A stretch of DNA of 64,000 nucleotides, taken from the NCBI GenBank assembly GCA_963727455.1, contig CAVSGG010000008.1:352001-416000 (forward strand), given 5' to 3'. Positions within the stretch are counted from its first letter, which is position 1. The number at the start of each line of letters is the position of its first letter. The notes under the pieces were generated by a model. That model ran no database searches and was not told where the DNA came from. It saw nothing but the letters and a program-made list of their open reading frames with translations. Position numbers and translations under genes: made by a program. Source of the DNA: Candidatus Krumholzibacteriota bacterium (GTDB lineage Bacteria; Krumholzibacteriota; Krumholzibacteriia; JAJRXK01). Shown in pieces: positions 1 to 64,000 of this stretch.

Positions 1-1109
1 ATCGGTCCCCAGGTCGCGTCCGCGCCCACGAACTCCGCCAAATGCTCCTGACAATCGGGAAGACGATTCCACATGATTTCGGCGAAGGCCTCTCCCTTGG
101 TCCGCGCCTCGGGACCACAGATGATGACGGCGCCGCTGGCCTTGTATCCCTCGTGCAGACTGGCCGAAATCTTCAGGGTGTCCGTGGGCGGGGCCCCCTT
201 GATGCCCCACACGCGCACTCGGTTCTTCCCCGCCTGCTCCAACTTGATCGAAGTGAATGCCGCTACCACATCGGGTGTGATGTAGGAGCTCGGGTCACCC
301 ATTTCGTAGACCAGCTGTTCCTTGACGGTTTCCACGCACACTAGTCCACCCGTGCCCTCGTGCTTGGTCACGATGAAGGAGCCGTCGGGATGCATTTCGA
401 CGATGGGATATCCGATGTCGTGAAAGCTCGGCACCCTCTTCCAGTCGGTGAAATTACCCCCCGTGCTCTGGGCCCCACATTCCAAGATGTGAGCGGCGAT
501 GGTTCCGGCCGCGAGTTGGTCGTAGTCGTCCCGGTTCCAGCCGAAACGGTGAACCATCGGCGCGAGGGAGATGCCCGTGTCCGTGACCCGTCCGGTCACG
601 ATGATCTGAGCGCCGCGCTTCAGGGCCTCCACCACCGGGGCGGCCCCGAAATAGACGTTTGCGCTGGTGAATTTGCCGCTCGCCTCGGAGAAATTCCTGC
701 CGTCGTCCATGTTGGCGAGTGCTTCGCCCTGTTCGTACCAGGTCGAGAGGGATTCGAGGACCTCGTCCCCGGCCACCAGACCCACCTTCAAGGGGCTGGA
801 GCCCTCCTCCCCGATCTTCAGCAACTCGTCGCGGCACGAGTAAGGATTCACGCCTCCCGCATTGGTGATGATCTTGGTCCCGGTTTTCGCCAGAAGCGGC
901 AGTACTTCGCGCACCTGATCGACGAAATCGTGTGCGTACCCCAGCTTGGGGTTCCGGCTGCGCTGCTTCTGGAGAATGGACATCGTGATCTCGGCCAGAT
1001 AGTCGATGGTGATGACGTCCAGCGGTCCACCCTCGAGCTGACGTTTCAACACGCCGAGATCGTCACCCCAGTAGCCGCCGGCGTTGGCTATACGTATGGC
1101 TTGCGTCAC
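1..1109 (-). CDS. Acyclic terpene utilization AtuA-family protein (DUF1446), 3' end runs off the window
   Basis: Not in the ORF track. Manual translation from GTG at 1109 gives MTQAIRIANAGGYWGDD...DVITIDYLAEITMSIL...KIITNAGGVNP...IIVTGRVTD...AHILECGAQSTGGNF, motifs typical of AtuA/DUF1446. Confidence 0.85.
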   Translation of the reverse strand, partial: MTQAIRIANAGGYWGDDLGVLKRQLEGGPLDVITIDYLAEITMSILQKQRSRNPKLGYAHDFVDQVREVLPLLAKTGTKIITNAGGVNPYSCRDELLKIGEEGSSPLKVGLVAGDEVLESLSTWYEQGEALANMDDGRNFSEASGKFTSANVYFGAAPVVEALKRGAQIIVTGRVTDTGISLAPMVHRFGWNRDDYDQLAAGTIAAHILECGAQSTGGNFTDWKRVPSFHDIGYPIVEMHPDGSFIVTKHEGTGGLVCVETVKEQLVYEMGDPSSYITPDVVAAFTSIKLEQAGKNRVRVWGIKGAPPTDTLKISASLHEGYKASGAVIICGPEARTKGEAFAEIMWNRLPDCQEHLAEFVGADATWGP

Positions 1110-1299
1110 CTTGCAGTTCCTTTGCGCGAATTGAGGCTCAGAATGGGTAATTGTGCCCTTCCCGGCACCCGACGAAACGGCGGGGATGGAATGGCAGTAT
1201 AGAGGCCACCACGAGACTCGTCCACCAGACCCCTGGCCCAATCGTATCTTGGCTGTTAGGCTGATCGCGAAAACGAGGAAGCAACGTCCGGGAGGAACC

Positions 1300-2712
1300 A
1301 TGGAACTGAAGAAGCTGCAGAGCCGTGTGGATCAGACATGGGAAGAAGAGATTCTGCCCACCCTTGCCGAGTATATCGCCATTCCCAACAAGTCCCCGAT
1401 GTTCGACCCGGAATGGGAGAACCACGGCCACATGGAAAAGGCAGTGCAGCTTCTGAGTTCCTGGGCCAAGGAGCGGAAGCTGAAGGGAATGAAGCTCGAG
1501 GTGGTCCGTCTGAAGGGGCGCACGCCCCTGATTTTCGCAGAGATTCCGGGCGAGGGCGAGGAAACGGTCTTGCTCTACGGGCACCTCGACAAGCAGCCGG
1601 AAATGGTCGGCTGGGACGAGGGCAAGGGACCGTGGACCCCGGTGATGCAGGACGGCAAGCTCTACGGACGCGGAGGGGCGGACGACGGCTATGCCATCTT
1701 CGCGGCCCTCACCGCCATCGAGCAGGTGCAGGAACAGGGGCTGAAGCACGCGCGCTGCGTGGTGGTGATAGAGGCGTGCGAGGAGAGCGGAAGTCCCGAT
1801 CTCCCCGAGTATATCGAACACCTTGCCGATCGAATCGGCACTCCGAGTCTTGTGGTGTGTCTGGACTCGGGTTGCGGTAACTACGATCAGCTCTGGAGCA
1901 CCACCAGCTTGCGCGGCAACGTTACCGGGAAATTGACGATCAAGCTGCTCACCGAGGGAGTGCATTCGGGAGACGGCAGCGGAGTCGTTGCCGAGAGCTT
2001 CCGGGTGGCCAGAGCCCTCCTGAGCCGCATCGAGGATCAGGAGACGGGCGAAATCTTGCTTCCCGAGCTCAACGTCGACATCCCCATGGAGAGGATCGAA
2101 CAGGCAAAGGTCGTCGCGGAGATTCTGGGCGACGGTGTCTACGATCAATTTCCTTTGAACCCGGGTACGAAGCCGACCACCAATGACAAGACGGAACTGG
2201 TTCTCCGTCGCACCTGGCGGCCAACCCTTTGCGTAACCGGAGCTGACGGTTTTCCCAGTGTTCGCAACGCGGGCAACGTGTTGCGACCAGAGACGATCTT
2301 CAAACTTTCTTTCCGCTTGCCGCCCACCGCCGACCCCAGACTGGCGGCGAAGCGTCTAAAAGAGGCCTTCGAAACCAACCCACCCTACGACGCGCGGATC
2401 GAATTCGAATTCGATTCTCCCGCAGCGGGCTGGGATGCCCCTCCTCTCGCCGAGTGGCTCGAAGAATCTCTGCAGAGCGCGTCGAACGCGTTTTTCGGGA
2501 AACCGGCGTGTTACATGGGCGAGGGCGGGAGCATTCCCTTCATGTCGATGCTGGGAAAACGCTATCCCCTAGCCCAGTTTCTGATCACCGGGGTACTGGG
2601 ACCGTCTTCCAACGCGCACGGCCCGAACGAGTTTCTGCACGTGGCAACCGCGAAAAGAGTTACGGCCTGCGTGGCAAAGCTGCTTTCTGACCACCACGAC
2701 GCGTTCGCGTAG
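1300..2712 (+). CDS. M20-family metallopeptidase (dipeptidase/DapE-ArgE-like)
   Basis: GGAGG RBS before ATG 1300; motifs LLYGHLDKQP, LYGRGGADD, EACEESGS, NAHGPNE. Confidence 0.9.
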   Translation: MELKKLQSRVDQTWEEEILPTLAEYIAIPNKSPMFDPEWENHGHMEKAVQLLSSWAKERKLKGMKLEVVRLKGRTPLIFAEIPGEGEETVLLYGHLDKQPEMVGWDEGKGPWTPVMQDGKLYGRGGADDGYAIFAALTAIEQVQEQGLKHARCVVVIEACEESGSPDLPEYIEHLADRIGTPSLVVCLDSGCGNYDQLWSTTSLRGNVTGKLTIKLLTEGVHSGDGSGVVAESFRVARALLSRIEDQETGEILLPELNVDIPMERIEQAKVVAEILGDGVYDQFPLNPGTKPTTNDKTELVLRRTWRPTLCVTGADGFPSVRNAGNVLRPETIFKLSFRLPPTADPRLAAKRLKEAFETNPPYDARIEFEFDSPAAGWDAPPLAEWLEESLQSASNAFFGKPACYMGEGGSIPFMSMLGKRYPLAQFLITGVLGPSSNAHGPNEFLHVATAKRVTACVAKLLSDHHDAFA

Positions 2713-2760
2713 CACGAGGCGTTCGTCCCGCAGGTAGCAGATCCCGGGGGAGGACGGAAA

Positions 2761-4107
2761 CTAGCCGCGATGTCCGGGAACGCTGCCCCGCGAGAGGTCC
2801 TCGCGGCCCTGCTCGGTGCACAGGATGTCGTCCTCGATACGTACGCCGCCGCAGAGAAGAAGCTCATCGATCAGCTTCCAGTTGAAGGCAGAGGAGTGCG
2901 CACCCTGGCGGAACGGTTCCAGCAACATCGCGATGAAGTAGATTCCCGGCTCGACGGTGAGAACCTGGCCAGCTGCCATCTCCCGAGTGGTCCGCAAGTA
3001 GGCGTGCCGCGGCGGAGGCTCCAAGGTCCCTCCCGCGGGGGACTGTTGCCGCCCCCCCACGTCGTGCACCTGGAGACCGAGATGATGCCCCAGTCCGTGG
3101 GGGAAAAAGGGATCGGTGAGACCCTGCTCGAAGGCCTCGTCCGCTTTCACTTTCAGGATCGAAAGTTCGCAGAGGATCTTGGCCACTCCGCGGTGTGCAG
3201 TTTCGTGAAGATCCAAGTAGGAACGTCCCGGTCCAACCCCCTTCACCAGCTCTCGCTGCAAGGTATCGAGATGGTTGACGAGTTCTCGAAAGACGCGATG
3301 CGCCGCTGCCTGCGGATAGGTGCGCGTGATGTCGCTCGCGTATCCATAGACGGAAGCGCCTGCGTCCACCAGTAGATTCAAAGTCGCGGACGGCGCTTGA
3401 ATCTGTTTGCTCTGATAGTGGAGAACCGCGGAGTGCTCGTTCCAGGCGATGATGTTCGTATAGGGGACTTCGTTTTCCAGGTGCTGCGTCGCGGCAAGAT
3501 AGCCCGCGTGCATCGAGCGCTCGGAGCGCCCTTGCTCCGCATCGCTTCGCACGACCGCGTGACCGAGTGCGGCCTTGCGCACGGCTCCGCGTATACATTC
3601 CACCTCGTAAGCGGTTTTCAGTCCGCGATCCCAATCCAGTCGCGCCATGAGTTCTTCCGGTTCGACCCTCTCCTCTTCGATGCTCAGAGCCCGCGCGGTT
3701 CCGTCATCCGGACCCACGTACGCCAAGCCCTCGAGGTTTCCGACTGCTCTGACTGCGGCCTTGGCATCGGCCACCGTCTCCACGCAGAGGCTCGTCATGT
3801 AGGGATGTTCCGGGTCGGGCGGTGTCTCGTACCAGTAGTCCCTGGGCACCACTTTCACCAGAGTGGGCAACTCGCCAGGGCGAAACACCAGCAGATGATC
3901 CGGCCCCTTCACCGGGGCCCAGCGCGCGAAGTGAAAACTCGGTTTGAACGGGACGGGTTGATCGTCCGCGTGATACAGAACATCTCCCCCGGCCGCGAAC
4001 ACGATCCCGCGAAATTCCCTGCCCTCTCTCGCCAGGTCCTTGAGAATGGCCGCGCTGCGCTTTGAAAGCTCCTCGATGTGAGTTCTGTAGGATGCTTTCA
4101 GATCCAT
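2761..4107 (-). CDS. pepQ: Xaa-Pro dipeptidase (prolidase, M24B)
   Basis: DAGA...YASDITRT, FPHGLGHHLGLQVHDVG, TVEPGIYF, GGVRIEDD; GGAG RBS before ATG 4107. Confidence 0.88.
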   Translation of the reverse strand: MDLKASYRTHIEELSKRSAAILKDLAREGREFRGIVFAAGGDVLYHADDQPVPFKPSFHFARWAPVKGPDHLLVFRPGELPTLVKVVPRDYWYETPPDPEHPYMTSLCVETVADAKAAVRAVGNLEGLAYVGPDDGTARALSIEEERVEPEELMARLDWDRGLKTAYEVECIRGAVRKAALGHAVVRSDAEQGRSERSMHAGYLAATQHLENEVPYTNIIAWNEHSAVLHYQSKQIQAPSATLNLLVDAGASVYGYASDITRTYPQAAAHRVFRELVNHLDTLQRELVKGVGPGRSYLDLHETAHRGVAKILCELSILKVKADEAFEQGLTDPFFPHGLGHHLGLQVHDVGGRQQSPAGGTLEPPPRHAYLRTTREMAAGQVLTVEPGIYFIAMLLEPFRQGAHSSAFNWKLIDELLLCGGVRIEDDILCTEQGREDLSRGSVPGHRG

Positions 4108-4200
4108 GACTCTCCTCCGTTGCTGCAAGGCAGCAGTGCGCAAGGTCACGAGCCCGTGGGGGCGAAGTTGGTCGAGGGACGTGCGGAGCGCGCGCGTGAG

Positions 4201-5808
4201 CTAGAAACGAAATACGCCGTAATTGGTTTTCTGCAAGGGTGCGTTGAACGACATCTCCAGGGAAAGCCCCAGAACGTCGCGCGTTTGCAGGGGATCGAGG
4301 ATTCCGTCGTCCCAGAGCCGCGCCGTCGAGTAGTAGGGCGAGCTCTCCAGCGCATACTTGTCGAGAATAGGCTGTTTGAACGCGTCCACTTCCTCTTGGG
4401 ACATGGACTCGCCATTACGGGCGAGTTGCTCCTGTTTGACTGTGGCCAGAACGCCGGCCGCCTGCTCCCCACCCATGACGCTGATGCGGCTGCCGGGCCA
4501 CATGAAGAGCAGGCGAGGTTGGTAGGCTCGCCCACACATGCCGTAATTCCCCGCTCCATGGCTACCGCCGATGATGATCGTGAATTTGGGTACGGCGGCA
4601 TTGGCCACCGCGTTGACCATCTTGGCTCCGTCTTTCGCGATTCCGCCCTGTTCGTATTTCTTGCCGACCATGTAGCCAGTGATGTTCTGCAGAAAGAGGA
4701 GCGGAATTTTGCGAGCGCAGCACAGCTGTACGAAATGCGTGACCTTCAGTGCGCTCTCGCTGAAGAGAACACCGTTGTTGGCCACGATTCCGAGCTCGTA
4801 GCCGTGGACCCGCGCAAATCCGGTTACTACCGTGGTGCCGTAGCGTTCCTTGAATTCGTGAAAGCGCGAACCGTCGACCAGTCGCGCGATGACCTCCCGC
4901 ACTTCGAAGGGACGGCGTGGGTCCTCGGGCAGGATTCCCAGAAGTTCTTCGGGATCGAAGTGCGGATCCTCCGGGGCTTCTCGCGGAACTGCCGACTTCT
5001 TCGCCAAACCGAGATTCTCCACCATGTTGCGGATGATCTTCAGCGCATGCGCGTCATCGTTGGCGAGAGAGTCCGCCACTCCGCTGATGCGCGTGTGTAC
5101 GTCACCTCCACCCAGTTCCTCGGCCGTGACTTCTTCTCCCGTCGCTGCTTTGACCAGAGGTGGACCGCCCAGAAAGATGGTCCCCTGTTCCTTCACGATG
5201 ACGACTTCGTCGCTCATGGCGGGCACGTAGGCTCCACCGGCTGTGCATGAGCCCAAAACGGCAGAGATTTGGGGAATGTCGCGGGCACTCATCTGGGCCT
5301 GGTTGTAGAAAATGCGGCCGAAGTGCTCGCGATCCGGGAAGACCTCGGCTTGCAGCGGCAAAAACGCTCCTCCGCTGTCCACCAGATAGATGCAGGGAAG
5401 ATGGTTCTCGAGCGCGATTTCCTGGGCACGCAGGTGCTTCTTGACGGTGAGGGGATGGTAGGTCCCACCCTTCACCGTGGCGTCGTTGGCGACGATCATC
5501 ACCTGCCGACCATGGATGTTGCCGACGCCGGTCACGATCCCTGCGGCCGGGACGGGAGTGGAATACACTTCGTGCGCGGCCAGCGGCGAAAACTCCAGGA
5601 AGGGGCTACCCTGATCCAAGAGAGCGTCAATTCGCTCTCGTACCAGCAGTTTGCCCCGGCTCTGATGGAGCTCGCGGGCCCTTGGGCTCCCACCGAGTCG
5701 GACCTTGGCCAGGGCTTCCTCCAGCGCTATGGCGCGAGCCCGGTTGACCTCCTGATTGCGCTTGAAGTCCGGCGAGTTGGGAAGTACGGCACTCGAGAGC
5801 CTGCGCAC
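4201..5808 (-). CDS. Methylcrotonoyl-CoA carboxylase beta (carboxyltransferase) subunit
   Basis: [50 protein letters not shown]-terminal YGVFRF; GGAGG upstream of GTG 5808. Confidence 0.88.
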
Positions 5809-6077
5809 GGCGAGCCTCCGGCTGAAGGGGAATGGAGATGGGTCCGCCATCGGCTCGCATCATCGTGCCGCCAGCGTCCGCAAAGAAAGAAGAAGTGTAG
5901 AAGCCTCGAGGGCGCGCGTAAAGAGCCGCGAGGGACAGACGCAGAGCTTCGTGATAGGCTGGCTGCGTGCCTTGCCGGGCAAAAGGCACGAAACCGAGAA
6001 AGCGCCGGCGCGTATGGATTCGAGGAACGCGCACCGTCTTGCTCCCGGGAGGATCCGTGATCGACCGCGAAGAGGAA

Positions 6078-8036
6078 ATGCCCTTCACTGGCGAATACCT
6101 CGACTTTGCCCATGCAAGCACGGACGATCTGCAGACTCGTATTTTCGAGCTTCTCACGCTGGTGGAAACCAGTCGCGAGCTGCTACGCGCCCACGACGCC
6201 GATGACGTGGCGCGCCGCGTTTTGCTCTCCGTCATCGGAGTTCTCGGCGCCTCCTCCGCCAGTGTCCTGCGACGAGATCCCGTGGGCGAGCGCATGGAAC
6301 TCTTGGTCCACGCGGGACTGGATATCGAAGAGAGACTCGAATTCCATCTCCCCGACACGATGGTGGAAGCTTTCGAACAGAAGAGCGACGGACGGCCTTT
6401 CCGCGTCGACCGCGATCTCGTTCAGGGGCCAGCCCGCGATTTTCTGCACTCCTACGAGAAGGTGCTCGAAACACTCGATGCGGCGGTAGTGTGTCCGCTC
6501 ATCGGACGTCAGGGGCTCTTCGGCTTTCTCCTCTTGGGACGCCGCCTCCTGAGCGAGGGATATTCCTCGAACGACCTGGAGGTTTTCGCGAGTTTGGCCG
6601 AGCTCTACACCCTCGCATTGGAACGCGGTGCGGGTCCCGCGCCCATTTTGGGGCGTGCTCCCGCGGAGGTGCCGCGCGAGGTCTCCCTGGCTCTGCGCAA
6701 ACTCCGAGAATTGTATCCGCCGCTGCGAGGAATCCTCGGCGAAAGCGAGGTGATTCTCCAGCTTTTCCGCGACATGGTTCAGCTTGCGCCGAGTCGTGCC
6801 ACCGTTCTCATACAGGGAGAGAGCGGCACGGGAAAGGAAATAGTGGCTCGCGCCATCCACGAACTCTCGGCGCGCCAAGGCGGTCCGCTGGAAATCGTCG
6901 ACTGTTCCTCCATTCCACGCGAACTCATCGAGAGCGAACTCTTCGGACACCTGCGCGGCGCATTCACCGGCGCGGTGCGCGACCGACGCGGCGCCTTCGA
7001 GCTGGCGCACCGAGGCACACTGTTCCTGGACGAAATCGGAGACATGAGCCTCGCCTCGCAGACGCGTCTGTTGCGCGCACTACAGGAGGGACGCTTCCGG
7101 CCGGTGGGCGGAGAGAAGACGCGTTCGGTGGACGTTCGGGTGATCGCGGCCACCAACGTCGATCTGAGGGAGGCTGTTGCTCGCGGCGAATTCCGCAAGG
7201 ATCTGTTCTATCGGGTTCAGGTCTATCCCCTCAGACTTCCGCCCCTGCGCGAGCGCGTGGGAGACATCGCCATCTTGAGCCGCGCCTTCCTCAAGCGTTT
7301 CTACGCGGACTTCGGATTGAAGGAACCCATCGTAGATCCGGAAGTGATCACCGCTTTGCAAGCTCATCTGTTTCCGGGAAACGTGCGCGAACTTCAGAAC
7401 ATGGTCGAAGCCCTCGCCATAAGAAGCCGTGACAAACGTCACGTTCGACTCGAACATCTACGGCGCGTATTTGCAAGTCAGCAGTTGACGCAGCGCCCTC
7501 TTGCGGACGCGAACTCCGATCAAGGGTCGTCCCGCCCGTTGGCGAAGCACCCCTTGGAAAGCGCAAGCACCCCACCGGAAACCAAGTCGGGCGCAGCGAG
7601 CGCCGAGGGACTCGCTCCCCCCAGCGATGCGAGCGCTGAGGCCGTGGCACGGCAGATCCTCGACGCCTGGCGCCAGACCGGCTTCAATCTTCTCGAAGCC
7701 AGCCGGCGTTTGAAATCGCTGCGAACTCAGGGAGAGAACGTGGCCATCGTGGATCGGGTCCAAATGAACCACTATCTCGACGGGGAGACCCTCAGAGCTT
7801 TCATGTCGAGTGGATCCGAAGCGGAAGTTGTGGAGATCCTCTGTGCCGGATCGCAGCCGCGGCACCGCGTCGCTCGGCGGACTACCCGCCTGCTGCAACA
7901 GGCCCTGCAGGCCCTGCAGGGCGACGCGCTACACGAGACCTTCCCGCGCCTGCCGGCGCAGTACGAGCCGGTGCTACGCAAGCTAGAGAGCAAGGGCGCC
8001 GACTGGATGCGGAAACATCTGCAGCTGAACTCCTGA
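6078..8036 (+). CDS. Sigma54-dependent transcriptional activator (bEBP): GAF + AAA+ + atypical C-terminal domain
   Basis: Walker A GESGTGKE, ESELFGH, GAFTGA, LFLDEIGD, RxDLFYR, FPGNVRELQN; N-terminal GAF-like segment; AGAGGA RBS before ATG 6078. Confidence 0.92.
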   Translation: MPFTGEYLDFAHASTDDLQTRIFELLTLVETSRELLRAHDADDVARRVLLSVIGVLGASSASVLRRDPVGERMELLVHAGLDIEERLEFHLPDTMVEAFEQKSDGRPFRVDRDLVQGPARDFLHSYEKVLETLDAAVVCPLIGRQGLFGFLLLGRRLLSEGYSSNDLEVFASLAELYTLALERGAGPAPILGRAPAEVPREVSLALRKLRELYPPLRGILGESEVILQLFRDMVQLAPSRATVLIQGESGTGKEIVARAIHELSARQGGPLEIVDCSSIPRELIESELFGHLRGAFTGAVRDRRGAFELAHRGTLFLDEIGDMSLASQTRLLRALQEGRFRPVGGEKTRSVDVRVIAATNVDLREAVARGEFRKDLFYRVQVYPLRLPPLRERVGDIAILSRAFLKRFYADFGLKEPIVDPEVITALQAHLFPGNVRELQNMVEALAIRSRDKRHVRLEHLRRVFASQQLTQRPLADANSDQGSSRPLAKHPLESASTPPETKSGAASAEGLAPPSDASAEAVARQILDAWRQTGFNLLEASRRLKSLRTQGENVAIVDRVQMNHYLDGETLRAFMSSGSEAEVVEILCAGSQPRHRVARRTTRLLQQALQALQGDALHETFPRLPAQYEPVLRKLESKGADWMRKHLQLNS

Positions 8037-8105
8037 GCCCTCGCGCAGGCTTTCGAGTTTCCGCTGGAAACTCTGAACCCAAGCGCGGACTTTCGAAGCC
8101 GGGGC

Positions 8106-8149
8106 AAAAGGAAAAGCGGAGCGCCCTCCCTGAATGGGGCGCCCCGCTT
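8106..8149 (-). terminator. Intrinsic terminator on the minus strand
   Basis: 13-bp stem AAGCGGGGCGCCC/GGGCGCUCCGCUU followed by UUCCUUUU; its single G.U wobble pairs only in minus orientation. Confidence 0.7.
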
Positions 8150-8495
8150 CGAAAGACTGACGACGGGACCAATTTGGTCGGGCGCGATGCTCCCTCGCCA
8201 AGAACACCGGCCGCTTCGTCGTCAGCTCGGGGTTCGCCGATGCCGGGCGGCATCTTGCGGGAGTTCTCGCCAACTCCCCGAACCCTTTGGTCGCAACAGA
8301 ACCCTCGATTCACTCCAGCGCGATCCCCAAAAGGGGCGCCGGTCGTGTGGGGTCGTGGGGTGACCGGCGCAGCACTGCCTTGTCGAGTTCCCCTTCGGGC
8401 TCCGTCTCCTCTTCTTCCACACTTCTCACGTCCCTCGCCCGCGGACGTACCGCAGGGTCCAGATACGCGAGTCAGAGGTGTCCGTGTGGCATCGA
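8106..8495 (-). ncRNA. Candidate novel structured ncRNA, about 390 nt
   Basis: No credible ORF; many stems (8157-8165/8217-8225, 8230-8236/8279-8285, 8259-8265/8272-8278, 8336-8344/8362-8370); bounded by a sigma54-type promoter and a terminator. Confidence 0.55.
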
Positions 8496-8505
8496 CCCCT
8501 GCTTA

Positions 8506-8522
8506 AGCAGAGCCGATGCCAA
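8506..8522 (-). promoter_or_regulatory. Sigma54 (RpoN) -24/-12 promoter
   Basis: Minus strand TTGGCATCGGCTCTGCT; GG (8520-8519) and GC (8508-8507) at canonical spacing. Confidence 0.6.
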
Positions 8523-8546
8523 CTTCGCTGCGACTGGGAAAGCAAA

Positions 8547-8559
8547 GGTCAACTCATTG
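8547..8559. promoter_or_regulatory. IHF-like binding site
   Basis: ggTCAActcaTTG versus consensus WATCAA-N4-TTR (first two bases mismatch); lies between the sigma54 promoter and the putative enhancer. Confidence 0.35.
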
Positions 8560-8658
8560 TGTTCCAAACGTTTAGAAGAGGACACCGTTGCGGGCCCCAG
8601 GGACTTTTGTTGTGAAGACGGGGCGGACTCCCGGGATGTTCTGTTGTCGTTTGGTGTG

Positions 8659-8691
8659 TGACATCAAAAATGAACATCACAAGTGATGTCA
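8659..8691. promoter_or_regulatory. Palindromic operator/enhancer array
   Basis: TGACATCA-N17-TGATGTCA enclosing a second palindrome ACATCAC-AA-GTGATGT (8674-8689) in an AT-rich patch. Confidence 0.6.
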
Positions 8692-8764
8692 AGGCTGCTA
8701 GCAAGCTGCCAGAGAAGTGTTTGCGGGCTTTCTTGGGGCGCGGGCTGCTGCTACTCTGGGACCC

Positions 8765-10153
8765 ATGAGCGTATCCTCCACACTCTGGCACGGGATCGAT
8801 ACCCTGGTCTGCATGGACGAGCGACGTCGGGTGCTGCACGGCGCCTGGATTCGCAGCGAAGGACCGCGAGTGGTGGAACTGGGTGAGGGTCCATTCGAGC
8901 CACGCAGCGGCGAAAGCACGGTGGATTTGGGCGGCGGAATCGTGATTCCGGGTCTGGTGAACGTCCACCACCACCTCTGTCAGAATCTCACCCGTGCTTA
9001 TGGCCCGGCAGCCGACGCCGAACTCTTCCAATGGCTCACCCTGCTCTACCCGATCTGGGCGGGTTTCACTCCGGAAAACCTGGATCTGGCGGCCCGCGTG
9101 GGATTCGCCGAGCTGCTGCTCTCTGGCTGCACCACCACCAGCGACCACCACTACCTCTTCCCGCGCGCGGGCGCGTCCGAACTGCTGGATGCTACTTTTC
9201 ACGCCGCGCAGGCGCTGGGCATCCGCTTCCACGGAACTCGCGGATCGATGAGCGTGGACGAGTCGAAGGGGGGACTGCCGCCGCGTTCGTGTACGCAGGA
9301 TGAGAGCGTCATCCTTCTCGACAGCGAACGCGTCATCAAACGCTGGCACGATGGGACGCCCTTTTCGATGCATCAGGTCGGGCTGGCACCCTGTGCCCCC
9401 TTCTCGGTGAGTCAGGATCTCATGCGCGAAACCGCGCGCCTGGCTCGCGCCGAAGGAGTACGCCTGCACACCCATCTGGCGGAAACTCGCGACGAAACAG
9501 CGTATTGCTTGGAGCACTTTTCCTGCCGCCCGCTGGACTTCCTCGAGGAAGTAGAGTGGATCGGGGACGACGTGTGGCTGGCCCACGGCATCTGGTTCGA
9601 CGAGCGCGAGATCGACCGCCTGGGAAAAGCGGGAGTTGGCATCGCTCATTGTCCCACTTCCAACATGCGCCTGGGTTCGGGCGTATGCGCGGTGCCCGAG
9701 TTGCGCGCGGCCGGTGTCGCGGTTGGTCTGGGAGTGGACGGGAGTGCGAGCAACGACACCGCTCACATGCTCAACGAAGCACGGATGGCCCTATACCTGC
9801 GGCGGCTTTCGAGTGGAGCGGCGGCCATGACCGCCATGGAGGCGCTGGAGTTGGCGACTCTGGGGGGAGCCCGTTGCCTGGGACGCCGCGAACTTGGCTG
9901 GCTTGGAAAGGACTCGGCCTGCGATTTTGCGCACTTCGATCTTAAGGAGGAAATCGCGGCCAGCGGCGCCCACGATGCGGTAGCCGCGCTCCTCTTCTGT
10001 GGTCCCCTGCGCGCGAGGTCCGTCGTGGTGAACGGTGAAGCGGTGGTGAGGGATGGGCAGGTTCTCACCGAGGATCTGCTTGCGCTGCTTCCCGCGCATC
10101 GCGAGGCCGCCCGGCAGCTCGTGCAAAAGGCGCTGAACACTCCCAATTCCTAA
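8765..10153 (+). CDS. 8-oxoguanine deaminase-like amidohydrolase (AtzB/SsnA family)
   Basis: PGLVNVHHHLCQNLTRA, GCTTTSDHHYLFP, LAPCAPFSVS, LHTHLAET, GLGVDGSASND. Confidence 0.85.
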   Translation: MSVSSTLWHGIDTLVCMDERRRVLHGAWIRSEGPRVVELGEGPFEPRSGESTVDLGGGIVIPGLVNVHHHLCQNLTRAYGPAADAELFQWLTLLYPIWAGFTPENLDLAARVGFAELLLSGCTTTSDHHYLFPRAGASELLDATFHAAQALGIRFHGTRGSMSVDESKGGLPPRSCTQDESVILLDSERVIKRWHDGTPFSMHQVGLAPCAPFSVSQDLMRETARLARAEGVRLHTHLAETRDETAYCLEHFSCRPLDFLEEVEWIGDDVWLAHGIWFDEREIDRLGKAGVGIAHCPTSNMRLGSGVCAVPELRAAGVAVGLGVDGSASNDTAHMLNEARMALYLRRLSSGAAAMTAMEALELATLGGARCLGRRELGWLGKDSACDFAHFDLKEEIAASGAHDAVAALLFCGPLRARSVVVNGEAVVRDGQVLTEDLLALLPAHREAARQLVQKALNTPNS

Positions 10154-10243
10154 TCGCACGCACGCACCGGCGCTTGTGGCTGAGATCCCCATCAGGGGGC
10201 TTGAGGTGAAGCCCGGCTCCGCGTGCACGCGGCGCGTCGAAGC

Positions 10244-11332
10244 TCAGCGTTGCCCTTCGAGCCGATGGTCGGCGAGCAAACTCGCGACCGCAGTCTGGAT
10301 CGTGAAATTTTGATCGACGAGGAGCCGGCCCCTCTCCCCCCGGCGCTTCGCTTCCTGCGGATCGTCCAGAACTTCCCGAATGGCCGCGCACAGTCCATCG
10401 ACATCCCCCACCTCGGCCAACCAACCGGTTTGTCCCGCCTGCACCGCCTCGACGATCCCCCCGGTGCGAGTAGCCACGACCGGCCGCGCCAGGGCGAGCG
10501 CCTCGAGCACCGTGTTGGGCAGTGCCTCCCAACGCGAGGCCTGTGCCACCAGATCCGCGCGTCTCATGAGCGCCGGCACGTCGTCCCGGCGGCCCAAGAG
10601 GCGGCAGCGCAAGTCGAGGTCCGCCGCGAGCCTGCGCAGAGAGGCCTCACAGGGGCCGACTCCGGCCAACCACACCTCGAGTTCCTCCCTTCCGAGCCTT
10701 GCCGCGGCCTGCAGCACCAACTCCTGACCCTTGTTGTGGTCGAGGCGTCCCACGCTCAGAACGACCTTGGCAGAAGTGGCGGGCACCGCGAGATCATCCT
10801 CGGCACGCGCGCGGAAATCCTCGGCATCGATACCGTTGGGGACCACGCGCATCTTCCCCGGGTTCACCCGCAAATAACGCCGCGCATACTCCCGCACGTA
10901 CTGGGATACCGGCAGAACCGCGTCGAAGCGACGGTAGGTCCACAGCGCCAGTGCTCGATAGCCGAGACGCCGCACCAGCTGCGGAACTTCACGGTCGAAC
11001 ATGTTGTGGAGGGTACTAAAGCGCAGGTAAGGCGTGCGCGCACCCTGCATGGCCACAAGCGCGTCCGCGCGCAGCATGTGACTGTGCACGAGTTGCGCTT
11101 GAAACTCAGCCAGAGCGCCAGCTAGGGCCTTGCGCGCCGTGCCGAGCGATCCGCGCAGGGGAAGCCGCCGGGTCTCGACTCCTGCGAGTGCATCGAAGCG
11201 ATCGGTGAAGGGACCCTCGGGAGAGATAAGCAGAACTTCATGACCCAAACGGGCCAACTCGCGGGCTGTGAGCGCGGTGTTCTCCTCCGCTCCTCCCAGC
11301 GAGGCCGAGTCGATCAATTCGACGATTCGCAT
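10244..11332 (-). CDS. Glycosyltransferase family 4
   Basis: GGAE N-terminal motif, VGRL..NKG, EALPNTVLEA (EX7E), VVATRTGGIVE. Confidence 0.88.
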   Translation of the reverse strand: MRIVELIDSASLGGAEENTALTARELARLGHEVLLISPEGPFTDRFDALAGVETRRLPLRGSLGTARKALAGALAEFQAQLVHSHMLRADALVAMQGARTPYLRFSTLHNMFDREVPQLVRRLGYRALALWTYRRFDAVLPVSQYVREYARRYLRVNPGKMRVVPNGIDAEDFRARAEDDLAVPATSAKVVLSVGRLDHNKGQELVLQAAARLGREELEVWLAGVGPCEASLRRLAADLDLRCRLLGRRDDVPALMRRADLVAQASRWEALPNTVLEALALARPVVATRTGGIVEAVQAGQTGWLAEVGDVDGLCAAIREVLDDPQEAKRRGERGRLLVDQNFTIQTAVASLLADHRLEGQR

Positions 11333-11375
11333 GCGCGGGAGACTAGCACGCAGGCACTCCGGCTGCGAGATCGAG

Positions 11376-11993
11376 TCAATTCGATCGCGGCGGCTGAGAG
11401 CAACCGAGGGCCCGGGTGATGAAGGTGATGGCGTCTGCCGCGGAGGATTCCAGGCGATAGTTGCGTTCACTCAGCACCCAGTTGGTCGCCAGCTCGTCTA
11501 GCACCCCGAACACCATCTTGGCCAATTCACGCGGTGGAAGGTCGGCCAGGAAGCTTCCCTTCCTTTGCCCGCGATCGAGGATCGTCGCGAGCGCGTCCAG
11601 GTAGCGCTGTAAGAGGCCCAAACTTAGTTCCTGCAAAAAGGGAATGCTCTTGCGCAAATCGACCTGAAACACCGCGGCGAGCTCGCGGTCCTCGCCCACG
11701 CACTCCAGGTGAAGCTGAATGAAGCGCTCGAGCTGGGCGCGGGGATCGCTCGCTTCCGCCAAAGCAAGCAGTCCCCTCTCCAGAAATCGATTCATGGCCC
11801 GCTCGTAGACCGCGCGCAGCAGCTCGTCCTTGCTCTCGAAGTAGAGATAGATGGTTCCGTCGGCCACGCCGGCCGCCTTGGCCACCTCGCTGACCCGGGT
11901 CCGGTGGAATCCCTTGGCCGCGATCACTCTTACGGCGCCATCCAGGATGGTCTCCCGCTTCTCGTCCCGGAGTTTCACCTTGCGTGGCGGCAT
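11376..11993 (-). CDS. TetR-family regulator, FadR/YsiA-like
   Basis: HTH ILDGAVRVIAAKGFHRTRVSEVAKAAGVADGTIYLYFESKDELL; divergent from beta-oxidation genes. Confidence 0.9.
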   Translation of the reverse strand: MPPRKVKLRDEKRETILDGAVRVIAAKGFHRTRVSEVAKAAGVADGTIYLYFESKDELLRAVYERAMNRFLERGLLALAEASDPRAQLERFIQLHLECVGEDRELAAVFQVDLRKSIPFLQELSLGLLQRYLDALATILDRGQRKGSFLADLPPRELAKMVFGVLDELATNWVLSERNYRLESSAADAITFITRALGCSQPPRSN

Positions 11994-12030
11994 TTTTCCT
12001 CTTTCCAGCGTCTTGAGGCTTTCTCAAAAG

Positions 12031-12044
12031 TGAATATATATTCA
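12031..12044. promoter_or_regulatory. Probable TetR/FadR operator
   Basis: Perfect palindrome TGAATATATATTCA between the TetR gene and fadN; TGAAT/ATTCA half-sites resemble Bacillus FadR boxes. Confidence 0.7.
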
Positions 12045-12171
12045 GTATCGGCCGCCAGGCTTCCGAGTCGGCCCTATTCCTGCATGCGAATTAGAGGCCA
12101 ATTCCGAGCGAAAACCGGCTTGATCGTGCCGATTCCGCTTGGAAGGGGCTCAACTCCGCCCTTTCGAGGAG

Positions 12172-12185
12172 TGAACCGTGATTCA
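12172..12185. promoter_or_regulatory. Second putative operator over the fadN start
   Basis: TGAACCGTGATTCA, same TGAA-N6-TTCA geometry as the 12031 site. Confidence 0.45.
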
Positions 12186-14607
12186 GAATGAAACTTGGTC
12201 GAGAGTTCCCGTTCTGCGCCGCGTCGCAGTGCTGGGAGCGGGCACGATGGGGGCAGCCATTGCGGCCCATCTGGCGAACGCCGGGCTAGAGGTGCTTCTC
12301 CTGGATCTTCCTCCCCGGGAATTGAGCGATGAAGAGAAGGCGGCGGGAGTGGATCCCCAGAGCCCGGAGCACCGTAACCGCCTGGCGCTTGCGGCCATCG
12401 CCGCGCTCGACAAACATCGCCCGGCCCCCCTCTTCACCCGCGAATTCGCCTCCCGAATCGAGGCTGGCAACTTCGAGGATGAGCTCGACCGGTTGGCCGA
12501 GATGGATTGGGTCATCGAAGTCGTGGTGGAGCGTCTGAACATCAAGCAGTCCTTGTTGTCCAAGGTAGAAGCGGCGGTGGGTGACTCCACGATCATCTCC
12601 TCCAACACCAGCGGCATCCCCATCGCGTCGCTCTGCGAAGGTCATGGCGAGAGCTTTCAGCGGCGCTTCTTGGGAACCCACTTCTTCAACCCGCCGCGCT
12701 ACATGCACCTCTTGGAAGTCATTCCGGGGCCCAGGACCGATCCCGCCTTGGTGGAGACTTTGCGCGCGTTCGCGGATGAGCGCCTGGGCAAGGGAGTGGT
12801 CGTGGCGAAGGACCGTCCCAACTTCGTAGCCAACCGCATCGGTTGCTTTGGAATGATGCGCACCGCCGCTCTGATGCTCGAGCACGAACTCGGTGTCGAT
12901 GTGGTGGATGCCCTGACCGGACCGTTCCTGGGACGCGCCAAGAGTGCCACTTTCCGCACCGCTGATCTCGTGGGCTTGGACGTCCTGTTGCACGTGGCCG
13001 AAAACGTCAAGTTGGGTGCGCCGGACGATCCCGAGCTGGAAGTGTTCACGCCGATTCCACAGCTGAAGCGCATGGTGGAGGAAGGTCTTCTGGGAGAAAA
13101 GACCGGGAAGGGCTTTTTCCAGAAGACCAAAGTGGATGGCAATCGCGTCATCCAGACTCTCGATCTGAAGAGCTTCGAATACCGCGATCGCGAAAGAGCG
13201 CACTTCCCCGAGATCGACGCTCTCAAGGGAACGGACGATCTGCGCCAGCGCCTGCGCGGGGTCTTCAAGGCCAAGGGCAAAGGCGCTACCTTCTGCTGGG
13301 CCGTGCTCAGGGACACCTTGCGCTACGCGGCCGAGGTGGCGGCAGAGATCGCTGACGATCTGCCCTCAATCGACCGCGCCCTTTGCTGGGGCTTCGGCTG
13401 GCAACTGGGGCCGTTCCAGGTCTGGGACGCCATGGGCTTCACCGATGTCATCCAGCGTATGGAGGAGGACGGCCGACCCGCTCCAGAGTGGGTGAAGGAA
13501 TTCGCCAAGTCGAACGCGAACGGTTTCTATCAGCGATCCGATGATGGCGGTTACCGGGTTGCCGTTCCCGATGGCAGCTCTAGCACTCCTCTGCGTGAGC
13601 TTCCCGGGGTCATCGATCTAAAGCTGCCCAGCCAGGGAATCCGCAAAATCGCCGAAAACAGCGGAGCAAGTCTGTGGGATCTGGGAGACAGCGTCCTCGG
13701 ACTCGAGTTCCATTCCAAAATGAATTCCATCGGTGGCGAGATCCTGTCGATGACTGCGCAGGCGAACGAACGCGTCGTGAAGGATTTCCGCGGCTTGGTG
13801 GTCGGCAACCAGGGGCAAAACTTCTCGGTTGGTGCCAACCTGGCGCTTTTGTTGATGGCCGCGGTCGAGGGTGAGTACGAGGAAATCGATCTCATCGTGC
13901 GTCAATTTCAGCGCACGACCATGAGCCTGAAGACCTGTCCGCGTCCGGTGGTGGTGGCACCGTTCGGCCTCACGCTGGGCGGGGGATGTGAATACACCCT
14001 TCACGGTGCACGCGTGCACGCCTCGGCAGAGCTCTACGTGGGTCTGGTGGAGGGTGGAGTGGGGCTCATTCCCGCCGGCGGAGGGACCAAGGAATTCTAT
14101 CTGCGCATGCTGGAGCGTCTGGGACCCAAGTCGGATCCGATGGAGGCGGCACGCCGCGCCTTCGAGACCATCGGCATGGCCAAGGTCTCGACCAGCGCGG
14201 TGGAGGCCCAAGAGTTGGGATTCTTGCGCGCGAGTGACAGTCTGGCCATGAATCCGGACCGGCTCATCGCCGGAGCGAAGGCCGAGGTGATTGCGTTGGC
14301 CGAAGCGGGCTACGTGGCGCCACACCCGCGCGAGGACATTCCCGTTTCCGGAGCAGACGGCCGCGCCCTCCTCGAGGTCGGTCTCTACAACATGCTCGAG
14401 GCCGGATACATCTCCGAGCACGACCGGCTCATCGGCCGCAAGCTGGCGCGCATCCTCACCGGCGGCGAGGTGGTGGCGGGCGCGAAAGTGAGCGAACAGC
14501 ATCTGCTCGATCTCGAGCGCGAAGCATTTCTCTCGCTCTGCGGCGAGCGGAAGAGCCTCGAGCGCATCCAGTACATGCTCAAGAAGGGTAAGCCCCTGCG
14601 CAATTAG
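12178..14607 (+). CDS. fadN: 3-hydroxyacyl-CoA dehydrogenase / enoyl-CoA hydratase (FadN type)
   Basis: VLGAGTMG, SNTSGIP, GTHFFNPPRYM, C-terminal crotonase FSVGANL/LGGGCE, ends GKPLRN. Confidence 0.9.
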   Translation: MIQNETWSRVPVLRRVAVLGAGTMGAAIAAHLANAGLEVLLLDLPPRELSDEEKAAGVDPQSPEHRNRLALAAIAALDKHRPAPLFTREFASRIEAGNFEDELDRLAEMDWVIEVVVERLNIKQSLLSKVEAAVGDSTIISSNTSGIPIASLCEGHGESFQRRFLGTHFFNPPRYMHLLEVIPGPRTDPALVETLRAFADERLGKGVVVAKDRPNFVANRIGCFGMMRTAALMLEHELGVDVVDALTGPFLGRAKSATFRTADLVGLDVLLHVAENVKLGAPDDPELEVFTPIPQLKRMVEEGLLGEKTGKGFFQKTKVDGNRVIQTLDLKSFEYRDRERAHFPEIDALKGTDDLRQRLRGVFKAKGKGATFCWAVLRDTLRYAAEVAAEIADDLPSIDRALCWGFGWQLGPFQVWDAMGFTDVIQRMEEDGRPAPEWVKEFAKSNANGFYQRSDDGGYRVAVPDGSSSTPLRELPGVIDLKLPSQGIRKIAENSGASLWDLGDSVLGLEFHSKMNSIGGEILSMTAQANERVVKDFRGLVVGNQGQNFSVGANLALLLMAAVEGEYEEIDLIVRQFQRTTMSLKTCPRPVVVAPFGLTLGGGCEYTLHGARVHASAELYVGLVEGGVGLIPAGGGTKEFYLRMLERLGPKSDPMEAARRAFETIGMAKVSTSAVEAQELGFLRASDSLAMNPDRLIAGAKAEVIALAEAGYVAPHPREDIPVSGADGRALLEVGLYNMLEAGYISEHDRLIGRKLARILTGGEVVAGAKVSEQHLLDLEREAFLSLCGERKSLERIQYMLKKGKPLRN

Positions 14608-14622
14608 TCCAGGAGGAAATCG

Positions 14623-15762
14623 ATGACAGCCTACATCCTCGATGCGGTTCGTTCGCCAATGGGGCGCGCACACAAGGGCAAGCTGGCGACCGTTCGTCCC
14701 GACGATTTGGCAGCGCAGCTGGTCCAGGCTCTTCTCGCGCGTCACGAGAATCTGGAACCCGCCACCATCGACGATCTGATCGGCGCCACCGCCATGCCCG
14801 AGGCCGAACAGGGAATGAACCTGGGACGCATCGTGGCCCAGCGCGCGCAGCTTCCCGACAGCGTGCCCGGAATGACCTTAAACCGATTTTGTGCCTCGAG
14901 CCTGGAGGCCATCGCGCTTGCGGTCGCGAAAATTCAGAGCGAGATGGCTGATGTAGTCGTGGCCTTTGGTGTGGAGAGCATGAGCCGAATCCCCATGGGC
15001 GGTTTGAAGCTGTCCCCCAATCCCTGGCTGGCCGAACACAGGCCCGGCAACTACCTGGGGATGGGATTGACGGCGGAAAACCTGGTGAAGCGTTACTCGA
15101 TTACCCGCGAGGACCAGGATGCCTTCGCATTGAAGAGCCATCAGCGAACCATCGCCAGCGAGAAAAAGAGATTGTGGGAGGACGAGCGCATTCCGTACGA
15201 GCAAGAGGGAGAAATCGTCTTGGACCACGACGAGTGTCCCCGCGCGGAGACGAGTCTGGAGCTCCTCGGCAGCCTCAAACCTTCCTTTGCCCTGAACGGC
15301 ACGGTGACGGCCGGCAACAGCAGCCCATTGACCGATGGCGCGAGCGCGGTGCTGGTGGTCAGTGAGAAAATTCTGAAGGAGCTCGGCGAAGAGCCCCTGG
15401 GCCGTCTGGTGAGCTATGCGGTGGCCGGTGTCGACCCCGAGATCATGGGGATCGCGCCGGTTACTGCGGTGCCCAAGGCTCTGGCGAAGGCGGGCTGGAA
15501 ACTGTCAGAGATCGAGCGAGTAGAACTGAACGAGGCCTTCGCCGCCCAGTCCCTGGCCGTGATCCGCGAATTGGGTTTGGACCCCGAACTCACCAATCCG
15601 CAGGGTGGAGCCATCGCGCTGGGACATCCTCTGGGGATGAGTGGCGCGCGGATTGCGGGGACTCTGCTGCACGCCATGAAGCGTTCCGGCGAGCGCAAGG
15701 GACTCGCCACTCTCTGTATCGGAGGCGGCATGGGGGCCGCCGCCGCCTTCGAGCGCGCATGA
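14623..15762 (+). CDS. fadA: Acetyl-CoA C-acyltransferase (thiolase)
   Basis: [43 protein letters not shown]. Confidence 0.92.
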
Positions 15763-15788
15763 ATCGCGCCTGCATTGGAGATGTGACC

Positions 15789-17567
15789 ATGAATCAGAAG
15801 ACCTTACGACGCGGCGGGAGCTTCCTGATCGAGCTTACCCCGTTTCAGGAGATTCAAACCCCCGAAGACTTCAGCCAGGAAACTCAACTCCTGGCGCAGA
15901 CCTGCCGCGACTTCGTAAAGCAAGAGGTTCTGCCGGTGATGGAGCGGCTGGAAGCCCAAGAGGAAGGTCTCATGCCCGCCCTGCTGAAGAAGGCGGGCGA
16001 AATCGGCCTCTTGGCGGTCGACGTTCCCGAGGCCTTCGGCGGACTCAGCGCGCCCAAGACCCAGAGCATGGTGGTGGCGGAGTCCATTGCCGCGGGCGGA
16101 AGTTTTCCGGTAGCACACGGCGCGCAAACCGGCATCGGCACTCTGCCCATCGTTTATTTTGGAACAGCGGAGCAGAAGCAGGAGTGGTTGCCCAAATTGG
16201 CCACTGGGGAACTCATCACCGCCTACGCTCTCACCGAAGCCGGCAGCGGAAGCGATGCACTGGCCGCAAAGAGCACGGCCGTCCTGGACGGTGAGGAATG
16301 GGTGCTCAACGGTGAGAAGATGTACATCACCAATGGTAGCTTCGCCGACGTGGTGATCGTCTTCGCCAAAGTGGACGGCGAGCATTTCTCGGCTTTCATC
16401 GTGCCCATGGACACCCCGGGTGTTAGCCCCGGTGCCGAAGAACACAAGATGGGCATCAAGGGCAGCTCCACGACGAGCATCGTGATGCAGGACGCCCGCA
16501 TTCCCAAGGCCAACCTCCTTGGTGAGGTGGGTAAGGGACACATCATCGCCTTCAACATCCTCAACGTCGGACGGTTCAAGTTGGGCGCCGCAGTGACGGG
16601 AGCGGCGAAAGAAGCAATCGAAAAGACCATCGCCTACGTGAGCGAGCGCAAACAATTCAACAAGACTCTCAGCGAGTTCCCGCTCACGCAGAACAAATTG
16701 GGAACGATGGCGGCGCGGATTTTCGCCGCGGAGAGCGCGGTCTATCGTACCGCAGGATATTTCGACGAAGCGATCAGTGCGCTGGACAAGACTCACGCGG
16801 ATTACGACCGAGAAGTCATCGGCGCCATCGACGATTACTCCATCGAGTGCAGCATCATCAAAGTCTTCGCATCGGAGGTCCTGGACTACGTGGTGGACGA
16901 GATGGTGCAGCTCTACGGAGGCTACGGCTTCGTGGAGGACTACCCCGCCGCGCGCTATTACCGTGACTCCCGCATCAATCGCATCTTCGAGGGCACGAAC
17001 GAGATCAACCGCATGCTGATTCCCGGGATGATTCTCAAGCGGGCGATGAAGGGCGAGCTTCCGCTCTTGGCGGCGGCCAAGGGCATTCAGGACGAGTTGC
17101 TTTCCATTCCGTCGCTCGGCGAGGAGGGTGAGAGGGAAGCCTTCGCGGCCGAGCTCGAGCAGGTCGCCAAGCTCAAGAAGGCCGTTCTGCTCGTGGCGGG
17201 AGTCGCCACACAGAAGCTAGGAACCAAACTGCAGGAAGAGCAGGAAGTTCTCGTGCACGCCGCCGACATGATCATGGAAACCTACGCGCTGGAGAGCGCG
17301 GTGCTGCGTGCGCAGAAGATGCTGGCTGCGGGCAAGAAGATTCCGGCGGTGCAGGCCATGATCACCGTTCTGGTCGCTGAAGCCGTCGAGCGCGTGGGAC
17401 GCGCAGGCCGTACCGCACTGACCCACGTCACCGAGGGTGATGAACTGGGCATGATGCTGGTGGGCCTCAAGCGATTCACGAAAGTGCCGCAGGTCGACAC
17501 CATTGCCGCGGCACGCGTGGCCGCCCAAGCCCTCCTGGAGCATGGAAGCTACCGGGTGCCGGCCTAG
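15789..17567 (+). CDS. fadE: Acyl-CoA dehydrogenase
   Basis: [53 protein letters not shown]. Confidence 0.9.
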
Positions 17568-17709
17568 AGTCGAAAGAGAGCCCGGTGCCGTCCGCTGTCT
17601 CCGTCGTCCTTCCCGCCTCCCATTGAAGAAGGACGATGAAGACAGCCCCCGACGAAACCGGGCTCGCCGCGTTCTTCTTGCAGGCTGGATGCCAAGCGGG
17701 AAGCATCGC

Positions 17710-17753
17710 AAAAAAGCAGCTCCAAGCCCCCTTCAGACAAGAGCTTGGAGCTG
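17710..17753 (-). terminator. Intrinsic terminator downstream of the C25 peptidase gene
   Basis: Stem CAGCTCCAAGC/GCTTGGAGCTG followed by U6 on the minus strand. Confidence 0.7.
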
Positions 17754-17835
17754 AACCCTCCACCGGTCTTCGCGCTCCACTCGCCGCCCCCCGCTGTCCG
17801 GCGTTCGACGGCCCGGACAGCGGGGCAGCGACTCC

Positions 17836-20244
17836 TCAACGCACCTTGACCACGCGCGTGCTGATCTGACGACCTTCGGTGAGCAGTTTGACGAAGTAGA
17901 CTCCGCTGGACACGCTGCTTCCGTGATCGTCGCGGCCGTTCCAGCCGATGTGATCCTCGCCGGGACCCACCTGCAGCGCGCGCACCTGGCGGCCGCGGGC
18001 ATCGAAGATCCGCAGGCGGCCACCCTGGTCCAACCTGCGGTTCAACTGGAACACGGTGCGCTGGGCCATCACCGAGGGAGTGGCGCGCAGGAGCAGCTTG
18101 CTGGTCTGCAGCGAGGGCGCGGGCGTACCGGCGATCACGGGGACCGATCCCACGAAGACGTTGCCGTCCAGATCGCGAACCACAACTTCCATCTCTCCCT
18201 CCGTGCTGGGAGTGACCGAGAGGCTGGCCGCTCCTCCTGCGTCGGTGTAGGTGTTGGTGAAGACCTCGTCGCCGCTGGCGAGCTTGCCGTTGTTGGCGCG
18301 CTTCCAGACCGAGACCAGCGCCTCTTTCACCGCCAAGCCTTCGGGATCGTAAACCTCGACGGTCAGGCCACAGCCATCGGGACAGACCTGGAGCGCCTCG
18401 GGCATGATCACCGTCCAGTCCAGGGCGCCCAGACGCTTGATCTTCATCTCCGGATCGCCCAGCAGCATGTACATCCAGGCGTTGTCACCGTCATAAGCGC
18501 TGGTCATCTGGTTCTCTGCAGCGGAGATTGCCTGCGCATGTCCGGTGATGCCATCTTCGAAGACGGCCTTGAAGAGACCGCGATCCAGTTCGTGGTTGGG
18601 AGTCGTGTAGCTGGGCACGGTGGCTCCATAGTGCGCGACCGCACCGTCGTTGGTCTCCTCCATCCAGTTTTCACCGACGCAGTCCGCCACCCGGATGTCG
18701 TTGTTGTTACATGCGATGGACCAAACCACTGGTGTGCGCGGAGCGTTCGCCAGGACGCTGATGTCGGAAGAGCCGAAGCTTTCGAAACTGGTGTTCCAAC
18801 CGGTCCATGCGCCAGTGCTGCCGTGTCCGCGATAGCAGATGAGCCCCGCTCCGTTGTCGATCAGGTCCCTCACGTCGCTATTCGTCGTTCCGGCACTGCC
18901 GTAGAGAGTGACGAAATTCGGCGTCACGGAGTAGCTCGCGGTGCGCACGGACTCCTGGGCGCCCTCATATTTGTTGGGCGCGTTCTCCTTGTGCGCGGCC
19001 AATCCCACCGTGGTATAGGGCCAGGTGAAATCGCGGCCGTTCTCGTAGTTGAGGATCTTCGCCACCTGGTTGCTGAGGTCGTCCGCGTTATCCACCGACA
19101 GGCGTCCTACCCAGACCTCCTCGTTCAAGTCGTCGCCGTTCATGGAACCGTAAAGATCGTCGGTGGGAACCACTCCTGCGTTGTTGGTTTGGGGGGAGGG
19201 GCACAACGGAATGAACGTATCATCTCCCACGAGCAACACATAGTGGTCGTAGAGAGGTGACGAGCTTTGATACCAATGCTCGATGGCATCGCGAATTTCG
19301 CTGCAAGTAGTGCCCACCGATTCCAGGGTCAACTCGGTCACTTGGAAGCCGCGGGACTTCTTTTGATCGATCAGCGGTTGGATCTGCGGCTGCAGGTATT
19401 CGCGATATAGGAAGAGGAAGCGACCTTCGTAGTATTCTCCATTGCTGAGGAAAAATTCCCGCGCCACTTTCCAGTTGTCATAGATGGTCGCGGCCAGGTG
19501 CGCCTCCTCGATCGTTCCTTGCCCGAATGAGAGTAATGCCCCCTGATGTCCGAGCAGCAACCGCATCTGGTCATAGACCTGAAGTTCGCCGGTCGCGGGA
19601 TCCCACTTGCATGGCCAGGCCTCGAACTGAGCAGTGGGAATCCAGCGGTCGGCGGCTTCGACGGGCCGGCCCCGCGGTCCGAAATCGGTGGGCCAGGGTC
19701 CGCTGCTCGCATAGAGCTGCTCGTCGATCTGGAAAATCTCAGGGTCCCCCTCGGGATGATCGCGCTCGGGAATGGGTTGCGGGTAGATCTGCATGTTCGA
19801 GAAGCTGCGCGTGTTGAGGATCTCCACGCGATCCAGGGTGACACCCTCGGCGCTGGTGGGTACGGCCAGACACATCTGGACCGCGGGCAGAAGCGGAGCA
19901 CCGGTTTGACCCATGATGCCCAGGCCGGGAAAGCTCAGGCGCTGGTAGCTGTGTTGATCGGCGCCCAGGACATCTTCCATCCAGAAACCGTGGATGACCA
20001 CGTCGATCACGGTCTGTTGGTCGTCTGATCCGGAGACGAGTTTGACCTCGGCCGCAGTCCCCTCCGGAGTGTGGTCCAGGTGCACCCATTCCTGGGCCCG
20101 GGCATCGCCGGCAAGGGGACCTGCGCCAATGGTCAAGAGAAAGACCAGCCAGAGCAGGGAAAGCGCCGGGAGCTTCGCTTTGGGGGATCGAACTGAGGGC
20201 TCAGGGAAGGCTCTGCCCTGAAAGTGCGGATCGGGCAAGCGCAT
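17836..20244 (-). CDS. Gingipain-type C25 cysteine peptidase with propeptide and C-terminal FlgD-Ig/T9SS-like domain
   Basis: Signal peptide, G.PLLP propeptide, YVLLVGD, VWVGRLS, catalytic YRGHG and SIACNN, LLGDP, tail IFDARGRQVR..WNGRDDHG..SGVYF. Confidence 0.88.
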   Translation of the reverse strand: MRLPDPHFQGRAFPEPSVRSPKAKLPALSLLWLVFLLTIGAGPLAGDARAQEWVHLDHTPEGTAAEVKLVSGSDDQQTVIDVVIHGFWMEDVLGADQHSYQRLSFPGLGIMGQTGAPLLPAVQMCLAVPTSAEGVTLDRVEILNTRSFSNMQIYPQPIPERDHPEGDPEIFQIDEQLYASSGPWPTDFGPRGRPVEAADRWIPTAQFEAWPCKWDPATGELQVYDQMRLLLGHQGALLSFGQGTIEEAHLAATIYDNWKVAREFFLSNGEYYEGRFLFLYREYLQPQIQPLIDQKKSRGFQVTELTLESVGTTCSEIRDAIEHWYQSSSPLYDHYVLLVGDDTFIPLCPSPQTNNAGVVPTDDLYGSMNGDDLNEEVWVGRLSVDNADDLSNQVAKILNYENGRDFTWPYTTVGLAAHKENAPNKYEGAQESVRTASYSVTPNFVTLYGSAGTTNSDVRDLIDNGAGLICYRGHGSTGAWTGWNTSFESFGSSDISVLANAPRTPVVWSIACNNNDIRVADCVGENWMEETNDGAVAHYGATVPSYTTPNHELDRGLFKAVFEDGITGHAQAISAAENQMTSAYDGDNAWMYMLLGDPEMKIKRLGALDWTVIMPEALQVCPDGCGLTVEVYDPEGLAVKEALVSVWKRANNGKLASGDEVFTNTYTDAGGAASLSVTPSTEGEMEVVVRDLDGNVFVGSVPVIAGTPAPSLQTSKLLLRATPSVMAQRTVFQLNRRLDQGGRLRIFDARGRQVRALQVGPGEDHIGWNGRDDHGSSVSSGVYFVKLLTEGRQISTRVVKVR

Positions 20245-20464
20245 GGAGTGCCTCCTTCGGCAGACGCCGTGGCGGGACGGATTGACAGGGATTGTCAGCT
20301 ATCGAGCAAGGGCGAGTTCCGCGGCGGACGCGTTCCCCGTCCCCCACGAGCTCATCGGTTCTTGGTTTGCTCTCATCCTTAGCAACGAAAATCCGGCGCC
20401 GAAGCGGACACACATTCGTTGACGAGAAGTGGGTGGATGAAGACGATGTGGAGGGGTGCCACTC

Positions 20465-21013
20465 GTGACGAGAGAAATCCAGATCGCCCTGCTGCGCGGC
20501 ATCAACGTCGGCGGACACAACAAGTTGCCCATGCGCGAGCTGCGCTCGCTGTGCGAGGAGTTGGGCTGGCAAGATGTCCGATCCTACATCCAGAGCGGAA
20601 ATCTGGTGTTTCGATCCTCCTCCCCACGATCCCTCTTGGAGCAGACGCTCGAGAAGGCCATCGAGGAACACTTCGGCTATTCGATCAGTGTCCTGGTTCG
20701 ATCGGCGAGGGCCTGGTCGGGTCTTCTGAGGAGCAATCCCTTTCCAAAGGAGTCCGAAATGGGGCCCAATCACGTGATGCTCCTGCTCTCCAAGATAGCT
20801 CCCGAAAGGAACGCGGTGCGCGAGCTGACTCCCTACGCGAACAACGGAGAGTGTCTGCGGCGGATAAAAAGCGCGTTGTGGATCCACTACCCGAACGGCG
20901 CCGGAACTTCGAAATTGACCCCTTCCGTCCTGGCCCGCTGCATGGGCTCGCCGGTGACCGCTCGCAACTGGCGCACCGCACTCAAACTGGAGGAAATGGC
21001 GCGATCGTCCTAG
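20465..21013 (+). CDS. DUF1697-family protein
   Basis: ALLRGINVGGHNK, VRSYIQSGNLVF, TARNWRT. Confidence 0.85.
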   Translation: MTREIQIALLRGINVGGHNKLPMRELRSLCEELGWQDVRSYIQSGNLVFRSSSPRSLLEQTLEKAIEEHFGYSISVLVRSARAWSGLLRSNPFPKESEMGPNHVMLLLSKIAPERNAVRELTPYANNGECLRRIKSALWIHYPNGAGTSKLTPSVLARCMGSPVTARNWRTALKLEEMARSS

Positions 21014-21050
21014 ACTCCCGCTTGGCTTCCCCGCTCTCGAGGAGAACTTC

Positions 21051-22082
21051 GTGAGAAGACTTTCCGCATTGACTGCCACCCTCGTCGCGTTGCTCTGCGC
21101 CGCCAGCGCGAGTCAGGCTGCTCCCTCCCTGAAAGAGTACTTCGACAACTCGGGGCGAAACGACGTGATCGGCGGCGGCGTCCGCATGATTCCCGTCAGT
21201 ACGCCCAAGGGAGAGTTTCAGGTCTGGACCAAACGGACCGGCAACAACCCCACGATCAAAGTGCTCTTGCTGCACGGCGGACCGGGGATGACCCACGAGT
21301 ATCTCGAGGCCTTCGACAGCTATTTCCCGGGCGCGGGAATCGAGTACTACTACTACGACCAGCTGGGCTCCTTCTTCAGCGATCAGCCGGACGATCCCGA
21401 TCTCTGGACCATTCCGCGTTTCGTCGAGGAAGTCGAGCAGGTCCGGCAGGCTCTCGGTCTGAACAAAGACAACTTCTATCTCTACGGTCACTCCTGGGGC
21501 GGGATCCTGGCCCTGGAGTACGCCCTGAAGTACCAGCAACATCTGAAGGGACTGATCATCTCGAACATGATGGCCTCAGCTCCCGCCTACAACGACTACG
21601 CGCATAAGGTGCTGATGCCGCAGATGGACCAGGCTGCTCTGAAGAAAATCGAGCAGTTCGAGGCCGACGGGAAGACCGACGACCCGCAGTACATGGGACT
21701 TCTGATGCCCAATTGGTATACGGTGCACATTCTGCGCATGCCGGCAAACCAATGGCCGAACCCGGTGAACCGCGCAATCCAGTACCTCAACCCGAAGATC
21801 TACGTGCTGATGCAGGGACCAAGCGAGATGGGACTCTCGGGCAGACTCGCCAACTGGGACCGCACCGCCGATCTGCCCAAGCTCGAGGTGCCAACCCTGA
21901 CGATCGGATCGAAGTACGGCACCATGGATCCCGATCACATGAAGATGATGGCCCAGAAGGTGCAGAACGGGCGCTTTCTGCTCTGTCCCAACGGAAGCCA
22001 CTTGGCAATGTACGATGATCAGAAGATCTATATGAAGGGGCTTATCCAGTTCTTGAAGGACGTTGACGCCGGACGCTTCTAA
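21051..22082 (+). CDS. Exported proline iminopeptidase-family alpha/beta hydrolase
   Basis: Signal peptide; LLHGGPG, YYDQLGS, GHSWGG nucleophile, GSHL. Confidence 0.85.
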   Translation: MRRLSALTATLVALLCAASASQAAPSLKEYFDNSGRNDVIGGGVRMIPVSTPKGEFQVWTKRTGNNPTIKVLLLHGGPGMTHEYLEAFDSYFPGAGIEYYYYDQLGSFFSDQPDDPDLWTIPRFVEEVEQVRQALGLNKDNFYLYGHSWGGILALEYALKYQQHLKGLIISNMMASAPAYNDYAHKVLMPQMDQAALKKIEQFEADGKTDDPQYMGLLMPNWYTVHILRMPANQWPNPVNRAIQYLNPKIYVLMQGPSEMGLSGRLANWDRTADLPKLEVPTLTIGSKYGTMDPDHMKMMAQKVQNGRFLLCPNGSHLAMYDDQKIYMKGLIQFLKDVDAGRF

Positions 22083-22160
22083 AGGGAGAGTGGATTCTGC
22101 AGCCTCGTTTTGTGGTGAGAAGACTGAACAGGGTGAGTCCTGGGCCAGGAGGATCTCCGG

Positions 22161-22853
22161 ATGAAATCGGTGCGAAGCCTGGCTCTCGCTTTCGGGATCT
22201 ACTTCGTTCTGTACCTGAGCTATCTGGCGTGGTGGCCTGAGAGCGAACTCCTCCACTGGCTCACGCTGGTCGCAATGCCACTCACCCTCTTGAGAATTTT
22301 GCTGCGCAGGCCCTCGGGATTGCCTTCTCTGCGCGAGGCCTTGCGAGCAGCTGGTTTCTCGGGCCGCCCAAGGGCGCGGGGGATCGTTGCGGCTTTGCTC
22401 GTTGGAGTCCTACTCAGTGGACTGCAATTGGCCGGACGGAACGCCAACGAGATTCAGGATCTGATCCTGTCACCTCGAGTTCTGTGGCTGTGGCCGCTGT
22501 CGTTTTTCATGATGCTCTTGACCGCTGCCACCACCGAGGAATTCTTCTTTCGGGGGATTCTGCTGAAGCGATGCAGTGCCGCGACCGGATCGAAATGGTT
22601 GAGTGTGGGAATCACCTCGATACTCTTCGCGCTCTATCATGTGCCCTACGCCTATCACCTTGCGGCGTGGGGCACGCAGTTCGACCTGAGCGGCGCACTG
22701 CGATCCGCATTCGAGACGGGTTTCCCACTGGGAATTCTCTTGGGAAGTGTCTTCGTCATTGCTGGCGAGAATACGCTTGCATCCATTCTCGCCCACGCGC
22801 TGATCAACTCCCTACCCGGGATGCTGATCGTTCAGAGCTTCTTCGGATCGTAG
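22161..22853 (+). CDS. CPBP/CAAX-family intramembrane protease
   Basis: Multiple TM helices; EEFFFRG, FALYH, HALIN motifs. Confidence 0.85.
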   Translation: MKSVRSLALAFGIYFVLYLSYLAWWPESELLHWLTLVAMPLTLLRILLRRPSGLPSLREALRAAGFSGRPRARGIVAALLVGVLLSGLQLAGRNANEIQDLILSPRVLWLWPLSFFMMLLTAATTEEFFFRGILLKRCSAATGSKWLSVGITSILFALYHVPYAYHLAAWGTQFDLSGALRSAFETGFPLGILLGSVFVIAGENTLASILAHALINSLPGMLIVQSFFGS

Positions 22854-22891
22854 CCGCAAATGCTGGAAACCAGGAAGACGGAGGTCTAGCC

Positions 22892-23098
22892 GTGAAAACG
22901 AGGAACTATCTCCTGCAAGCTACTGTCACCGCCTGCGTAGCCTTCGTAGTCTCCGCAGCCGTAACGTATTTCTACCGCCTCATCGTGCACGGCCAAGCTG
23001 CGGTAAACTGGGAGACTGCGTTCGACTTGGCGATCGTACTGGGAGTTGTCCTGCCGCTGGTCAGCGCAAGAGGCTCAGCAGTTCGCCAAAAGAACTGA
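22892..23098 (+). CDS. Small two-TM membrane protein (68 aa)
   Basis: GGAGG RBS then GTG 22892; two hydrophobic helices. Confidence 0.6.
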   Translation: MKTRNYLLQATVTACVAFVVSAAVTYFYRLIVHGQAAVNWETAFDLAIVLGVVLPLVSARGSAVRQKN

Positions 23099-23714
23099 GG
23101 AGAGCATGGGGCTTCGCCGCGCGGAGGTCTTCCACGCGCCCGATGCCATAGCTGAACGCGATGGAAATGCAGCCGAGCGCATGAGCCGCTTTGATGTCGT
23201 TCGGGGAGTCGCCGACCATCCAAGCCTCCTTCGCACCCACCTTCAGCTCGTCCAGTACCAGCTGCAAAAGATCAGGAGCCGGTTTCACGGGTACCCCCCG
23301 GCGCGCTCCTACGATCGCGTCGACGTAAGGCGCCAGCCCGACACCCTCGACCACCCGCGCCGTAAACTCGTCAGGCTTGTTGCTCGCCACTCCCATGCGC
23401 AGCCCGCGCGCGCGCAACACCGCCAGAGTCGACGCGACCTCTGGATACGCCTGCGTGTGATCCAGCAGATGTTGCGCGTAGAAATCACGGAAACGCAGGA
23501 GCGCCGTGTCGACTTCGGGGCCATCCTCGCCCAGCGCTCGAGCAACCAGCATTCGAGCTCCATCCCCGATGTAGCCGCGCACGGTTTCCTCGGGCAGGGG
23601 CGGCAGGCCGCGCTCTTGCAGCATCAGATTGCAGGCCACCGTGAGATCGGCGACCGAGTCGACGAGGGTCCCATCGAGATCGAAGCAGATCGCACGGGGT
23701 GGGCGGAAGTTCAT
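23061..23714 (-). CDS. HAD hydrolase, phosphoglycolate phosphatase-like
   Basis: FDLDGTLVDS, VASNK, KPAP, MVGDSPNDI. Confidence 0.85.
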   Translation of the reverse strand: MNFRPPRAICFDLDGTLVDSVADLTVACNLMLQERGLPPLPEETVRGYIGDGARMLVARALGEDGPEVDTALLRFRDFYAQHLLDHTQAYPEVASTLAVLRARGLRMGVASNKPDEFTARVVEGVGLAPYVDAIVGARRGVPVKPAPDLLQLVLDELKVGAKEAWMVGDSPNDIKAAHALGCISIAFSYGIGRVEDLRAAKPHALLSSFGELLSLLR

Positions 23715-23821
23715 GCTGGGAATCCTACCTTCCAGTGTCGTCCTGCGCAAGAAAGGCGTAGCAGAGCCGAAAGCACGGTGCAAATGGCGCGAAATCTCCC
23801 TGCGATTCCCGCGAGCATGTC

Positions 23822-23851
23822 TTGAAAAGTCCCGGAATCAGGGGATATACT
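23822..23851 (+). promoter_or_regulatory. Sigma70-type promoter
   Basis: TTGAAA-18 nt-TATACT. Confidence 0.5.
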
Positions 23852-24244
23852 CGGCGCAGCTCCTTCAACCGAGTGCACCCCTGAACGCCAATGCGTTGGC
23901 GATCTTGCTCGGTAGGAACTGGGGAAGCGATCTCGCCAACGGTGCCCTCGTCGAGGGCCGGTTCGACACCACCGACTGCGGGATCGTCGGCCGAGGGGTT
24001 GCGAGCACCGACATCTGCTCGACGTCCGGATGCCCATGCGATGCAGAGACCGGACCACGGATTCTGACTCGCATCCATCGTGGCCCCGCCACATTGGCTC
24101 CTTTGCTCTGCAACCGCTTTGACATGGCGACCCTTCGGCTTCCCCAGGAGTTTTCGACCCAAGGCCTCTTCCTTCTTGACGATCGCGCGGGCTCCCTCTA
24201 AGGAGAGGGAGCCCCGTTCGTTTCCCTTCGGGAGGTTTTGCAAG

Positions 24245-24892
24245 ATGGCACGCGAAGACACTCCAGATCGCCGTCCCCTGCTCTACGGCATCGCAGCCCT
24301 TCTCATCTTGTGCGCCGCGCTCTTCCTCTTTTGGCCTCGGGGCCCCAAGAACGAGCTCAGCACGATGACCCTCACCCCGCCGAGCGCGGAGAACCAAGTC
24401 CAGGCCGGGCAGGTGAACCCCGAGGACTCAGCCACCACCACCGCCAAGGAAGCGATGAATTCCGAGGAGACACCCAGGGAGAGCCTCTCTGGGGAGCAAC
24501 AGGAGCCTCAGTCCACCACCCCGAAGCAGAGCTCGCCCGAACCGAGCTCTGCGAGCACGGTGACCCCGGCAAAGACCGTGAGTTCGAGTCCGGCGCCAGC
24601 GAGCCACGAGAAGGCCCCGCAGAAGCTCAGCAGCGGTCTGGTGCAGCCGACCTCCACGGGCCGCTATCTGCTCAATCTCGGCTCTTTCGGTAGCCATTCC
24701 AACGCCCAGCGGCGGGTGGACGAGCTGCGAGCGAACGGCGTGCCCGCCGACGTGGCCCAGGGGACCAAGCCTGACGGCAGCCCGATCTACCGGGTGCGCG
24801 TCGCATACTTCGAGGGACACAGCCTGGCCAAGGCCTACGGTGAAGACTTGAAACGACGCCTGGGTCTGGATTACTGGATCTCCGAGCGCTGA
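24245..24892 (+). CDS. SPOR-domain membrane-anchored protein (FtsN/DedD-like architecture)
   Basis: N-terminal TM, S/P/E-rich linker, C-terminal LNLGSF..NA...YRVRV. Confidence 0.8.
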
Positions 24893-25013
24893 GGCCCGAC
24901 ATAGCCCGGGTTTTCCAGTTCCGAAGGCGCCCTTTCGGCTCCCGCCGGTCCGCGATATACTGACCTTCGGACTTTCGATCTCCCTTTCGTTCAATTTTCG
25001 CCTGAGGTACGCC

Positions 25014-27161
25014 TTGCCGACGAAGCGGAATCCCAAACAAGCACCTTTCAAGAGCTTGGACCGCTCCGCCCTGCTCGCCGCCTACCGGACGATGGTCAGC
25101 GCGCGGGCGGTGGACGACGAGGAGATCAACCTCAAGCGAAAGAACCAGATCTTCTTCCAGATCTCCGGCGCCGGTCACGAGGCCGTCCTGGTGGCCGCCG
25201 GCATGGTTCTGCGGCCAGCCTATGACTACTTCCTTCCCTATTACCGCGACAGAGCTCTCTGTCTGCAGCTCGGCATGACCCCCTACGAGATGTTCTTGCA
25301 GGGCGTGGGCGCGCAGGACGATCCGAACAGCGGGGGGCGGCAGATGCCGGCTCACTGGGGTCACGCCGCCTTGAACATCGTGTCCAAGAGTTCCTGCACC
25401 GGCATGCAGACCCTGCACGCGGTGGGCGTCGCGGAGGCTGGGCGCTATCTCGAGAGCTTCGAGGAGGCGCGCGCCGGAGCAAGTGAATTCCACGTCGACG
25501 AAGTGGTCTACATGTCGGTGGGAGACGGCTCGATCAGCGAGGGAGAGTTCTGGGAAGGGCTCAATGGCGCCTGCAACCTGAAGCTCCCCGTTCTCATTCT
25601 CGTCGAAGACAACGGTTACGCCATCTCCACCCCCAACACGGTCCAGACGGCCGGGATCCCCGTGCACGAGCTGGTAGCCTCATATCCCAATCTCGGGGTG
25701 TGGAACGTGGATGGCACCGATTTCCGGGCCTCGTACGAGGTTCTCAAGGCGGCCGCCGCGCACTGTCGAGCGAGAAAAGGTCCCGCCCTCGTCCGCGCGA
25801 CGACGGTCCGCCCCTACTCTCATTCGATGAGTGACGATCAAAAACTCTACCGCAGCAAACAGGAACTCGAGGAAGAGGCGCGCTCGGATCCCCTGCACCG
25901 CATGCGCCGCGATCTCATCGAAAACGAAAGCGTGAAGGCGGAGGACTTGGATGCGTTGGAGGCGGAGTGCCGCGCCGATGTCAAGGAGGCCTCCCTCAGG
26001 GCACAGTCGGCACAAAAGCACTCTCCCAAAAACGCGTTGCTCTACCTCTACAGTGAGGAGCAGGATCCCGCCGGGCCAAAGTTCGATACTCCCGAGGACG
26101 CGAAGTCGGAGGGCGGCAACGGAACCGGCGGCGAAAAACCCATCTCCATGCTGGAGGCGATCAACCGCACCCTGCACGATGAAATGGCGCGCGATGCACG
26201 GATACTCGTGTTTGGTGAGGACGTGGCCGATGCTACCAAAGAAGAGGTCCTGAGCGAGTGCAAGGGCAAGGGCGGAGTGTTCAAGGCCACCGCCGGGCTC
26301 CAGCGTGCCTTCGGGCCCGAGCGCGTCTTCAACTCCCCGCTGGCCGAAGCCAGCATCGTCGGTCGCGCAGTGGGAATGGCCACGCGCGGACTCAAGCCAG
26401 TCGTCGAGATCCAGTTCCTCGACTATATCTGGCCCGCTTACATGCAAATCAAGAACGAGCTTTCCACCATGCGCTGGCGATCCTACAACAACTGGAAAGC
26501 CCCGGTTGTGGTACGCGTCGCGGCCGGAGGATACCTACAGGGCGGCGCGATGTATCACAGCCAGAGCGGGGTGAACCTCTTCGCCAGCATTCCCGGCCTC
26601 CGGGTGGTCATGCCCAGCGAGGCCCGCGATGCCGTCGGACTCCTTCGAACCGCAATTCGCTGCGACGATCCGGTGATCTTCCTCGAGCACAAGCACCTCT
26701 ACCGACAGCCCTATGGAAAGTCGCTCTACCCAGGATCGAATTTCATGATTCCCTTCGGGAAGGCGCGGCTGCACCAGGAAGGAAGCGAGGTCACCATCGT
26801 GACCTATGGCGCCCTCGTGCATCGCAGTGAGCTGGCCGCCAAGCAACTGCAGAAGGAGACTGGGCTGTCCGCGGAGATCCTGGATCTGCGTTCTTTGAGT
26901 CCCTGGGATCATGAGGCGGTAGCCGAGAGCGTACGCAAGACCAACCGCTGCGTGGTGGTCTACGAGGACCCCAAGAGCCTGGGTTATGGAGCCGAAATCG
27001 CGGCCTGGATCGCCGACGAACTTTTCGAATATCTCGATGCTCCGGTACGACGCGTCGCGGCGCTCGATACGCACATCGCGTACGAGACAGAAACGGAGAG
27101 GGCGACGCTTCCCCAAACCGAAGACGTCGCCCAGGCACTCCGCGAAATCGCGCGCTACTAG
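25014..27161 (+). CDS. Fused E1 alpha/beta 2-oxoacid dehydrogenase (probably branched-chain)
   Basis: GAGHEA, PYYRD, ThDP motif GDGS..EG...[28 protein letters not shown]. Confidence 0.88.
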
Positions 27162-27203
27162 AGCCTCAATTCCGCGCCATATTGAGAACCATGCGCTGGC
27201 AAG

Positions 27204-28568
27204 CTAGGATTCGCCCACCTGGATGGTCGTCGTGTGCTCGCTCATCTTCACCGGCTTGGCTTCCTCATCAGGAATCCCCAGATAGTCCGCAACGGACTGC
27301 GGCACTCTCGCATACCACATCGTCGCGGTAACCCGCACCGGTCCGCTCGCGATCTGCTCGGGAATGATCCAGCGGAATGACTCGTTGACGGCTTTCAACG
27401 GAGCGAGACGGTAATCCGGACCGAATCCGGCCGTGTTCCACTGCGCAATCGTCATCCGGCCCTGAGGATCGAGATAGGGTAGGCGGAAGATACGGTCGCC
27501 CGCGGGCACCGGCGCGTCTCTGAGCAGTCCCACGAACTGGTCGAGGTCCTGGATGTCTCCGATGTCCTGGTAGGCCATCGCCTCGGCCGACGCCACCGTC
27601 CATTCCTCACCTTCGAATCCCTTCGGCTCGACAGCCAGATGGTAGATCTTGCCTGCCGCATCGACGGCCTGCACGTCGAGCCACACCATTCTCTCCTCGG
27701 CCGAACCTGAGGGAATCATGTGCGCAGCTTTGGCGTTCACAACGGTTGCGGTGAAACGCGTTTCGTCACCCACTTGCACCTGTGCCCGCAAAGGGTGAAT
27801 GCGAACTTCCACGGCTCCGGCGAGCTTGCCCAGGTCGTGCGCGCCATGGAAGAGATGTTGACGGACATCCGGATGGTCCATGCCACCGGCGTCGGGAGCG
27901 GAATTCCCGGCCGCGGGCGGCATGTGGCAATCCTGGCACACGATGCCGGCCTTGGCCTGGGGACTGTCCTTCCATTCGAGATGCGTGGCCTTCACCCACA
28001 GACCCCAGGGGTCCTTTTCGTTGTGGCAAGTGCCGCAGAACTCGGCGCTCATGAGAAATGGGTTGGCTTTTATCGCATGGACCGGGCTCTCCGTTCCCTC
28101 GCGCACGCCCTGTTTGGCCCCTCCCGGCTGCACGATGAAGTTGAAGTTGAACGGCACTTCACCCTGAAATCCCGTGATGGAATGACAGAGATCGCAGCTC
28201 ACTCCCTCGTTGGCGCGCGTTCCTTCCGCGGGACGGCCAGGAGGGATGTCACCGGCGAGAAACGCCAGGGGCGCATGACATCCATTGCACCCCGCCTTGA
28301 CTCCCGCCACCTTCGCGAACTTCTCCGCGTGTGGCAGCGCCAGCTTGAAGTATTCGATCTCGTCCCAATCGTGAGTGAAACTCTGTGACATCATGGACTG
28401 TTCATATTGGGGCACGATGTCCACGTGACAATCGAGACAGGTCTGGTTGGGCTCGAAATCGCCGTAGCTCCTCGTGCCCAGTGCAGCATCCCCCGCCGGC
28501 GCGTCGGCATGAGCAACCCATGGCAAGACGCAGAAGAGGGTGAAAAGAACGAACACGGTCGACTTCAT
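27204..28568 (-). CDS. Exported pentaheme c-type cytochrome
   Basis: Signal peptide; five CxxCH motifs (CLDCH, CNGCH, CDLCH, CGTCH, CQDCH); beta-rich C-terminal domain. Confidence 0.88.
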   Translation of the reverse strand: MKSTVFVLFTLFCVLPWVAHADAPAGDAALGTRSYGDFEPNQTCLDCHVDIVPQYEQSMMSQSFTHDWDEIEYFKLALPHAEKFAKVAGVKAGCNGCHAPLAFLAGDIPPGRPAEGTRANEGVSCDLCHSITGFQGEVPFNFNFIVQPGGAKQGVREGTESPVHAIKANPFLMSAEFCGTCHNEKDPWGLWVKATHLEWKDSPQAKAGIVCQDCHMPPAAGNSAPDAGGMDHPDVRQHLFHGAHDLGKLAGAVEVRIHPLRAQVQVGDETRFTATVVNAKAAHMIPSGSAEERMVWLDVQAVDAAGKIYHLAVEPKGFEGEEWTVASAEAMAYQDIGDIQDLDQFVGLLRDAPVPAGDRIFRLPYLDPQGRMTIAQWNTAGFGPDYRLAPLKAVNESFRWIIPEQIASGPVRVTATMWYARVPQSVADYLGIPDEEAKPVKMSEHTTTIQVGES

Positions 28569-28736
28569 GGGTTTCCTCCTTGGCACTTGGGATCCACGGG
28601 AACTGTCCCAAGGATAGAGCCTCTTGGCGCTCGATCCTAGTCAGCTTTGCACGACGAGACTTCGTCACCGCATTGTGCTAAGCTTGAGCGGGAAGAGGCT
28701 CCTGATTCAAGCTGCGAAAGCCAGAAAGGGGAGCGC

Positions 28737-29429
28737 ATGCGTTTACCCGCTGTATGCTCTGGAGTTTTCACGCCGATCCGAGTCCTTGCGCTCGCCTCGC
28801 TCTTGCTTCTCGGCGCGGCCTCCTCCGCCAATGCTCGTTTCTACTCCGGTTGGATCGGGCTCTTTCTCGATCCCGCCGGCACGGTCAGCTATGTAGATAG
28901 CGGGAACTCCGGCGATCACTCCGATTTGGTGGAGGTTCTGCCGGACGGCGGACTGCGCTACACGGTCTACGTTTTGGGCAAGGATCTCCCACGGGGCACT
29001 TCGGCCTACGAGTTCGCCCTCAAACCAGCCTACTGGGCTGGCGGGTACTGGAATTCGCCCCCACTACTCTCCCCGAGTTTTCCCGAAGCTGCCGAATACT
29101 GGGAATGGAGCTCGACGGGGATCGAGCCCTACACGACGCAGATCAACTATGCCGTGGAGCTGGGGGAGTGTCTGCCCGCCGAGGGACTCATCACCCTGGC
29201 GACCATCGAAGTCCAGTATAACTACCTCGATTCGTTTGTTCTGTTCGTCGAGCTCGCGGAAGCCCGCACCAACTCGACCGTTGTCTACGATTACGGCTAT
29301 CGACCCTGCGATGCGGCAGGGCCCTTCGTACGCCTTCCCTTGCCTCTCGGTCAGACGGAGGCGGGGGTGTACTTGCCCGATCCGGCCGCGGAACTTTCCT
29401 GGGGACAGATGAAGGCACAGTTTCGTTGA
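28737..29429 (+). CDS. Exported hypothetical protein with C-terminal SWGxxK motif
   Basis: Signal peptide ending ANA; C-terminus ELSWGQMKAQFR. Confidence 0.75.
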   Translation: MRLPAVCSGVFTPIRVLALASLLLLGAASSANARFYSGWIGLFLDPAGTVSYVDSGNSGDHSDLVEVLPDGGLRYTVYVLGKDLPRGTSAYEFALKPAYWAGGYWNSPPLLSPSFPEAAEYWEWSSTGIEPYTTQINYAVELGECLPAEGLITLATIEVQYNYLDSFVLFVELAEARTNSTVVYDYGYRPCDAAGPFVRLPLPLGQTEAGVYLPDPAAELSWGQMKAQFR

Positions 29430-29466
29430 GTAGCGTGCACCACGCGGCCCGCGAGTGAGGGCTACC

Positions 29467-29877
29467 CTACTGTGGCGAAGCTGCGCGCCGAGCGAAGAAG
29501 AAGTAGAGCGCCGCCCACACGAAGTCACCCGCCGAAAGAAGACAATAGGCCAGGGCTCCCTGGGGACGGTGCCAGAATACGATCCCCAAAATTCCCAAGG
29601 CTCCGGTTACCCGCATGGCAATGGAGAGATCGACCAACGGCGGACAGCGTTGTGCGGTCTCCGCCGCGGTCAGATAGACCAGGGGAAGTACGAGCAGGGG
29701 CAAAGTCGCCAAACGGAACAGAAAGGGTGAGCATGGCAGTGGATGGGAGAAGAGCGAGAAGAGCCAGGTGGGCATGGCCAAAAGCAAGATGAACCAGAGC
29801 CAGTCGTAGAGCGCACTCAAACGCAAGACGAAAATCAACGGACGCAGGGAGCTCACTGGGATTTTTGGTGATTCCAT
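29467..29877 (-). CDS. Hypothetical four-TM membrane protein
   Basis: Four hydrophobic segments; directly downstream of the PIG-L gene on the same strand. Confidence 0.65.
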   Translation of the reverse strand: MESPKIPVSSLRPLIFVLRLSALYDWLWFILLLAMPTWLFSLFSHPLPCSPFLFRLATLPLLVLPLVYLTAAETAQRCPPLVDLSIAMRVTGALGILGIVFWHRPQGALAYCLLSAGDFVWAALYFFFARRAASPQ

Positions 29878-29910
29878 AGGTCTCACTCTCCCTTCGTTTT
29901 CATTCGGCCG

Positions 29911-30624
29911 CTAGATCCCGAAGAGGGTCTCTACCGTTCCTCCCAACACGTCTTCGCTCAGAAGGGCCTCGGCCATTCCCACGTGGAGTCGAGACCCCAT
30001 GGTACGTCTCTGTGCGAGCAGGATGTCCAGGATCGACTGCGGGCCGCGACCGATGGGCATCTGGCTCGCGTAGGCCTCAATGGCGCGCGTGAGCGTCTCT
30101 TCATGTTCGGAGACATCCACGACAAAACTGGGAGGCACCGTTTCGGGTAGCATGTAGTAGAAGAGCCGCTTCACTTGGTGAGGTTCTCCCTGTGGCAGAG
30201 CCCTGCGCAGGCGCGCCAGCTTGCAGCCATCGCGAGCCAAGAGACCCGCGGCGAGATGATCCACGTTGGCCCTGCCGTCGAGGTGACTGGCTCGATTGTC
30301 GGGATAGGGCGCCAGAACGAGGGTGGGACGGAGCTCTCGCAGGAGCTGCGCGATGCGCACTCGACTCTCTCGGTCGTTTTCGACACCCGTGTCTTTGAAG
30401 TCGAGGATTCGGTGTTCACAGCCCAGGATCCGCGCCGCTTCCGCCGCCTCGCGCGCTCGCCCTTTGGGCGTTCCCCAGCTGCCTGCCTCTCCGGCGGTGA
30501 GGGCGACAATCATGACTCGGCGTCCCACCGCGCTCATGGCAGCCAGGATTCCACCAATCGCCATTTCCGCGTCGTCGGGATGTGCGCCAATCACCAGCGC
30601 ATCGAGAGAATGCTGCTTGGACAT
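29911..30624 (-). CDS. PIG-L/LmbE-family deacetylase (BshB1-like)
   Basis: GAHPDDAE, LTAGEAG, R..EA..AA.ILG, DH motif, AYASQ. Confidence 0.85.
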   Translation of the reverse strand: MSKQHSLDALVIGAHPDDAEMAIGGILAAMSAVGRRVMIVALTAGEAGSWGTPKGRAREAAEAARILGCEHRILDFKDTGVENDRESRVRIAQLLRELRPTLVLAPYPDNRASHLDGRANVDHLAAGLLARDGCKLARLRRALPQGEPHQVKRLFYYMLPETVPPSFVVDVSEHEETLTRAIEAYASQMPIGRGPQSILDILLAQRRTMGSRLHVGMAEALLSEDVLGGTVETLFGI

Positions 30625-30793
30625 GTCGTGATGGTATCCACAGGCCCCCCATGGCACAAGCTCTTCCATCTTGAAACGTGGCCTCATGCCCTCAACGCAC
30701 CGAGACTTGCGCTTTGCCACGGCCCCGATAGACTAGGGGCCCGTTGGGACAGAAGAGAGTTCATTTCAAGGCACCCTAAAGGAGAGAATTCCC

Positions 30794-31816
30794 GTGAGAG
30801 TACTCGCGACCGTCTCGAGCTTCCTTCTCATGAGCGCGCTTTTGGGCAGTGGAGTCTCCAGGGCAGAGGACGAAGTGACCCCGGGACCTTGGCAATTCGA
30901 AATGCTTGCTGGTTTCAATCTCAACCAGAGCGCGTTTTCGAACAACTGGTCCGGTGGAGATCGTGGAGCTTTCGCCTGGAGCATCAAGTCCGACCTACGT
31001 GCGGAACGTCAATTCACGCAGTCCTTCAACTGGACGAACACCCTGAGCCTGGCCTACGGCGTCACTGCCAAACAGGTGGCCGACCCCGACAATCCAAAGA
31101 AGAAGGTCTGGGATCGCCCGGAGAAGAGCGACGATCAAATCCTCCTGGAATCGACGGCACGCTGGGGCAAGACCTCGCTCAACCCTTACCTCCAATTTCG
31201 CTTCGAGACACAGTTCTTGGACAAGAGCGATCCGCGCGGGGCTCTGAAATTCAATCCGCTGCGTTTCAACGAAGCGGCCGGGATCACCAAGGTGATTCAA
31301 AAGACCGAAAAGCGAGAGATCCTCACCCGGCTCGGATTCAGCGTGCGTGAGAACGTGGCCAAGACCTTTCAGGATCTGGCCGGTGATAGGACCTCGAGGA
31401 CCAGCACGATGGACGGTGGATTGGAATGGCAGAGCGTGGCAGGCTTTCCTTTTTCCAAGGAACGCTTCTCTTTGAACTCACGGCTGATTCTCTTCTTGCC
31501 CGTCTTCTATTCGGCCAAGAGTGATTTGAAAGACTTCGACCAGGACAGGATCGACGCCGGAATGCCAGGTGACGCCATAGCCGACTACTGGAAGCAAGCG
31601 AGCGCCGACTGGCAGAACACCCTCACTGCCAAAGTCACAGACCTCTTGTCGGTGAATCTGTTCTTTCAGCTCGTCTACGAAAAATTCGACACGAGCACCG
31701 ACCTGAGTCCCGACCTGCCGCTGGACGTGCGTGTGGCAAACGCCGACGTGGGTATCCGCAAGGCAGCGCAATGGAAGCAGACTCTGGCTCTGAGCTTGAA
31801 TTACCGCTTCTTCTAA
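30794..31816 (+). CDS. Outer-membrane beta-barrel, DUF3078-like
   Basis: Signal peptide, NQSAFSNNWSGG, alternating strands, terminal LNYRFF. Confidence 0.75.
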   Translation: MRVLATVSSFLLMSALLGSGVSRAEDEVTPGPWQFEMLAGFNLNQSAFSNNWSGGDRGAFAWSIKSDLRAERQFTQSFNWTNTLSLAYGVTAKQVADPDNPKKKVWDRPEKSDDQILLESTARWGKTSLNPYLQFRFETQFLDKSDPRGALKFNPLRFNEAAGITKVIQKTEKREILTRLGFSVRENVAKTFQDLAGDRTSRTSTMDGGLEWQSVAGFPFSKERFSLNSRLILFLPVFYSAKSDLKDFDQDRIDAGMPGDAIADYWKQASADWQNTLTAKVTDLLSVNLFFQLVYEKFDTSTDLSPDLPLDVRVANADVGIRKAAQWKQTLALSLNYRFF

Positions 31817-31862
31817 GCCGCGGGCTTTGACGAACCTTCACCCTCTCAAGGGAAGTTTTGAC

Positions 31863-32696
31863 ATGGACAGCCAATCCGTACAGGGCCTCTACCTCACCAT
31901 CCAGGACCTTGCCGTTGCCTACGGTGGACGCATCCTCGGCGCCATCGCCATTCTGATCGTGGGTAGGATTGCCGCGGGGATCATCTCCAAGGCCGTTCAC
32001 CGGGGCATGAACAGAGCAAAGGTCGACACCGCGCTGGGCAATTTCGTGGCCAAGCTGGCCTATTTCGGCGTCTGGATCTTTGCACTCATCGCGTCGCTGG
32101 AAGCCTTCGGCGTGAGGACGACCTCATTCGTGGCCGTACTGGGTGCCGCTGGTTTGGCAGTCGGCCTCGCTCTCCAGGGCTCACTCTCGAATTTCGCCGC
32201 GGGAGTGATGATCCTGCTCTTCAGACCCTTTCGCATCGGTGACTTCATCGAAGCAGCAGGGGTGAGAGGGAAAGTCGTCGAGATCAGCGTGTTCACTACC
32301 ATCCTCTATACTCCCGATAACCAGAAGATGATCGTGCCCAACAGCGGAATCATGGGGGGCAACATCATCAACGTCACCGCGATGGACACACGCAGAGTCG
32401 ATATCACGGCGGGCATCGCTTACGACGACGACATCGACAAGGCCAAGCGGGTCTTCCTGGAACTCTGCACCAACCACCCGAAAGTCCTGAAGGATCCAGC
32501 CCCGGTGGTCAAGTTGTCATCGCTCGGGGATTCCTCGGTGAATTTCTCGATCCGGCCGTGGTCGAAGACGGAAGACTATTGGGACGTCTATTTCGACTTG
32601 AACGAACAGATCAAGAAGGCCTGTGATGCGAACGGTTTGAGCATTCCGTTCCCCCAGCGAGACGTGCATCTCTTCCAGGCCTCCAACGGGGCCTAG
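31863..32696 (+). CDS. mscS: Small-conductance mechanosensitive channel
   Basis: LGAAGLAVGLALQGSLSNFAAG, RPFRIGD, IPFPQRDVH. Confidence 0.92.
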   Translation: MDSQSVQGLYLTIQDLAVAYGGRILGAIAILIVGRIAAGIISKAVHRGMNRAKVDTALGNFVAKLAYFGVWIFALIASLEAFGVRTTSFVAVLGAAGLAVGLALQGSLSNFAAGVMILLFRPFRIGDFIEAAGVRGKVVEISVFTTILYTPDNQKMIVPNSGIMGGNIINVTAMDTRRVDITAGIAYDDDIDKAKRVFLELCTNHPKVLKDPAPVVKLSSLGDSSVNFSIRPWSKTEDYWDVYFDLNEQIKKACDANGLSIPFPQRDVHLFQASNGA

Positions 32697-32899
32697 CCGC
32701 GAGCTCGCCCCGCCGGACTGCTTCCCCGCGGGCGATCCGCTCTCAACGGGAGTGCTATTGATCGCGGGGGGCCCATTTCTTAGCTTGAAAGGAGGGATCT
32801 GCGCAGCTCGCGGGTCCTTTCGGTCTTGAAGCCCCCGATTGCCGGCGCCTGGGCCCGAAGAGAAGGTCCGCGCAGTTCGTCAAGGAGATAGAGTACGCG

Positions 32900-34168
32900 A
32901 TGCATCTTCATGCTCCCTGGAGGCCACTTGGAGTGCTGGGGCTCTCCCTGCTCTGCGGCTGCCTCTTTGCTTGCAGCAATTCCACGACCGGACCCCTCCA
33001 GGACCAGGCCCCCGATACCAGCATTGTTTCGGCGCCGAGAAGCGACATCCCGAACTCCTACCGCGTCACGATCGCGTGGCTCGGCAGCGACCCGGACGGG
33101 CAGGTCGCGTCGTTCCAATGGCGCATGAGCGATGATGGCGCCGACGGGGTCGTCGATCCCGAGGACACTCTGGGACTCGACTGGCACAGCACTGCGATCA
33201 GCGACTCCACCTTCGACACTTCGGCCGAGCTGGATTCCTTCGCCGCGGATGTCGCGAACCCCCTCATCACCGATCCCATCGATTTCAGGAACTGGCAGAC
33301 GCATACCTTCTTCGTGCGCGCCATCGACCGACATGGCAACGTCGATCCCACTCCCGCCTCGGCCACTTTCACCGTCACCACCATCTTGCCCCAAGTGGAG
33401 TTCGATCTGCCCACACTCGACCAGGATGTCTGCCAGGCGACGAATACCACCGTCGGCATCGGAATCGATACCCGCGATGAGGACGACCCCCTCAGAGTCG
33501 CGTCCGAGTACCGCTACGCATGGGTGGCGGCGGAAGACCTCGACCCATCGCTTTTCGACGGCACCGGGGTGAGCCCCCCGCAGGCGGGAGATTGTCTCAC
33601 GCGCGAGCAGTACGAGCTGCTCGACTCTACTCGACTGTTCAAACAGAGCGATTGGTCGTCCTGGATTCCCTTCGAAATCACCAGCCGGCCCGAGGCCGAC
33701 ATCACCCGATCCGGCCTCTCACCCGGAAGCTCCTGGTTCCTCGCGGTGCAGGCGCGCGATCGGGCCAACGCCGTCACCACCACCTTTCGCTGGAACCGCA
33801 ATCTCTTCCACTTCCACGTGGACGGGGGGTTCTTCCCCGTACTGCACGTTGTCGATCCCAGCGCCGGGGAGATGGACTTTCTGGGCGAGGCCTCAAACGC
33901 GGTGGACCTAGGAGCCTACGGCGATTCCACCCTCACCTTCAGCTGGAGTGCCGACGCGGAGTCCTACGCGGGACTGATCGCGGACTACCGCTACGCTTTC
34001 GACGCGGCCGATCCCCTCAACGTCGAAGAGTCCGAATGGGATACTCCCTGGGCGATCTTGAGCTCCACGAGTGTCCAGCTGGATTCCGGCGCCCACAATC
34101 TGGCCATCGCGGTCCGGGACAATTCCGGAGCCATCACCAGGGCCGTCTATCTCTTCAGCGTCAACTAG
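32900..34168 (+). CDS. Lipoprotein with tandem FN3/Ig-like domains
   Basis: Lipobox LFA-C; repeated W.G.D.DG...(F/Y).(W/Y)...V.A.D modules. Confidence 0.75.
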   Translation: MHLHAPWRPLGVLGLSLLCGCLFACSNSTTGPLQDQAPDTSIVSAPRSDIPNSYRVTIAWLGSDPDGQVASFQWRMSDDGADGVVDPEDTLGLDWHSTAISDSTFDTSAELDSFAADVANPLITDPIDFRNWQTHTFFVRAIDRHGNVDPTPASATFTVTTILPQVEFDLPTLDQDVCQATNTTVGIGIDTRDEDDPLRVASEYRYAWVAAEDLDPSLFDGTGVSPPQAGDCLTREQYELLDSTRLFKQSDWSSWIPFEITSRPEADITRSGLSPGSSWFLAVQARDRANAVTTTFRWNRNLFHFHVDGGFFPVLHVVDPSAGEMDFLGEASNAVDLGAYGDSTLTFSWSADAESYAGLIADYRYAFDAADPLNVEESEWDTPWAILSSTSVQLDSGAHNLAIAVRDNSGAITRAVYLFSVN

Positions 34169-34272
34169 AATCCAGGTTCTCCTTCCCTGCCGCCATCTGG
34201 CGACTACAATTGGGTGCGAGAGGTTGCCGTTCGGCAGCGAGGGCCGGCTCCCGTCTGGCGAGGAGGAGTACC

Positions 34273-34785
34273 ATGGACGAAGCCAAGAAGCAGCGCATGA
34301 TCGAGGTCCTGAAGGAAGCGGTCATGACCGAGATCAAGGGCCATCAGCTCTATTCTCACGCGGCGGAGACTACCGAGGATAGCGCGGCCAAAGCCATGTT
34401 CGAGGATATGGCCAAGGACGAAGAGCAACACGTACAAATCCTCCAGACCCAGCTCGAGAACTACACCAACGAAGGCCGGCTCAAGTTGGACGAGATCCAT
34501 CCGGCTGCGGTGGATCACGGCGCCTCGCACATTATCAACGACAGCTTTCGCAAGTCCTTGCGCCGGGGTGCCTTCGAAATGGCGGTAATTGGTATCGGTG
34601 TCGATTTGGAGAACCGCGCGATCTCCTACTACAAAGAGCAGGCTGAGAAGTCCTTCGACCCGGACCTCAAGAAACTCTTCACTTGGTTGAGCGAGTGGGA
34701 GGTCGGCCACCTCAACGCCCTGATGGATCTCCAGAAGTTCACGCAGGACGAATACTGGTCCCAACAAGGCTTCTCGCCCATGTAG
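34273..34785 (+). CDS. Ferritin-like/rubrerythrin-family diiron protein
   Basis: AGGAGG RBS; E..G...Y, DEEQH, E..A...Y, WEVGH diiron ligands. Confidence 0.85.
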   Translation: MDEAKKQRMIEVLKEAVMTEIKGHQLYSHAAETTEDSAAKAMFEDMAKDEEQHVQILQTQLENYTNEGRLKLDEIHPAAVDHGASHIINDSFRKSLRRGAFEMAVIGIGVDLENRAISYYKEQAEKSFDPDLKKLFTWLSEWEVGHLNALMDLQKFTQDEYWSQQGFSPM

Positions 34786-34816
34786 GCCGCTGGCCCGGCA
34801 TCAGAGGAACACGAAC

Positions 34817-35083
34817 TCAAAGGTGGAGGATCAGCTCGCCTCCCCAGCGGCTGACCCGACGGATCTCTCTCAGGGGAACGATCTGATCCACTTTCTCCAT
34901 GGACTTGCGCTTGGGAGCCTCGTATCCCAGGCGCAGATAGTCCTCCCCCACCTCGGTGATGGTCGCAAGATAGGTCTCCAGCTGCACGGTATCGCGCATG
35001 ACCGATTCGGAGAAGCTGCGCGGATTGACCACCGTCACGTCCTTGTCGACCCAAGTAAGGAGAATGTCACGCAAGCAAGCCAT
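34817..35083 (-). CDS. Small hypothetical protein (88 aa)
   Basis: GAGG RBS before ATG 35083; protein-like composition. Confidence 0.65.
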   Translation of the reverse strand: MACLRDILLTWVDKDVTVVNPRSFSESVMRDTVQLETYLATITEVGEDYLRLGYEAPKRKSMEKVDQIVPLREIRRVSRWGGELILHL

Positions 35084-35227
35084 GGGCACCTCTAGGCTGC
35101 AGGAAATGAAGACCTTTCGATTGTAAACCCAGTGGCGAGCTCTCTCCAAGCCCTGGCTTGGCTTGCACGAAGGGCGCAAGACGGTATTCTGCTCACGGCC
35201 CTCCAGCTCTCTTGAAGGAGTCGGCGC

Positions 35228-36583
35228 GTGGACGAAAAGAATTCCGAATTGGCCGAGTCGGTGGACCGTATGCTGCGGGAAGTACTGGCCGACGCCGCCG
35301 AGCATCCGGTCCTACCCTCCTTGCCCCCCGAAGAACTCGCGGCTCGGCTCGAGCTAGGGCTCACCAGCGAGGGCAGAAGTCTGAGCCGGGTGGTCGAGGA
35401 TCTCGTCACCCTGGCGGCCAACACCCCGAGAACCAGTTCGCCGCACTTCTTCAACCAGCTCTTCGGCGGCCGTGAAACCGCGGCCGTCGTTGCGGAGACC
35501 TTGAGCGCGGTCCTCAACAACTCGATGTATACCTACAAGGCCGCAGGATGTCAGGTCTTACTGGAACGTGAACTCCTGCGGCACATGGCAGATCTGGTGG
35601 ACATGCCGAACGCCGAGGGTTCTCTGCAGGCTGGCGGAAGTCTCTCCAACCTGCTCGGGCTCATGCTCGCGCGCAATCGCGCCTTCCCTCAGTGGCGCGA
35701 GAGGGGTCCCTCCGGTCAGAAACCCGTGCTCTACACTTCGAGCGAGTCGCACTACTCGGTGCGCAAGGCTGCCGGCATTCTGGGTATCGGGCGCGAGAAC
35801 CTGCGCTCCGTCGAGGTTGACGAGAGGGGGAGGATGCTTCCGGAGGAGTTGGAGCGGCAAATCCTGGCCGACGAGCGGGCCGGCCGCACGCCTTTCTTCG
35901 TGAACGCCACCGCCGGTACCACGGTCCGCGGGGCCTTCGATCCTCTGAGCGAACTGGCGCAGATCACCCGGCCGCGAGGCCTGTGGTTGCATGTCGACGG
36001 CGCTTTCGGCGCCTCGGTCGCCCTCTCCCCGCGGCGAAAGCACCTCTTGAAGGGGGTCGAGTCCGCGGACTCTCTCGCCTGGGACCCCCACAAGATGATG
36101 GGCGTGCCACTGCCTTGCTCGGTGCTGCTCGTGCGGGAAAGGGGGCTCTTGCGCGCGAGCCTCAGCGAGAGAGCGGACTATCTCTTCCAGGAAAACGACG
36201 AGGACGTGAACCCGGGCGACCGCAATCTTCACTGCGGACGGCGAAACGACGCGCTCAAGCTCTGGGCGAGCTGGCGGTACTATGGAGACTCGGGTTGGGA
36301 GCGTCGCATCGAGCGTCAGTTCGCTCTGGCAAGACACGCCGCGCGGAGGATCAAGGAGCGCCAGGAGTTCTCTCTGGTCGAAGAGCCGCCCTGTATTACG
36401 GTCTGCTTCGAGGTGGTCGGCAAGAACAGCGAAGTGGTGTGCCGCAAGCTCGCGGAGCAGGGACTGGCCAAGATCGGCTACGGCAAGGTGCGCGAACGCA
36501 ATGTGATCCGTCTGGTCACTGTGAATCCCGAGCTGAGGGAGGAGGACCTGGAGGCGCTCCTGGCGCAAATTCTCACCGTCTGA
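35228..36583 (+). CDS. Group II PLP-dependent amino acid decarboxylase (GAD/CSAD-like)
   Basis: FFNQLFGG, GGSLSN, SHYS, TAGTTVRGAFDP, WLHVDGAFG, PLP lysine in DPHKMM. Confidence 0.88.
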   Translation: MDEKNSELAESVDRMLREVLADAAEHPVLPSLPPEELAARLELGLTSEGRSLSRVVEDLVTLAANTPRTSSPHFFNQLFGGRETAAVVAETLSAVLNNSMYTYKAAGCQVLLERELLRHMADLVDMPNAEGSLQAGGSLSNLLGLMLARNRAFPQWRERGPSGQKPVLYTSSESHYSVRKAAGILGIGRENLRSVEVDERGRMLPEELERQILADERAGRTPFFVNATAGTTVRGAFDPLSELAQITRPRGLWLHVDGAFGASVALSPRRKHLLKGVESADSLAWDPHKMMGVPLPCSVLLVRERGLLRASLSERADYLFQENDEDVNPGDRNLHCGRRNDALKLWASWRYYGDSGWERRIERQFALARHAARRIKERQEFSLVEEPPCITVCFEVVGKNSEVVCRKLAEQGLAKIGYGKVRERNVIRLVTVNPELREEDLEALLAQILTV

Positions 36584-36782
36584 GCACCATTGCCGCCCCA
36601 GGCGGGATGAGGTCGAGGCGGCGGCGCCTCCGGGCCCGGCGAGGTCTGAACCAGGGCTCGGTTGACGATGCCCTGGCGACACGATAGCCTCCCCCATTCG
36701 AACTCGCGTTTCCTTCAGAATTCGGCCCCGCACAAGCGCGTCCACACTTCGCGCCACGCCGAGGGCCCTGGGGATGAGACTC

Positions 36783-37760
36783 ATGCGAATCTTGTCGGGC
36801 GTTCAACCCACGGGAAAGCTCCATCTGGGCAACTACTTCGGCGCCATCCGACAGCATCTGCAGTTGCAGGATGAGCCCGGCAATCAGTGCTTCTACTTCA
36901 TCGCGGACTACCATGCCCTGACCACCGTGCATCAGCCGGAAGTCCTGCGGGAGAACATTCGCGAAGTCGCTCTCACCTATCTCGCGCTGGGACTCGATCC
37001 AAAGCGAACGGTCTTCTACCGCCAAAGTGATCTGCCGGAAGTCACCGAGCTCACCTGGCTGCTCGCGAGCGTCACCGGGATGGGGCTCATCGAACGCGCA
37101 CATTCTTACAAGGACAAAGTCGGCCGCGGCATCAAGCCCAGTCTTGGCCTGTTCTACTATCCAGTTCTCATGGCGGCGGACATCCTCATCGTCAAAGGTC
37201 AGGTGGTTCCCGTCGGCCAGGATCAGGTGCAGCACTTGGAGATGGCCCAGGACATGGCAGGCTACTTCAACAGCAGCTTCGGCACCGATGCGCTCGTGCG
37301 TCCCGAGTGGCGATTGAGCGCGACGCCCAAAGTGCCCGGTACCGACGGCCACAAGATGTCCAAGAGCTACGACAACACCATTTCGATTTTCGCTGAGGGT
37401 AAGGCTCTGAAAAAGTCGGTCATGGGGATCGTCACGAATCCCATCGACCTGGGAAAACCTCTTCCCACCGAGGATGACAACATTCTGGGACTGTACAAGC
37501 TCTTCGCGAAGCAAGACGAGATTGAGCAGATGGAAGCCGACTATCGCGAAGGTTCCATTGGCTATGGCGAAGCGAAAAAGAGGCTCCTCGAGAAGATCGA
37601 CGGCCATTTTTCCCTGGCGCGCGAGCGGCGACGAGAGCTCTCGAAACAACCCTCGTACGTCGAAGACGTGCTCGCGGACGGGGCCAAGCGCGCCAGGGAA
37701 GTTGCGCAGCGAACCATGCAGGAATGCCGCGAGGCGTGCGGTCTCTCGCGCCCGATTTGA
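36783..37760 (+). CDS. trpS: Tryptophanyl-tRNA synthetase
   Basis: SGVQPTGKLHLGNY, YPVLMAADIL, VPVGQDQ.QH, KMSKS. Confidence 0.95.
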   Translation: MRILSGVQPTGKLHLGNYFGAIRQHLQLQDEPGNQCFYFIADYHALTTVHQPEVLRENIREVALTYLALGLDPKRTVFYRQSDLPEVTELTWLLASVTGMGLIERAHSYKDKVGRGIKPSLGLFYYPVLMAADILIVKGQVVPVGQDQVQHLEMAQDMAGYFNSSFGTDALVRPEWRLSATPKVPGTDGHKMSKSYDNTISIFAEGKALKKSVMGIVTNPIDLGKPLPTEDDNILGLYKLFAKQDEIEQMEADYREGSIGYGEAKKRLLEKIDGHFSLARERRRELSKQPSYVEDVLADGAKRAREVAQRTMQECREACGLSRPI

Positions 37761-37858
37761 GGCGGATTGGGCCAGCCATGGGCCCTTCTTGCGCCTTTTT
37801 TGCAGTTTCGGCAACTTATCCACCACACCGGTCTATAAAGACGAGGATGGAAGTTACG

Positions 37859-39583
37859 ATGACCAGACAAGTACAAATTGAAACTCCTGTGCCGCAGGGC
37901 GCCAGAGTCGCAGGGATGCACTCCTTTGCCCGCGCTCTCGTGCCACTTTGTGTATCGTTGCTCGTCCTCTTCTTTCTGCTCTTCGCCCTTCCCTCGACCG
38001 GGATCGCACAGGACTCCACTGAGACCAGCGTCGCGCCCATGGACTCCACCGGCAGCGAGATTCCGGCCGATTCGGCGCTGCGCATCATGGAGCTCCAGGA
38101 TAAAATCAAGAAGGACCCCTACGACGGGGAGGCCCACACCGAACTCGGCATTCTCTACACGAACGAGAAGATGTTCGACGAGGCGCGCAATCAGTTCATC
38201 GCGGCCATTCAGTGCGCACCGGGAGAGCCTCTCACCCACCTGAACCTCGCGGTGGCTTTGCTCAAGATGAAAGCCTGGAAGGAAGCGATCCAACCCCTGA
38301 CCGCGTTCAGCAACCTCGCCCCGGACGACGGCCGTGGGTACATCCTGCTTGGAGACGCCTACAGCCACCTCGACCAGACCGACAAGGCCCGGGAGAACTG
38401 GGAAGCGGGACTTCGGATGCTGGGCGTGAAGGCCACGGACAAGGCCGAAATGCTCAGACGGCTGGTCAAGAGTTACGAGGACGATGGTGGCCCGGCCGCA
38501 GCGGTGGCCGAGATGGACAAGCACGAGCCCATGCTCAAGGGAGGCGACTTTGCCGACCTCCGCGCGCGCAGAGTGGGGCTCTTCATGAAACTGGCCAAGC
38601 AAGCCCAGGACGCGGGGAAAGACGACGATGCACTGCACTGGATGGCCCGGGCTCGTGGGTCCAAGTCGGCCCCGGCCACCGCATGGACGGCGGCGGCCGA
38701 GATTCTGCTCGAGAAAGACCTTCCCGATTCCGTCACGGCGCTCGCCACGGAAAATCCCAACGCTCCCGCAGGCACCAACGCATATCTGCGTGGGCGGGTG
38801 GCCGAGCAGCAAGGGGATCTGCAGACAGCGGCGAGGTATTACAAGGAGGCGCTCTCTGCCGATCCGGACTATCCGGGAGCGAGCGCGTTCCTGGGCGGCG
38901 TCCTGGCGCGTCTGGGAGACACCCACGGAGCACAGAAGGCACTGGCCCGGGCGACCTCCCGCGGCGAGGGCGGCGTCGCCACTAAGTACAATCAGGCCGT
39001 CGTACGTTCGAAGGCGGGCGATTACCGGGGCGCCATTCCTCTGCTCAACGAGGTCATCCAGAAAGATCCCTCCCTCAAGGATGCCTACCGTGCCCTGGCC
39101 GCGGCCTACCGCAAGACGGATCAGTACGAAAAGGCAGCCGAGACTTCGCAGCAGTTCCTGGACAAATTCGGTCCCTCCGCCGGGGAGATCTATCAGCTCG
39201 CGTATGCGCAATACAAGAGCGGGAACTACTCGGACGCGGCGGAAAACTACGAGATCGTCACCGCCATGGAGCCCGACAACTTCAATGCCTACTACGGGCA
39301 CGGCCAGTGCTTGATGAAGTTGGGGCGCTACGACGATGCCATTGGGTCGTTTTCTCAGGCCGTGAAACTGCGCCCGGACAACGAGATTGCGGTCTTCAAC
39401 CTGGCTTTCGCCTATCAGAAGGCGGGAAGGTACAAAGAGGCGATCGATTCCTATCTCGATGCCAGCGATCTCCGGGAGACCATCCGGTCCTACACCAACA
39501 TTGCCATCTGCTACCGGAAGCTCGGCGACAAGGATGCGGCGGACGAGTATTATGAGAAAGTCAACGCCATGAAAAAGAAGTAA
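37859..39583 (+). CDS. Exported or membrane-anchored TPR-repeat protein
   Basis: Hydrophobic N-terminal segment, many 34-aa TPR repeats; start uncertain (37847, 37859 or 37916). Confidence 0.82.
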   Translation: MTRQVQIETPVPQGARVAGMHSFARALVPLCVSLLVLFFLLFALPSTGIAQDSTETSVAPMDSTGSEIPADSALRIMELQDKIKKDPYDGEAHTELGILYTNEKMFDEARNQFIAAIQCAPGEPLTHLNLAVALLKMKAWKEAIQPLTAFSNLAPDDGRGYILLGDAYSHLDQTDKARENWEAGLRMLGVKATDKAEMLRRLVKSYEDDGGPAAAVAEMDKHEPMLKGGDFADLRARRVGLFMKLAKQAQDAGKDDDALHWMARARGSKSAPATAWTAAAEILLEKDLPDSVTALATENPNAPAGTNAYLRGRVAEQQGDLQTAARYYKEALSADPDYPGASAFLGGVLARLGDTHGAQKALARATSRGEGGVATKYNQAVVRSKAGDYRGAIPLLNEVIQKDPSLKDAYRALAAAYRKTDQYEKAAETSQQFLDKFGPSAGEIYQLAYAQYKSGNYSDAAENYEIVTAMEPDNFNAYYGHGQCLMKLGRYDDAIGSFSQAVKLRPDNEIAVFNLAFAYQKAGRYKEAIDSYLDASDLRETIRSYTNIAICYRKLGDKDAADEYYEKVNAMKKK

Positions 39584-39596
39584 CCGGAAGCAGAAG

Positions 39597-42500
39597 ATGG
39601 GCCGAATCCTCACCGCAGCTGGCGCTTTCGCAGTGGAAGAGCTCCTGCTGGCGAAGGTGGACGAGGATCAAGCGGCGGTAGCGGCCGATCCGGCTCTCCT
39701 GAGCAAGCCGCTGCGCATCCTCGTTCCCTCACGAACTCTCAAAGACCATCTCTCAGCGCGGATTTGCGAGCGTCGCGGCGGTGCGGCCGGGCTTCTCGTG
39801 CAAACCCATCTGCAGCTCGCGCTTGAACTCTTCGATGGAAATCCGCAAAGCTGGGGCAAAACTCACGACTCGCTGTTCGCGATGCTCCTTCGGCGCGAGG
39901 CGGAGGAGCATCCGCTGCTGCGCGAGATCCTGAGCGAGTTGGTGCAGGGAACCAGAGCCGTCGTCTCCTCGGCGGACGATCTCTGTCACGCGCAAATCTC
40001 GCCCGAGCTGAGCGATGCTCTCCTGGAAGCACTGGACGAACTGGAGAGCAGTGGTTCCTCGCTTCGTGCGCGCGCGGTGCTGGAGTCGACTTTCACCGCC
40101 CAGTCCAAATTCGAGAGTTTGCAGCTACTCACGAGAGACGGGCTGGTGGCGCAAGTGAGCTCGAAGCTTGCCGACAGGCAATTCCTGACGGATTGCGCGC
40201 GGGGCATTCTGATCCACGGGTACGCCGACGCGACCGGAATCGTGACCGGCTTCCTGGAGGAACTTCTGCATCATCCGAATTCCACTGCCTTCCTGGACCG
40301 TCCCGCCGATCCGGCCAAACGAGGTGAGTTCGATCTGGGGATCGAGTTTTCGCGACCCTTCGGACTCAGACTTGGCGAGAGCTTGAAGCTACCGCAGATC
40401 GGCGGAGATTTGGCGCGACTTTCAGTATTCTGCGCCACGGGTGCCCGCGGCGAAGCGCGCGAAATCGCTCGTCGACTCCGAACTCTTTTGGACGAAGAGA
40501 ACCCGCCTGCCACGGAGAGCGTGGCCATCGTCGCCCGCTCGCTCCCCCGCCACTTCCTGGACCTCACGGAAGCACTCGATGACTACGGAGTTCCCTGGCG
40601 CGCCCCCCAGGCCACGGGCAGCGTCGATGCGGCGGGGCGCAAGCTCCAGGCGCTGATGCAGTTTCTGCGACTCGCTTCGGCATTCCCGGTGGAGCGTTGG
40701 CTTGAGCTCCGGGAATACGATGGAGACTCTCTGAAGTTGCGGCTCGCCGCCGCAACTCTGGGCGCGGGGAGACTGAGGCAACTCGCGGGCATCTCCGACG
40801 AGGAAATCGCCGCACACTCCCCAGCGTTTGGGCTTCCCATTCGTGACGGACTTAAGGAAGTCAAGGAGCTTTCGCTGCGTTCCCTCGCACTGGATGCTGT
40901 GCGCGCGCTTCGAAATGACGCGCGTTCTCTCGTGGAGCGCCTACGCTCTTGGCCCAAACAACAGACGCTGCCCGAGCACGCCACCGCGCTGCGTTCCCTC
41001 GTAGAGAGTAGCCTGGCTTGGACATATGACAGCGAGAGTGCAGAGGCATTGCGACGTCTCGAGAAGCTCCTGAGCAGCTACGACATGCCGCTCGAGCTAC
41101 AACAAACGGAATTCGTTGGACTTCTCGAGGAGCGGATCGAGGAGCTGACCCACACGCAGGAGGATGGTAACGGCGGCGGCGTGCAAATTCTGGACGTCAC
41201 GAAGGCGCGTGGCCTCACCTTCTCCCGGCTCTTCGTGATCGGTCTCAACCGCGGAGCGTTTCCGTCCAGTGTAAAGGAAGACCCTCTTCTTCCCGACCGA
41301 GTCCGCACCAGACTTCGTCAGGTCTTGCCCGACTTGAAAGGCAAGCGCGAACGCGGCCGAGAGGAGCGTTTTCTGTTCGCGCAGCTGCTGTCTTCTGCCC
41401 CCGAAGTGACCCTCTCCTGGTGGACGAGCGACGATGACGGACGTCCTTTGCCCCCTTCGCCGTTCCTACAACGTCTGGGCTTGAGCTTGAACGATGAGCC
41501 GGAGTCCTCGGTCGCAAGCCAAGAGGAGTTTGAGAAATTCCGCCCACGCCCGCTCCAAGAACATCTTCTACAGGCGGGCTTGCGCGACGACGAGAAGCGC
41601 TTCGTGGCGCTATTGGCTCCCGCGCTCGTGGAGTCGGGCTGCGCCGACATCCTTCCTCCTCATCCAGAGCGCTGGGCTGAGGCAAGCCGTGCCGTGCTGA
41701 AGGAAAGGGACATGTGGCCCGGTTCCGCGTCGGACCTGGGACCCTGGATGGAGGGACCCGGGCCCTCGGCACGGCTTTGGCCCGAACTGCAATCGGGCTC
41801 GGCTTTCGTCACCAAGTTGGAAGCGCTGGCGCGGTGTCCCTGGGCCTACTTTCTCGAGAGAGTTCTGCACATTCAGCCGCTCCCTGATCCTCTCGCATCG
41901 CTTCCACTCTTGGATCGGCGGCGCGTAGGCAGCGTGGTTCACAAGACCCTGGAACGCATCGTGGAAAGGGTGGTGGGCAGTCCATCGCGGGGCGGTCTTC
42001 AGGCGCTCTGCGAGCAGCCGGCCGTCGAAGTTCCCTGGCCCGATTCCTCTCTGCTGGCGCGGATGAGCGAAGACGCGGCGTTGGAGGTTCTCCGTGAAGA
42101 GGGCTTGGCCCTGCCAGGATTGGCGCGGGCCCTGGCCACCTGTGCGCAGCCCTATCTGGACGTGTGCCGGCAGGAGCTCTTCTCGCCTTCAGCGCCCAAA
42201 GTCGTGGCCTCGGAAGTTTCCGGACGGGTCGAGCTCGTCCAAGCCGACGGGCACACGCTGCAGCTCTCCTTCCGCGCCGATCTCGCGCAGCGCCGCCAGA
42301 AAGAACTCCATCTCATCGACTTCAAGACCTCCGCTCCGTTCCTCAAGACCACCACGGACGCCTCCCGCAGGAAACACAGCTTGAACGCACTCCGCTCGGG
42401 GACCCGATTGCAGGGCATGAGTTACGCTCTCGCCGGGCAGCAAGCCACGGAGGGGGACGCTTGGGGTTCGTACCTGCATCTTCGACCCGATGCGCACGGT

Positions 42501-42818
42501 CTTCCCCCGTGGATCGACTTTCGTGCCAGCGATCGCGAAGCGTCCGATGCGTTCCGTGAAGCCGTGAAAGTCCTGTACGAAGCGCGTCTGCGCGGAAGTT
42601 TCTTCCCCCGACTAGTGGATCCAAGCGGACAAAAGGAACCAGACGCCTGCAAGTACTGCGAGGTCGCTTCGGCCTGTGTGCGTGGCGACAGCCAGAGCCG
42701 GCAGCGGGAGGTCGAAGTCTTCCTGAAGTTACGCGCCCGCCAGGCGAAGCACGAGAAGCTCACGGAGCAGGAAGAACTTCTCCTTTCCCTATGGGATCTT
42801 CCGGGAGCGAAGTCATGA
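39597..42818 (+). CDS. addB: AddB/RexB-like PD-(D/E)XK nuclease subunit
   Basis: ARGLTF..LFVIGLN.G.FP, CPWAYF, RADL...IDFKT, Fe-S staple C..C.....C; overlaps the addA start (ATGA). Confidence 0.8.
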   Translation: MGRILTAAGAFAVEELLLAKVDEDQAAVAADPALLSKPLRILVPSRTLKDHLSARICERRGGAAGLLVQTHLQLALELFDGNPQSWGKTHDSLFAMLLRREAEEHPLLREILSELVQGTRAVVSSADDLCHAQISPELSDALLEALDELESSGSSLRARAVLESTFTAQSKFESLQLLTRDGLVAQVSSKLADRQFLTDCARGILIHGYADATGIVTGFLEELLHHPNSTAFLDRPADPAKRGEFDLGIEFSRPFGLRLGESLKLPQIGGDLARLSVFCATGARGEAREIARRLRTLLDEENPPATESVAIVARSLPRHFLDLTEALDDYGVPWRAPQATGSVDAAGRKLQALMQFLRLASAFPVERWLELREYDGDSLKLRLAAATLGAGRLRQLAGISDEEIAAHSPAFGLPIRDGLKEVKELSLRSLALDAVRALRNDARSLVERLRSWPKQQTLPEHATALRSLVESSLAWTYDSESAEALRRLEKLLSSYDMPLELQQTEFVGLLEERIEELTHTQEDGNGGGVQILDVTKARGLTFSRLFVIGLNRGAFPSSVKEDPLLPDRVRTRLRQVLPDLKGKRERGREERFLFAQLLSSAPEVTLSWWTSDDDGRPLPPSPFLQRLGLSLNDEPESSVASQEEFEKFRPRPLQEHLLQAGLRDDEKRFVALLAPALVESGCADILPPHPERWAEASRAVLKERDMWPGSASDLGPWMEGPGPSARLWPELQSGSAFVTKLEALARCPWAYFLERVLHIQPLPDPLASLPLLDRRRVGSVVHKTLERIVERVVGSPSRGGLQALCEQPAVEVPWPDSSLLARMSEDAALEVLREEGLALPGLARALATCAQPYLDVCRQELFSPSAPKVVASEVSGRVELVQADGHTLQLSFRADLAQRRQKELHLIDFKTSAPFLKTTTDASRRKHSLNALRSGTRLQGMSYALAGQQATEGDAWGSYLHLRPDAHGLPPWIDFRASDREASDAFREAVKVLYEARLRGSFFPRLVDPSGQKEPDACKYCEVASACVRGDSQSRQREVEVFLKLRARQAKHEKLTEQEELLLSLWDLPGAKS

Positions 42819-45800
42819 ACCAAGGCCCGGATGCCCTGAGCGAATCGGGCGCGGAGGCTTCCCGTGCCGCCGATGCTCGCGCGCGACGCGAGGCGCAGAG
42901 TGTTTTCGAGCTTCCCTTCGTCCTGGAAGCCGGAGCCGGCACGGGAAAAACCACGGCACTGATCGCGCGGATCATCTCCTGGATCATGGGACCGGGCTGG
43001 GAGAAGCACCGCGCGCGCCTCGCCAAAGAGAGTTCAGCCCCTTCCGAAGATGAAGATCTGGCCGCATCAGTATTGGACGGTGTGGTGGCCATCACCTTCA
43101 CCGAGGCCGCGGCCGCCGAAATGGAGACACGGACGGGACAGGTCCTCGCCATTCTGGCCCGCGGGGAAACCCAGGACTTTCTCGCGCCGGACGAGTCCTG
43201 CGCGCAAGGCGAATCGAGAGCGAGGCGCGCGGAATGCTTGCTCACCAACCTGGACCATCTCCAGGTGCATACGATTCATGCCTGGTGCTCACGCATCCTG
43301 GCGCGCTTCCCCCTGGAGGCCGGGCTGCACCCCGATTTCCAGGTCGATGCCGACGGGACCTTCCGACGCGAAGCCGCGCAGGAGATCGTGGAGGAGTATC
43401 TCCACTCCGCCTACCTCCAGGACCTGAACCCTGCCTTGAGCGCGTTGGCGCGGGACGGAAAGGGACCCAATGACCTGGCGAGCGCCCTCACGGCGCTGGT
43501 CGAACTCGACGTGCGCTCCGAGGAGTTGCAGTCCCCTCCCTTCGCGCAGCGAGAACTGCAGATCTTCAACGCAAAGGTGCTCGAGATTTTGGGCCAGCTT
43601 CCCAAGGACCTGGTTCTCGCCCTCGGGAAGATCCCACGCAACAAGAACTCGGGCTGCTTCAGCCGCTGGATGACCGCGACCACCGCTGCCCTCAACACCG
43701 AACCGCCGCAATCCCGCGCGGAATTGGAGCGCTTTTTGGACAAGGCGCTGGACGAAGATCTGAAAGGGACCAAGACCAAACTCTCCCAGTGGAAGTCGGG
43801 CACATTCAACAAAGGAGAAATGGAACGAGTGGGTGATTCGGAGCGTTCCCTACTCAGGAAAGCGGCTCCATCCCTGCTCGAGCTCGTCGCTGGATTGGAA
43901 AAACTGCGTCCGCAGCTTCTAGAGGCGGCCCTTGAGACCTTGGCTCCCCTTTTGGGCGCGGTGGAAAAGCGTCTGCACGCACAGGGCGTGCTCAGCTACG
44001 AAGATCTGCTCAGCCGGACGAGAGATCTCCTGCGCGCCAGCCCACAAGTGGGTGCGCTTCTTAGAAGGGAGATCGATCAGATTCTCGTAGACGAATTCCA
44101 AGACACGAATGATTTGCAGTGCGAGATCATTCACCGCCTCGCTCTGCGCGGTGATGCGGCGGAGCGGCCGGGACTCTTCCTGGTGGGGGATCCCAAACAG
44201 AGTGTCTATGGCTGGCGGGGGGCCGACCTCTCGGCCTACGACCGCTTCGTGTCGCAGCTGGAAGAGCTGGGCATCCCTCGCCGTAGGCTGAGCGTGAATT
44301 TCCGCTCAGTGCCGCAGATCCTGGACGAGGTCAACCGCACTATCGCCCCCATCATGCAAGCCGAAAAGGAGCTGCAGCCGCCCTACCAGTACCTCTTGCC
44401 TTCCCCCTCGAACGAGGGAAGGACGGGCTACCGCAGCGTCGAACGGCGGCCCATCGAGCACTGGGTGTCCAGCTTGCCCCGGAATCTGCAGGAGGAGTCG
44501 CTGGGAAGCGGAGAGATGAGCGCGTTGGAGGCCAGAGCTTTGGCTTCCGACCTGAGCGCTCTCGCGCGGGAAGTCGGCCCCTCCTTCTGCTGGTCGAGCG
44601 TCGGCCTGCTGTTTCGCTCCGGGGGAGACCTGGAACTCTATCTGGCGGAGTTGCGTCGCGCGCGCATCCCCTACTCGGTGGAACGGGATCGGCATTACTT
44701 TCGTCGCCGCGAAATCCTCGACGCCACCGCTCTCGTGGCCGCAGTGGTGGAACCGGCCGACCATCTCTCTCTACTGACCTTCCTGCGCTCTGGCTGGGTC
44801 GGGGTTCCCGATGCCGCTCTCTTGGGCTTGTGGAGGCGGAACTTCCCACACGAGATGAGCTGCCTGAAATCGCCAGACGAGACGGCCATCGAGAAACTCA
44901 CGCAGATCATTAATGAAACGGCTGGCGAGCTCGCCCCCACCAGCTCTGCCGTCGCGCGCATCGGAGCTTGGGAAGAATGTCTGTGCCTTGCGGTACGGCA
45001 ACTCGCGAGTCTGCGTGAGTCGTTGCGCGTCGATCGGCCGGAAATATTCCTCAAGAATCTGCGCCGCTGGACGCAGGCGGAAGCGCGTGACGGTGCCCGC
45101 TACCTCGGTCTGTACCGCGTGGCGAATCTGGAACGTTTCTTCCGGCAACTGAGGGATGCCCTCTGCAGTGGCCGCGACGATGCGCGGAGCTACTTGGTCA
45201 AGCTGCGCCGTCAGATGCAGGAGGAAGCGCAAACCCAGGAAGCCAAGTTACAAGTGGGCGCGAGTGACGCCGTGCGGGTAATGAGCATTCACAAAGCGAA
45301 GGGGCTCGACTTCGAGCATGTCTACTTGCTTCAGTGTCACAAGAACCCGCGCCCGAGCCATGCGATTTGGAAGGGAACCAGAGTTCCTCAGCCGCGCCAT
45401 CACTCCGAGCTGCTGCTCATGGACTATCCCAATTTGAGCTACGCGCTCTTTGCCAACGCCTCCGAGCGGGTCGGCAGCTTCGAAAGGATCCGCTTGCTCT
45501 ACGTGGCACTCACTCGAGCCAAGCAACGTCTGGTGGTCGCGGGTGGCCGCGACGCTTCGCTCGACCCACCCTACGAGAATGCCCGGAATTTCGCCGAGCT
45601 GCTCTCGCCGCGCGCTCGCGCGGCGGGCTTTTTGGAACAAGTCGAGAACGCTCTCTCTGAGGAATCGAGTTCCTTCGTGGAGGAGATCGAAGGAGGCGAG
45701 GTGCTGTGGCGGCTCCTCCCGAACGCGGACCTGCCTCAGCAAGCTACCCCAGAGACGGAGGCCGCACCGCGAGCTTTGACTCTCGAGCAGATCCTGCGCG

Positions 45801-46489
45801 ACGGCGAACGCCTGGCGCAGTTGCGCCAAGGCGCGAAGGAGCGTCGCGCGCGACCCTACCACCGCGCCGCTTCCTCCTTGGAGCTGGACAGCGGACCGGC
45901 GCAGCCCGCGGAGGAGGCCCCGCTCGCCGCGCCTTCGCCCGAGGCTGGCGACGCGCGCGCGGCTGCGAAAGCGGCGGGAAGCGCGATTCACGCCGCGCTG
46001 CAGCACTACGCCTTTTCCCTGTCCGAGGAGGACGCCTTCGAGGATATGCGCTCCACTGCCGAGGCCACGCTGCCCCGGCTGGTGGCGCCCGAACAGCTGG
46101 ACGAGGCACGCGCGCTCTGTGCTTCCATCCTGGATTGTCTGCACGGTTCCGAGCTCCTACACCGTCTGCGCGGGCTGGAGAAACTCGTGCTCGGACGTGA
46201 GGTTCCGATCTTGACTTCAGCCCCACTCGACCACACCCCTGCTCCTCTGGGCTTTTGCCCTGGATTCGTCGACCTACTGTACCGAGATCCCACCACGGGC
46301 GAAGTCGTCGTGGCAGACTACAAGACCGACCGCTTGCAGGGGCCGCTGCAACTGAAGCAGCGCGCTCGCCACTACGAGCAGCAGGGTCGGATCTACTGCC
46401 GCGCTCTGAAAGAGACCCTGGGGCCCGAGCAAGGAGTGCGTTTCGAGCTCTGGTTTCTGCGCTACGATCAGATCGAGAGGATCAGCTGA
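42815..46489 (+). CDS. addA: AddA/RecB-like UvrD helicase-nuclease
   Basis: EAGAGTGKT, ITFTEAAA.EM, VDEFQDT, VGDPKQSVY, SIHKAKGLDF, YVALTRA, C-terminal G.VDL...ADYKT. Confidence 0.88.
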   Translation: MNQGPDALSESGAEASRAADARARREAQSVFELPFVLEAGAGTGKTTALIARIISWIMGPGWEKHRARLAKESSAPSEDEDLAASVLDGVVAITFTEAAAAEMETRTGQVLAILARGETQDFLAPDESCAQGESRARRAECLLTNLDHLQVHTIHAWCSRILARFPLEAGLHPDFQVDADGTFRREAAQEIVEEYLHSAYLQDLNPALSALARDGKGPNDLASALTALVELDVRSEELQSPPFAQRELQIFNAKVLEILGQLPKDLVLALGKIPRNKNSGCFSRWMTATTAALNTEPPQSRAELERFLDKALDEDLKGTKTKLSQWKSGTFNKGEMERVGDSERSLLRKAAPSLLELVAGLEKLRPQLLEAALETLAPLLGAVEKRLHAQGVLSYEDLLSRTRDLLRASPQVGALLRREIDQILVDEFQDTNDLQCEIIHRLALRGDAAERPGLFLVGDPKQSVYGWRGADLSAYDRFVSQLEELGIPRRRLSVNFRSVPQILDEVNRTIAPIMQAEKELQPPYQYLLPSPSNEGRTGYRSVERRPIEHWVSSLPRNLQEESLGSGEMSALEARALASDLSALAREVGPSFCWSSVGLLFRSGGDLELYLAELRRARIPYSVERDRHYFRRREILDATALVAAVVEPADHLSLLTFLRSGWVGVPDAALLGLWRRNFPHEMSCLKSPDETAIEKLTQIINETAGELAPTSSAVARIGAWEECLCLAVRQLASLRESLRVDRPEIFLKNLRRWTQAEARDGARYLGLYRVANLERFFRQLRDALCSGRDDARSYLVKLRRQMQEEAQTQEAKLQVGASDAVRVMSIHKAKGLDFEHVYLLQCHKNPRPSHAIWKGTRVPQPRHHSELLLMDYPNLSYALFANASERVGSFERIRLLYVALTRAKQRLVVAGGRDASLDPPYENARNFAELLSPRARAAGFLEQVENALSEESSSFVEEIEGGEVLWRLLPNADLPQQATPETEAAPRALTLEQILRDGERLAQLRQGAKERRARPYHRAASSLELDSGPAQPAEEAPLAAPSPEAGDARAAAKAAGSAIHAALQHYAFSLSEEDAFEDMRSTAEATLPRLVAPEQLDEARALCASILDCLHGSELLHRLRGLEKLVLGREVPILTSAPLDHTPAPLGFCPGFVDLLYRDPTTGEVVVADYKTDRLQGPLQLKQRARHYEQQGRIYCRALKETLGPEQGVRFELWFLRYDQIERIS

Positions 46490-46692
46490 CCGATCGCGCG
46501 TTTGGTGGGACCCTGCACGGCGCAAAGGTGCCGCTTTGGGTTGAAATTCCCTTGCGTGCCCTATCTGAGCGCCGATCATTGGACCAGATGGGGCTTTGAC
46601 TGCGGTTGAAGCTTCCTCCCTGCTGTGGCAGAATCCTACGATTCCTGCCGCTCCAGACCGGACGATCTCTCCTTTACGTCAGAGGTATCATC

Positions 46693-49056
46693 GTGGCCAC
46701 CACCCACTCGCAATCATCGGTAGAAGAGCTCGTGGCAGCACAGAGCGCGAACTATGCCCACTGGGAGCTCATCAAGGACTGCATCGATCAGCTCATCGAC
46801 ATGATGCTCAACTACCGTCAGAGCGGGCATCCGGGCGGAAGTCGTTCGAAAGTGCACGCCTTGGTGGCGACGACCCTGGGTGGGGCCATGCGCTGGGACA
46901 TCCGCCGACCCGAGCATCCCTTCGCCGACCGCTTCATCCTAGTGGCCGGGCACTGCGCTCCTCTGGTCTATGCCACGCTGCCGATCTACCACGAGGCCCT
47001 GCGGGAGATGTACAAACGCACTGGTGACGCGCGCTACGAAGTGAAGGATGCAGAGCAGCGCGCGCTGTACTGGGAGGACCTCATGGGCTTCCGGCACAAT
47101 CGCGGTCTGGCGGGCCACGCGGAATCCGAAGGCAAGACACTCTTCTTCAAGTTCAACACGGGTCCCAGCGGACACGGCACTCCTCCCGCCGCGGGCGAAG
47201 CGATGGCTCTGAAGAGGGCCGGACTCTCTGAGGTGAAAGTCTTCGCCCTGGAAGGCGAAGGGGGACACAGCGCGGGCGCAAACCACGAAACGAAGAACGC
47301 GGCATGGGGCCTGGGACTGTCGAATCTCTGCTATCTACTCGACTGGAATGACTACGGAATCGACTCCTTTGCCCACTCCAGCGTCGTGCACGGCACTCCC
47401 GCCGATTGGTTCTCATCCTACGGCTGGCGCATTCACGGGGCCGAGAAGGGAAGCGAGTGGGATCAGATCTCCCCCGCGATCTTGGAAATGGTGCACGAGG
47501 AGGACAAGGACGATCGCCCGGGTGTCACATGGTTCAAAACGCGCAAGGGACGCGGCTACGGAAAGTACGACAATGCCAGTCATGGCTCGCCGCACAAGAC
47601 GAACAGCAAGGAATACTGGCAGACCAAGCGCGTGTTCGCGGAGAAATACGGCGTACAGTTCGAGGGCTTCGGGGAGCCGGCTCCCGAGGATCCAGAGGCT
47701 TTCCGCGCGCAGGTCATCGCGAACTATCGAAAGGTCATCGATCTCTTCCATTCCAAGGAGGAGACGATGAAGTACCTCGCCGACCGGCTGGTCGAGCTGG
47801 GCGAGAGCGTGCCCGAGGAGATCCCCAGCTTCAAGCTGGGGCGCAAAGGCAACCCGCTGCACGACCCCAAGCTTTTCGATTTCGCCAACTACCCGGCCGA
47901 AATGTGGAAGAAGCCCGGTGAGCAGGCGCCCAATCGGGCGGGCCTGGCTTCCTTCGGGGCCTGGATCAACTCCTACTGCAAGCAGCACTACGATCAGCCT
48001 CTGGTTCTGGCGATGAGCGCGGATCTCGCGGACAGCACCAACATCAGCGGATTCTGCAAGGACTTCGGCGAGATGAAGAACTTCGGCCGCTACCAGCGAG
48101 AAGAGAACCCCGACGGCTGCCTGCTCCCGATGGAGATCACGGAATTCAGCAATGCGGGAATCAGCGCCGGCATCAGCGCGGTGAACATGGCGAAGAAACC
48201 CAGCGAGGAGTTCCTGGGCTTCTTCAGCGCCTGTTCGACCTACGGTTCCTTCTCGTACCTGAAGTACGGTCCACTGCGGCTGTTCAGTCAGATGTCACAG
48301 GATTGCGAACTCAAACTGGGGAAGGTCATCTGGGTAGCCGGACACAGCGGACCGGAAACCGCCGACGACAGCCGTACACACTTCGGGATCTTCGGCCCGG
48401 GCGTGACCCAGCTCTTCCCGGACGGACACGTTTGTGACCTCCACCCCTTCGAATACAACGAAGTGCCGGTGATGCTTGCGGCGGCGCTGAAGGGGCCCTG
48501 GCCCATCGTCGCGCTGCATCTCACGCGGCCTCCCATCGAGATTCCCGACCGGAAGAAGTTGGGCATGGGACACCATTTCGAGGCGGCCAAGGGAGCATAC
48601 ATCCTTCGCGACTATAGAAAGGACCAGCCGAAGGCCGGATGTGTTTTTGTGCAGGGAACCATGTCCACCGCCAACACCATCTCCATCCTTCCCGAGCTGG
48701 ACAAACGCGGCCTCAACGTGAAGATCGTATCGGCGGTGAGCCCGCAGCTCTTCGCGGCACAGACGCGCGAGTATCAGGACCGCATCATCAGCCAGGCCGA
48801 TAAGTGGGATTCGACCTTCATCACCAATCGTTCACGGCGTCTCTTCTACGACTGGATCTACAACCCGCTGGCCGCCGAGTACGCATTGAGCAGCGATCAC
48901 GACAATCGCTGGCGGACCGGAGGTACTCTGGACGAGGTGATCGCAGAGGCGCGGCTGGATCCGGAGAGCATCGTGGCTGGGATCGAGCGATTCGTGAAGG
49001 ACCGCGACAAGCGTATGGCGCGCCTCAGCGAGGGCGTGAATCAGGCCAAGGCCTGA
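46693..49056 (+). CDS. Transketolase-like ThDP enzyme (long, divergent)
   Basis: SGHPGGS, DRFILVAGH, TGPSGHG, SADLADST, GHSGPETADDSRTH; AGAGG RBS before GTG 46693. Confidence 0.82.
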   Translation: MATTHSQSSVEELVAAQSANYAHWELIKDCIDQLIDMMLNYRQSGHPGGSRSKVHALVATTLGGAMRWDIRRPEHPFADRFILVAGHCAPLVYATLPIYHEALREMYKRTGDARYEVKDAEQRALYWEDLMGFRHNRGLAGHAESEGKTLFFKFNTGPSGHGTPPAAGEAMALKRAGLSEVKVFALEGEGGHSAGANHETKNAAWGLGLSNLCYLLDWNDYGIDSFAHSSVVHGTPADWFSSYGWRIHGAEKGSEWDQISPAILEMVHEEDKDDRPGVTWFKTRKGRGYGKYDNASHGSPHKTNSKEYWQTKRVFAEKYGVQFEGFGEPAPEDPEAFRAQVIANYRKVIDLFHSKEETMKYLADRLVELGESVPEEIPSFKLGRKGNPLHDPKLFDFANYPAEMWKKPGEQAPNRAGLASFGAWINSYCKQHYDQPLVLAMSADLADSTNISGFCKDFGEMKNFGRYQREENPDGCLLPMEITEFSNAGISAGISAVNMAKKPSEEFLGFFSACSTYGSFSYLKYGPLRLFSQMSQDCELKLGKVIWVAGHSGPETADDSRTHFGIFGPGVTQLFPDGHVCDLHPFEYNEVPVMLAAALKGPWPIVALHLTRPPIEIPDRKKLGMGHHFEAAKGAYILRDYRKDQPKAGCVFVQGTMSTANTISILPELDKRGLNVKIVSAVSPQLFAAQTREYQDRIISQADKWDSTFITNRSRRLFYDWIYNPLAAEYALSSDHDNRWRTGGTLDEVIAEARLDPESIVAGIERFVKDRDKRMARLSEGVNQAKA

Positions 49057-49081
49057 GACGGTCGGGGCATACTGCCCTCCG

Positions 49082-50461
49082 TCAGCGCCAGGCGGATAGT
49101 CCGCGTTCCTCCGCCGTGCCGGGGATGGTGTTGTCCAGGATCAGCGCGCTCACCGCGCCGACTGCCATCCCCGTCTGACCCAGTGTGTTGACGATGTTCG
49201 CCAGCCACTCCGGAGCGAAGTGCGCCGGGGTCTGGGTGAAATATTCCGGCACCGACAGTCCCATAAAAAACGCGAAGCCGAGAATGAAGAGGTTGCGCGC
49301 TGAGTTCAGGTCGACGAATTGCAGGTTCGAGAGACCAACCGCCGCGATCATCCCGAACATGGCGCAGTACATTCCCCCCACGATGGGCTGGGGGATCGTG
49401 GTGAACAGCGCGCCGAATTTCCCGAAGGCGCCAAACAGGAGCATGATCACCGCACCCACCTGGACCACTCTGCGACTGCCCACTCTGGTGAGACCGATCG
49501 CGCCGATGTTTTCGCTATAGGAAGTGGTTCCATTTCCCGTGCCCATGATCCCCGCGACCAGACAGCCCACGCCTTCCATTCCGATGCCACGGTTGATTTC
49601 GCGCGCTCGGGGCACCGGAGCGCCGGCAAGGCGGGCACAGGCATAGTAGTCGCCCACCGATTCCACCATCGATGCGAGATAGCCCGCCAACATCCCGACG
49701 ATCCCGGCCGCGCTGAACACCGGCCACCCCCACTGCATGGGATAGGGCACGCGAATCCAGGGCGCGGCGGCCACGTTGGCGAGAGAAACGTGCGCGGGAT
49801 GTCCAATTCCGAACACGCCGAGGGCGGTGAGGAGAGCGGACATTCCCCAGGCCAGCAGGATTCCCAGCATGATGGGAAAGAGCTCGAAGGCGCGGTGCGT
49901 GCGTCGCATGTACTGGCTGAAGATGATGATGAGGGCGATGGTCAGACCACCGATGCCCCAGTTCTCCCCCGCGATGGGAGCGCCGAAACGAAAGAGGGAA
50001 AGGCCAATGAGCGCGATGGTTGGAGCGATGGTAATGGGACCCACGAAGCGCAAGAGGCGACCCATGAGCCCGGAGTATCCCACTGCGATTTCCACCAAGG
50101 ATCCCGCGATCACCGCTCCCTGCACGTGTTGCAGGCGCACTTGCCAGCCCGCGTTGGCCAGAGCGGCCATTCCACAGATCGCGATGGCGGGAGAGAGGAA
50201 GGAAAAGGTTCCTCCCTGGACCAGGGGCAGCCGGTTGCCCCAGGTGGTCTGCAAGAAGGTGGTGATCCCGCTGACGAAGAACATGGTGGAGATGAGCCAG
50301 CCCAGCTGCACCGGCTTGTCGCTGAGTCCCAGAGGCTCGCTCAAGAGTAGTGGGATGGCTACCGTCGAACCGAACATCGTCAAGTAGTGCTGGAAACCGA
50401 GCGGAATGGTCTCTCGCAAGGGCGGAATGTCGTCGATGGCGTAGATGAGTTTGTGTTTCAT
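49082..50461 (-). CDS. NCS2/SLC23-family nucleobase permease
   Basis: GFQHYL, ESVGDY, signature SYSENIGAIGLTRVGSRR; last gene of the pyrimidine operon. Confidence 0.88.
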   Translation of the reverse strand: MKHKLIYAIDDIPPLRETIPLGFQHYLTMFGSTVAIPLLLSEPLGLSDKPVQLGWLISTMFFVSGITTFLQTTWGNRLPLVQGGTFSFLSPAIAICGMAALANAGWQVRLQHVQGAVIAGSLVEIAVGYSGLMGRLLRFVGPITIAPTIALIGLSLFRFGAPIAGENWGIGGLTIALIIIFSQYMRRTHRAFELFPIMLGILLAWGMSALLTALGVFGIGHPAHVSLANVAAAPWIRVPYPMQWGWPVFSAAGIVGMLAGYLASMVESVGDYYACARLAGAPVPRAREINRGIGMEGVGCLVAGIMGTGNGTTSYSENIGAIGLTRVGSRRVVQVGAVIMLLFGAFGKFGALFTTIPQPIVGGMYCAMFGMIAAVGLSNLQFVDLNSARNLFILGFAFFMGLSVPEYFTQTPAHFAPEWLANIVNTLGQTGMAVGAVSALILDNTIPGTAEERGLSAWR

Positions 50462-51834
50462 CGAAGCTCATCCAGGCCGCCGGGCACGAAATCGCGTCCC
50501 TCGCGAACCCGCGTGTCCCAGGTATCCACCTCCGGGGCCCGGCGTTGCTCGACCATGCTGATACAGCCCTCTACCGGACAGACGAGCCAGCAGAGATTGC
50601 AGCCCACGCACTCCGTCTCGTCGACCCACGGCACGCGAAAGGGCTCGAGGGTCGTGTCACCGGCATCGATCTTCTGCTGCCGCTGTGCGGCGATGCGTTT
50701 CGCCTCTTCCGCCATAGGCGCGCGATGGCCCTCGATGGGATCCTGACCCGGCAGGTGAATGCACTGATGGGCGCCATCCCAGCAGGAGACGTGGCAGCGC
50801 AGGCACCCGATGCAGCTCTCGGTATCGATCTTCGCGACGACGTGATAATTGAGATCGAGCTCGCCCCATTCCTTGAAGTGCGGAACCGCCAGACCCACGA
50901 GTTCGTCGACCGAGCGCATGCCCTTTTCGTCGAGAAATTCGCTGAGACCCTCGATCATGTCCTCGACGATACGGTAGCCGTAGTGCATGACCGCGGTGCA
51001 GACCTGCACGCTCTTGGCTCCCAAGGCCAGAAATTCGGCAGCGTCTCGCCAGTTGCCGATGCCACCGATGCCCGAGATGGGCAGACCGAAGTCCCGCGCC
51101 CGAGCCAGTTCAGCGACCATGCGCAGGGCGATCGGTTTCACGGCGGGACCGCAGTAGCCTCCATGCGAGGAGGAGCCGGCCACGCTGGGTAAGGGAGACA
51201 GCGAGTCGAGATCCACCCCCACGATGCTCTTGATAGTGTTGATTAAGGAAACCGCGGTCGCGCCGCCCTCCTTGGCCGCCATGCCGGGCTCCAGAATTTC
51301 CGAGACGTTCGGAGTGAGTTTGACGATCACCGGAAGTCTGGTGTCCTCCTTGACCCAGGAAACCAGTCGCTTCAGGACCTTGGGTTCCTGCCCCACCGCC
51401 GATCCCATTCCACGTTCGCACATCCCGTGAGGGCATCCGAAGTTCAGTTCCACGCCGTCGCAACCCGTATCCTCACAGCGTTTCAGGATGTCGCGCCACT
51501 CCTCGCGCGTATCGAACATCAAGGAGACGATGACGGCATGCTCGGGATAGCGACGCTTCACCTCCGCGATCTCTTTCAGATTTACCGCGAGAGAGCGATC
51601 GGTGATGAGCTCGATGTTGTTGAGGCCCATCATCCTGCGATCGGCCAGATCGACCGAGCCGAGTCGGCTGGAGACGTTCACGATGGGTTGACCCAGAGTT
51701 TTCCAGACTGCTCCGCCCCAACCGGCATCAAACGCGCGCATGACCTGCTCACCGGAATTGGTAGGAGGAGCCGAGGCGAGCCAGAAGGGATTGGGGCTCT
51801 TGATCCCGGCAAAGTCGATGGAAAGATCCGCCAT
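50458..51834 (-). CDS. preA: NAD-dependent dihydropyrimidine dehydrogenase subunit PreA
   Basis: NPFWLASAPPT, ELNFGCPHGM, VKLTPN, GGYCGPAVKPIAL, two C-terminal CxxCxxCxxxC clusters. Confidence 0.93.
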   Translation of the reverse strand: MADLSIDFAGIKSPNPFWLASAPPTNSGEQVMRAFDAGWGGAVWKTLGQPIVNVSSRLGSVDLADRRMMGLNNIELITDRSLAVNLKEIAEVKRRYPEHAVIVSLMFDTREEWRDILKRCEDTGCDGVELNFGCPHGMCERGMGSAVGQEPKVLKRLVSWVKEDTRLPVIVKLTPNVSEILEPGMAAKEGGATAVSLINTIKSIVGVDLDSLSPLPSVAGSSSHGGYCGPAVKPIALRMVAELARARDFGLPISGIGGIGNWRDAAEFLALGAKSVQVCTAVMHYGYRIVEDMIEGLSEFLDEKGMRSVDELVGLAVPHFKEWGELDLNYHVVAKIDTESCIGCLRCHVSCWDGAHQCIHLPGQDPIEGHRAPMAEEAKRIAAQRQQKIDAGDTTLEPFRVPWVDETECVGCNLCWLVCPVEGCISMVEQRRAPEVDTWDTRVREGRDFVPGGLDELR

Positions 51835-51836
51835 GC

Positions 51837-53159
51837 TCAATTCTCCCCCCTGAGAAGACGGTCGATCGCCCGGGCGGCACGCTGTCCATCGTCCACCGCA
51901 TTTACGACCTCTTTGCCGCCGTTGTAGCAGTCTCCACCGGTGAACACGCGGGGATTCCCGGTGGCCATGGTCTCGGGATCCGCCACGACACGGCCCTTTT
52001 CATCACACTGCACTTTCGGAAAGAGCGCGGCCAGACTGGCCAAGCGCTCCTGACCGGTGGCGACCACGATGAGCTGACAGGGCAGCTCCCCCGCCTCCTG
52101 CGCCGTGGATCGGCCATTCTCGGTGCGCAGCAGCGAAATCGAACGCATTTTCCCCGAGGAATCACGGTGGATTTCCGAGACCGCTCTTTCGGCCAGGAGC
52201 CGAACCCTCTTTTCCTTGGCCCTCTCCCACTCGTGCTCGTAGCCGGGCATCTTCTCCTCACTGCGGCGGTACACCAGGGTGACTTCTGGAATCCCGAGCG
52301 AGGCCAATTCCTGAACCGCGTCCAGGGCGGTGTTCCCGCCGCCGACCACCACGGCCGAGGAGACGCCCTCCAGCGCCGCCTCGCTCCGCAGTTTCATGTC
52401 CGCGATCCAGTCGACCGCGCCCACCACCGAAGAACCATCCGCACCAGGGACCCCGCGCAGAGAATCTGCCCCGAGGCCGGGGGCAAAAAAGACGGCAGCG
52501 TGTTTCGCCAGGAGTTCCTCTCCGGAAAAATCGCGGCCTAGCTCGACTCCGGTTTGGATCTGTACTCCGAGGGACTGGATAAACTTCACTTCGTCGAGAA
52601 CGTCCTCCGCGCGAATCTTATAGGGAGCGACACCGCTCACGTTCAGTCCACCCGGAAGTTGACTCTTCTCGTAGATCACCGTCTCATAACCCAAAAGCGC
52701 CAGGGTTCCCGCACAGGCCAACGAGGCGGGGCCCCCTCCCACCAAACCGATGGACTCGCTCTTCTTCTCCTGCCGAGGCAAGAGTTCGACCGAGCGCCCC
52801 TGCTCCATCGCGAAGCGTTGCAATCTGCCGATTTCGATGGGCTTGCGTCCCCAATCCATGTATACACACGCGCCCTCGCACAGCACCTCGACCGGACACA
52901 CCCGGGCGCAACTGGCGCCGAGTAGATTGGACTTCAAAATGGTGCGGGCGGAACCGCGGTAATTACCGGTCGCGATCTTGTGAATGAAGCTCGCGATGTC
53001 GATGCTGGTGGGACAGGCGATCGTACAGGGCGCATCGTGGCAGTACAGGCATCGGCTGGCTTCCGCAAAGGCCTCGGCTTTGGAGAAAGCCGGCTTCTTG
53101 TCGGTGAATCGCAGTTCCAAGCGCTCGGGGGGAACGGACCAGGATCCAGTAGCGCGCAT
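51837..53159 (-). CDS. preT: Dihydropyrimidine dehydrogenase subunit PreT (GltD-like)
   Basis: RCLYCHDAPC..ACP, CARVCP..LCEGAC, VGGGPA, VGGGNTA.D. Confidence 0.9.
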   Translation of the reverse strand: MRATGSWSVPPERLELRFTDKKPAFSKAEAFAEASRCLYCHDAPCTIACPTSIDIASFIHKIATGNYRGSARTILKSNLLGASCARVCPVEVLCEGACVYMDWGRKPIEIGRLQRFAMEQGRSVELLPRQEKKSESIGLVGGGPASLACAGTLALLGYETVIYEKSQLPGGLNVSGVAPYKIRAEDVLDEVKFIQSLGVQIQTGVELGRDFSGEELLAKHAAVFFAPGLGADSLRGVPGADGSSVVGAVDWIADMKLRSEAALEGVSSAVVVGGGNTALDAVQELASLGIPEVTLVYRRSEEKMPGYEHEWERAKEKRVRLLAERAVSEIHRDSSGKMRSISLLRTENGRSTAQEAGELPCQLIVVATGQERLASLAALFPKVQCDEKGRVVADPETMATGNPRVFTGGDCYNGGKEVVNAVDDGQRAARAIDRLLRGEN

Positions 53160-53160
53160 T

Positions 53161-54480
53161 CTATCCTCCGATCGCTTCAAACGACTCCTCCAGAATTTTC
53201 AGTGCCTCGTCGATCTCGCTCTCACCCACCGTCATGGGTGGCGAAATCCTGATGACATTCCCGTGTAGTCCGCCCTTTCCGATGAGAAGACCGCGCTTCT
53301 TGGTTTCCTCGAAGAGGCGGCCCACCGCCTGGGGATTCGGTGTACGGTCGCCACTGAGTTCGTCCACCACGAGTTCCAGACCCTGCATCAAGCCCATGCC
53401 CCGCACATCTCCCAGGACTTTCGGATGTTTCTTCTGAATCTCCAGAAGGCCGGCGCGCAGGCGCGCGCCCATCTTCTCGGAGTTCTGCGGAATCTTCTCG
53501 TCCTCCATGACTTGCAGGGTGGCATTGGCTGCGGCGCAGGACATCGGGTTGCCGCCGAAAGTCGAAATGGTCAGCTTCTTGAAGCTGTCCGCGATTTCCG
53601 GGGTGGCGATCGTAACCCCCAAGGGCATCCCGTTCGCCACTCCCTTGGCCATGGTCATGATCTCTGGCTGCACCCCCCAGTGCTCGATCCCGAAAAACTT
53701 CGACCCGGTGCGCCCGAAACCGGTCTGAACCTCGTCGCAGATAAAAACCCCTCCGTAGCGCCTGACAATCTCCACTGCCTTTTGAAAATACTCCGGAGGA
53801 GGTGTAACGAAGCCACCCACGCCTTGAATCGGCTCGGCCAGAAAGCCGGCGATCCGTCCGGTCGTCGTGGTCTGGATGAGCTCTTCGATGTCTTCGGCGC
53901 ACTTGATCTCGCACGAGGGATACTTCAGCCCGAGGGGACAGCGATAGCAGTACGGGGCCAAGGCGTGCTTGACCCCCGCGATCTGCGTGCTCACCGCGCG
54001 CCAGGGAGCGTGCGCGGTGAGAGACTGCGCCAGCATGGAGCGTCCGGAATAGCCGTGGCGCAGAGCGATGATCTCCTGCGCCCCCGTGTACACCTGCGCC
54101 AACGCGACGGCCGTCTCGTCGGCCTCGGTTCCCGAGGCGGTGAAGAAGCTCTTGCTCAACTCACCCGGAGCCAGTCTGGCCAGCCGCTCCGCCAATTCGA
54201 CGATGGGAAGGGTGGGAAAGAGCGTCGACACGTGACCGAGACGGTCGATTTGAGCTTTCAGCGGCTCGGTTACGCGCGGATCGCAGTGCCCGATGGAGAC
54301 AGTGAGGATCCCGCCGAAGAAATCGAGGTACTCCTTGCCGTCATAGTCCCTGAGACGTAGGCCGTTTCCGCTCTGCAGCGCAATCGGCTCCTGATAGTAG
54401 TTCGCCACGCTGGGCCAGAGATAACGCGCGTGTTTCTCGCGAATTTCCGATGCCTTGCTTTGGGCCTTGGTCTCGCTCAT
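53161..54480 (-). CDS. Class III aminotransferase (beta-alanine transaminase, AGXT2/PydD-like)
   Basis: DFFGGI, AEPIQGVGG, DEVQTGFGRTG, MAKGVANG, TFGGNP; operon context. Confidence 0.85.
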   Translation of the reverse strand: MSETKAQSKASEIREKHARYLWPSVANYYQEPIALQSGNGLRLRDYDGKEYLDFFGGILTVSIGHCDPRVTEPLKAQIDRLGHVSTLFPTLPIVELAERLARLAPGELSKSFFTASGTEADETAVALAQVYTGAQEIIALRHGYSGRSMLAQSLTAHAPWRAVSTQIAGVKHALAPYCYRCPLGLKYPSCEIKCAEDIEELIQTTTTGRIAGFLAEPIQGVGGFVTPPPEYFQKAVEIVRRYGGVFICDEVQTGFGRTGSKFFGIEHWGVQPEIMTMAKGVANGMPLGVTIATPEIADSFKKLTISTFGGNPMSCAAANATLQVMEDEKIPQNSEKMGARLRAGLLEIQKKHPKVLGDVRGMGLMQGLELVVDELSGDRTPNPQAVGRLFEETKKRGLLIGKGGLHGNVIRISPPMTVGESEIDEALKILEESFEAIGG

Positions 54481-55865
54481 CACAGTCCCCCATCGAGAGT
54501 TCGTTTGAGATAGCGCCCCGCACCCTTCTCCACTTTCAGATCGCCATTCTTGTACTGTATGCGGCCGTTGACCACCACGGTCGAGGGTACGCCCTTCAGT
54601 TTGAATCCCTCGAAGATGCTGCGGTCCACGTGGTGGTGGTGCGTCTTGGCCGAGATGGTCGCAGTTGCTTCCGGATCCCAGACCACGAGATCGGCATCGG
54701 CGCCCAGGGTGATACTGCCCTTGCGCGGATAGAGGCCGAAGATTTTCGCGGCGCGCGTGGAGCTGAGGTCGACGAACTGGTGCAGGTCGATCTTTCCCTC
54801 GAGAACTCCGTAGGTGTAGAGGAGCGCGAGACGATGTTCGATTCCGGCTGCTCCGTTGGGAATGAGTCGGAAGTCATCCTTGCCCATGTCCTTTTGCCCT
54901 TTTTGGTTGAAGGGGCAGTGGTCGGTGGCGACCGTCTGGAGAATCCCCGCCTTCAGAGCGTTCCACAGCACCTCCTGGTGACCTTTGGGCCGGATCGGTG
55001 GTGACATGACGTAGGCGGCGCCCTCGAAATCGGGCTTCTCGTACACACTGTCATCCAGCATGAGGTACTGCGTACAGGTCTCCCCGTAGACGGTCTGCCC
55101 CTGCTCCCTTCCCTGCGCGATGGCGCGCACGGAGGGCTCGCAGGTGACGTGGACCACGTAGAGCGAGCTGCCATTCATGCGTGAGAGCATAATGGCCCGA
55201 TTGGTGGCTTCACCCTCGACCGAAGGGGGCCGCGAAAGGGCGTGATACTTGGGCTCGCGCTTCTTCGCGTTGAAGAGCTTGTTCTGCAATTCGACGACCA
55301 TGTCGCCGTGTTCCGCGTGCACCGTAACCAAGGCGTTCAAATCGCGGGCGCACTTCATGACCTCGATGAGCTCGGGATCCTCCACGCCAATGGCCCCCCG
55401 GTAGGCCATGAAGGTCTTGAAGGAGGGAATTCCCTCCTCCTGGACGCAGCGTCGCATCACCTCGGCGGTATCCTCTCCCCACCAGGTGATGGCCATGTGG
55501 AAGCCGTAGTCGCTCACGGACTTCTCCGCCTTCTCGTACCACCACTTCAGGGCCTCGTCGTAGGAATCGCCGCGCCCGGGAATGACGAAATCGATGATGC
55601 TGGTGGTGCCTCCGGCCACTCCGGCCGCGGTTCCCGTTTCGAAGTCGTCCGCGGACACAGTTCCCATGAACGGCAGTTCCATGTGAACGTGTGGATCGAG
55701 TCCACCGGGAAAGACATACTGCCCCGACGCATCGATTACCTCGTCCTTTGAGCTGGCTTCGAGCTTTGGCCCCAGTGCGACGATCCTTCCGTCCTCGCAA
55801 CGAATGTCCCCGACGTAGCGGTCGATTGCCGTCACGATCGTTCCGTTCTTGATGAGCACGCTCAT
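54480..55865 (-). CDS. hydA: Dihydropyrimidinase (D-hydantoinase)
   Basis: PGGLDPHVH, GGTTSIIDF, SFKTFMAY, ATDHCPF, GADADLVVWDP. Confidence 0.93.
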   Translation of the reverse strand: MSVLIKNGTIVTAIDRYVGDIRCEDGRIVALGPKLEASSKDEVIDASGQYVFPGGLDPHVHMELPFMGTVSADDFETGTAAGVAGGTTSIIDFVIPGRGDSYDEALKWWYEKAEKSVSDYGFHMAITWWGEDTAEVMRRCVQEEGIPSFKTFMAYRGAIGVEDPELIEVMKCARDLNALVTVHAEHGDMVVELQNKLFNAKKREPKYHALSRPPSVEGEATNRAIMLSRMNGSSLYVVHVTCEPSVRAIAQGREQGQTVYGETCTQYLMLDDSVYEKPDFEGAAYVMSPPIRPKGHQEVLWNALKAGILQTVATDHCPFNQKGQKDMGKDDFRLIPNGAAGIEHRLALLYTYGVLEGKIDLHQFVDLSSTRAAKIFGLYPRKGSITLGADADLVVWDPEATATISAKTHHHHVDRSIFEGFKLKGVPSTVVVNGRIQYKNGDLKVEKGAGRYLKRTLDGGL

Positions 55866-55890
55866 GGTCACTCCTTTGTCGCGGGCTGAG

Positions 55891-56763
55891 TCAGGGGAGC
55901 AGATTCGACATGTCCCCGTAGGTCTCCGGCCGACGATCCCGATAGAATTGCCAGACCTGGCGCACCTCCTCGATCATCTCGAGGTCGAGATCGGCGTGGA
56001 CGAGTTCGTCCTGGTCTTCGCTGGCCTCGACCAGGAAGTCGCCGCGCGGATCCACGAAGTAGCTGCTTCCGTAGAAACGTCCGATGCCCCACGGCTGCTC
56101 CGTTCCCACTCGGTTGATACAGCCCATGAAATAGCCGTTGGCAACCGCATGCGCCGGTTGCTCCAACTTCCACAGATATTGCGAGAGCCCAGCAACGGTG
56201 GCGGAGGGATTGAAGACGATCTCCGCCCCGTTGAGCCCCAGAAGGCGCGCACCCTCGGGGAAATGGCGATCGTAGCAGATATACACTCCCACCTTGGCAT
56301 ATGCGGTTTGGAACACGGGATAACCCAGGTTGCCCGGCTTGAAGAAGTACTTCTCCCAAAATCCCGAAGTGTGTGGAATGTGGTTCTTGCGGTACTTGCC
56401 CAGGTACTTGCCGTCGGCGTCGATCACGGCAGCGGTATTGTAATAGACGCCCGCTTGTTCGCGTTCGTAGACCGGTACCACCAGGACCATCTGGTACTTC
56501 TTGGCGTAGGGCGTCATCACCTCCACCGTGGGGCCGGGCACCGGCTCGGCCGCCGCGTACCAGCGCTTGTCCTGCGAGGGGCAGAAGTAGGGGCCATTGA
56601 AGATCTCCTGCAGACAGAGGATCTTGACCCCCGCCTTGCCCGCCTCCTCCACGAAAGGAAGGTGTCTCTCCAGAGCGGCCGCCTGGATTTCCGCGACCTC
56701 ACGAGATTCATCGTTGATGGGATTCGAACACTGGATGAGACCGCCACGAACGACTCTGGACAC
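55891..56763 (-). CDS. Beta-ureidopropionase (nitrilase/CN-hydrolase family)
   Basis: Catalytic E-K-C in CLQEIF, YRKNHIP, ICYDRHFPE; AGGAGG RBS before GTG 56763. Confidence 0.9.
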   Translation of the reverse strand: MSRVVRGGLIQCSNPINDESREVAEIQAAALERHLPFVEEAGKAGVKILCLQEIFNGPYFCPSQDKRWYAAAEPVPGPTVEVMTPYAKKYQMVLVVPVYEREQAGVYYNTAAVIDADGKYLGKYRKNHIPHTSGFWEKYFFKPGNLGYPVFQTAYAKVGVYICYDRHFPEGARLLGLNGAEIVFNPSATVAGLSQYLWKLEQPAHAVANGYFMGCINRVGTEQPWGIGRFYGSSYFVDPRGDFLVEASEDQDELVHADLDLEMIEEVRQVWQFYRDRRPETYGDMSNLLP

Positions 56764-56800
56764 TTGTTTCCTCCTCTGTGCGCCGCTGTACGAATGAACT

Positions 56801-58246
56801 CTAGAACCAGCGGGAAATGACGACTTTCTTGTCGGTATAGAAATCGAAAGAATCGCGACCGTGACCTTTGAGGTCGCCGAAGAAGCTGCCCTTCGCGCCA
56901 CCGAAGCTGAAATAGGACATCGGCGCGGCGACCCCGATGTTGACGCCCGTCATGCTGGCATTCACCCGATATTTGAACTCGCGCGCCGCCTTGCCATCCT
57001 GGGTGAAGATGCTCGTCGCGTTCGCGAGCGGGTGCGCAGTCGCAATCTCGATGGCCTCCTGCAGGGTATCGACTCTGATCATGCTCAGGACCGGCCCGAA
57101 GATCTCCTCCTGGGCAATGACCATCTCACGGCCGACCTTGTCGAAAAGGGTCGGACCCACGAAGAAACCTCTCTCAGGGAGGTTCTTGCGGCCATCGGTC
57201 AGAAGTTCCGCACCCTCCTGGATTCCCTTCTCGATGTAGCCCAGAACTTTCTCCTTGTGCGCGGCCGAGATCACCGGACCCATGTCCGTGCCGTCCTTCA
57301 GCCCGTCGCCCATTTTCATGTTTGCGAGTTCTTTCACGAGCCCGTCCTTCACCCATTCCTGCGCCTCGCCCACGTTCAAGAGCACGCTCGCGGCCAGGCA
57401 GCGCTCGCCGGCGCAGCCGTAGGCCGAAGCAATGATCTGGGAGAGAGTCTCCTCGCGCTTGGCATCGGGCATGACGACCAGGAAATTCTTGGCTCCGCCG
57501 AGAGCCTGCACCCGCTTCCCGTTGGCTGCGGCTTCGCGATAGACGTACTGGGCGACGGGGCTGCTTCCCACGAAGGAGACCCCGGCCACTTGGGGATGGG
57601 AGACGATGCGATTCACCACGTCCTTGGCCCCGTTCACCAGGTTCAATACTCCCGGCGGGAACCCGACCTCGTCGATCAACTCGAAGAGCAGCTTCTGGCT
57701 GAGAGGCACCTGTTCGCTGGGCTTGCAGACGAAGGTGTTCCCACAGGCCACCGCGAAGGGATAGAACCACAGCGGCACCATCGCGGGGAAATTGAAGGGA
57801 GCGATGCAGGCGAAGACCCCCAGGGGCTGCCGCACCGCTTCGCAGTCGATGCCCGATGCGACATCTTCCAGACTCTGACCCATGAGCAGCGAGGGGGCGC
57901 CGGTCGCCACGTCCACGCACTCGATGCCGCGGCGGACGCTTCCCCGCGCCTCGGGCAGGGTCTTGCCGTGTTCACGTGTGAGGGTCGCCGCGATCTCCTC
58001 GAAGCGATCCTCCAGGAGCTGCTTGAATTTGAAGAGGTATTGGGTGCGCTGCGCGGGAGGCGTCGTGCGCCAGTCGGCGAAAGCCTTCTGAGCCGCCGAG
58101 ACTGCCCGGTCCACGTCCGAGGCTTTGGACAGGGGAACTTCCGCGAGGATCTCCTCGGTGGCCGGATTGCGTACCTTCAGGTACTCGCTTGCATCCGCCT
58201 CCACCCATTTTCCATCAATGTAATTCCGCAGCTTTTGCGCTGACAT
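56801..58246 (-). CDS. mmsA: CoA-acylating (methyl)malonate-semialdehyde dehydrogenase
   Basis: PFNFPAMVP, SFVGS, GGAKN, GCAGERC, EEIFGPV, SFGG.K.SFFGD. Confidence 0.9.
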   Translation of the reverse strand: MSAQKLRNYIDGKWVEADASEYLKVRNPATEEILAEVPLSKASDVDRAVSAAQKAFADWRTTPPAQRTQYLFKFKQLLEDRFEEIAATLTREHGKTLPEARGSVRRGIECVDVATGAPSLLMGQSLEDVASGIDCEAVRQPLGVFACIAPFNFPAMVPLWFYPFAVACGNTFVCKPSEQVPLSQKLLFELIDEVGFPPGVLNLVNGAKDVVNRIVSHPQVAGVSFVGSSPVAQYVYREAAANGKRVQALGGAKNFLVVMPDAKREETLSQIIASAYGCAGERCLAASVLLNVGEAQEWVKDGLVKELANMKMGDGLKDGTDMGPVISAAHKEKVLGYIEKGIQEGAELLTDGRKNLPERGFFVGPTLFDKVGREMVIAQEEIFGPVLSMIRVDTLQEAIEIATAHPLANATSIFTQDGKAAREFKYRVNASMTGVNIGVAAPMSYFSFGGAKGSFFGDLKGHGRDSFDFYTDKKVVISRWF

Positions 58247-58613
58247 TGCCGCCTCCAAGCTCAAACGACGATCTCTAAGGGGTAGCTATCAATCTACCAC
58301 AGGAGCCGGCTCGGGGGCACGCATGAATCTGTGCATCTCGAGTCCCCAGGATCTGCCGGGAAATTACCTGCGAGCCTCGCTTTCGTCCTTTCTCGATCTC
58401 CGGCCGGTAAAGGTGCCATGCGGGTAGCCGTCCCCTGGATGCAAAATGCGGACACCACCACACGTACGTTCGAGCTTCCCATTTCGTTACGAGGCCCGAT
58501 TAAACCCTCCCCAAACTTTTTGATGGGTCATGTTAGAATGACGCCGTCCCGAAAGACGTGGTTCCCACTCCACGTGAGTTCGTGCCCAGCAGAAAACCAA
58601 GGAGGACGTCTTC

Positions 58614-61046
58614 ATGAGGCGCTCGACATCTCCCCCGTGTCGGTTGTCACTCGCTCTCTTTCTGTCCCTTCTTCTTTTACCGTGCTGCCTCTTCGCGGCA
58701 ACGATCAACTCCATCGAAGTCCTTCAGCTTTCCTTCCAGGGCGAGGGCGCTTCGAGCCTCTTCGTCGCCTCTGAATACGCCGAATTCCACATCAGCTACG
58801 AAACAGGTCCGCTGCCTCAGTTCTTGAACGTCCAAGCAATGCTCCCCGGTTCGTTGGAGGATCCCGTGTGGATCGTGCGCAATCTCTACCTGCGCGAGGT
58901 CCCGACGGAGCCCCCGGTCGAGCAGCTCTCCCAACGGTTTTCTCTGGAGGAATTGGGGGTGAGCCCGGGAACTGAAGTTACGGAAATTCTCATTGGCTTC
59001 GCGCTGGACGACCAGCCGCTCCTCGACGTCGACTTCGTGGCCTGGTCCGCCGGCGTCGGAACCAACCTGCTGTTGCCGGTCGCGCCCAACACGGTTCGCT
59101 ATGGGCTATTCGACCTCGCGGTGAGTGCCGCAGTGCCCGCCGGCACGACGCCCTCTCACGGTACACACACCGCACCGGCCACTTCCGAAGTTTACTGCGC
59201 CTGGGGATGCCAGGTGCCCAACATCGATCTGGGCAGTGGAGGTACCGGTGGCCATCCCGAGGACTGGTTGGGCTGTGGTCCCGCCTCCTGTGCGAACAGC
59301 CTCCACTGGTTGAAGGACCACCCCCAGCCGGGTGATCCCGCCATCCAGTTCCCCTCCTCTCTGCGGGAGACCTACGGCCAGATGAGTCGTCTCATGAACC
59401 GTAACCCGCCCTACGGTGGTGTGTTCCCGCGCGAGATGGCGCGGGCGAAATTGGACTTCGCCGAGGCCCACGGGCTGCCCCTGCGCGTGAAGTACCAGTC
59501 GAATGCTCAGGGCGATACCGCTGACGTCAAGAGCAGCTCGGGCGAGTCCACCGCGAAACTCGAGAATGGAGCCTCGGGTCAGAAAATCACCAAGGCCTGG
59601 ATCGAGCAACAGGCCAAGGACGGCGAAGACGTCGAGCTCATGGTCCACTGGTGGTATACGGATGCGGGCGGAGTGGGGCACTGGGGCCCAGGCCACTTCG
59701 TCGTGCTCACCGGCATGGGAGAGACGGCGGGAAAGACCTGGCTGCGCTTCAAGGACGACAAGCGACAGGACTACGTCAATCCCGATTCACTACGCCACGG
59801 CAGCTCGGATCTGGTGCTCAAGGATGGCTATTATTACGTACCGGGCCTCAACAGAAGGGTGAACGAACCCCCCGGCTCCAGCAACTGGTACGACGGCAAG
59901 GCCATCGTGACCGGTGCGGTCGCGGAGAGCCCGGATGCGTCCGTCACCCCGCCGAGCGGCAGCGAGAGCTACGGACGCTACTGCCAGTCGGTCAAGCGTA
60001 CCATTCCCAAGGGAGGGAAGATCGAGGTCACTTATCCCAGCGACGGAAATCGCTGCTACAACTCGCAGCTGTATGTCCTTGATCGCACGCACAGTCCTCC
60101 GCAGAAGAAAATTGCGCGCGCTTGGAATTTCAATCGCGGGGAGAAGCGTGTCTACAGCAACCCCTATGACTATCCAGTCACCGTCGAACTCCACAACGAC
60201 GATCACGGGGGAGGCACCACACCCTATCCGAGCTTTGGGGTGAATCTTAAGGTCGTGCAGCCTTCGAGTTCGAAGTCGCCCGGAGACGATCCGAGTAACT
60301 GGGAAGAGTACGGAGGGTTCTCCCTCGGAGCGCACGACAGCCTCTGGGATGATTTCTCGCCTGTGGAACTGGGTACGATGGTGAACCTCGGTCCCATCGG
60401 GGACGGCTTCGCCCTGGACCAATTTCCCTCCCACCTGGGAGAGATGGCGGGAACCCAGGAACTCTGGGTCAATACGGACGTACTCGTTTGGAACCCCTAC
60501 TGGGAACATCTGGGGGTTCTCATCGCGGCGGGGGAGGTGAGTCAGCCGGGCGATCTTTTGGTCGAGTGCCCTTCCACTGGTAGCTCCGATGTCGTCCCCA
60601 TCACGGCGACCGGACGCTACGAACTGGATCTGGGTGCGATGCCCCCGCAGGCGCAGTTCCAGCTGCGGCTGGTGGCGCAAAACGGACTGGACATGCGGCT
60701 GGACTGTCTCGGGATCCCCTCGCTGGTGGAGGGAGTCCCAGTGTCCGCCCCAGCGGTCACCCGACCCAGCGCCGCATTTCTGGCCCACAACCACCCCAAT
60801 CCCTTCAACCCGAACACGACGATCCGTTACGGCGTCCCACGGGCAGGGCAGCTGAGCCTGATCGTGTACGACCTGCGTGGCCGCAGAGTGCGAACTCTGG
60901 TCGAGGGCTATCGGCCCGCGGGCAACTTCGAGGAAAGCTGGGATGGCCGGGACGAACGCGGACGGCCGGTGGTCTCGGGAACCTATGTCTACAAGCTGCG
61001 CACGGAGAGCGCAGTTCTCAGCCGCAAGATGAGCTTGGTGAGGTGA
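58614..61046 (+). CDS. Exported multidomain protein with a putative papain-like (C39-like) protease core and a C-terminal FlgD-Ig domain
   Basis: AGGAGG RBS, signal peptide, GCGPASCANSL, GHFVVLTG, tail NHPNPFNP..YDLRGRRVRTL..WDGRD..SGTY. Confidence 0.78.
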   Translation: MRRSTSPPCRLSLALFLSLLLLPCCLFAATINSIEVLQLSFQGEGASSLFVASEYAEFHISYETGPLPQFLNVQAMLPGSLEDPVWIVRNLYLREVPTEPPVEQLSQRFSLEELGVSPGTEVTEILIGFALDDQPLLDVDFVAWSAGVGTNLLLPVAPNTVRYGLFDLAVSAAVPAGTTPSHGTHTAPATSEVYCAWGCQVPNIDLGSGGTGGHPEDWLGCGPASCANSLHWLKDHPQPGDPAIQFPSSLRETYGQMSRLMNRNPPYGGVFPREMARAKLDFAEAHGLPLRVKYQSNAQGDTADVKSSSGESTAKLENGASGQKITKAWIEQQAKDGEDVELMVHWWYTDAGGVGHWGPGHFVVLTGMGETAGKTWLRFKDDKRQDYVNPDSLRHGSSDLVLKDGYYYVPGLNRRVNEPPGSSNWYDGKAIVTGAVAESPDASVTPPSGSESYGRYCQSVKRTIPKGGKIEVTYPSDGNRCYNSQLYVLDRTHSPPQKKIARAWNFNRGEKRVYSNPYDYPVTVELHNDDHGGGTTPYPSFGVNLKVVQPSSSKSPGDDPSNWEEYGGFSLGAHDSLWDDFSPVELGTMVNLGPIGDGFALDQFPSHLGEMAGTQELWVNTDVLVWNPYWEHLGVLIAAGEVSQPGDLLVECPSTGSSDVVPITATGRYELDLGAMPPQAQFQLRLVAQNGLDMRLDCLGIPSLVEGVPVSAPAVTRPSAAFLAHNHPNPFNPNTTIRYGVPRAGQLSLIVYDLRGRRVRTLVEGYRPAGNFEESWDGRDERGRPVVSGTYVYKLRTESAVLSRKMSLVR

Positions 61047-61055
61047 TCCTAGAGA

Positions 61056-61502
61056 TCAGAGCCCATTGGAGACGGTCAGCACCAAGCCATTTTTTCCGTA
61101 GCCCTGGATGGCGTAGCCGTCGGGAACACCAGCACTCAGGTGGGGAAGAAATCCCACTTGCCCCGGCTGCGCCGCAGCGCCGTCTCGAGGCTCGGTCCGC
61201 TGGTTGTTCCAGGGATTGACCAGCAGCTGTGAGCCGGGAAGAAAGTCGATGAGGGACCGGGAATCGGGCAGGGTGTCCGCGAGTTTGCTGGGGTAGACCC
61301 CGTTGTTTTGCGCCGCGAAATTTTCGGTCAGGATCTGCAGCGTATGGCAGTTGCTCTTGACCCTGGCTTCGCGAGCGTTGTCGCGGAAGTGTGTGAATAC
61401 GGGAATCGCGATGGCGGCGAGGATTCCGATGATCATTACCACGGTCATCAGTTCGATCAGAGTGAAACCAGATTCACTCTTCAGATTGCTTGGCTTTCGC
61501 AC
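61056..61502 (-). CDS. Type IV pilin / pseudopilin
   Basis: Prepilin cleavage-methylation motif G/FTLIELMTVVMIIGILAAIAIP; GGAGG RBS. Confidence 0.9.
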   Translation of the reverse strand: MRKPSNLKSESGFTLIELMTVVMIIGILAAIAIPVFTHFRDNAREARVKSNCHTLQILTENFAAQNNGVYPSKLADTLPDSRSLIDFLPGSQLLVNPWNNQRTEPRDGAAAQPGQVGFLPHLSAGVPDGYAIQGYGKNGLVLTVSNGL

Positions 61503-61554
61503 CGTCCCATCCTCCGGGCAACGAGCAGAAGGGAAATTCTAGACCTCGTTGCCC

Positions 61555-61569
61555 GCAGCATCCGTGCCA
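61555..61569 (-). promoter_or_regulatory. Sigma54 -24/-12 promoter of the pilin gene
   Basis: Minus strand TGGCACGGATGCTGC with canonical spacing, about 55 bp upstream of the pilin start. Confidence 0.7.
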
Positions 61570-61681
61570 CTCATTGGGGGGGTGCGAAAACTACGGTTTT
61601 TATCCACTTGTTCCTCGGAACTTCGCGCGCTTCCGCACCCCACGAGACTCTCCCTTGCAAGTTGTGCTCGGCGGAACCGCG

Positions 61682-62329
61682 TCAAGCCTTGCTGCGCAGC
61701 ATCGCCCTGGCCCATGCGTGCCGGTGCGGGGGCCCATCTCCATGACGATGCTCCTCCCCCAGAGCTTCCTCGTGGTGCAGCACTTGGTAGCCGCTGAAGA
61801 GCCGCGAGAGTTCCCCTGGCAGCAGGAAAGTGCGGCGGCTCCCCTCTGCGTCGAGGAAGCTGTTGCTGCCGTCGGAGGTCCATTCGGAGGCGATGCGCGC
61901 GTAGGATGGATCTGCGGTGGTAAACGCGCTCACCACCACAACACCTGAGGGGGCGAGCCATCCATCGACTCTCTGCCTCAAGAGCTGGAGATCGTGGCGC
62001 GAGAGAATGGGAATCAGTCCCAGGACGAGCACCGCTTGAAAGCTCGCCTCCTCGGCCACGAACTCCTGGAATGTGCCCGCGTGGACACCGATCTCGAGTC
62101 CCTCACGCGCTGCCAGCTCCTGCACCATCGCACGCGCGGGCTCGGAAGGCTCGATCCCCTCGACGCGAAATCCCCTGCGCGCCAGCCAGAGCGCGTTGCG
62201 CCCTTGCCCCATCCCCAAATCCAAAACGGAACACGCCGGTTCGAGCGCACCCAAATGGGCGAAAAGAAATTCATCCGGCTCCGCGCCGAAATAGCGATCA
62301 CTCGCCCTGTAAGCGGCATCGTAGGACAT
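61682..62329 (-). CDS. Class I SAM-dependent methyltransferase (TehB-like)
   Basis: VLDLGMGQGRNALWLARRGF motif I; C-terminal EEHRHG..H.H. Confidence 0.82.
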   Translation of the reverse strand: MSYDAAYRASDRYFGAEPDEFLFAHLGALEPACSVLDLGMGQGRNALWLARRGFRVEGIEPSEPARAMVQELAAREGLEIGVHAGTFQEFVAEEASFQAVLVLGLIPILSRHDLQLLRQRVDGWLAPSGVVVVSAFTTADPSYARIASEWTSDGSNSFLDAEGSRRTFLLPGELSRLFSGYQVLHHEEALGEEHRHGDGPPHRHAWARAMLRSKA

Positions 62330-62473
62330 CAGGTGCTCCCGGAATTCAAGGAGGTGTTTTAGTTCTGCCAGGGAACGCATTGACCATAGCAGATTCAGAG
62401 GCCATGATGCGCCAGAGCAGAGCGAGCACCCTGAGATCGAACGGAATCGCGCTTGCAACTGGACGGGGGAATC

Positions 62474-63823
62474 ATGGATCCGAAAAAGGCACTCCTGCAG
62501 ATCGTGATGGTTCTGATAGCGATCCTGGCCGGGATCGGCTTTCTCATTCTCAGGCAGAGAGTCCCTCCCGTCACGGCCCGTTTCGATCCACTTCCCGTCG
62601 CCCTGGGCAACTCCCAAGAGCTCACTCTGCAGCTCGACGCCGCCCGAGGCGGTGTGCGCTCGGTGCGAGTGGAACTCGTCCAGGCCGATCGTACGCTTCC
62701 GCTCTACGAGGCGAGTTTCGACTCCTCGGGTATCGATCAGCGCCGGCTCAGCTTCAAAGTGCAGCCAGGACTACAAAATGCGCGCGAGGGAGACAGCCGG
62801 CTGCAGGTCTACGCCAGCGACGGGTTCTGGCGCCTGAAGCCGGTGGACAAGAAGCCTGTTCTGAGCGTCCCGGTCGTGGTGGACCTGACTCCTCCCAAGT
62901 TGGAGATCCTCTCCTTCACGCGCTACGTCTCGCAGGGTGGGGCCGCGGTGGCCGTGCTCGGCAGCTCAGACGCAGAGAACATCGGGGTCGAAATCCAAGG
63001 CCATTTCTATCCCGCGAGCCCGGCTGGTGATCCGGCCAAGGGACTCCACGTATGCTTCTTCGCGATCCCCTACGACCAACCCCCCGATGAGAGCCCGGTG
63101 GCGGTGAGCGTGGACGCGGCGGGCAACCGCACCACGAGAATCCTCTCCACCGTGATCGCGAAGCGCGAATTCAAGCACGGAAGTGTCACCCTGAAGCGAG
63201 AGTTTCTTGCCTCCAAGCTACCCGAACTCTTGCCGCAGCGGGGAGAGATCGCGCCCGAGGATTACGGCGAGGCCTTCAAGTACGTCAGTACCGTCCTGCG
63301 CGCGAAGGCCGAAAACACCATGCGTCAGTTGGCAAAGCAGACCGCGCAGCATCCCCTTTGGAAGGGCGCCTTCTTGCAGCCTCCGAACACGCGCGTGTTC
63401 TCCAATTTCGATGAGACGCGCGACTACTCCTACGACGGGGTCGCGCTGGATACCAAGGTACACGCCGGTTTTGATCTGGCTTCGGTAAAACGAGCTCCCG
63501 TGCCCGCCGCGGCATCCGGACACGTTCTCTTCGCAGATGACCTCGGCATCTACGGCAACACGATCCTCATCGATCACGGCCTAGGACTTCAGACAGCCTA
63601 CAGCCATCTCTCGGAAATGAGCGTCTCTGTGGGGCAGGAGGTGGAGCGTGGTGAAACGATCGGCCGCACCGGTACCACGGGACTCGCCGTCGGCGACCAT
63701 CTACACTACGAGGTCCTCGTCGGAGGAACCCCGGTCAATCCGCTGCAATGGTGGGACGCGAAGTGGATCGACGGGAAGGTCAGAAAGGTGCTCGAAGAGG
63801 GTGGATTGGAGCTGGGAATCTGA
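62474..63823 (+). CDS. M23-family metallopeptidase, membrane-anchored
   Basis: N-terminal TM; HAGFD (HxxxD), YGN..IDHG, YSHL, HLH. Confidence 0.9.
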   Translation: MDPKKALLQIVMVLIAILAGIGFLILRQRVPPVTARFDPLPVALGNSQELTLQLDAARGGVRSVRVELVQADRTLPLYEASFDSSGIDQRRLSFKVQPGLQNAREGDSRLQVYASDGFWRLKPVDKKPVLSVPVVVDLTPPKLEILSFTRYVSQGGAAVAVLGSSDAENIGVEIQGHFYPASPAGDPAKGLHVCFFAIPYDQPPDESPVAVSVDAAGNRTTRILSTVIAKREFKHGSVTLKREFLASKLPELLPQRGEIAPEDYGEAFKYVSTVLRAKAENTMRQLAKQTAQHPLWKGAFLQPPNTRVFSNFDETRDYSYDGVALDTKVHAGFDLASVKRAPVPAAASGHVLFADDLGIYGNTILIDHGLGLQTAYSHLSEMSVSVGQEVERGETIGRTGTTGLAVGDHLHYEVLVGGTPVNPLQWWDAKWIDGKVRKVLEEGGLELGI

Positions 63824-63955
63824 GCGAAACGCCCCTCGTTTCGCCCTGCAGCCGCGCCTTTTAAATCGCGAAAAAAACTTGCCTTCTGCCCCTCCACTAC
63901 CTTCTTTCAGGCCAAGATTCCCCCTTGGCTTAGGGTCGCATTTGGAGGATATGAC

Positions 63956-64000
63956 ATGCCTGCGACAGTAGATCAGGACCTGTGTGAGGGTTGCGAAGAT
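63956..64000 (+). CDS. 4Fe-4S ferredoxin, N-terminal fragment at the window edge
   Basis: GGAGG RBS; MPATVDQDLCEGCED begins a CxxCxxC motif. Confidence 0.7.
   Translation, partial: MPATVDQDLCEGCED

What the first reader, a model, noticed from the sequence alone, without database searches (positions are those of the whole stretch)
8106..8691. Candidate undescribed sigma54-dependent structured ncRNA (~390 nt) with a full enhancer-IHF-promoter-terminator layout, next to a sigma54 activator gene
Seen, in minus-strand order: palindromic array 8659-8691, IHF-like site 8547-8559, -24/-12 motif TGGCATCGGCTCTGC (8521-8507), about 390 nt with no credible protein ORF but dense pairing, and a 13-bp terminator plus U-tract (8149-8106). 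The G.U wobbles in the terminator and in the hairpin GGUGUUCUU/GGGAGCAUC pair only in minus orientation, which supports a minus-strand RNA. Known: sigma54 promoters need a bEBP bound roughly 100-200 bp upstream, often with IHF bending, and Pseudomonas CrcZ is a ~400-nt sigma54 sRNA encoded beside its activator gene cbrB. Inference: the convergent GAF-bEBP (6078-8036) drives this RNA as a signal-responsive regulatory module. I do not recognise RNase P, tmRNA, 6S, SRP or riboswitch motifs in it.
Basis: partly seen in the sequence, partly recalled or inferred. Interest (0 to 1): 0.85.

Follow-up and report, generated by a model that had tools for sequence, protein, structure and literature searches.

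The report
New sigma-54 RNA beside its activator
An uncultured bacterium carries a previously undescribed, roughly 390-base structured non-coding RNA gene with a sigma-54 promoter, always placed tail-to-tail with one particular activator gene, which looks like a new example of a signal-controlled regulatory RNA.

Summary
On the minus strand, a -24/-12 sigma-54 motif (8506-8521) is followed by about 390 nt with no conserved ORF and a strong hairpin plus U-tract (8104-8149). The minus strand folds far better than shuffles (z -3.92); the plus strand does not (z -0.81). Rfam 15 has no match. Homologs occur in 9 of the 10 species genomes of one family of Candidatus Krumholzibacteriota, and nowhere convincing in the 141 other genomes sampled from the phylum. 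All ten copies have the same layout: TGTTGT/ACATCA-type repeats, a GG-N10-GC promoter in register, a 345-409 nt RNA, a terminator hairpin, then the 3' end of a convergent GAF-type enhancer-binding protein gene. The 3' domain shows strong covariation (34 of 58 pairs with double changes). The stems vary, but the apical loops keep an invariant GGCGA(G/A) motif (2-5 per RNA) and a CCCCAC loop. The RNA and the activator's unusual C-terminal domain co-occur exactly. Expression is untested because no RNA run was listed, and the RNA's partner is unknown. I read it as a new RNA family of a known kind: an sRNA encoded next to its sigma-54 activator, like CrcZ, Qrr, GlmY and Pxr.

The parts
8659..8691 (.). 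Nested palindromes (TGACATCA/TGATGTCA and ACATCAC/GTGATGT). Candidate enhancer (UAS) for the activator, about -163 to -195 from the predicted start.
   Evidence: I2, I4. Only 6 such ACAWCA-N0-8-TGWTGT palindromes occur in the 3.46-Mb genome, 3 of them at the two copies of this locus. TGTTGTG/CACAACA-type repeats sit at the same place in all 10 copies.
8596..8647 (.). Two direct repeats ending in TGTTGT (8596-8613, 8630-8647). These are further candidate activator half-sites, about -100 to -150.
   Evidence: D1. The same hexamer recurs upstream in the other genera.
8548..8562 (-). It is a weak match.
   Evidence: Read. Only TTGA is conserved here across relatives. Three HU/IHF-family genes exist in the genome. 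Not verified.
8506..8521 (-). Sigma-54 -24/-12 promoter element TGGCAT-N5-CTGCT.
   Evidence: GG and GC are invariant, with exact spacing and a variable spacer, in all 10 copies. rpoN is present in the genome.
8104..8496 (-). Predicted non-coding RNA, about 390 nt. The start is inferred about 11-12 nt after the -12 GC; the end is the U-tract.
   Evidence: Fold z -3.92 against -0.81 for the opposite strand. 87% identity to the sister copy, against 59% in the spacer upstream of the promoter and 28% downstream of the terminator. No conserved ORF. No Rfam hit.
8428..8448 (-). 5'-domain hairpin carrying a GGCGAG copy. It is variable among relatives.
   Evidence: Predicted unpaired probability is only 0.18 in the window's RNA.
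8336..8370 (-). Hairpin with a C-rich loop (8345-8361, two CCCCAC copies).
   Evidence: Unpaired probability 0.97-0.98. A CCCCAC/CCYCAY motif is kept in all 10 copies. Stem columns 163-167/195-199 are found by RNAalifold.
8230..8285 (-). 3'-domain three-way element. The outer stem H1 encloses H2 (8259-8279, loop UUGGCGAGAA) and H3 (8239-8254).
   Evidence: H1 has 6 of 7 pairs with double changes, H3 has 6 of 8, and H2 has 100% of cells paired. The GGCGA(G/A) loop is invariant.
8156..8226 (-). 3'-domain second element. The long stem H4 encloses H5 (8185-8209, loop UUGGCGAG, two G.U pairs) and H7 (8167-8179).
   Evidence: H4 has 4 of 8 pairs and H5 has 6 of 7 pairs with double changes.
8104..8149 (-). 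Intrinsic-terminator-like hairpin (8114-8149) plus U-rich tail (8104-8115).
   Evidence: (helix 8). In 7 of 10 copies its loop also reads UUGGCGAGA. The U-tract is poor in two copies (G008, G009).
6078..8036 (+). Convergent GAF / sigma-54 AAA+ enhancer-binding protein (652 aa) with GAFTGA and an unusual C-terminal helical domain. Proposed activator of the RNA gene.
   Evidence: Its C-terminal 144 aa occur in the same 8 of 9 family genomes as the RNA. The gene ends roughly 10-70 nt beyond the RNA's terminator in the 10 copies, by my reading of the sequences and ORF tables.
8765..10153 (+). Divergent neighbour, an 8-oxoguanine deaminase-type amidohydrolase. This is context only, not a constant part of the module.
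   Evidence: 615.6 bits against a cut-off of 532. It is the neighbour in genera g1 and g2 but is replaced by another gene in g3 and g4.

Best explanation
This is a stand-alone gene for a structured non-coding RNA of about 390 nt, on the minus strand.

Proposed transcription (inferred):
- RNA polymerase with sigma-54 transcribes it from the -24/-12 element at 8506-8521.
- The GAF-domain enhancer-binding protein encoded tail-to-tail next to it (6078-8036) activates the promoter.
- That protein binds the TGTTGT/ACATCA-type repeats about 100-195 bp upstream. The intervening DNA possibly bends with the help of an HU/IHF protein.
- Transcription stops at the hairpin plus U-tract at 8104-8149.

Proposed action (inferred):
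- The RNA works in trans.
- Its conserved 3' domain holds covarying stems that present an invariant GGCGA(G/A) motif in 2-5 apical loops. A central hairpin presents a CCCCAC loop.
- The most likely action is repeated, sequence-specific capture of one partner: a protein sponge in the manner of CsrB or CrcZ, for a still unknown RNA-binding protein. Base-pairing through these loops is the main alternative.

What is shown by computation: the sequence features, the strand bias, the covariation, the absence of a conserved ORF, and the strict linkage and co-occurrence with the activator.

What is inferred: transcription, sigma-54 and activator dependence, the signal sensed by the GAF domain, and the RNA's partner.
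For: Promoter. The motif is rare by chance (2 found against 0.19 expected). Its GG/GC are conserved in register with exact spacing in all 10 copies while the spacer varies. rpoN is present (217.8 bits). The activator has GAFTGA.

Strand and structure.
- Fold z is -3.92 for the minus strand and -0.81 for the plus strand.
- There are 44 G.U cells against 10 A.C cells in the consensus structure.
- 93.1% of cells are paired, against a shuffle mean of 80.2 (0 of 500 shuffles reach the observed value) and 42-51% when partners are slid.
- 34 of 58 pairs have double changes, against 17.4 in shuffles (0 of 500) and 4-11 when slid.

Conservation profile against the sister copy: RNA 87%, promoter 94%, spacer 59%, post-terminator 28%.

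Distribution.
- Strong model hits (E <= 6e-14) fall in G000 and in 8 of 9 other genomes of family f1, one copy each.
- None of the 141 genomes from other families has a strong hit. Three have partial hits at E 0.004-0.009.

Linkage.
- The convergent activator gene follows the terminator in 10 of 10 copies.
- The activator's C-terminal domain is found in the same 8 of 9 genomes. G003 lacks the RNA, the activator and the amidohydrolase.
- The UAS-type palindrome is almost unique to this locus in the genome: 3 of the 6 sites are here, and none of the other 3 lies near any of the 28 sigma-54-like motifs.

Not coding: no ORF is shared in position or sequence, and one copy has none of 30 aa or more on either strand. 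1-nt indels separate close copies.

Loops: GGCGA(G/A) is invariant in the H2 and H5 loops of all 10 copies and in 7 of 10 terminator loops while the stems covary. The motifs are predicted mostly unpaired (0.67-1.0 against an RNA-wide mean of 0.29-0.36, with a few exceptions).
Against: - There is no expression evidence of any kind; the 5' end is only predicted.
- The covariation counts were made on an alignment fitted to the model, on only 10 related sequences, so they lean towards the structure.
- The 5' half could not be aligned into a consensus structure (5 pairs only).
- The U-tract is poor in 2 of 10 copies (G008, G009).
- The activator's C-terminal domain has no Pfam hit and no Foldseek match in the PDB at E <= 0.001, so DNA binding is assumed, not shown.
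- The IHF-like site is weak.
- Against the sponge reading: no partner is identified. CsrA and Hfq were not found in this 88.85%-complete genome. TGGCGAG is not enriched in hairpin loops elsewhere in the genome: 97 of 963 (10.1%), against 6.7-13% for 25 permuted 7-mers.
- Against base-pairing: the complements are not enriched around 2313 crudely predicted starts. CTCGCC occurs in 74 windows against 113 control windows, and GTGGGG in 59 against 55.
Confidence: 0.75

Rival explanations
1. The gene and promoter are the same, but the RNA acts by base-pairing. The repeated GGCGAG loops and/or the CCCCAC loop would serve as seeds against several mRNAs, as in Qrr or RNAIII-type regulators, rather than as a protein sponge.
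For: The conserved single-stranded motifs sit in apical loops. A C-rich loop is a common seed type (recalled knowledge). No matching RNA-binding protein was identified. Neither CsrA nor Hfq was found.
Against: The complements CTCGCC and GTGGGG are not enriched around 2313 crudely predicted translation starts (74 against 113, and 59 against 55 control windows). Repeating one 6-8 nt motif in up to 5 loops, including the terminator loop, is more typical of titration. The start prediction was rough, so this test is weak.
Confidence: 0.25
2. The transcript matters mainly in cis. Convergent transcription into the 3' end of the activator gene would feed back on the activator by transcriptional interference or 3'-end antisense pairing, and the RNA product itself would have no trans role.
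For: The convergent, closely abutting arrangement with the activator gene is kept in 10 of 10 copies, with a gap of roughly 10-70 nt by my reading. It is also kept in the different RNA next to the distant activator homologs of family f3.
Against: A strong terminator stops the RNA before the activator's stop codon. Covarying stems and invariant loop sequences are not needed for interference. Only the hairpin region could overlap an activator mRNA 3' end.
Confidence: 0.1
3. It is a large structured RNA with a structural or catalytic role. The GGCGA loops would act as GNRA-like tertiary-contact loops rather than as a regulator's binding sites.
For: The length is about 390 nt, with multi-branch architecture and dense pairing. 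GCGA fits the GNRA pattern (recalled knowledge).
Against: The loops are conserved over 6-8 nt, beyond what GNRA needs. The 5' half is poorly conserved. The RNA is restricted to one family. Tight coupling to a signal-dependent promoter suggests regulation.
Confidence: 0.05
4. It is not a minus-strand RNA gene at all. Instead it would be a conserved plus-strand element (activator 3' UTR or amidohydrolase leader), a small-protein gene, or a DNA-level repeat.
For: The region lies between two plus-strand genes in genus g1. Short ORFs exist on both strands.
Against: - The plus strand folds no better than shuffles (z -0.81).
- G.U cells outnumber A.C cells 44 to 10.
- The U-tract and the promoter are oriented for the minus strand.
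- In genera g3 and g4 the amidohydrolase is absent from the locus.
- No ORF is conserved.
- There is one syntenic copy per genome. The second copy in this bin is a co-binned sister genome.
Confidence: 0.03

Closest known systems
CrcZ/CrcY of Pseudomonas with the activator CbrB
   Same: Both are regulatory RNAs transcribed from a sigma-54 promoter that needs a specific enhancer-binding protein and IHF; passages of PMC6296734 state the CbrB and IHF dependence and that CrcZ and CrcY sequester the regulator Crc. That the gene lies beside the activator gene is recalled, not read. The size is of the same order (about 400 nt, recalled). One short motif is repeated several times.
   Different: There is no sequence or structure match to any Rfam family. 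The motif is G-rich GGCGAG in hairpin loops, not A-rich single-stranded motifs. The activator is a GAF-type one-component protein, not a receiver-domain response regulator. The orientation is convergent. Hfq was not found in this genome.
Pxr sRNA of myxobacteria, next to the sigma-54 regulator gene nla19
   Same: An sRNA gene sits in the intergenic region next to a sigma-54-dependent regulator gene. It has its own predicted sigma-54 promoter and enhancer site, and it folds into several stem-loops (passages of PMC5568312).
   Different: Pxr is 108 nt with three stem-loops and lies downstream of nla19, a sigma-54-dependent response regulator gene. Here the RNA is about 390 nt, convergent, next to a GAF-type activator, and in a different phylum. 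There is no Rfam match.
Qrr sRNAs with LuxO, and GlmY with GlrR (recalled from general knowledge; LuxO papers seen only as a search listing)
   Same: A dedicated enhancer-binding protein whose main or only output is a sigma-54-dependent sRNA encoded near the activator gene. Here too, no second promoter with the same upstream repeats was found in the genome.
   Different: Those are Hfq-dependent (Qrr) or RapZ-binding (GlmY) RNAs of 100-200 nt in Gammaproteobacteria, and their activators are phosphorylated response regulators. No homology was detected.
CsrB/RsmZ-type protein sponges
   Same: The architecture is similar: several hairpins, each presenting the same short motif in its apical loop, with variable stems and invariant loops.
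   Different: The motif is GGCGA(G/A), not GGA in an A(N)GGA context. CsrA was not found in the genome (88.85% complete). Those RNAs use sigma-70 promoters with GacA-type activators (recalled).

Membership tests
Sigma-54-dependent promoter / enhancer-dependent transcription unit | GG at -24 and GC at -12 with exact spacing (TGGCAC-N5-TTGCW consensus, recalled) | tested here: met
   TGGCATCGGCTCTGCT at 8506-8521(-). 2 matches against 0.19 expected in the window. GG/GC and spacing are invariant in all 10 copies.
Sigma-54-dependent promoter / enhancer-dependent transcription unit | Sigma-54 (rpoN) encoded by the organism | tested here: met
   PF04552 at 217.8 bits in a 474-aa open frame at G000:C8:25937-26407.
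Sigma-54-dependent promoter / enhancer-dependent transcription unit | A cognate AAA+ activator with the GAFTGA loop | tested here: met
   PF00158 at 223.1 bits. GAFTGA and Walker A are read in the translation. The cognate relationship is inferred from linkage in 10 of 10 copies and from co-occurrence.
Sigma-54-dependent promoter / enhancer-dependent transcription unit | Activator binding sites about 100-200 bp upstream | tested here: inconclusive
   Palindromes and TGTTGT repeats lie at about -100 to -195. The motif type is kept in all 10 copies and is nearly unique to this locus. Binding was not tested, and the C-terminal domain has no recognisable DNA-binding family.
Sigma-54-dependent promoter / enhancer-dependent transcription unit | Transcription that depends on sigma-54 and the activator | not testable with these tools
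   No RNA run could be listed.
CrcZ (Rfam family) | Match to the family's covariance model | tested here: not met
   No Rfam family reached its gathering score on the window. In E-value mode, 7900-8900 gave only unrelated rows at E >= 1.1.
CrcZ (Rfam family) | Repeated A-rich motifs that bind Hfq/Crc, with Hfq present | tested here: not met
   The repeated motif is GGCGA(G/A). Hfq (PF17209) was not found in the 88.85%-complete genome.
CsrB/RsmZ-type CsrA sponge | Multiple GGA motifs in hairpin loops, and CsrA encoded | tested here: not met
   The loops read UUGGCGAG, not GGA-centred. CsrA (PF02599) was not found.
Intrinsic (factor-independent) terminator | GC-rich hairpin directly followed by a U-run on the transcribed strand | tested here: met
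   There is a hairpin at 8114-8149 and a tail with 8 U in 12 nt at 8104-8115. The helix is conserved with double changes. The simple scan missed it. The U-run is weak in 2 of 10 copies (G008, G009).
Structured non-coding RNA (general criteria) | Covarying base pairs, a strand-specific fold, and no conserved ORF | tested here: met
   Caveats: 10 related sequences, an alignment fitted to the model, and only the 3' 184 positions.

The most novel reading that the evidence does not exclude
The RNA is the sole output of an orphan one-component GAF activator that has a previously unseen C-terminal fold. It works as a sponge for an unidentified RNA-binding protein that recognises a GGCGAG loop. That would make it a Csr/Crc-like global post-transcriptional switch invented independently in a candidate phylum where CsrA and Hfq were not found. 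A sister version, with a different RNA but the same CCCCAC loop and the same convergent activator, occurs in a second family.
Probability: 0.3. Interest if true: 0.75.

Novelty: new variant of a known kind. Interest (0 to 1): 0.58.

Why it matters
Sigma-54-dependent small RNAs encoded beside their activators (Qrr, CrcZ, GlmY, Pxr) are central switches for quorum sensing, carbon choice, cell-wall precursor supply and development. All the well-studied cases are from Proteobacteria in the broad sense.

This locus would extend the design to an uncultured candidate phylum. It differs in using a ligand-sensing (GAF) activator instead of a two-component one, a new RNA family, and a new repeated loop motif whose reader is unknown.

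It gives a clean, testable module: promoter, enhancer, activator and RNA all fit in about 2.7 kb. A heterologous host with sigma-54 could be used to find the signal and the partner.

It is also a candidate new family for Rfam, and it improves the annotation of these genomes.

Tried and rejected
- RNA evidence: no RNA holder was listed for window:8000-8800.
- The pdb_via_wide library was not available.
- Collection scans: a 25-base pattern from the conserved core found only loci I already held. The 4 genome-contig hits are the same loci as G001, G002, G004 and G009. Of the 4 metagenome-contig hits, 2 were near-identical to G001 and G008, and 2 were false matches inside coding sequence.
- 5' half: MAFFT plus RNAalifold on the 10 copies gave only 5 pairs. 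I did not build a full-length model.
- Do GGCGAG hairpin loops occur elsewhere in the genome, as binding sites of a shared protein would? They are not enriched: 97 of 963 TGGCGAG sites sit in a simple hairpin loop, 10.1%, against 6.7-13% for 25 permuted words.
- A cluster of 5 GGCGAG in 132 nt on contig C17 lies inside a membrane-protein ORF.
- Are complements of the loops enriched at translation starts? No. The start prediction was crude and pre-selected for a Shine-Dalgarno-like word.
- A second sigma-54-like word at 8697-8712(-) that I saw by eye is not kept in the sister copy, so I dropped it.
- The 'second copy' in the same genome was first taken as a paralog. I rejected that because 240 kb of contig C8 is collinear with contig C9 at 82-95% identity.
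- The three weak model hits outside the family (E 0.004-0.009) cover only 34-113 nt of the 184-position model and were dropped.
- The model with filters off gave only 17-18 bits on the family-f3 loci, so homology between the two RNAs is not claimed.
- In G003 neither the RNA, nor the activator domain, nor the amidohydrolase was found. That absence cannot distinguish loss from an assembly gap.
- Script or coordinate slips that I corrected and repeated: script errors; wrong reading frame, corrected.
- Literature: 68 papers hold the word Krumholzibacteriota. I saw the listing of 15 (titles and starts of abstracts) and none concerns non-coding RNA. Of the 57 papers on sigma54-dependent small RNAs and enhancer-binding proteins, I saw the listing of 20. 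I do not claim that the RNA is absent from print beyond these searches and Rfam 15.
- Supplementary files were not consulted.
Full report
**What is in the window.** Genes 6078-8036 and 8765-10153 both lie on the plus strand and are separated by 728 bp.
- The first is a 652-aa enhancer-binding protein. It has a GAF domain, a sigma-54 interaction AAA+ domain (PF00158, 223.1 bits) and an AAA lid. It has the GAFTGA loop. It reaches no NCBIfam equivalog cut-off.
- The second is an 8-oxoguanine deaminase-type amidohydrolase (615.6 bits against a cut-off of 532).
- Read on the minus strand, the spacer contains, in order:
  - nested palindromes at 8659-8691 and TGTTGT-ending direct repeats at 8596-8647;
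  - the word TGGCATCGGCTCTGCT at 8506-8521, a good match to the sigma-54 -24/-12 consensus;
  - about 390 nt of densely paired sequence;
  - a long GC-rich hairpin (8114-8149) followed by a U-rich tail (8104-8115).

**More than chance, and which strand.**
- The promoter pattern occurs twice in the 64-kb window against 0.19 expected, and no shuffle of 100 reaches two.
- As RNA, the minus strand of 8104-8496 folds to -190.6 kcal/mol, z -3.92, and none of 100 shuffles does as well.
- The plus strand gives z -0.81, with 21 of 100 shuffles as good.
- No sigma-70-like promoter was flagged in 7800-9000.
- The same scan flagged no terminator. The hairpin here has a bulge and a loop longer than that scan allows, which I take to be the reason.

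**Relatives.**
- A second copy in the same assembly (contig C9, 80% identity over the spacer) is not a paralog. About 240 kb of contig C8 is collinear with C9 at 82-95% identity. That matches the 6.68% contamination figure, so this is the ortholog from a co-binned sister population.
- BLAST in 40 relatives found the element in three same-genus genomes and in two genomes of a second genus.
- I built a covariance model of the 3' 184 positions. It found full-length matches (E 1.6e-44 to 5.9e-14) in G000 and in 8 of the 9 other species genomes of family f1, across four genera, one copy per genome.
- Among the 141 genomes sampled from other families of the phylum, there were only three partial matches, at E 0.004-0.009. 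I treat those as noise.
- Searching the whole family with laxer filters gave the same 9 of 10.
- The record titles of two of these relatives name Candidatus Krumholzibacteriota/Krumholzibacteriia.
- Pattern scans of the genome and metagenome collections added no new diversity.

**Structure.** I counted pairs on the model-based alignment of the ten copies, using its stored consensus of 58 pairs in 8 helices.
- 93.1% of cells form standard pairs. The shuffle mean is 80.2, with 0 of 500 shuffles as high. Sliding the partners by 1-3 columns gives 42-51%.
- 34 pairs show changes on both sides. The shuffle mean is 17.4 (0 of 500), and the slid versions give 4-11.
- G.U cells outnumber A.C cells 44 to 10, which fits the minus strand.
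- An independent MAFFT plus RNAalifold run on seven copies had already found 53 pairs, 13 with compensatory changes.
- These figures carry caveats: ten related sequences, and an alignment fitted to the model.
- The 5' half is much more variable. Sequence alignment recovers only a 5-pair stem around a conserved C-rich loop.

**Promoter, enhancer and the activator.**
- All ten copies have a GG-N10-GC word in register, 190-253 nt upstream of the conserved 3' domain. The flanking consensus letters are kept and the spacer is free to vary. Predicted RNA lengths are 345-409 nt.
- Some 90-200 bp further upstream, every copy carries several TGTTGTG/CACAACA-type half-sites, often as palindromes. The window uses the ACATCA/TGATGT variant plus two TGTTGT.
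- In the 3.46-Mb genome only six such palindromes exist. Three are at the two copies of this locus, and none of the other three lies near any of the 28 sigma-54-like words. So no second target of this enhancer type was seen.
- In all ten copies the RNA's terminator is followed, roughly 10-70 nt further on, by the stop codon of the convergent activator gene.
- The gene on the other side differs: the amidohydrolase in genera g1 and g2, another gene in g3 and g4.
- The activator's C-terminal 144 residues were found in G000, in the same 8 of 9 family genomes, and weakly in 4 of 5 genomes of family f3. G003 lacks the RNA, this domain and the amidohydrolase, so the whole locus is missing or unassembled there.
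- rpoN is present, as are three HU/IHF-family genes.
- The IHF-like site itself is a weak match and only its TTGA core is conserved. The three most distant copies have AT-rich stretches there instead.
- The C-terminal domain models confidently as an all-helical fold (pLDDT 91.3). It has no Pfam hit and no Foldseek PDB match at E <= 0.001. Its DNA-binding role is therefore an inference.

**Not coding, not a known RNA.**
- ORFs of 30 aa or more differ in position, frame and sequence among the ten copies, and one copy has none on either strand.
- Close copies differ by 1-nt indels.
- Rfam 15 gives no hit at gathering thresholds on the window or on seven homolog loci. In E-value mode only unrelated rows with E >= 1.1 appear.

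**How it may work.** The stems covary, yet the loops of helices H2 and H5 read (U)UGGCGA(G/A) in all ten copies. The terminator loop reads the same in seven of ten, and the two most loop-rich copies have five such loops. A central hairpin presents CCCCAC.
- These motifs are predicted mostly unpaired (0.67-1.0 against a mean of 0.29-0.36, with a few exceptions).
- Repetition of one invariant loop word on variable stems is the hallmark of titrating RNAs. I therefore favour a protein sponge, with multi-site base-pairing second.
- Neither reading got direct support:
  - CsrA and Hfq were not found (the genome is 88.85% complete).
  - Two RRM proteins exist and are only a lead.
  - The loop word is not enriched in hairpin loops elsewhere.
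  - Its complement is not enriched at crudely predicted starts.

**Comparison with what is known.** The kind is known.
- CrcZ and CrcY depend on CbrB, sigma-54 and IHF, and sequester the regulator Crc (passages of PMC6296734).
- Pxr lies next to the sigma-54 regulator gene nla19, with its own sigma-54 promoter (passages of PMC5568312).
- Qrr/LuxO and GlmY/GlrR are recalled examples.
- What is new: the RNA family itself, its repeated GGCGAG loop, a GAF-type one-component activator with an unrecognised C-terminal domain, the conserved convergent layout, and the phylum.
- I file it as a new variant of a known kind.

**Limits.** No transcript evidence could be obtained. The start site, the dependence on the activator, the signal and the partner are all inferred.

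Noticed in passing
G000 contigs C8:260690-498684 and C9:12-228961 (the window is C8:352001-416000): About 240 kb of the two contigs is collinear at 82-95% nucleotide identity. That is roughly 7% of the bin and matches its 6.68% contamination estimate. The bin seems to hold part of a sister population, so 'paralogs' in this stretch are really orthologs.
   Followed up: yes
window 17568-17694, minus strand: There is a second sigma-54-like word (TGGCATCCAGCCTGCA, 17679-17694). It lies just after the terminators of a peptidase C25 gene (17839-20244, minus). It is followed by a ~100-nt single long hairpin (fold z -5.46) that ends at the stop of a convergent acyl-CoA dehydrogenase gene (15759-17567). 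The stretch is 96% identical in the sister copy and was found in 4 of 9 other family genomes. It is a candidate second small sigma-54-dependent RNA about 9 kb from the first.
   Followed up: partly
L042:1963-2206(-), L043:1937-2170(-), L044:1230-1459(+) (genomes G031, G016, G026, family f3): The distant homologs of the activator in a second family also have a convergent RNA-like element. It has TTTCATCA-type upstream repeats, a GG-N10-GC word, a conserved 230-244 nt sequence with a CCCCAC hairpin loop and GCGAG words, and a terminator with a long U-run. RNAalifold finds 63 pairs, 10 of them compensatory, on 3 sequences. There is no Rfam hit, and only 17-18 bits to the model of the window's RNA.
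   Followed up: partly
window 7602-8033 (+), C-terminal 144 aa of the activator: The domain models confidently as an all-helical fold (pLDDT 91.3). It has no Pfam family and no Foldseek PDB match at E <= 0.001. Only its first helices look Fis-like to the eye.
   Followed up: partly
window 8488-8523: The -24 element is part of an imperfect palindrome (TGGCATCG ... CGATGCCA), so a look-alike word also reads on the plus strand. Its GG-to-GC spacing is one base too long, and the symmetry is lost in G001. I took it as coincidental.
   Followed up: partly
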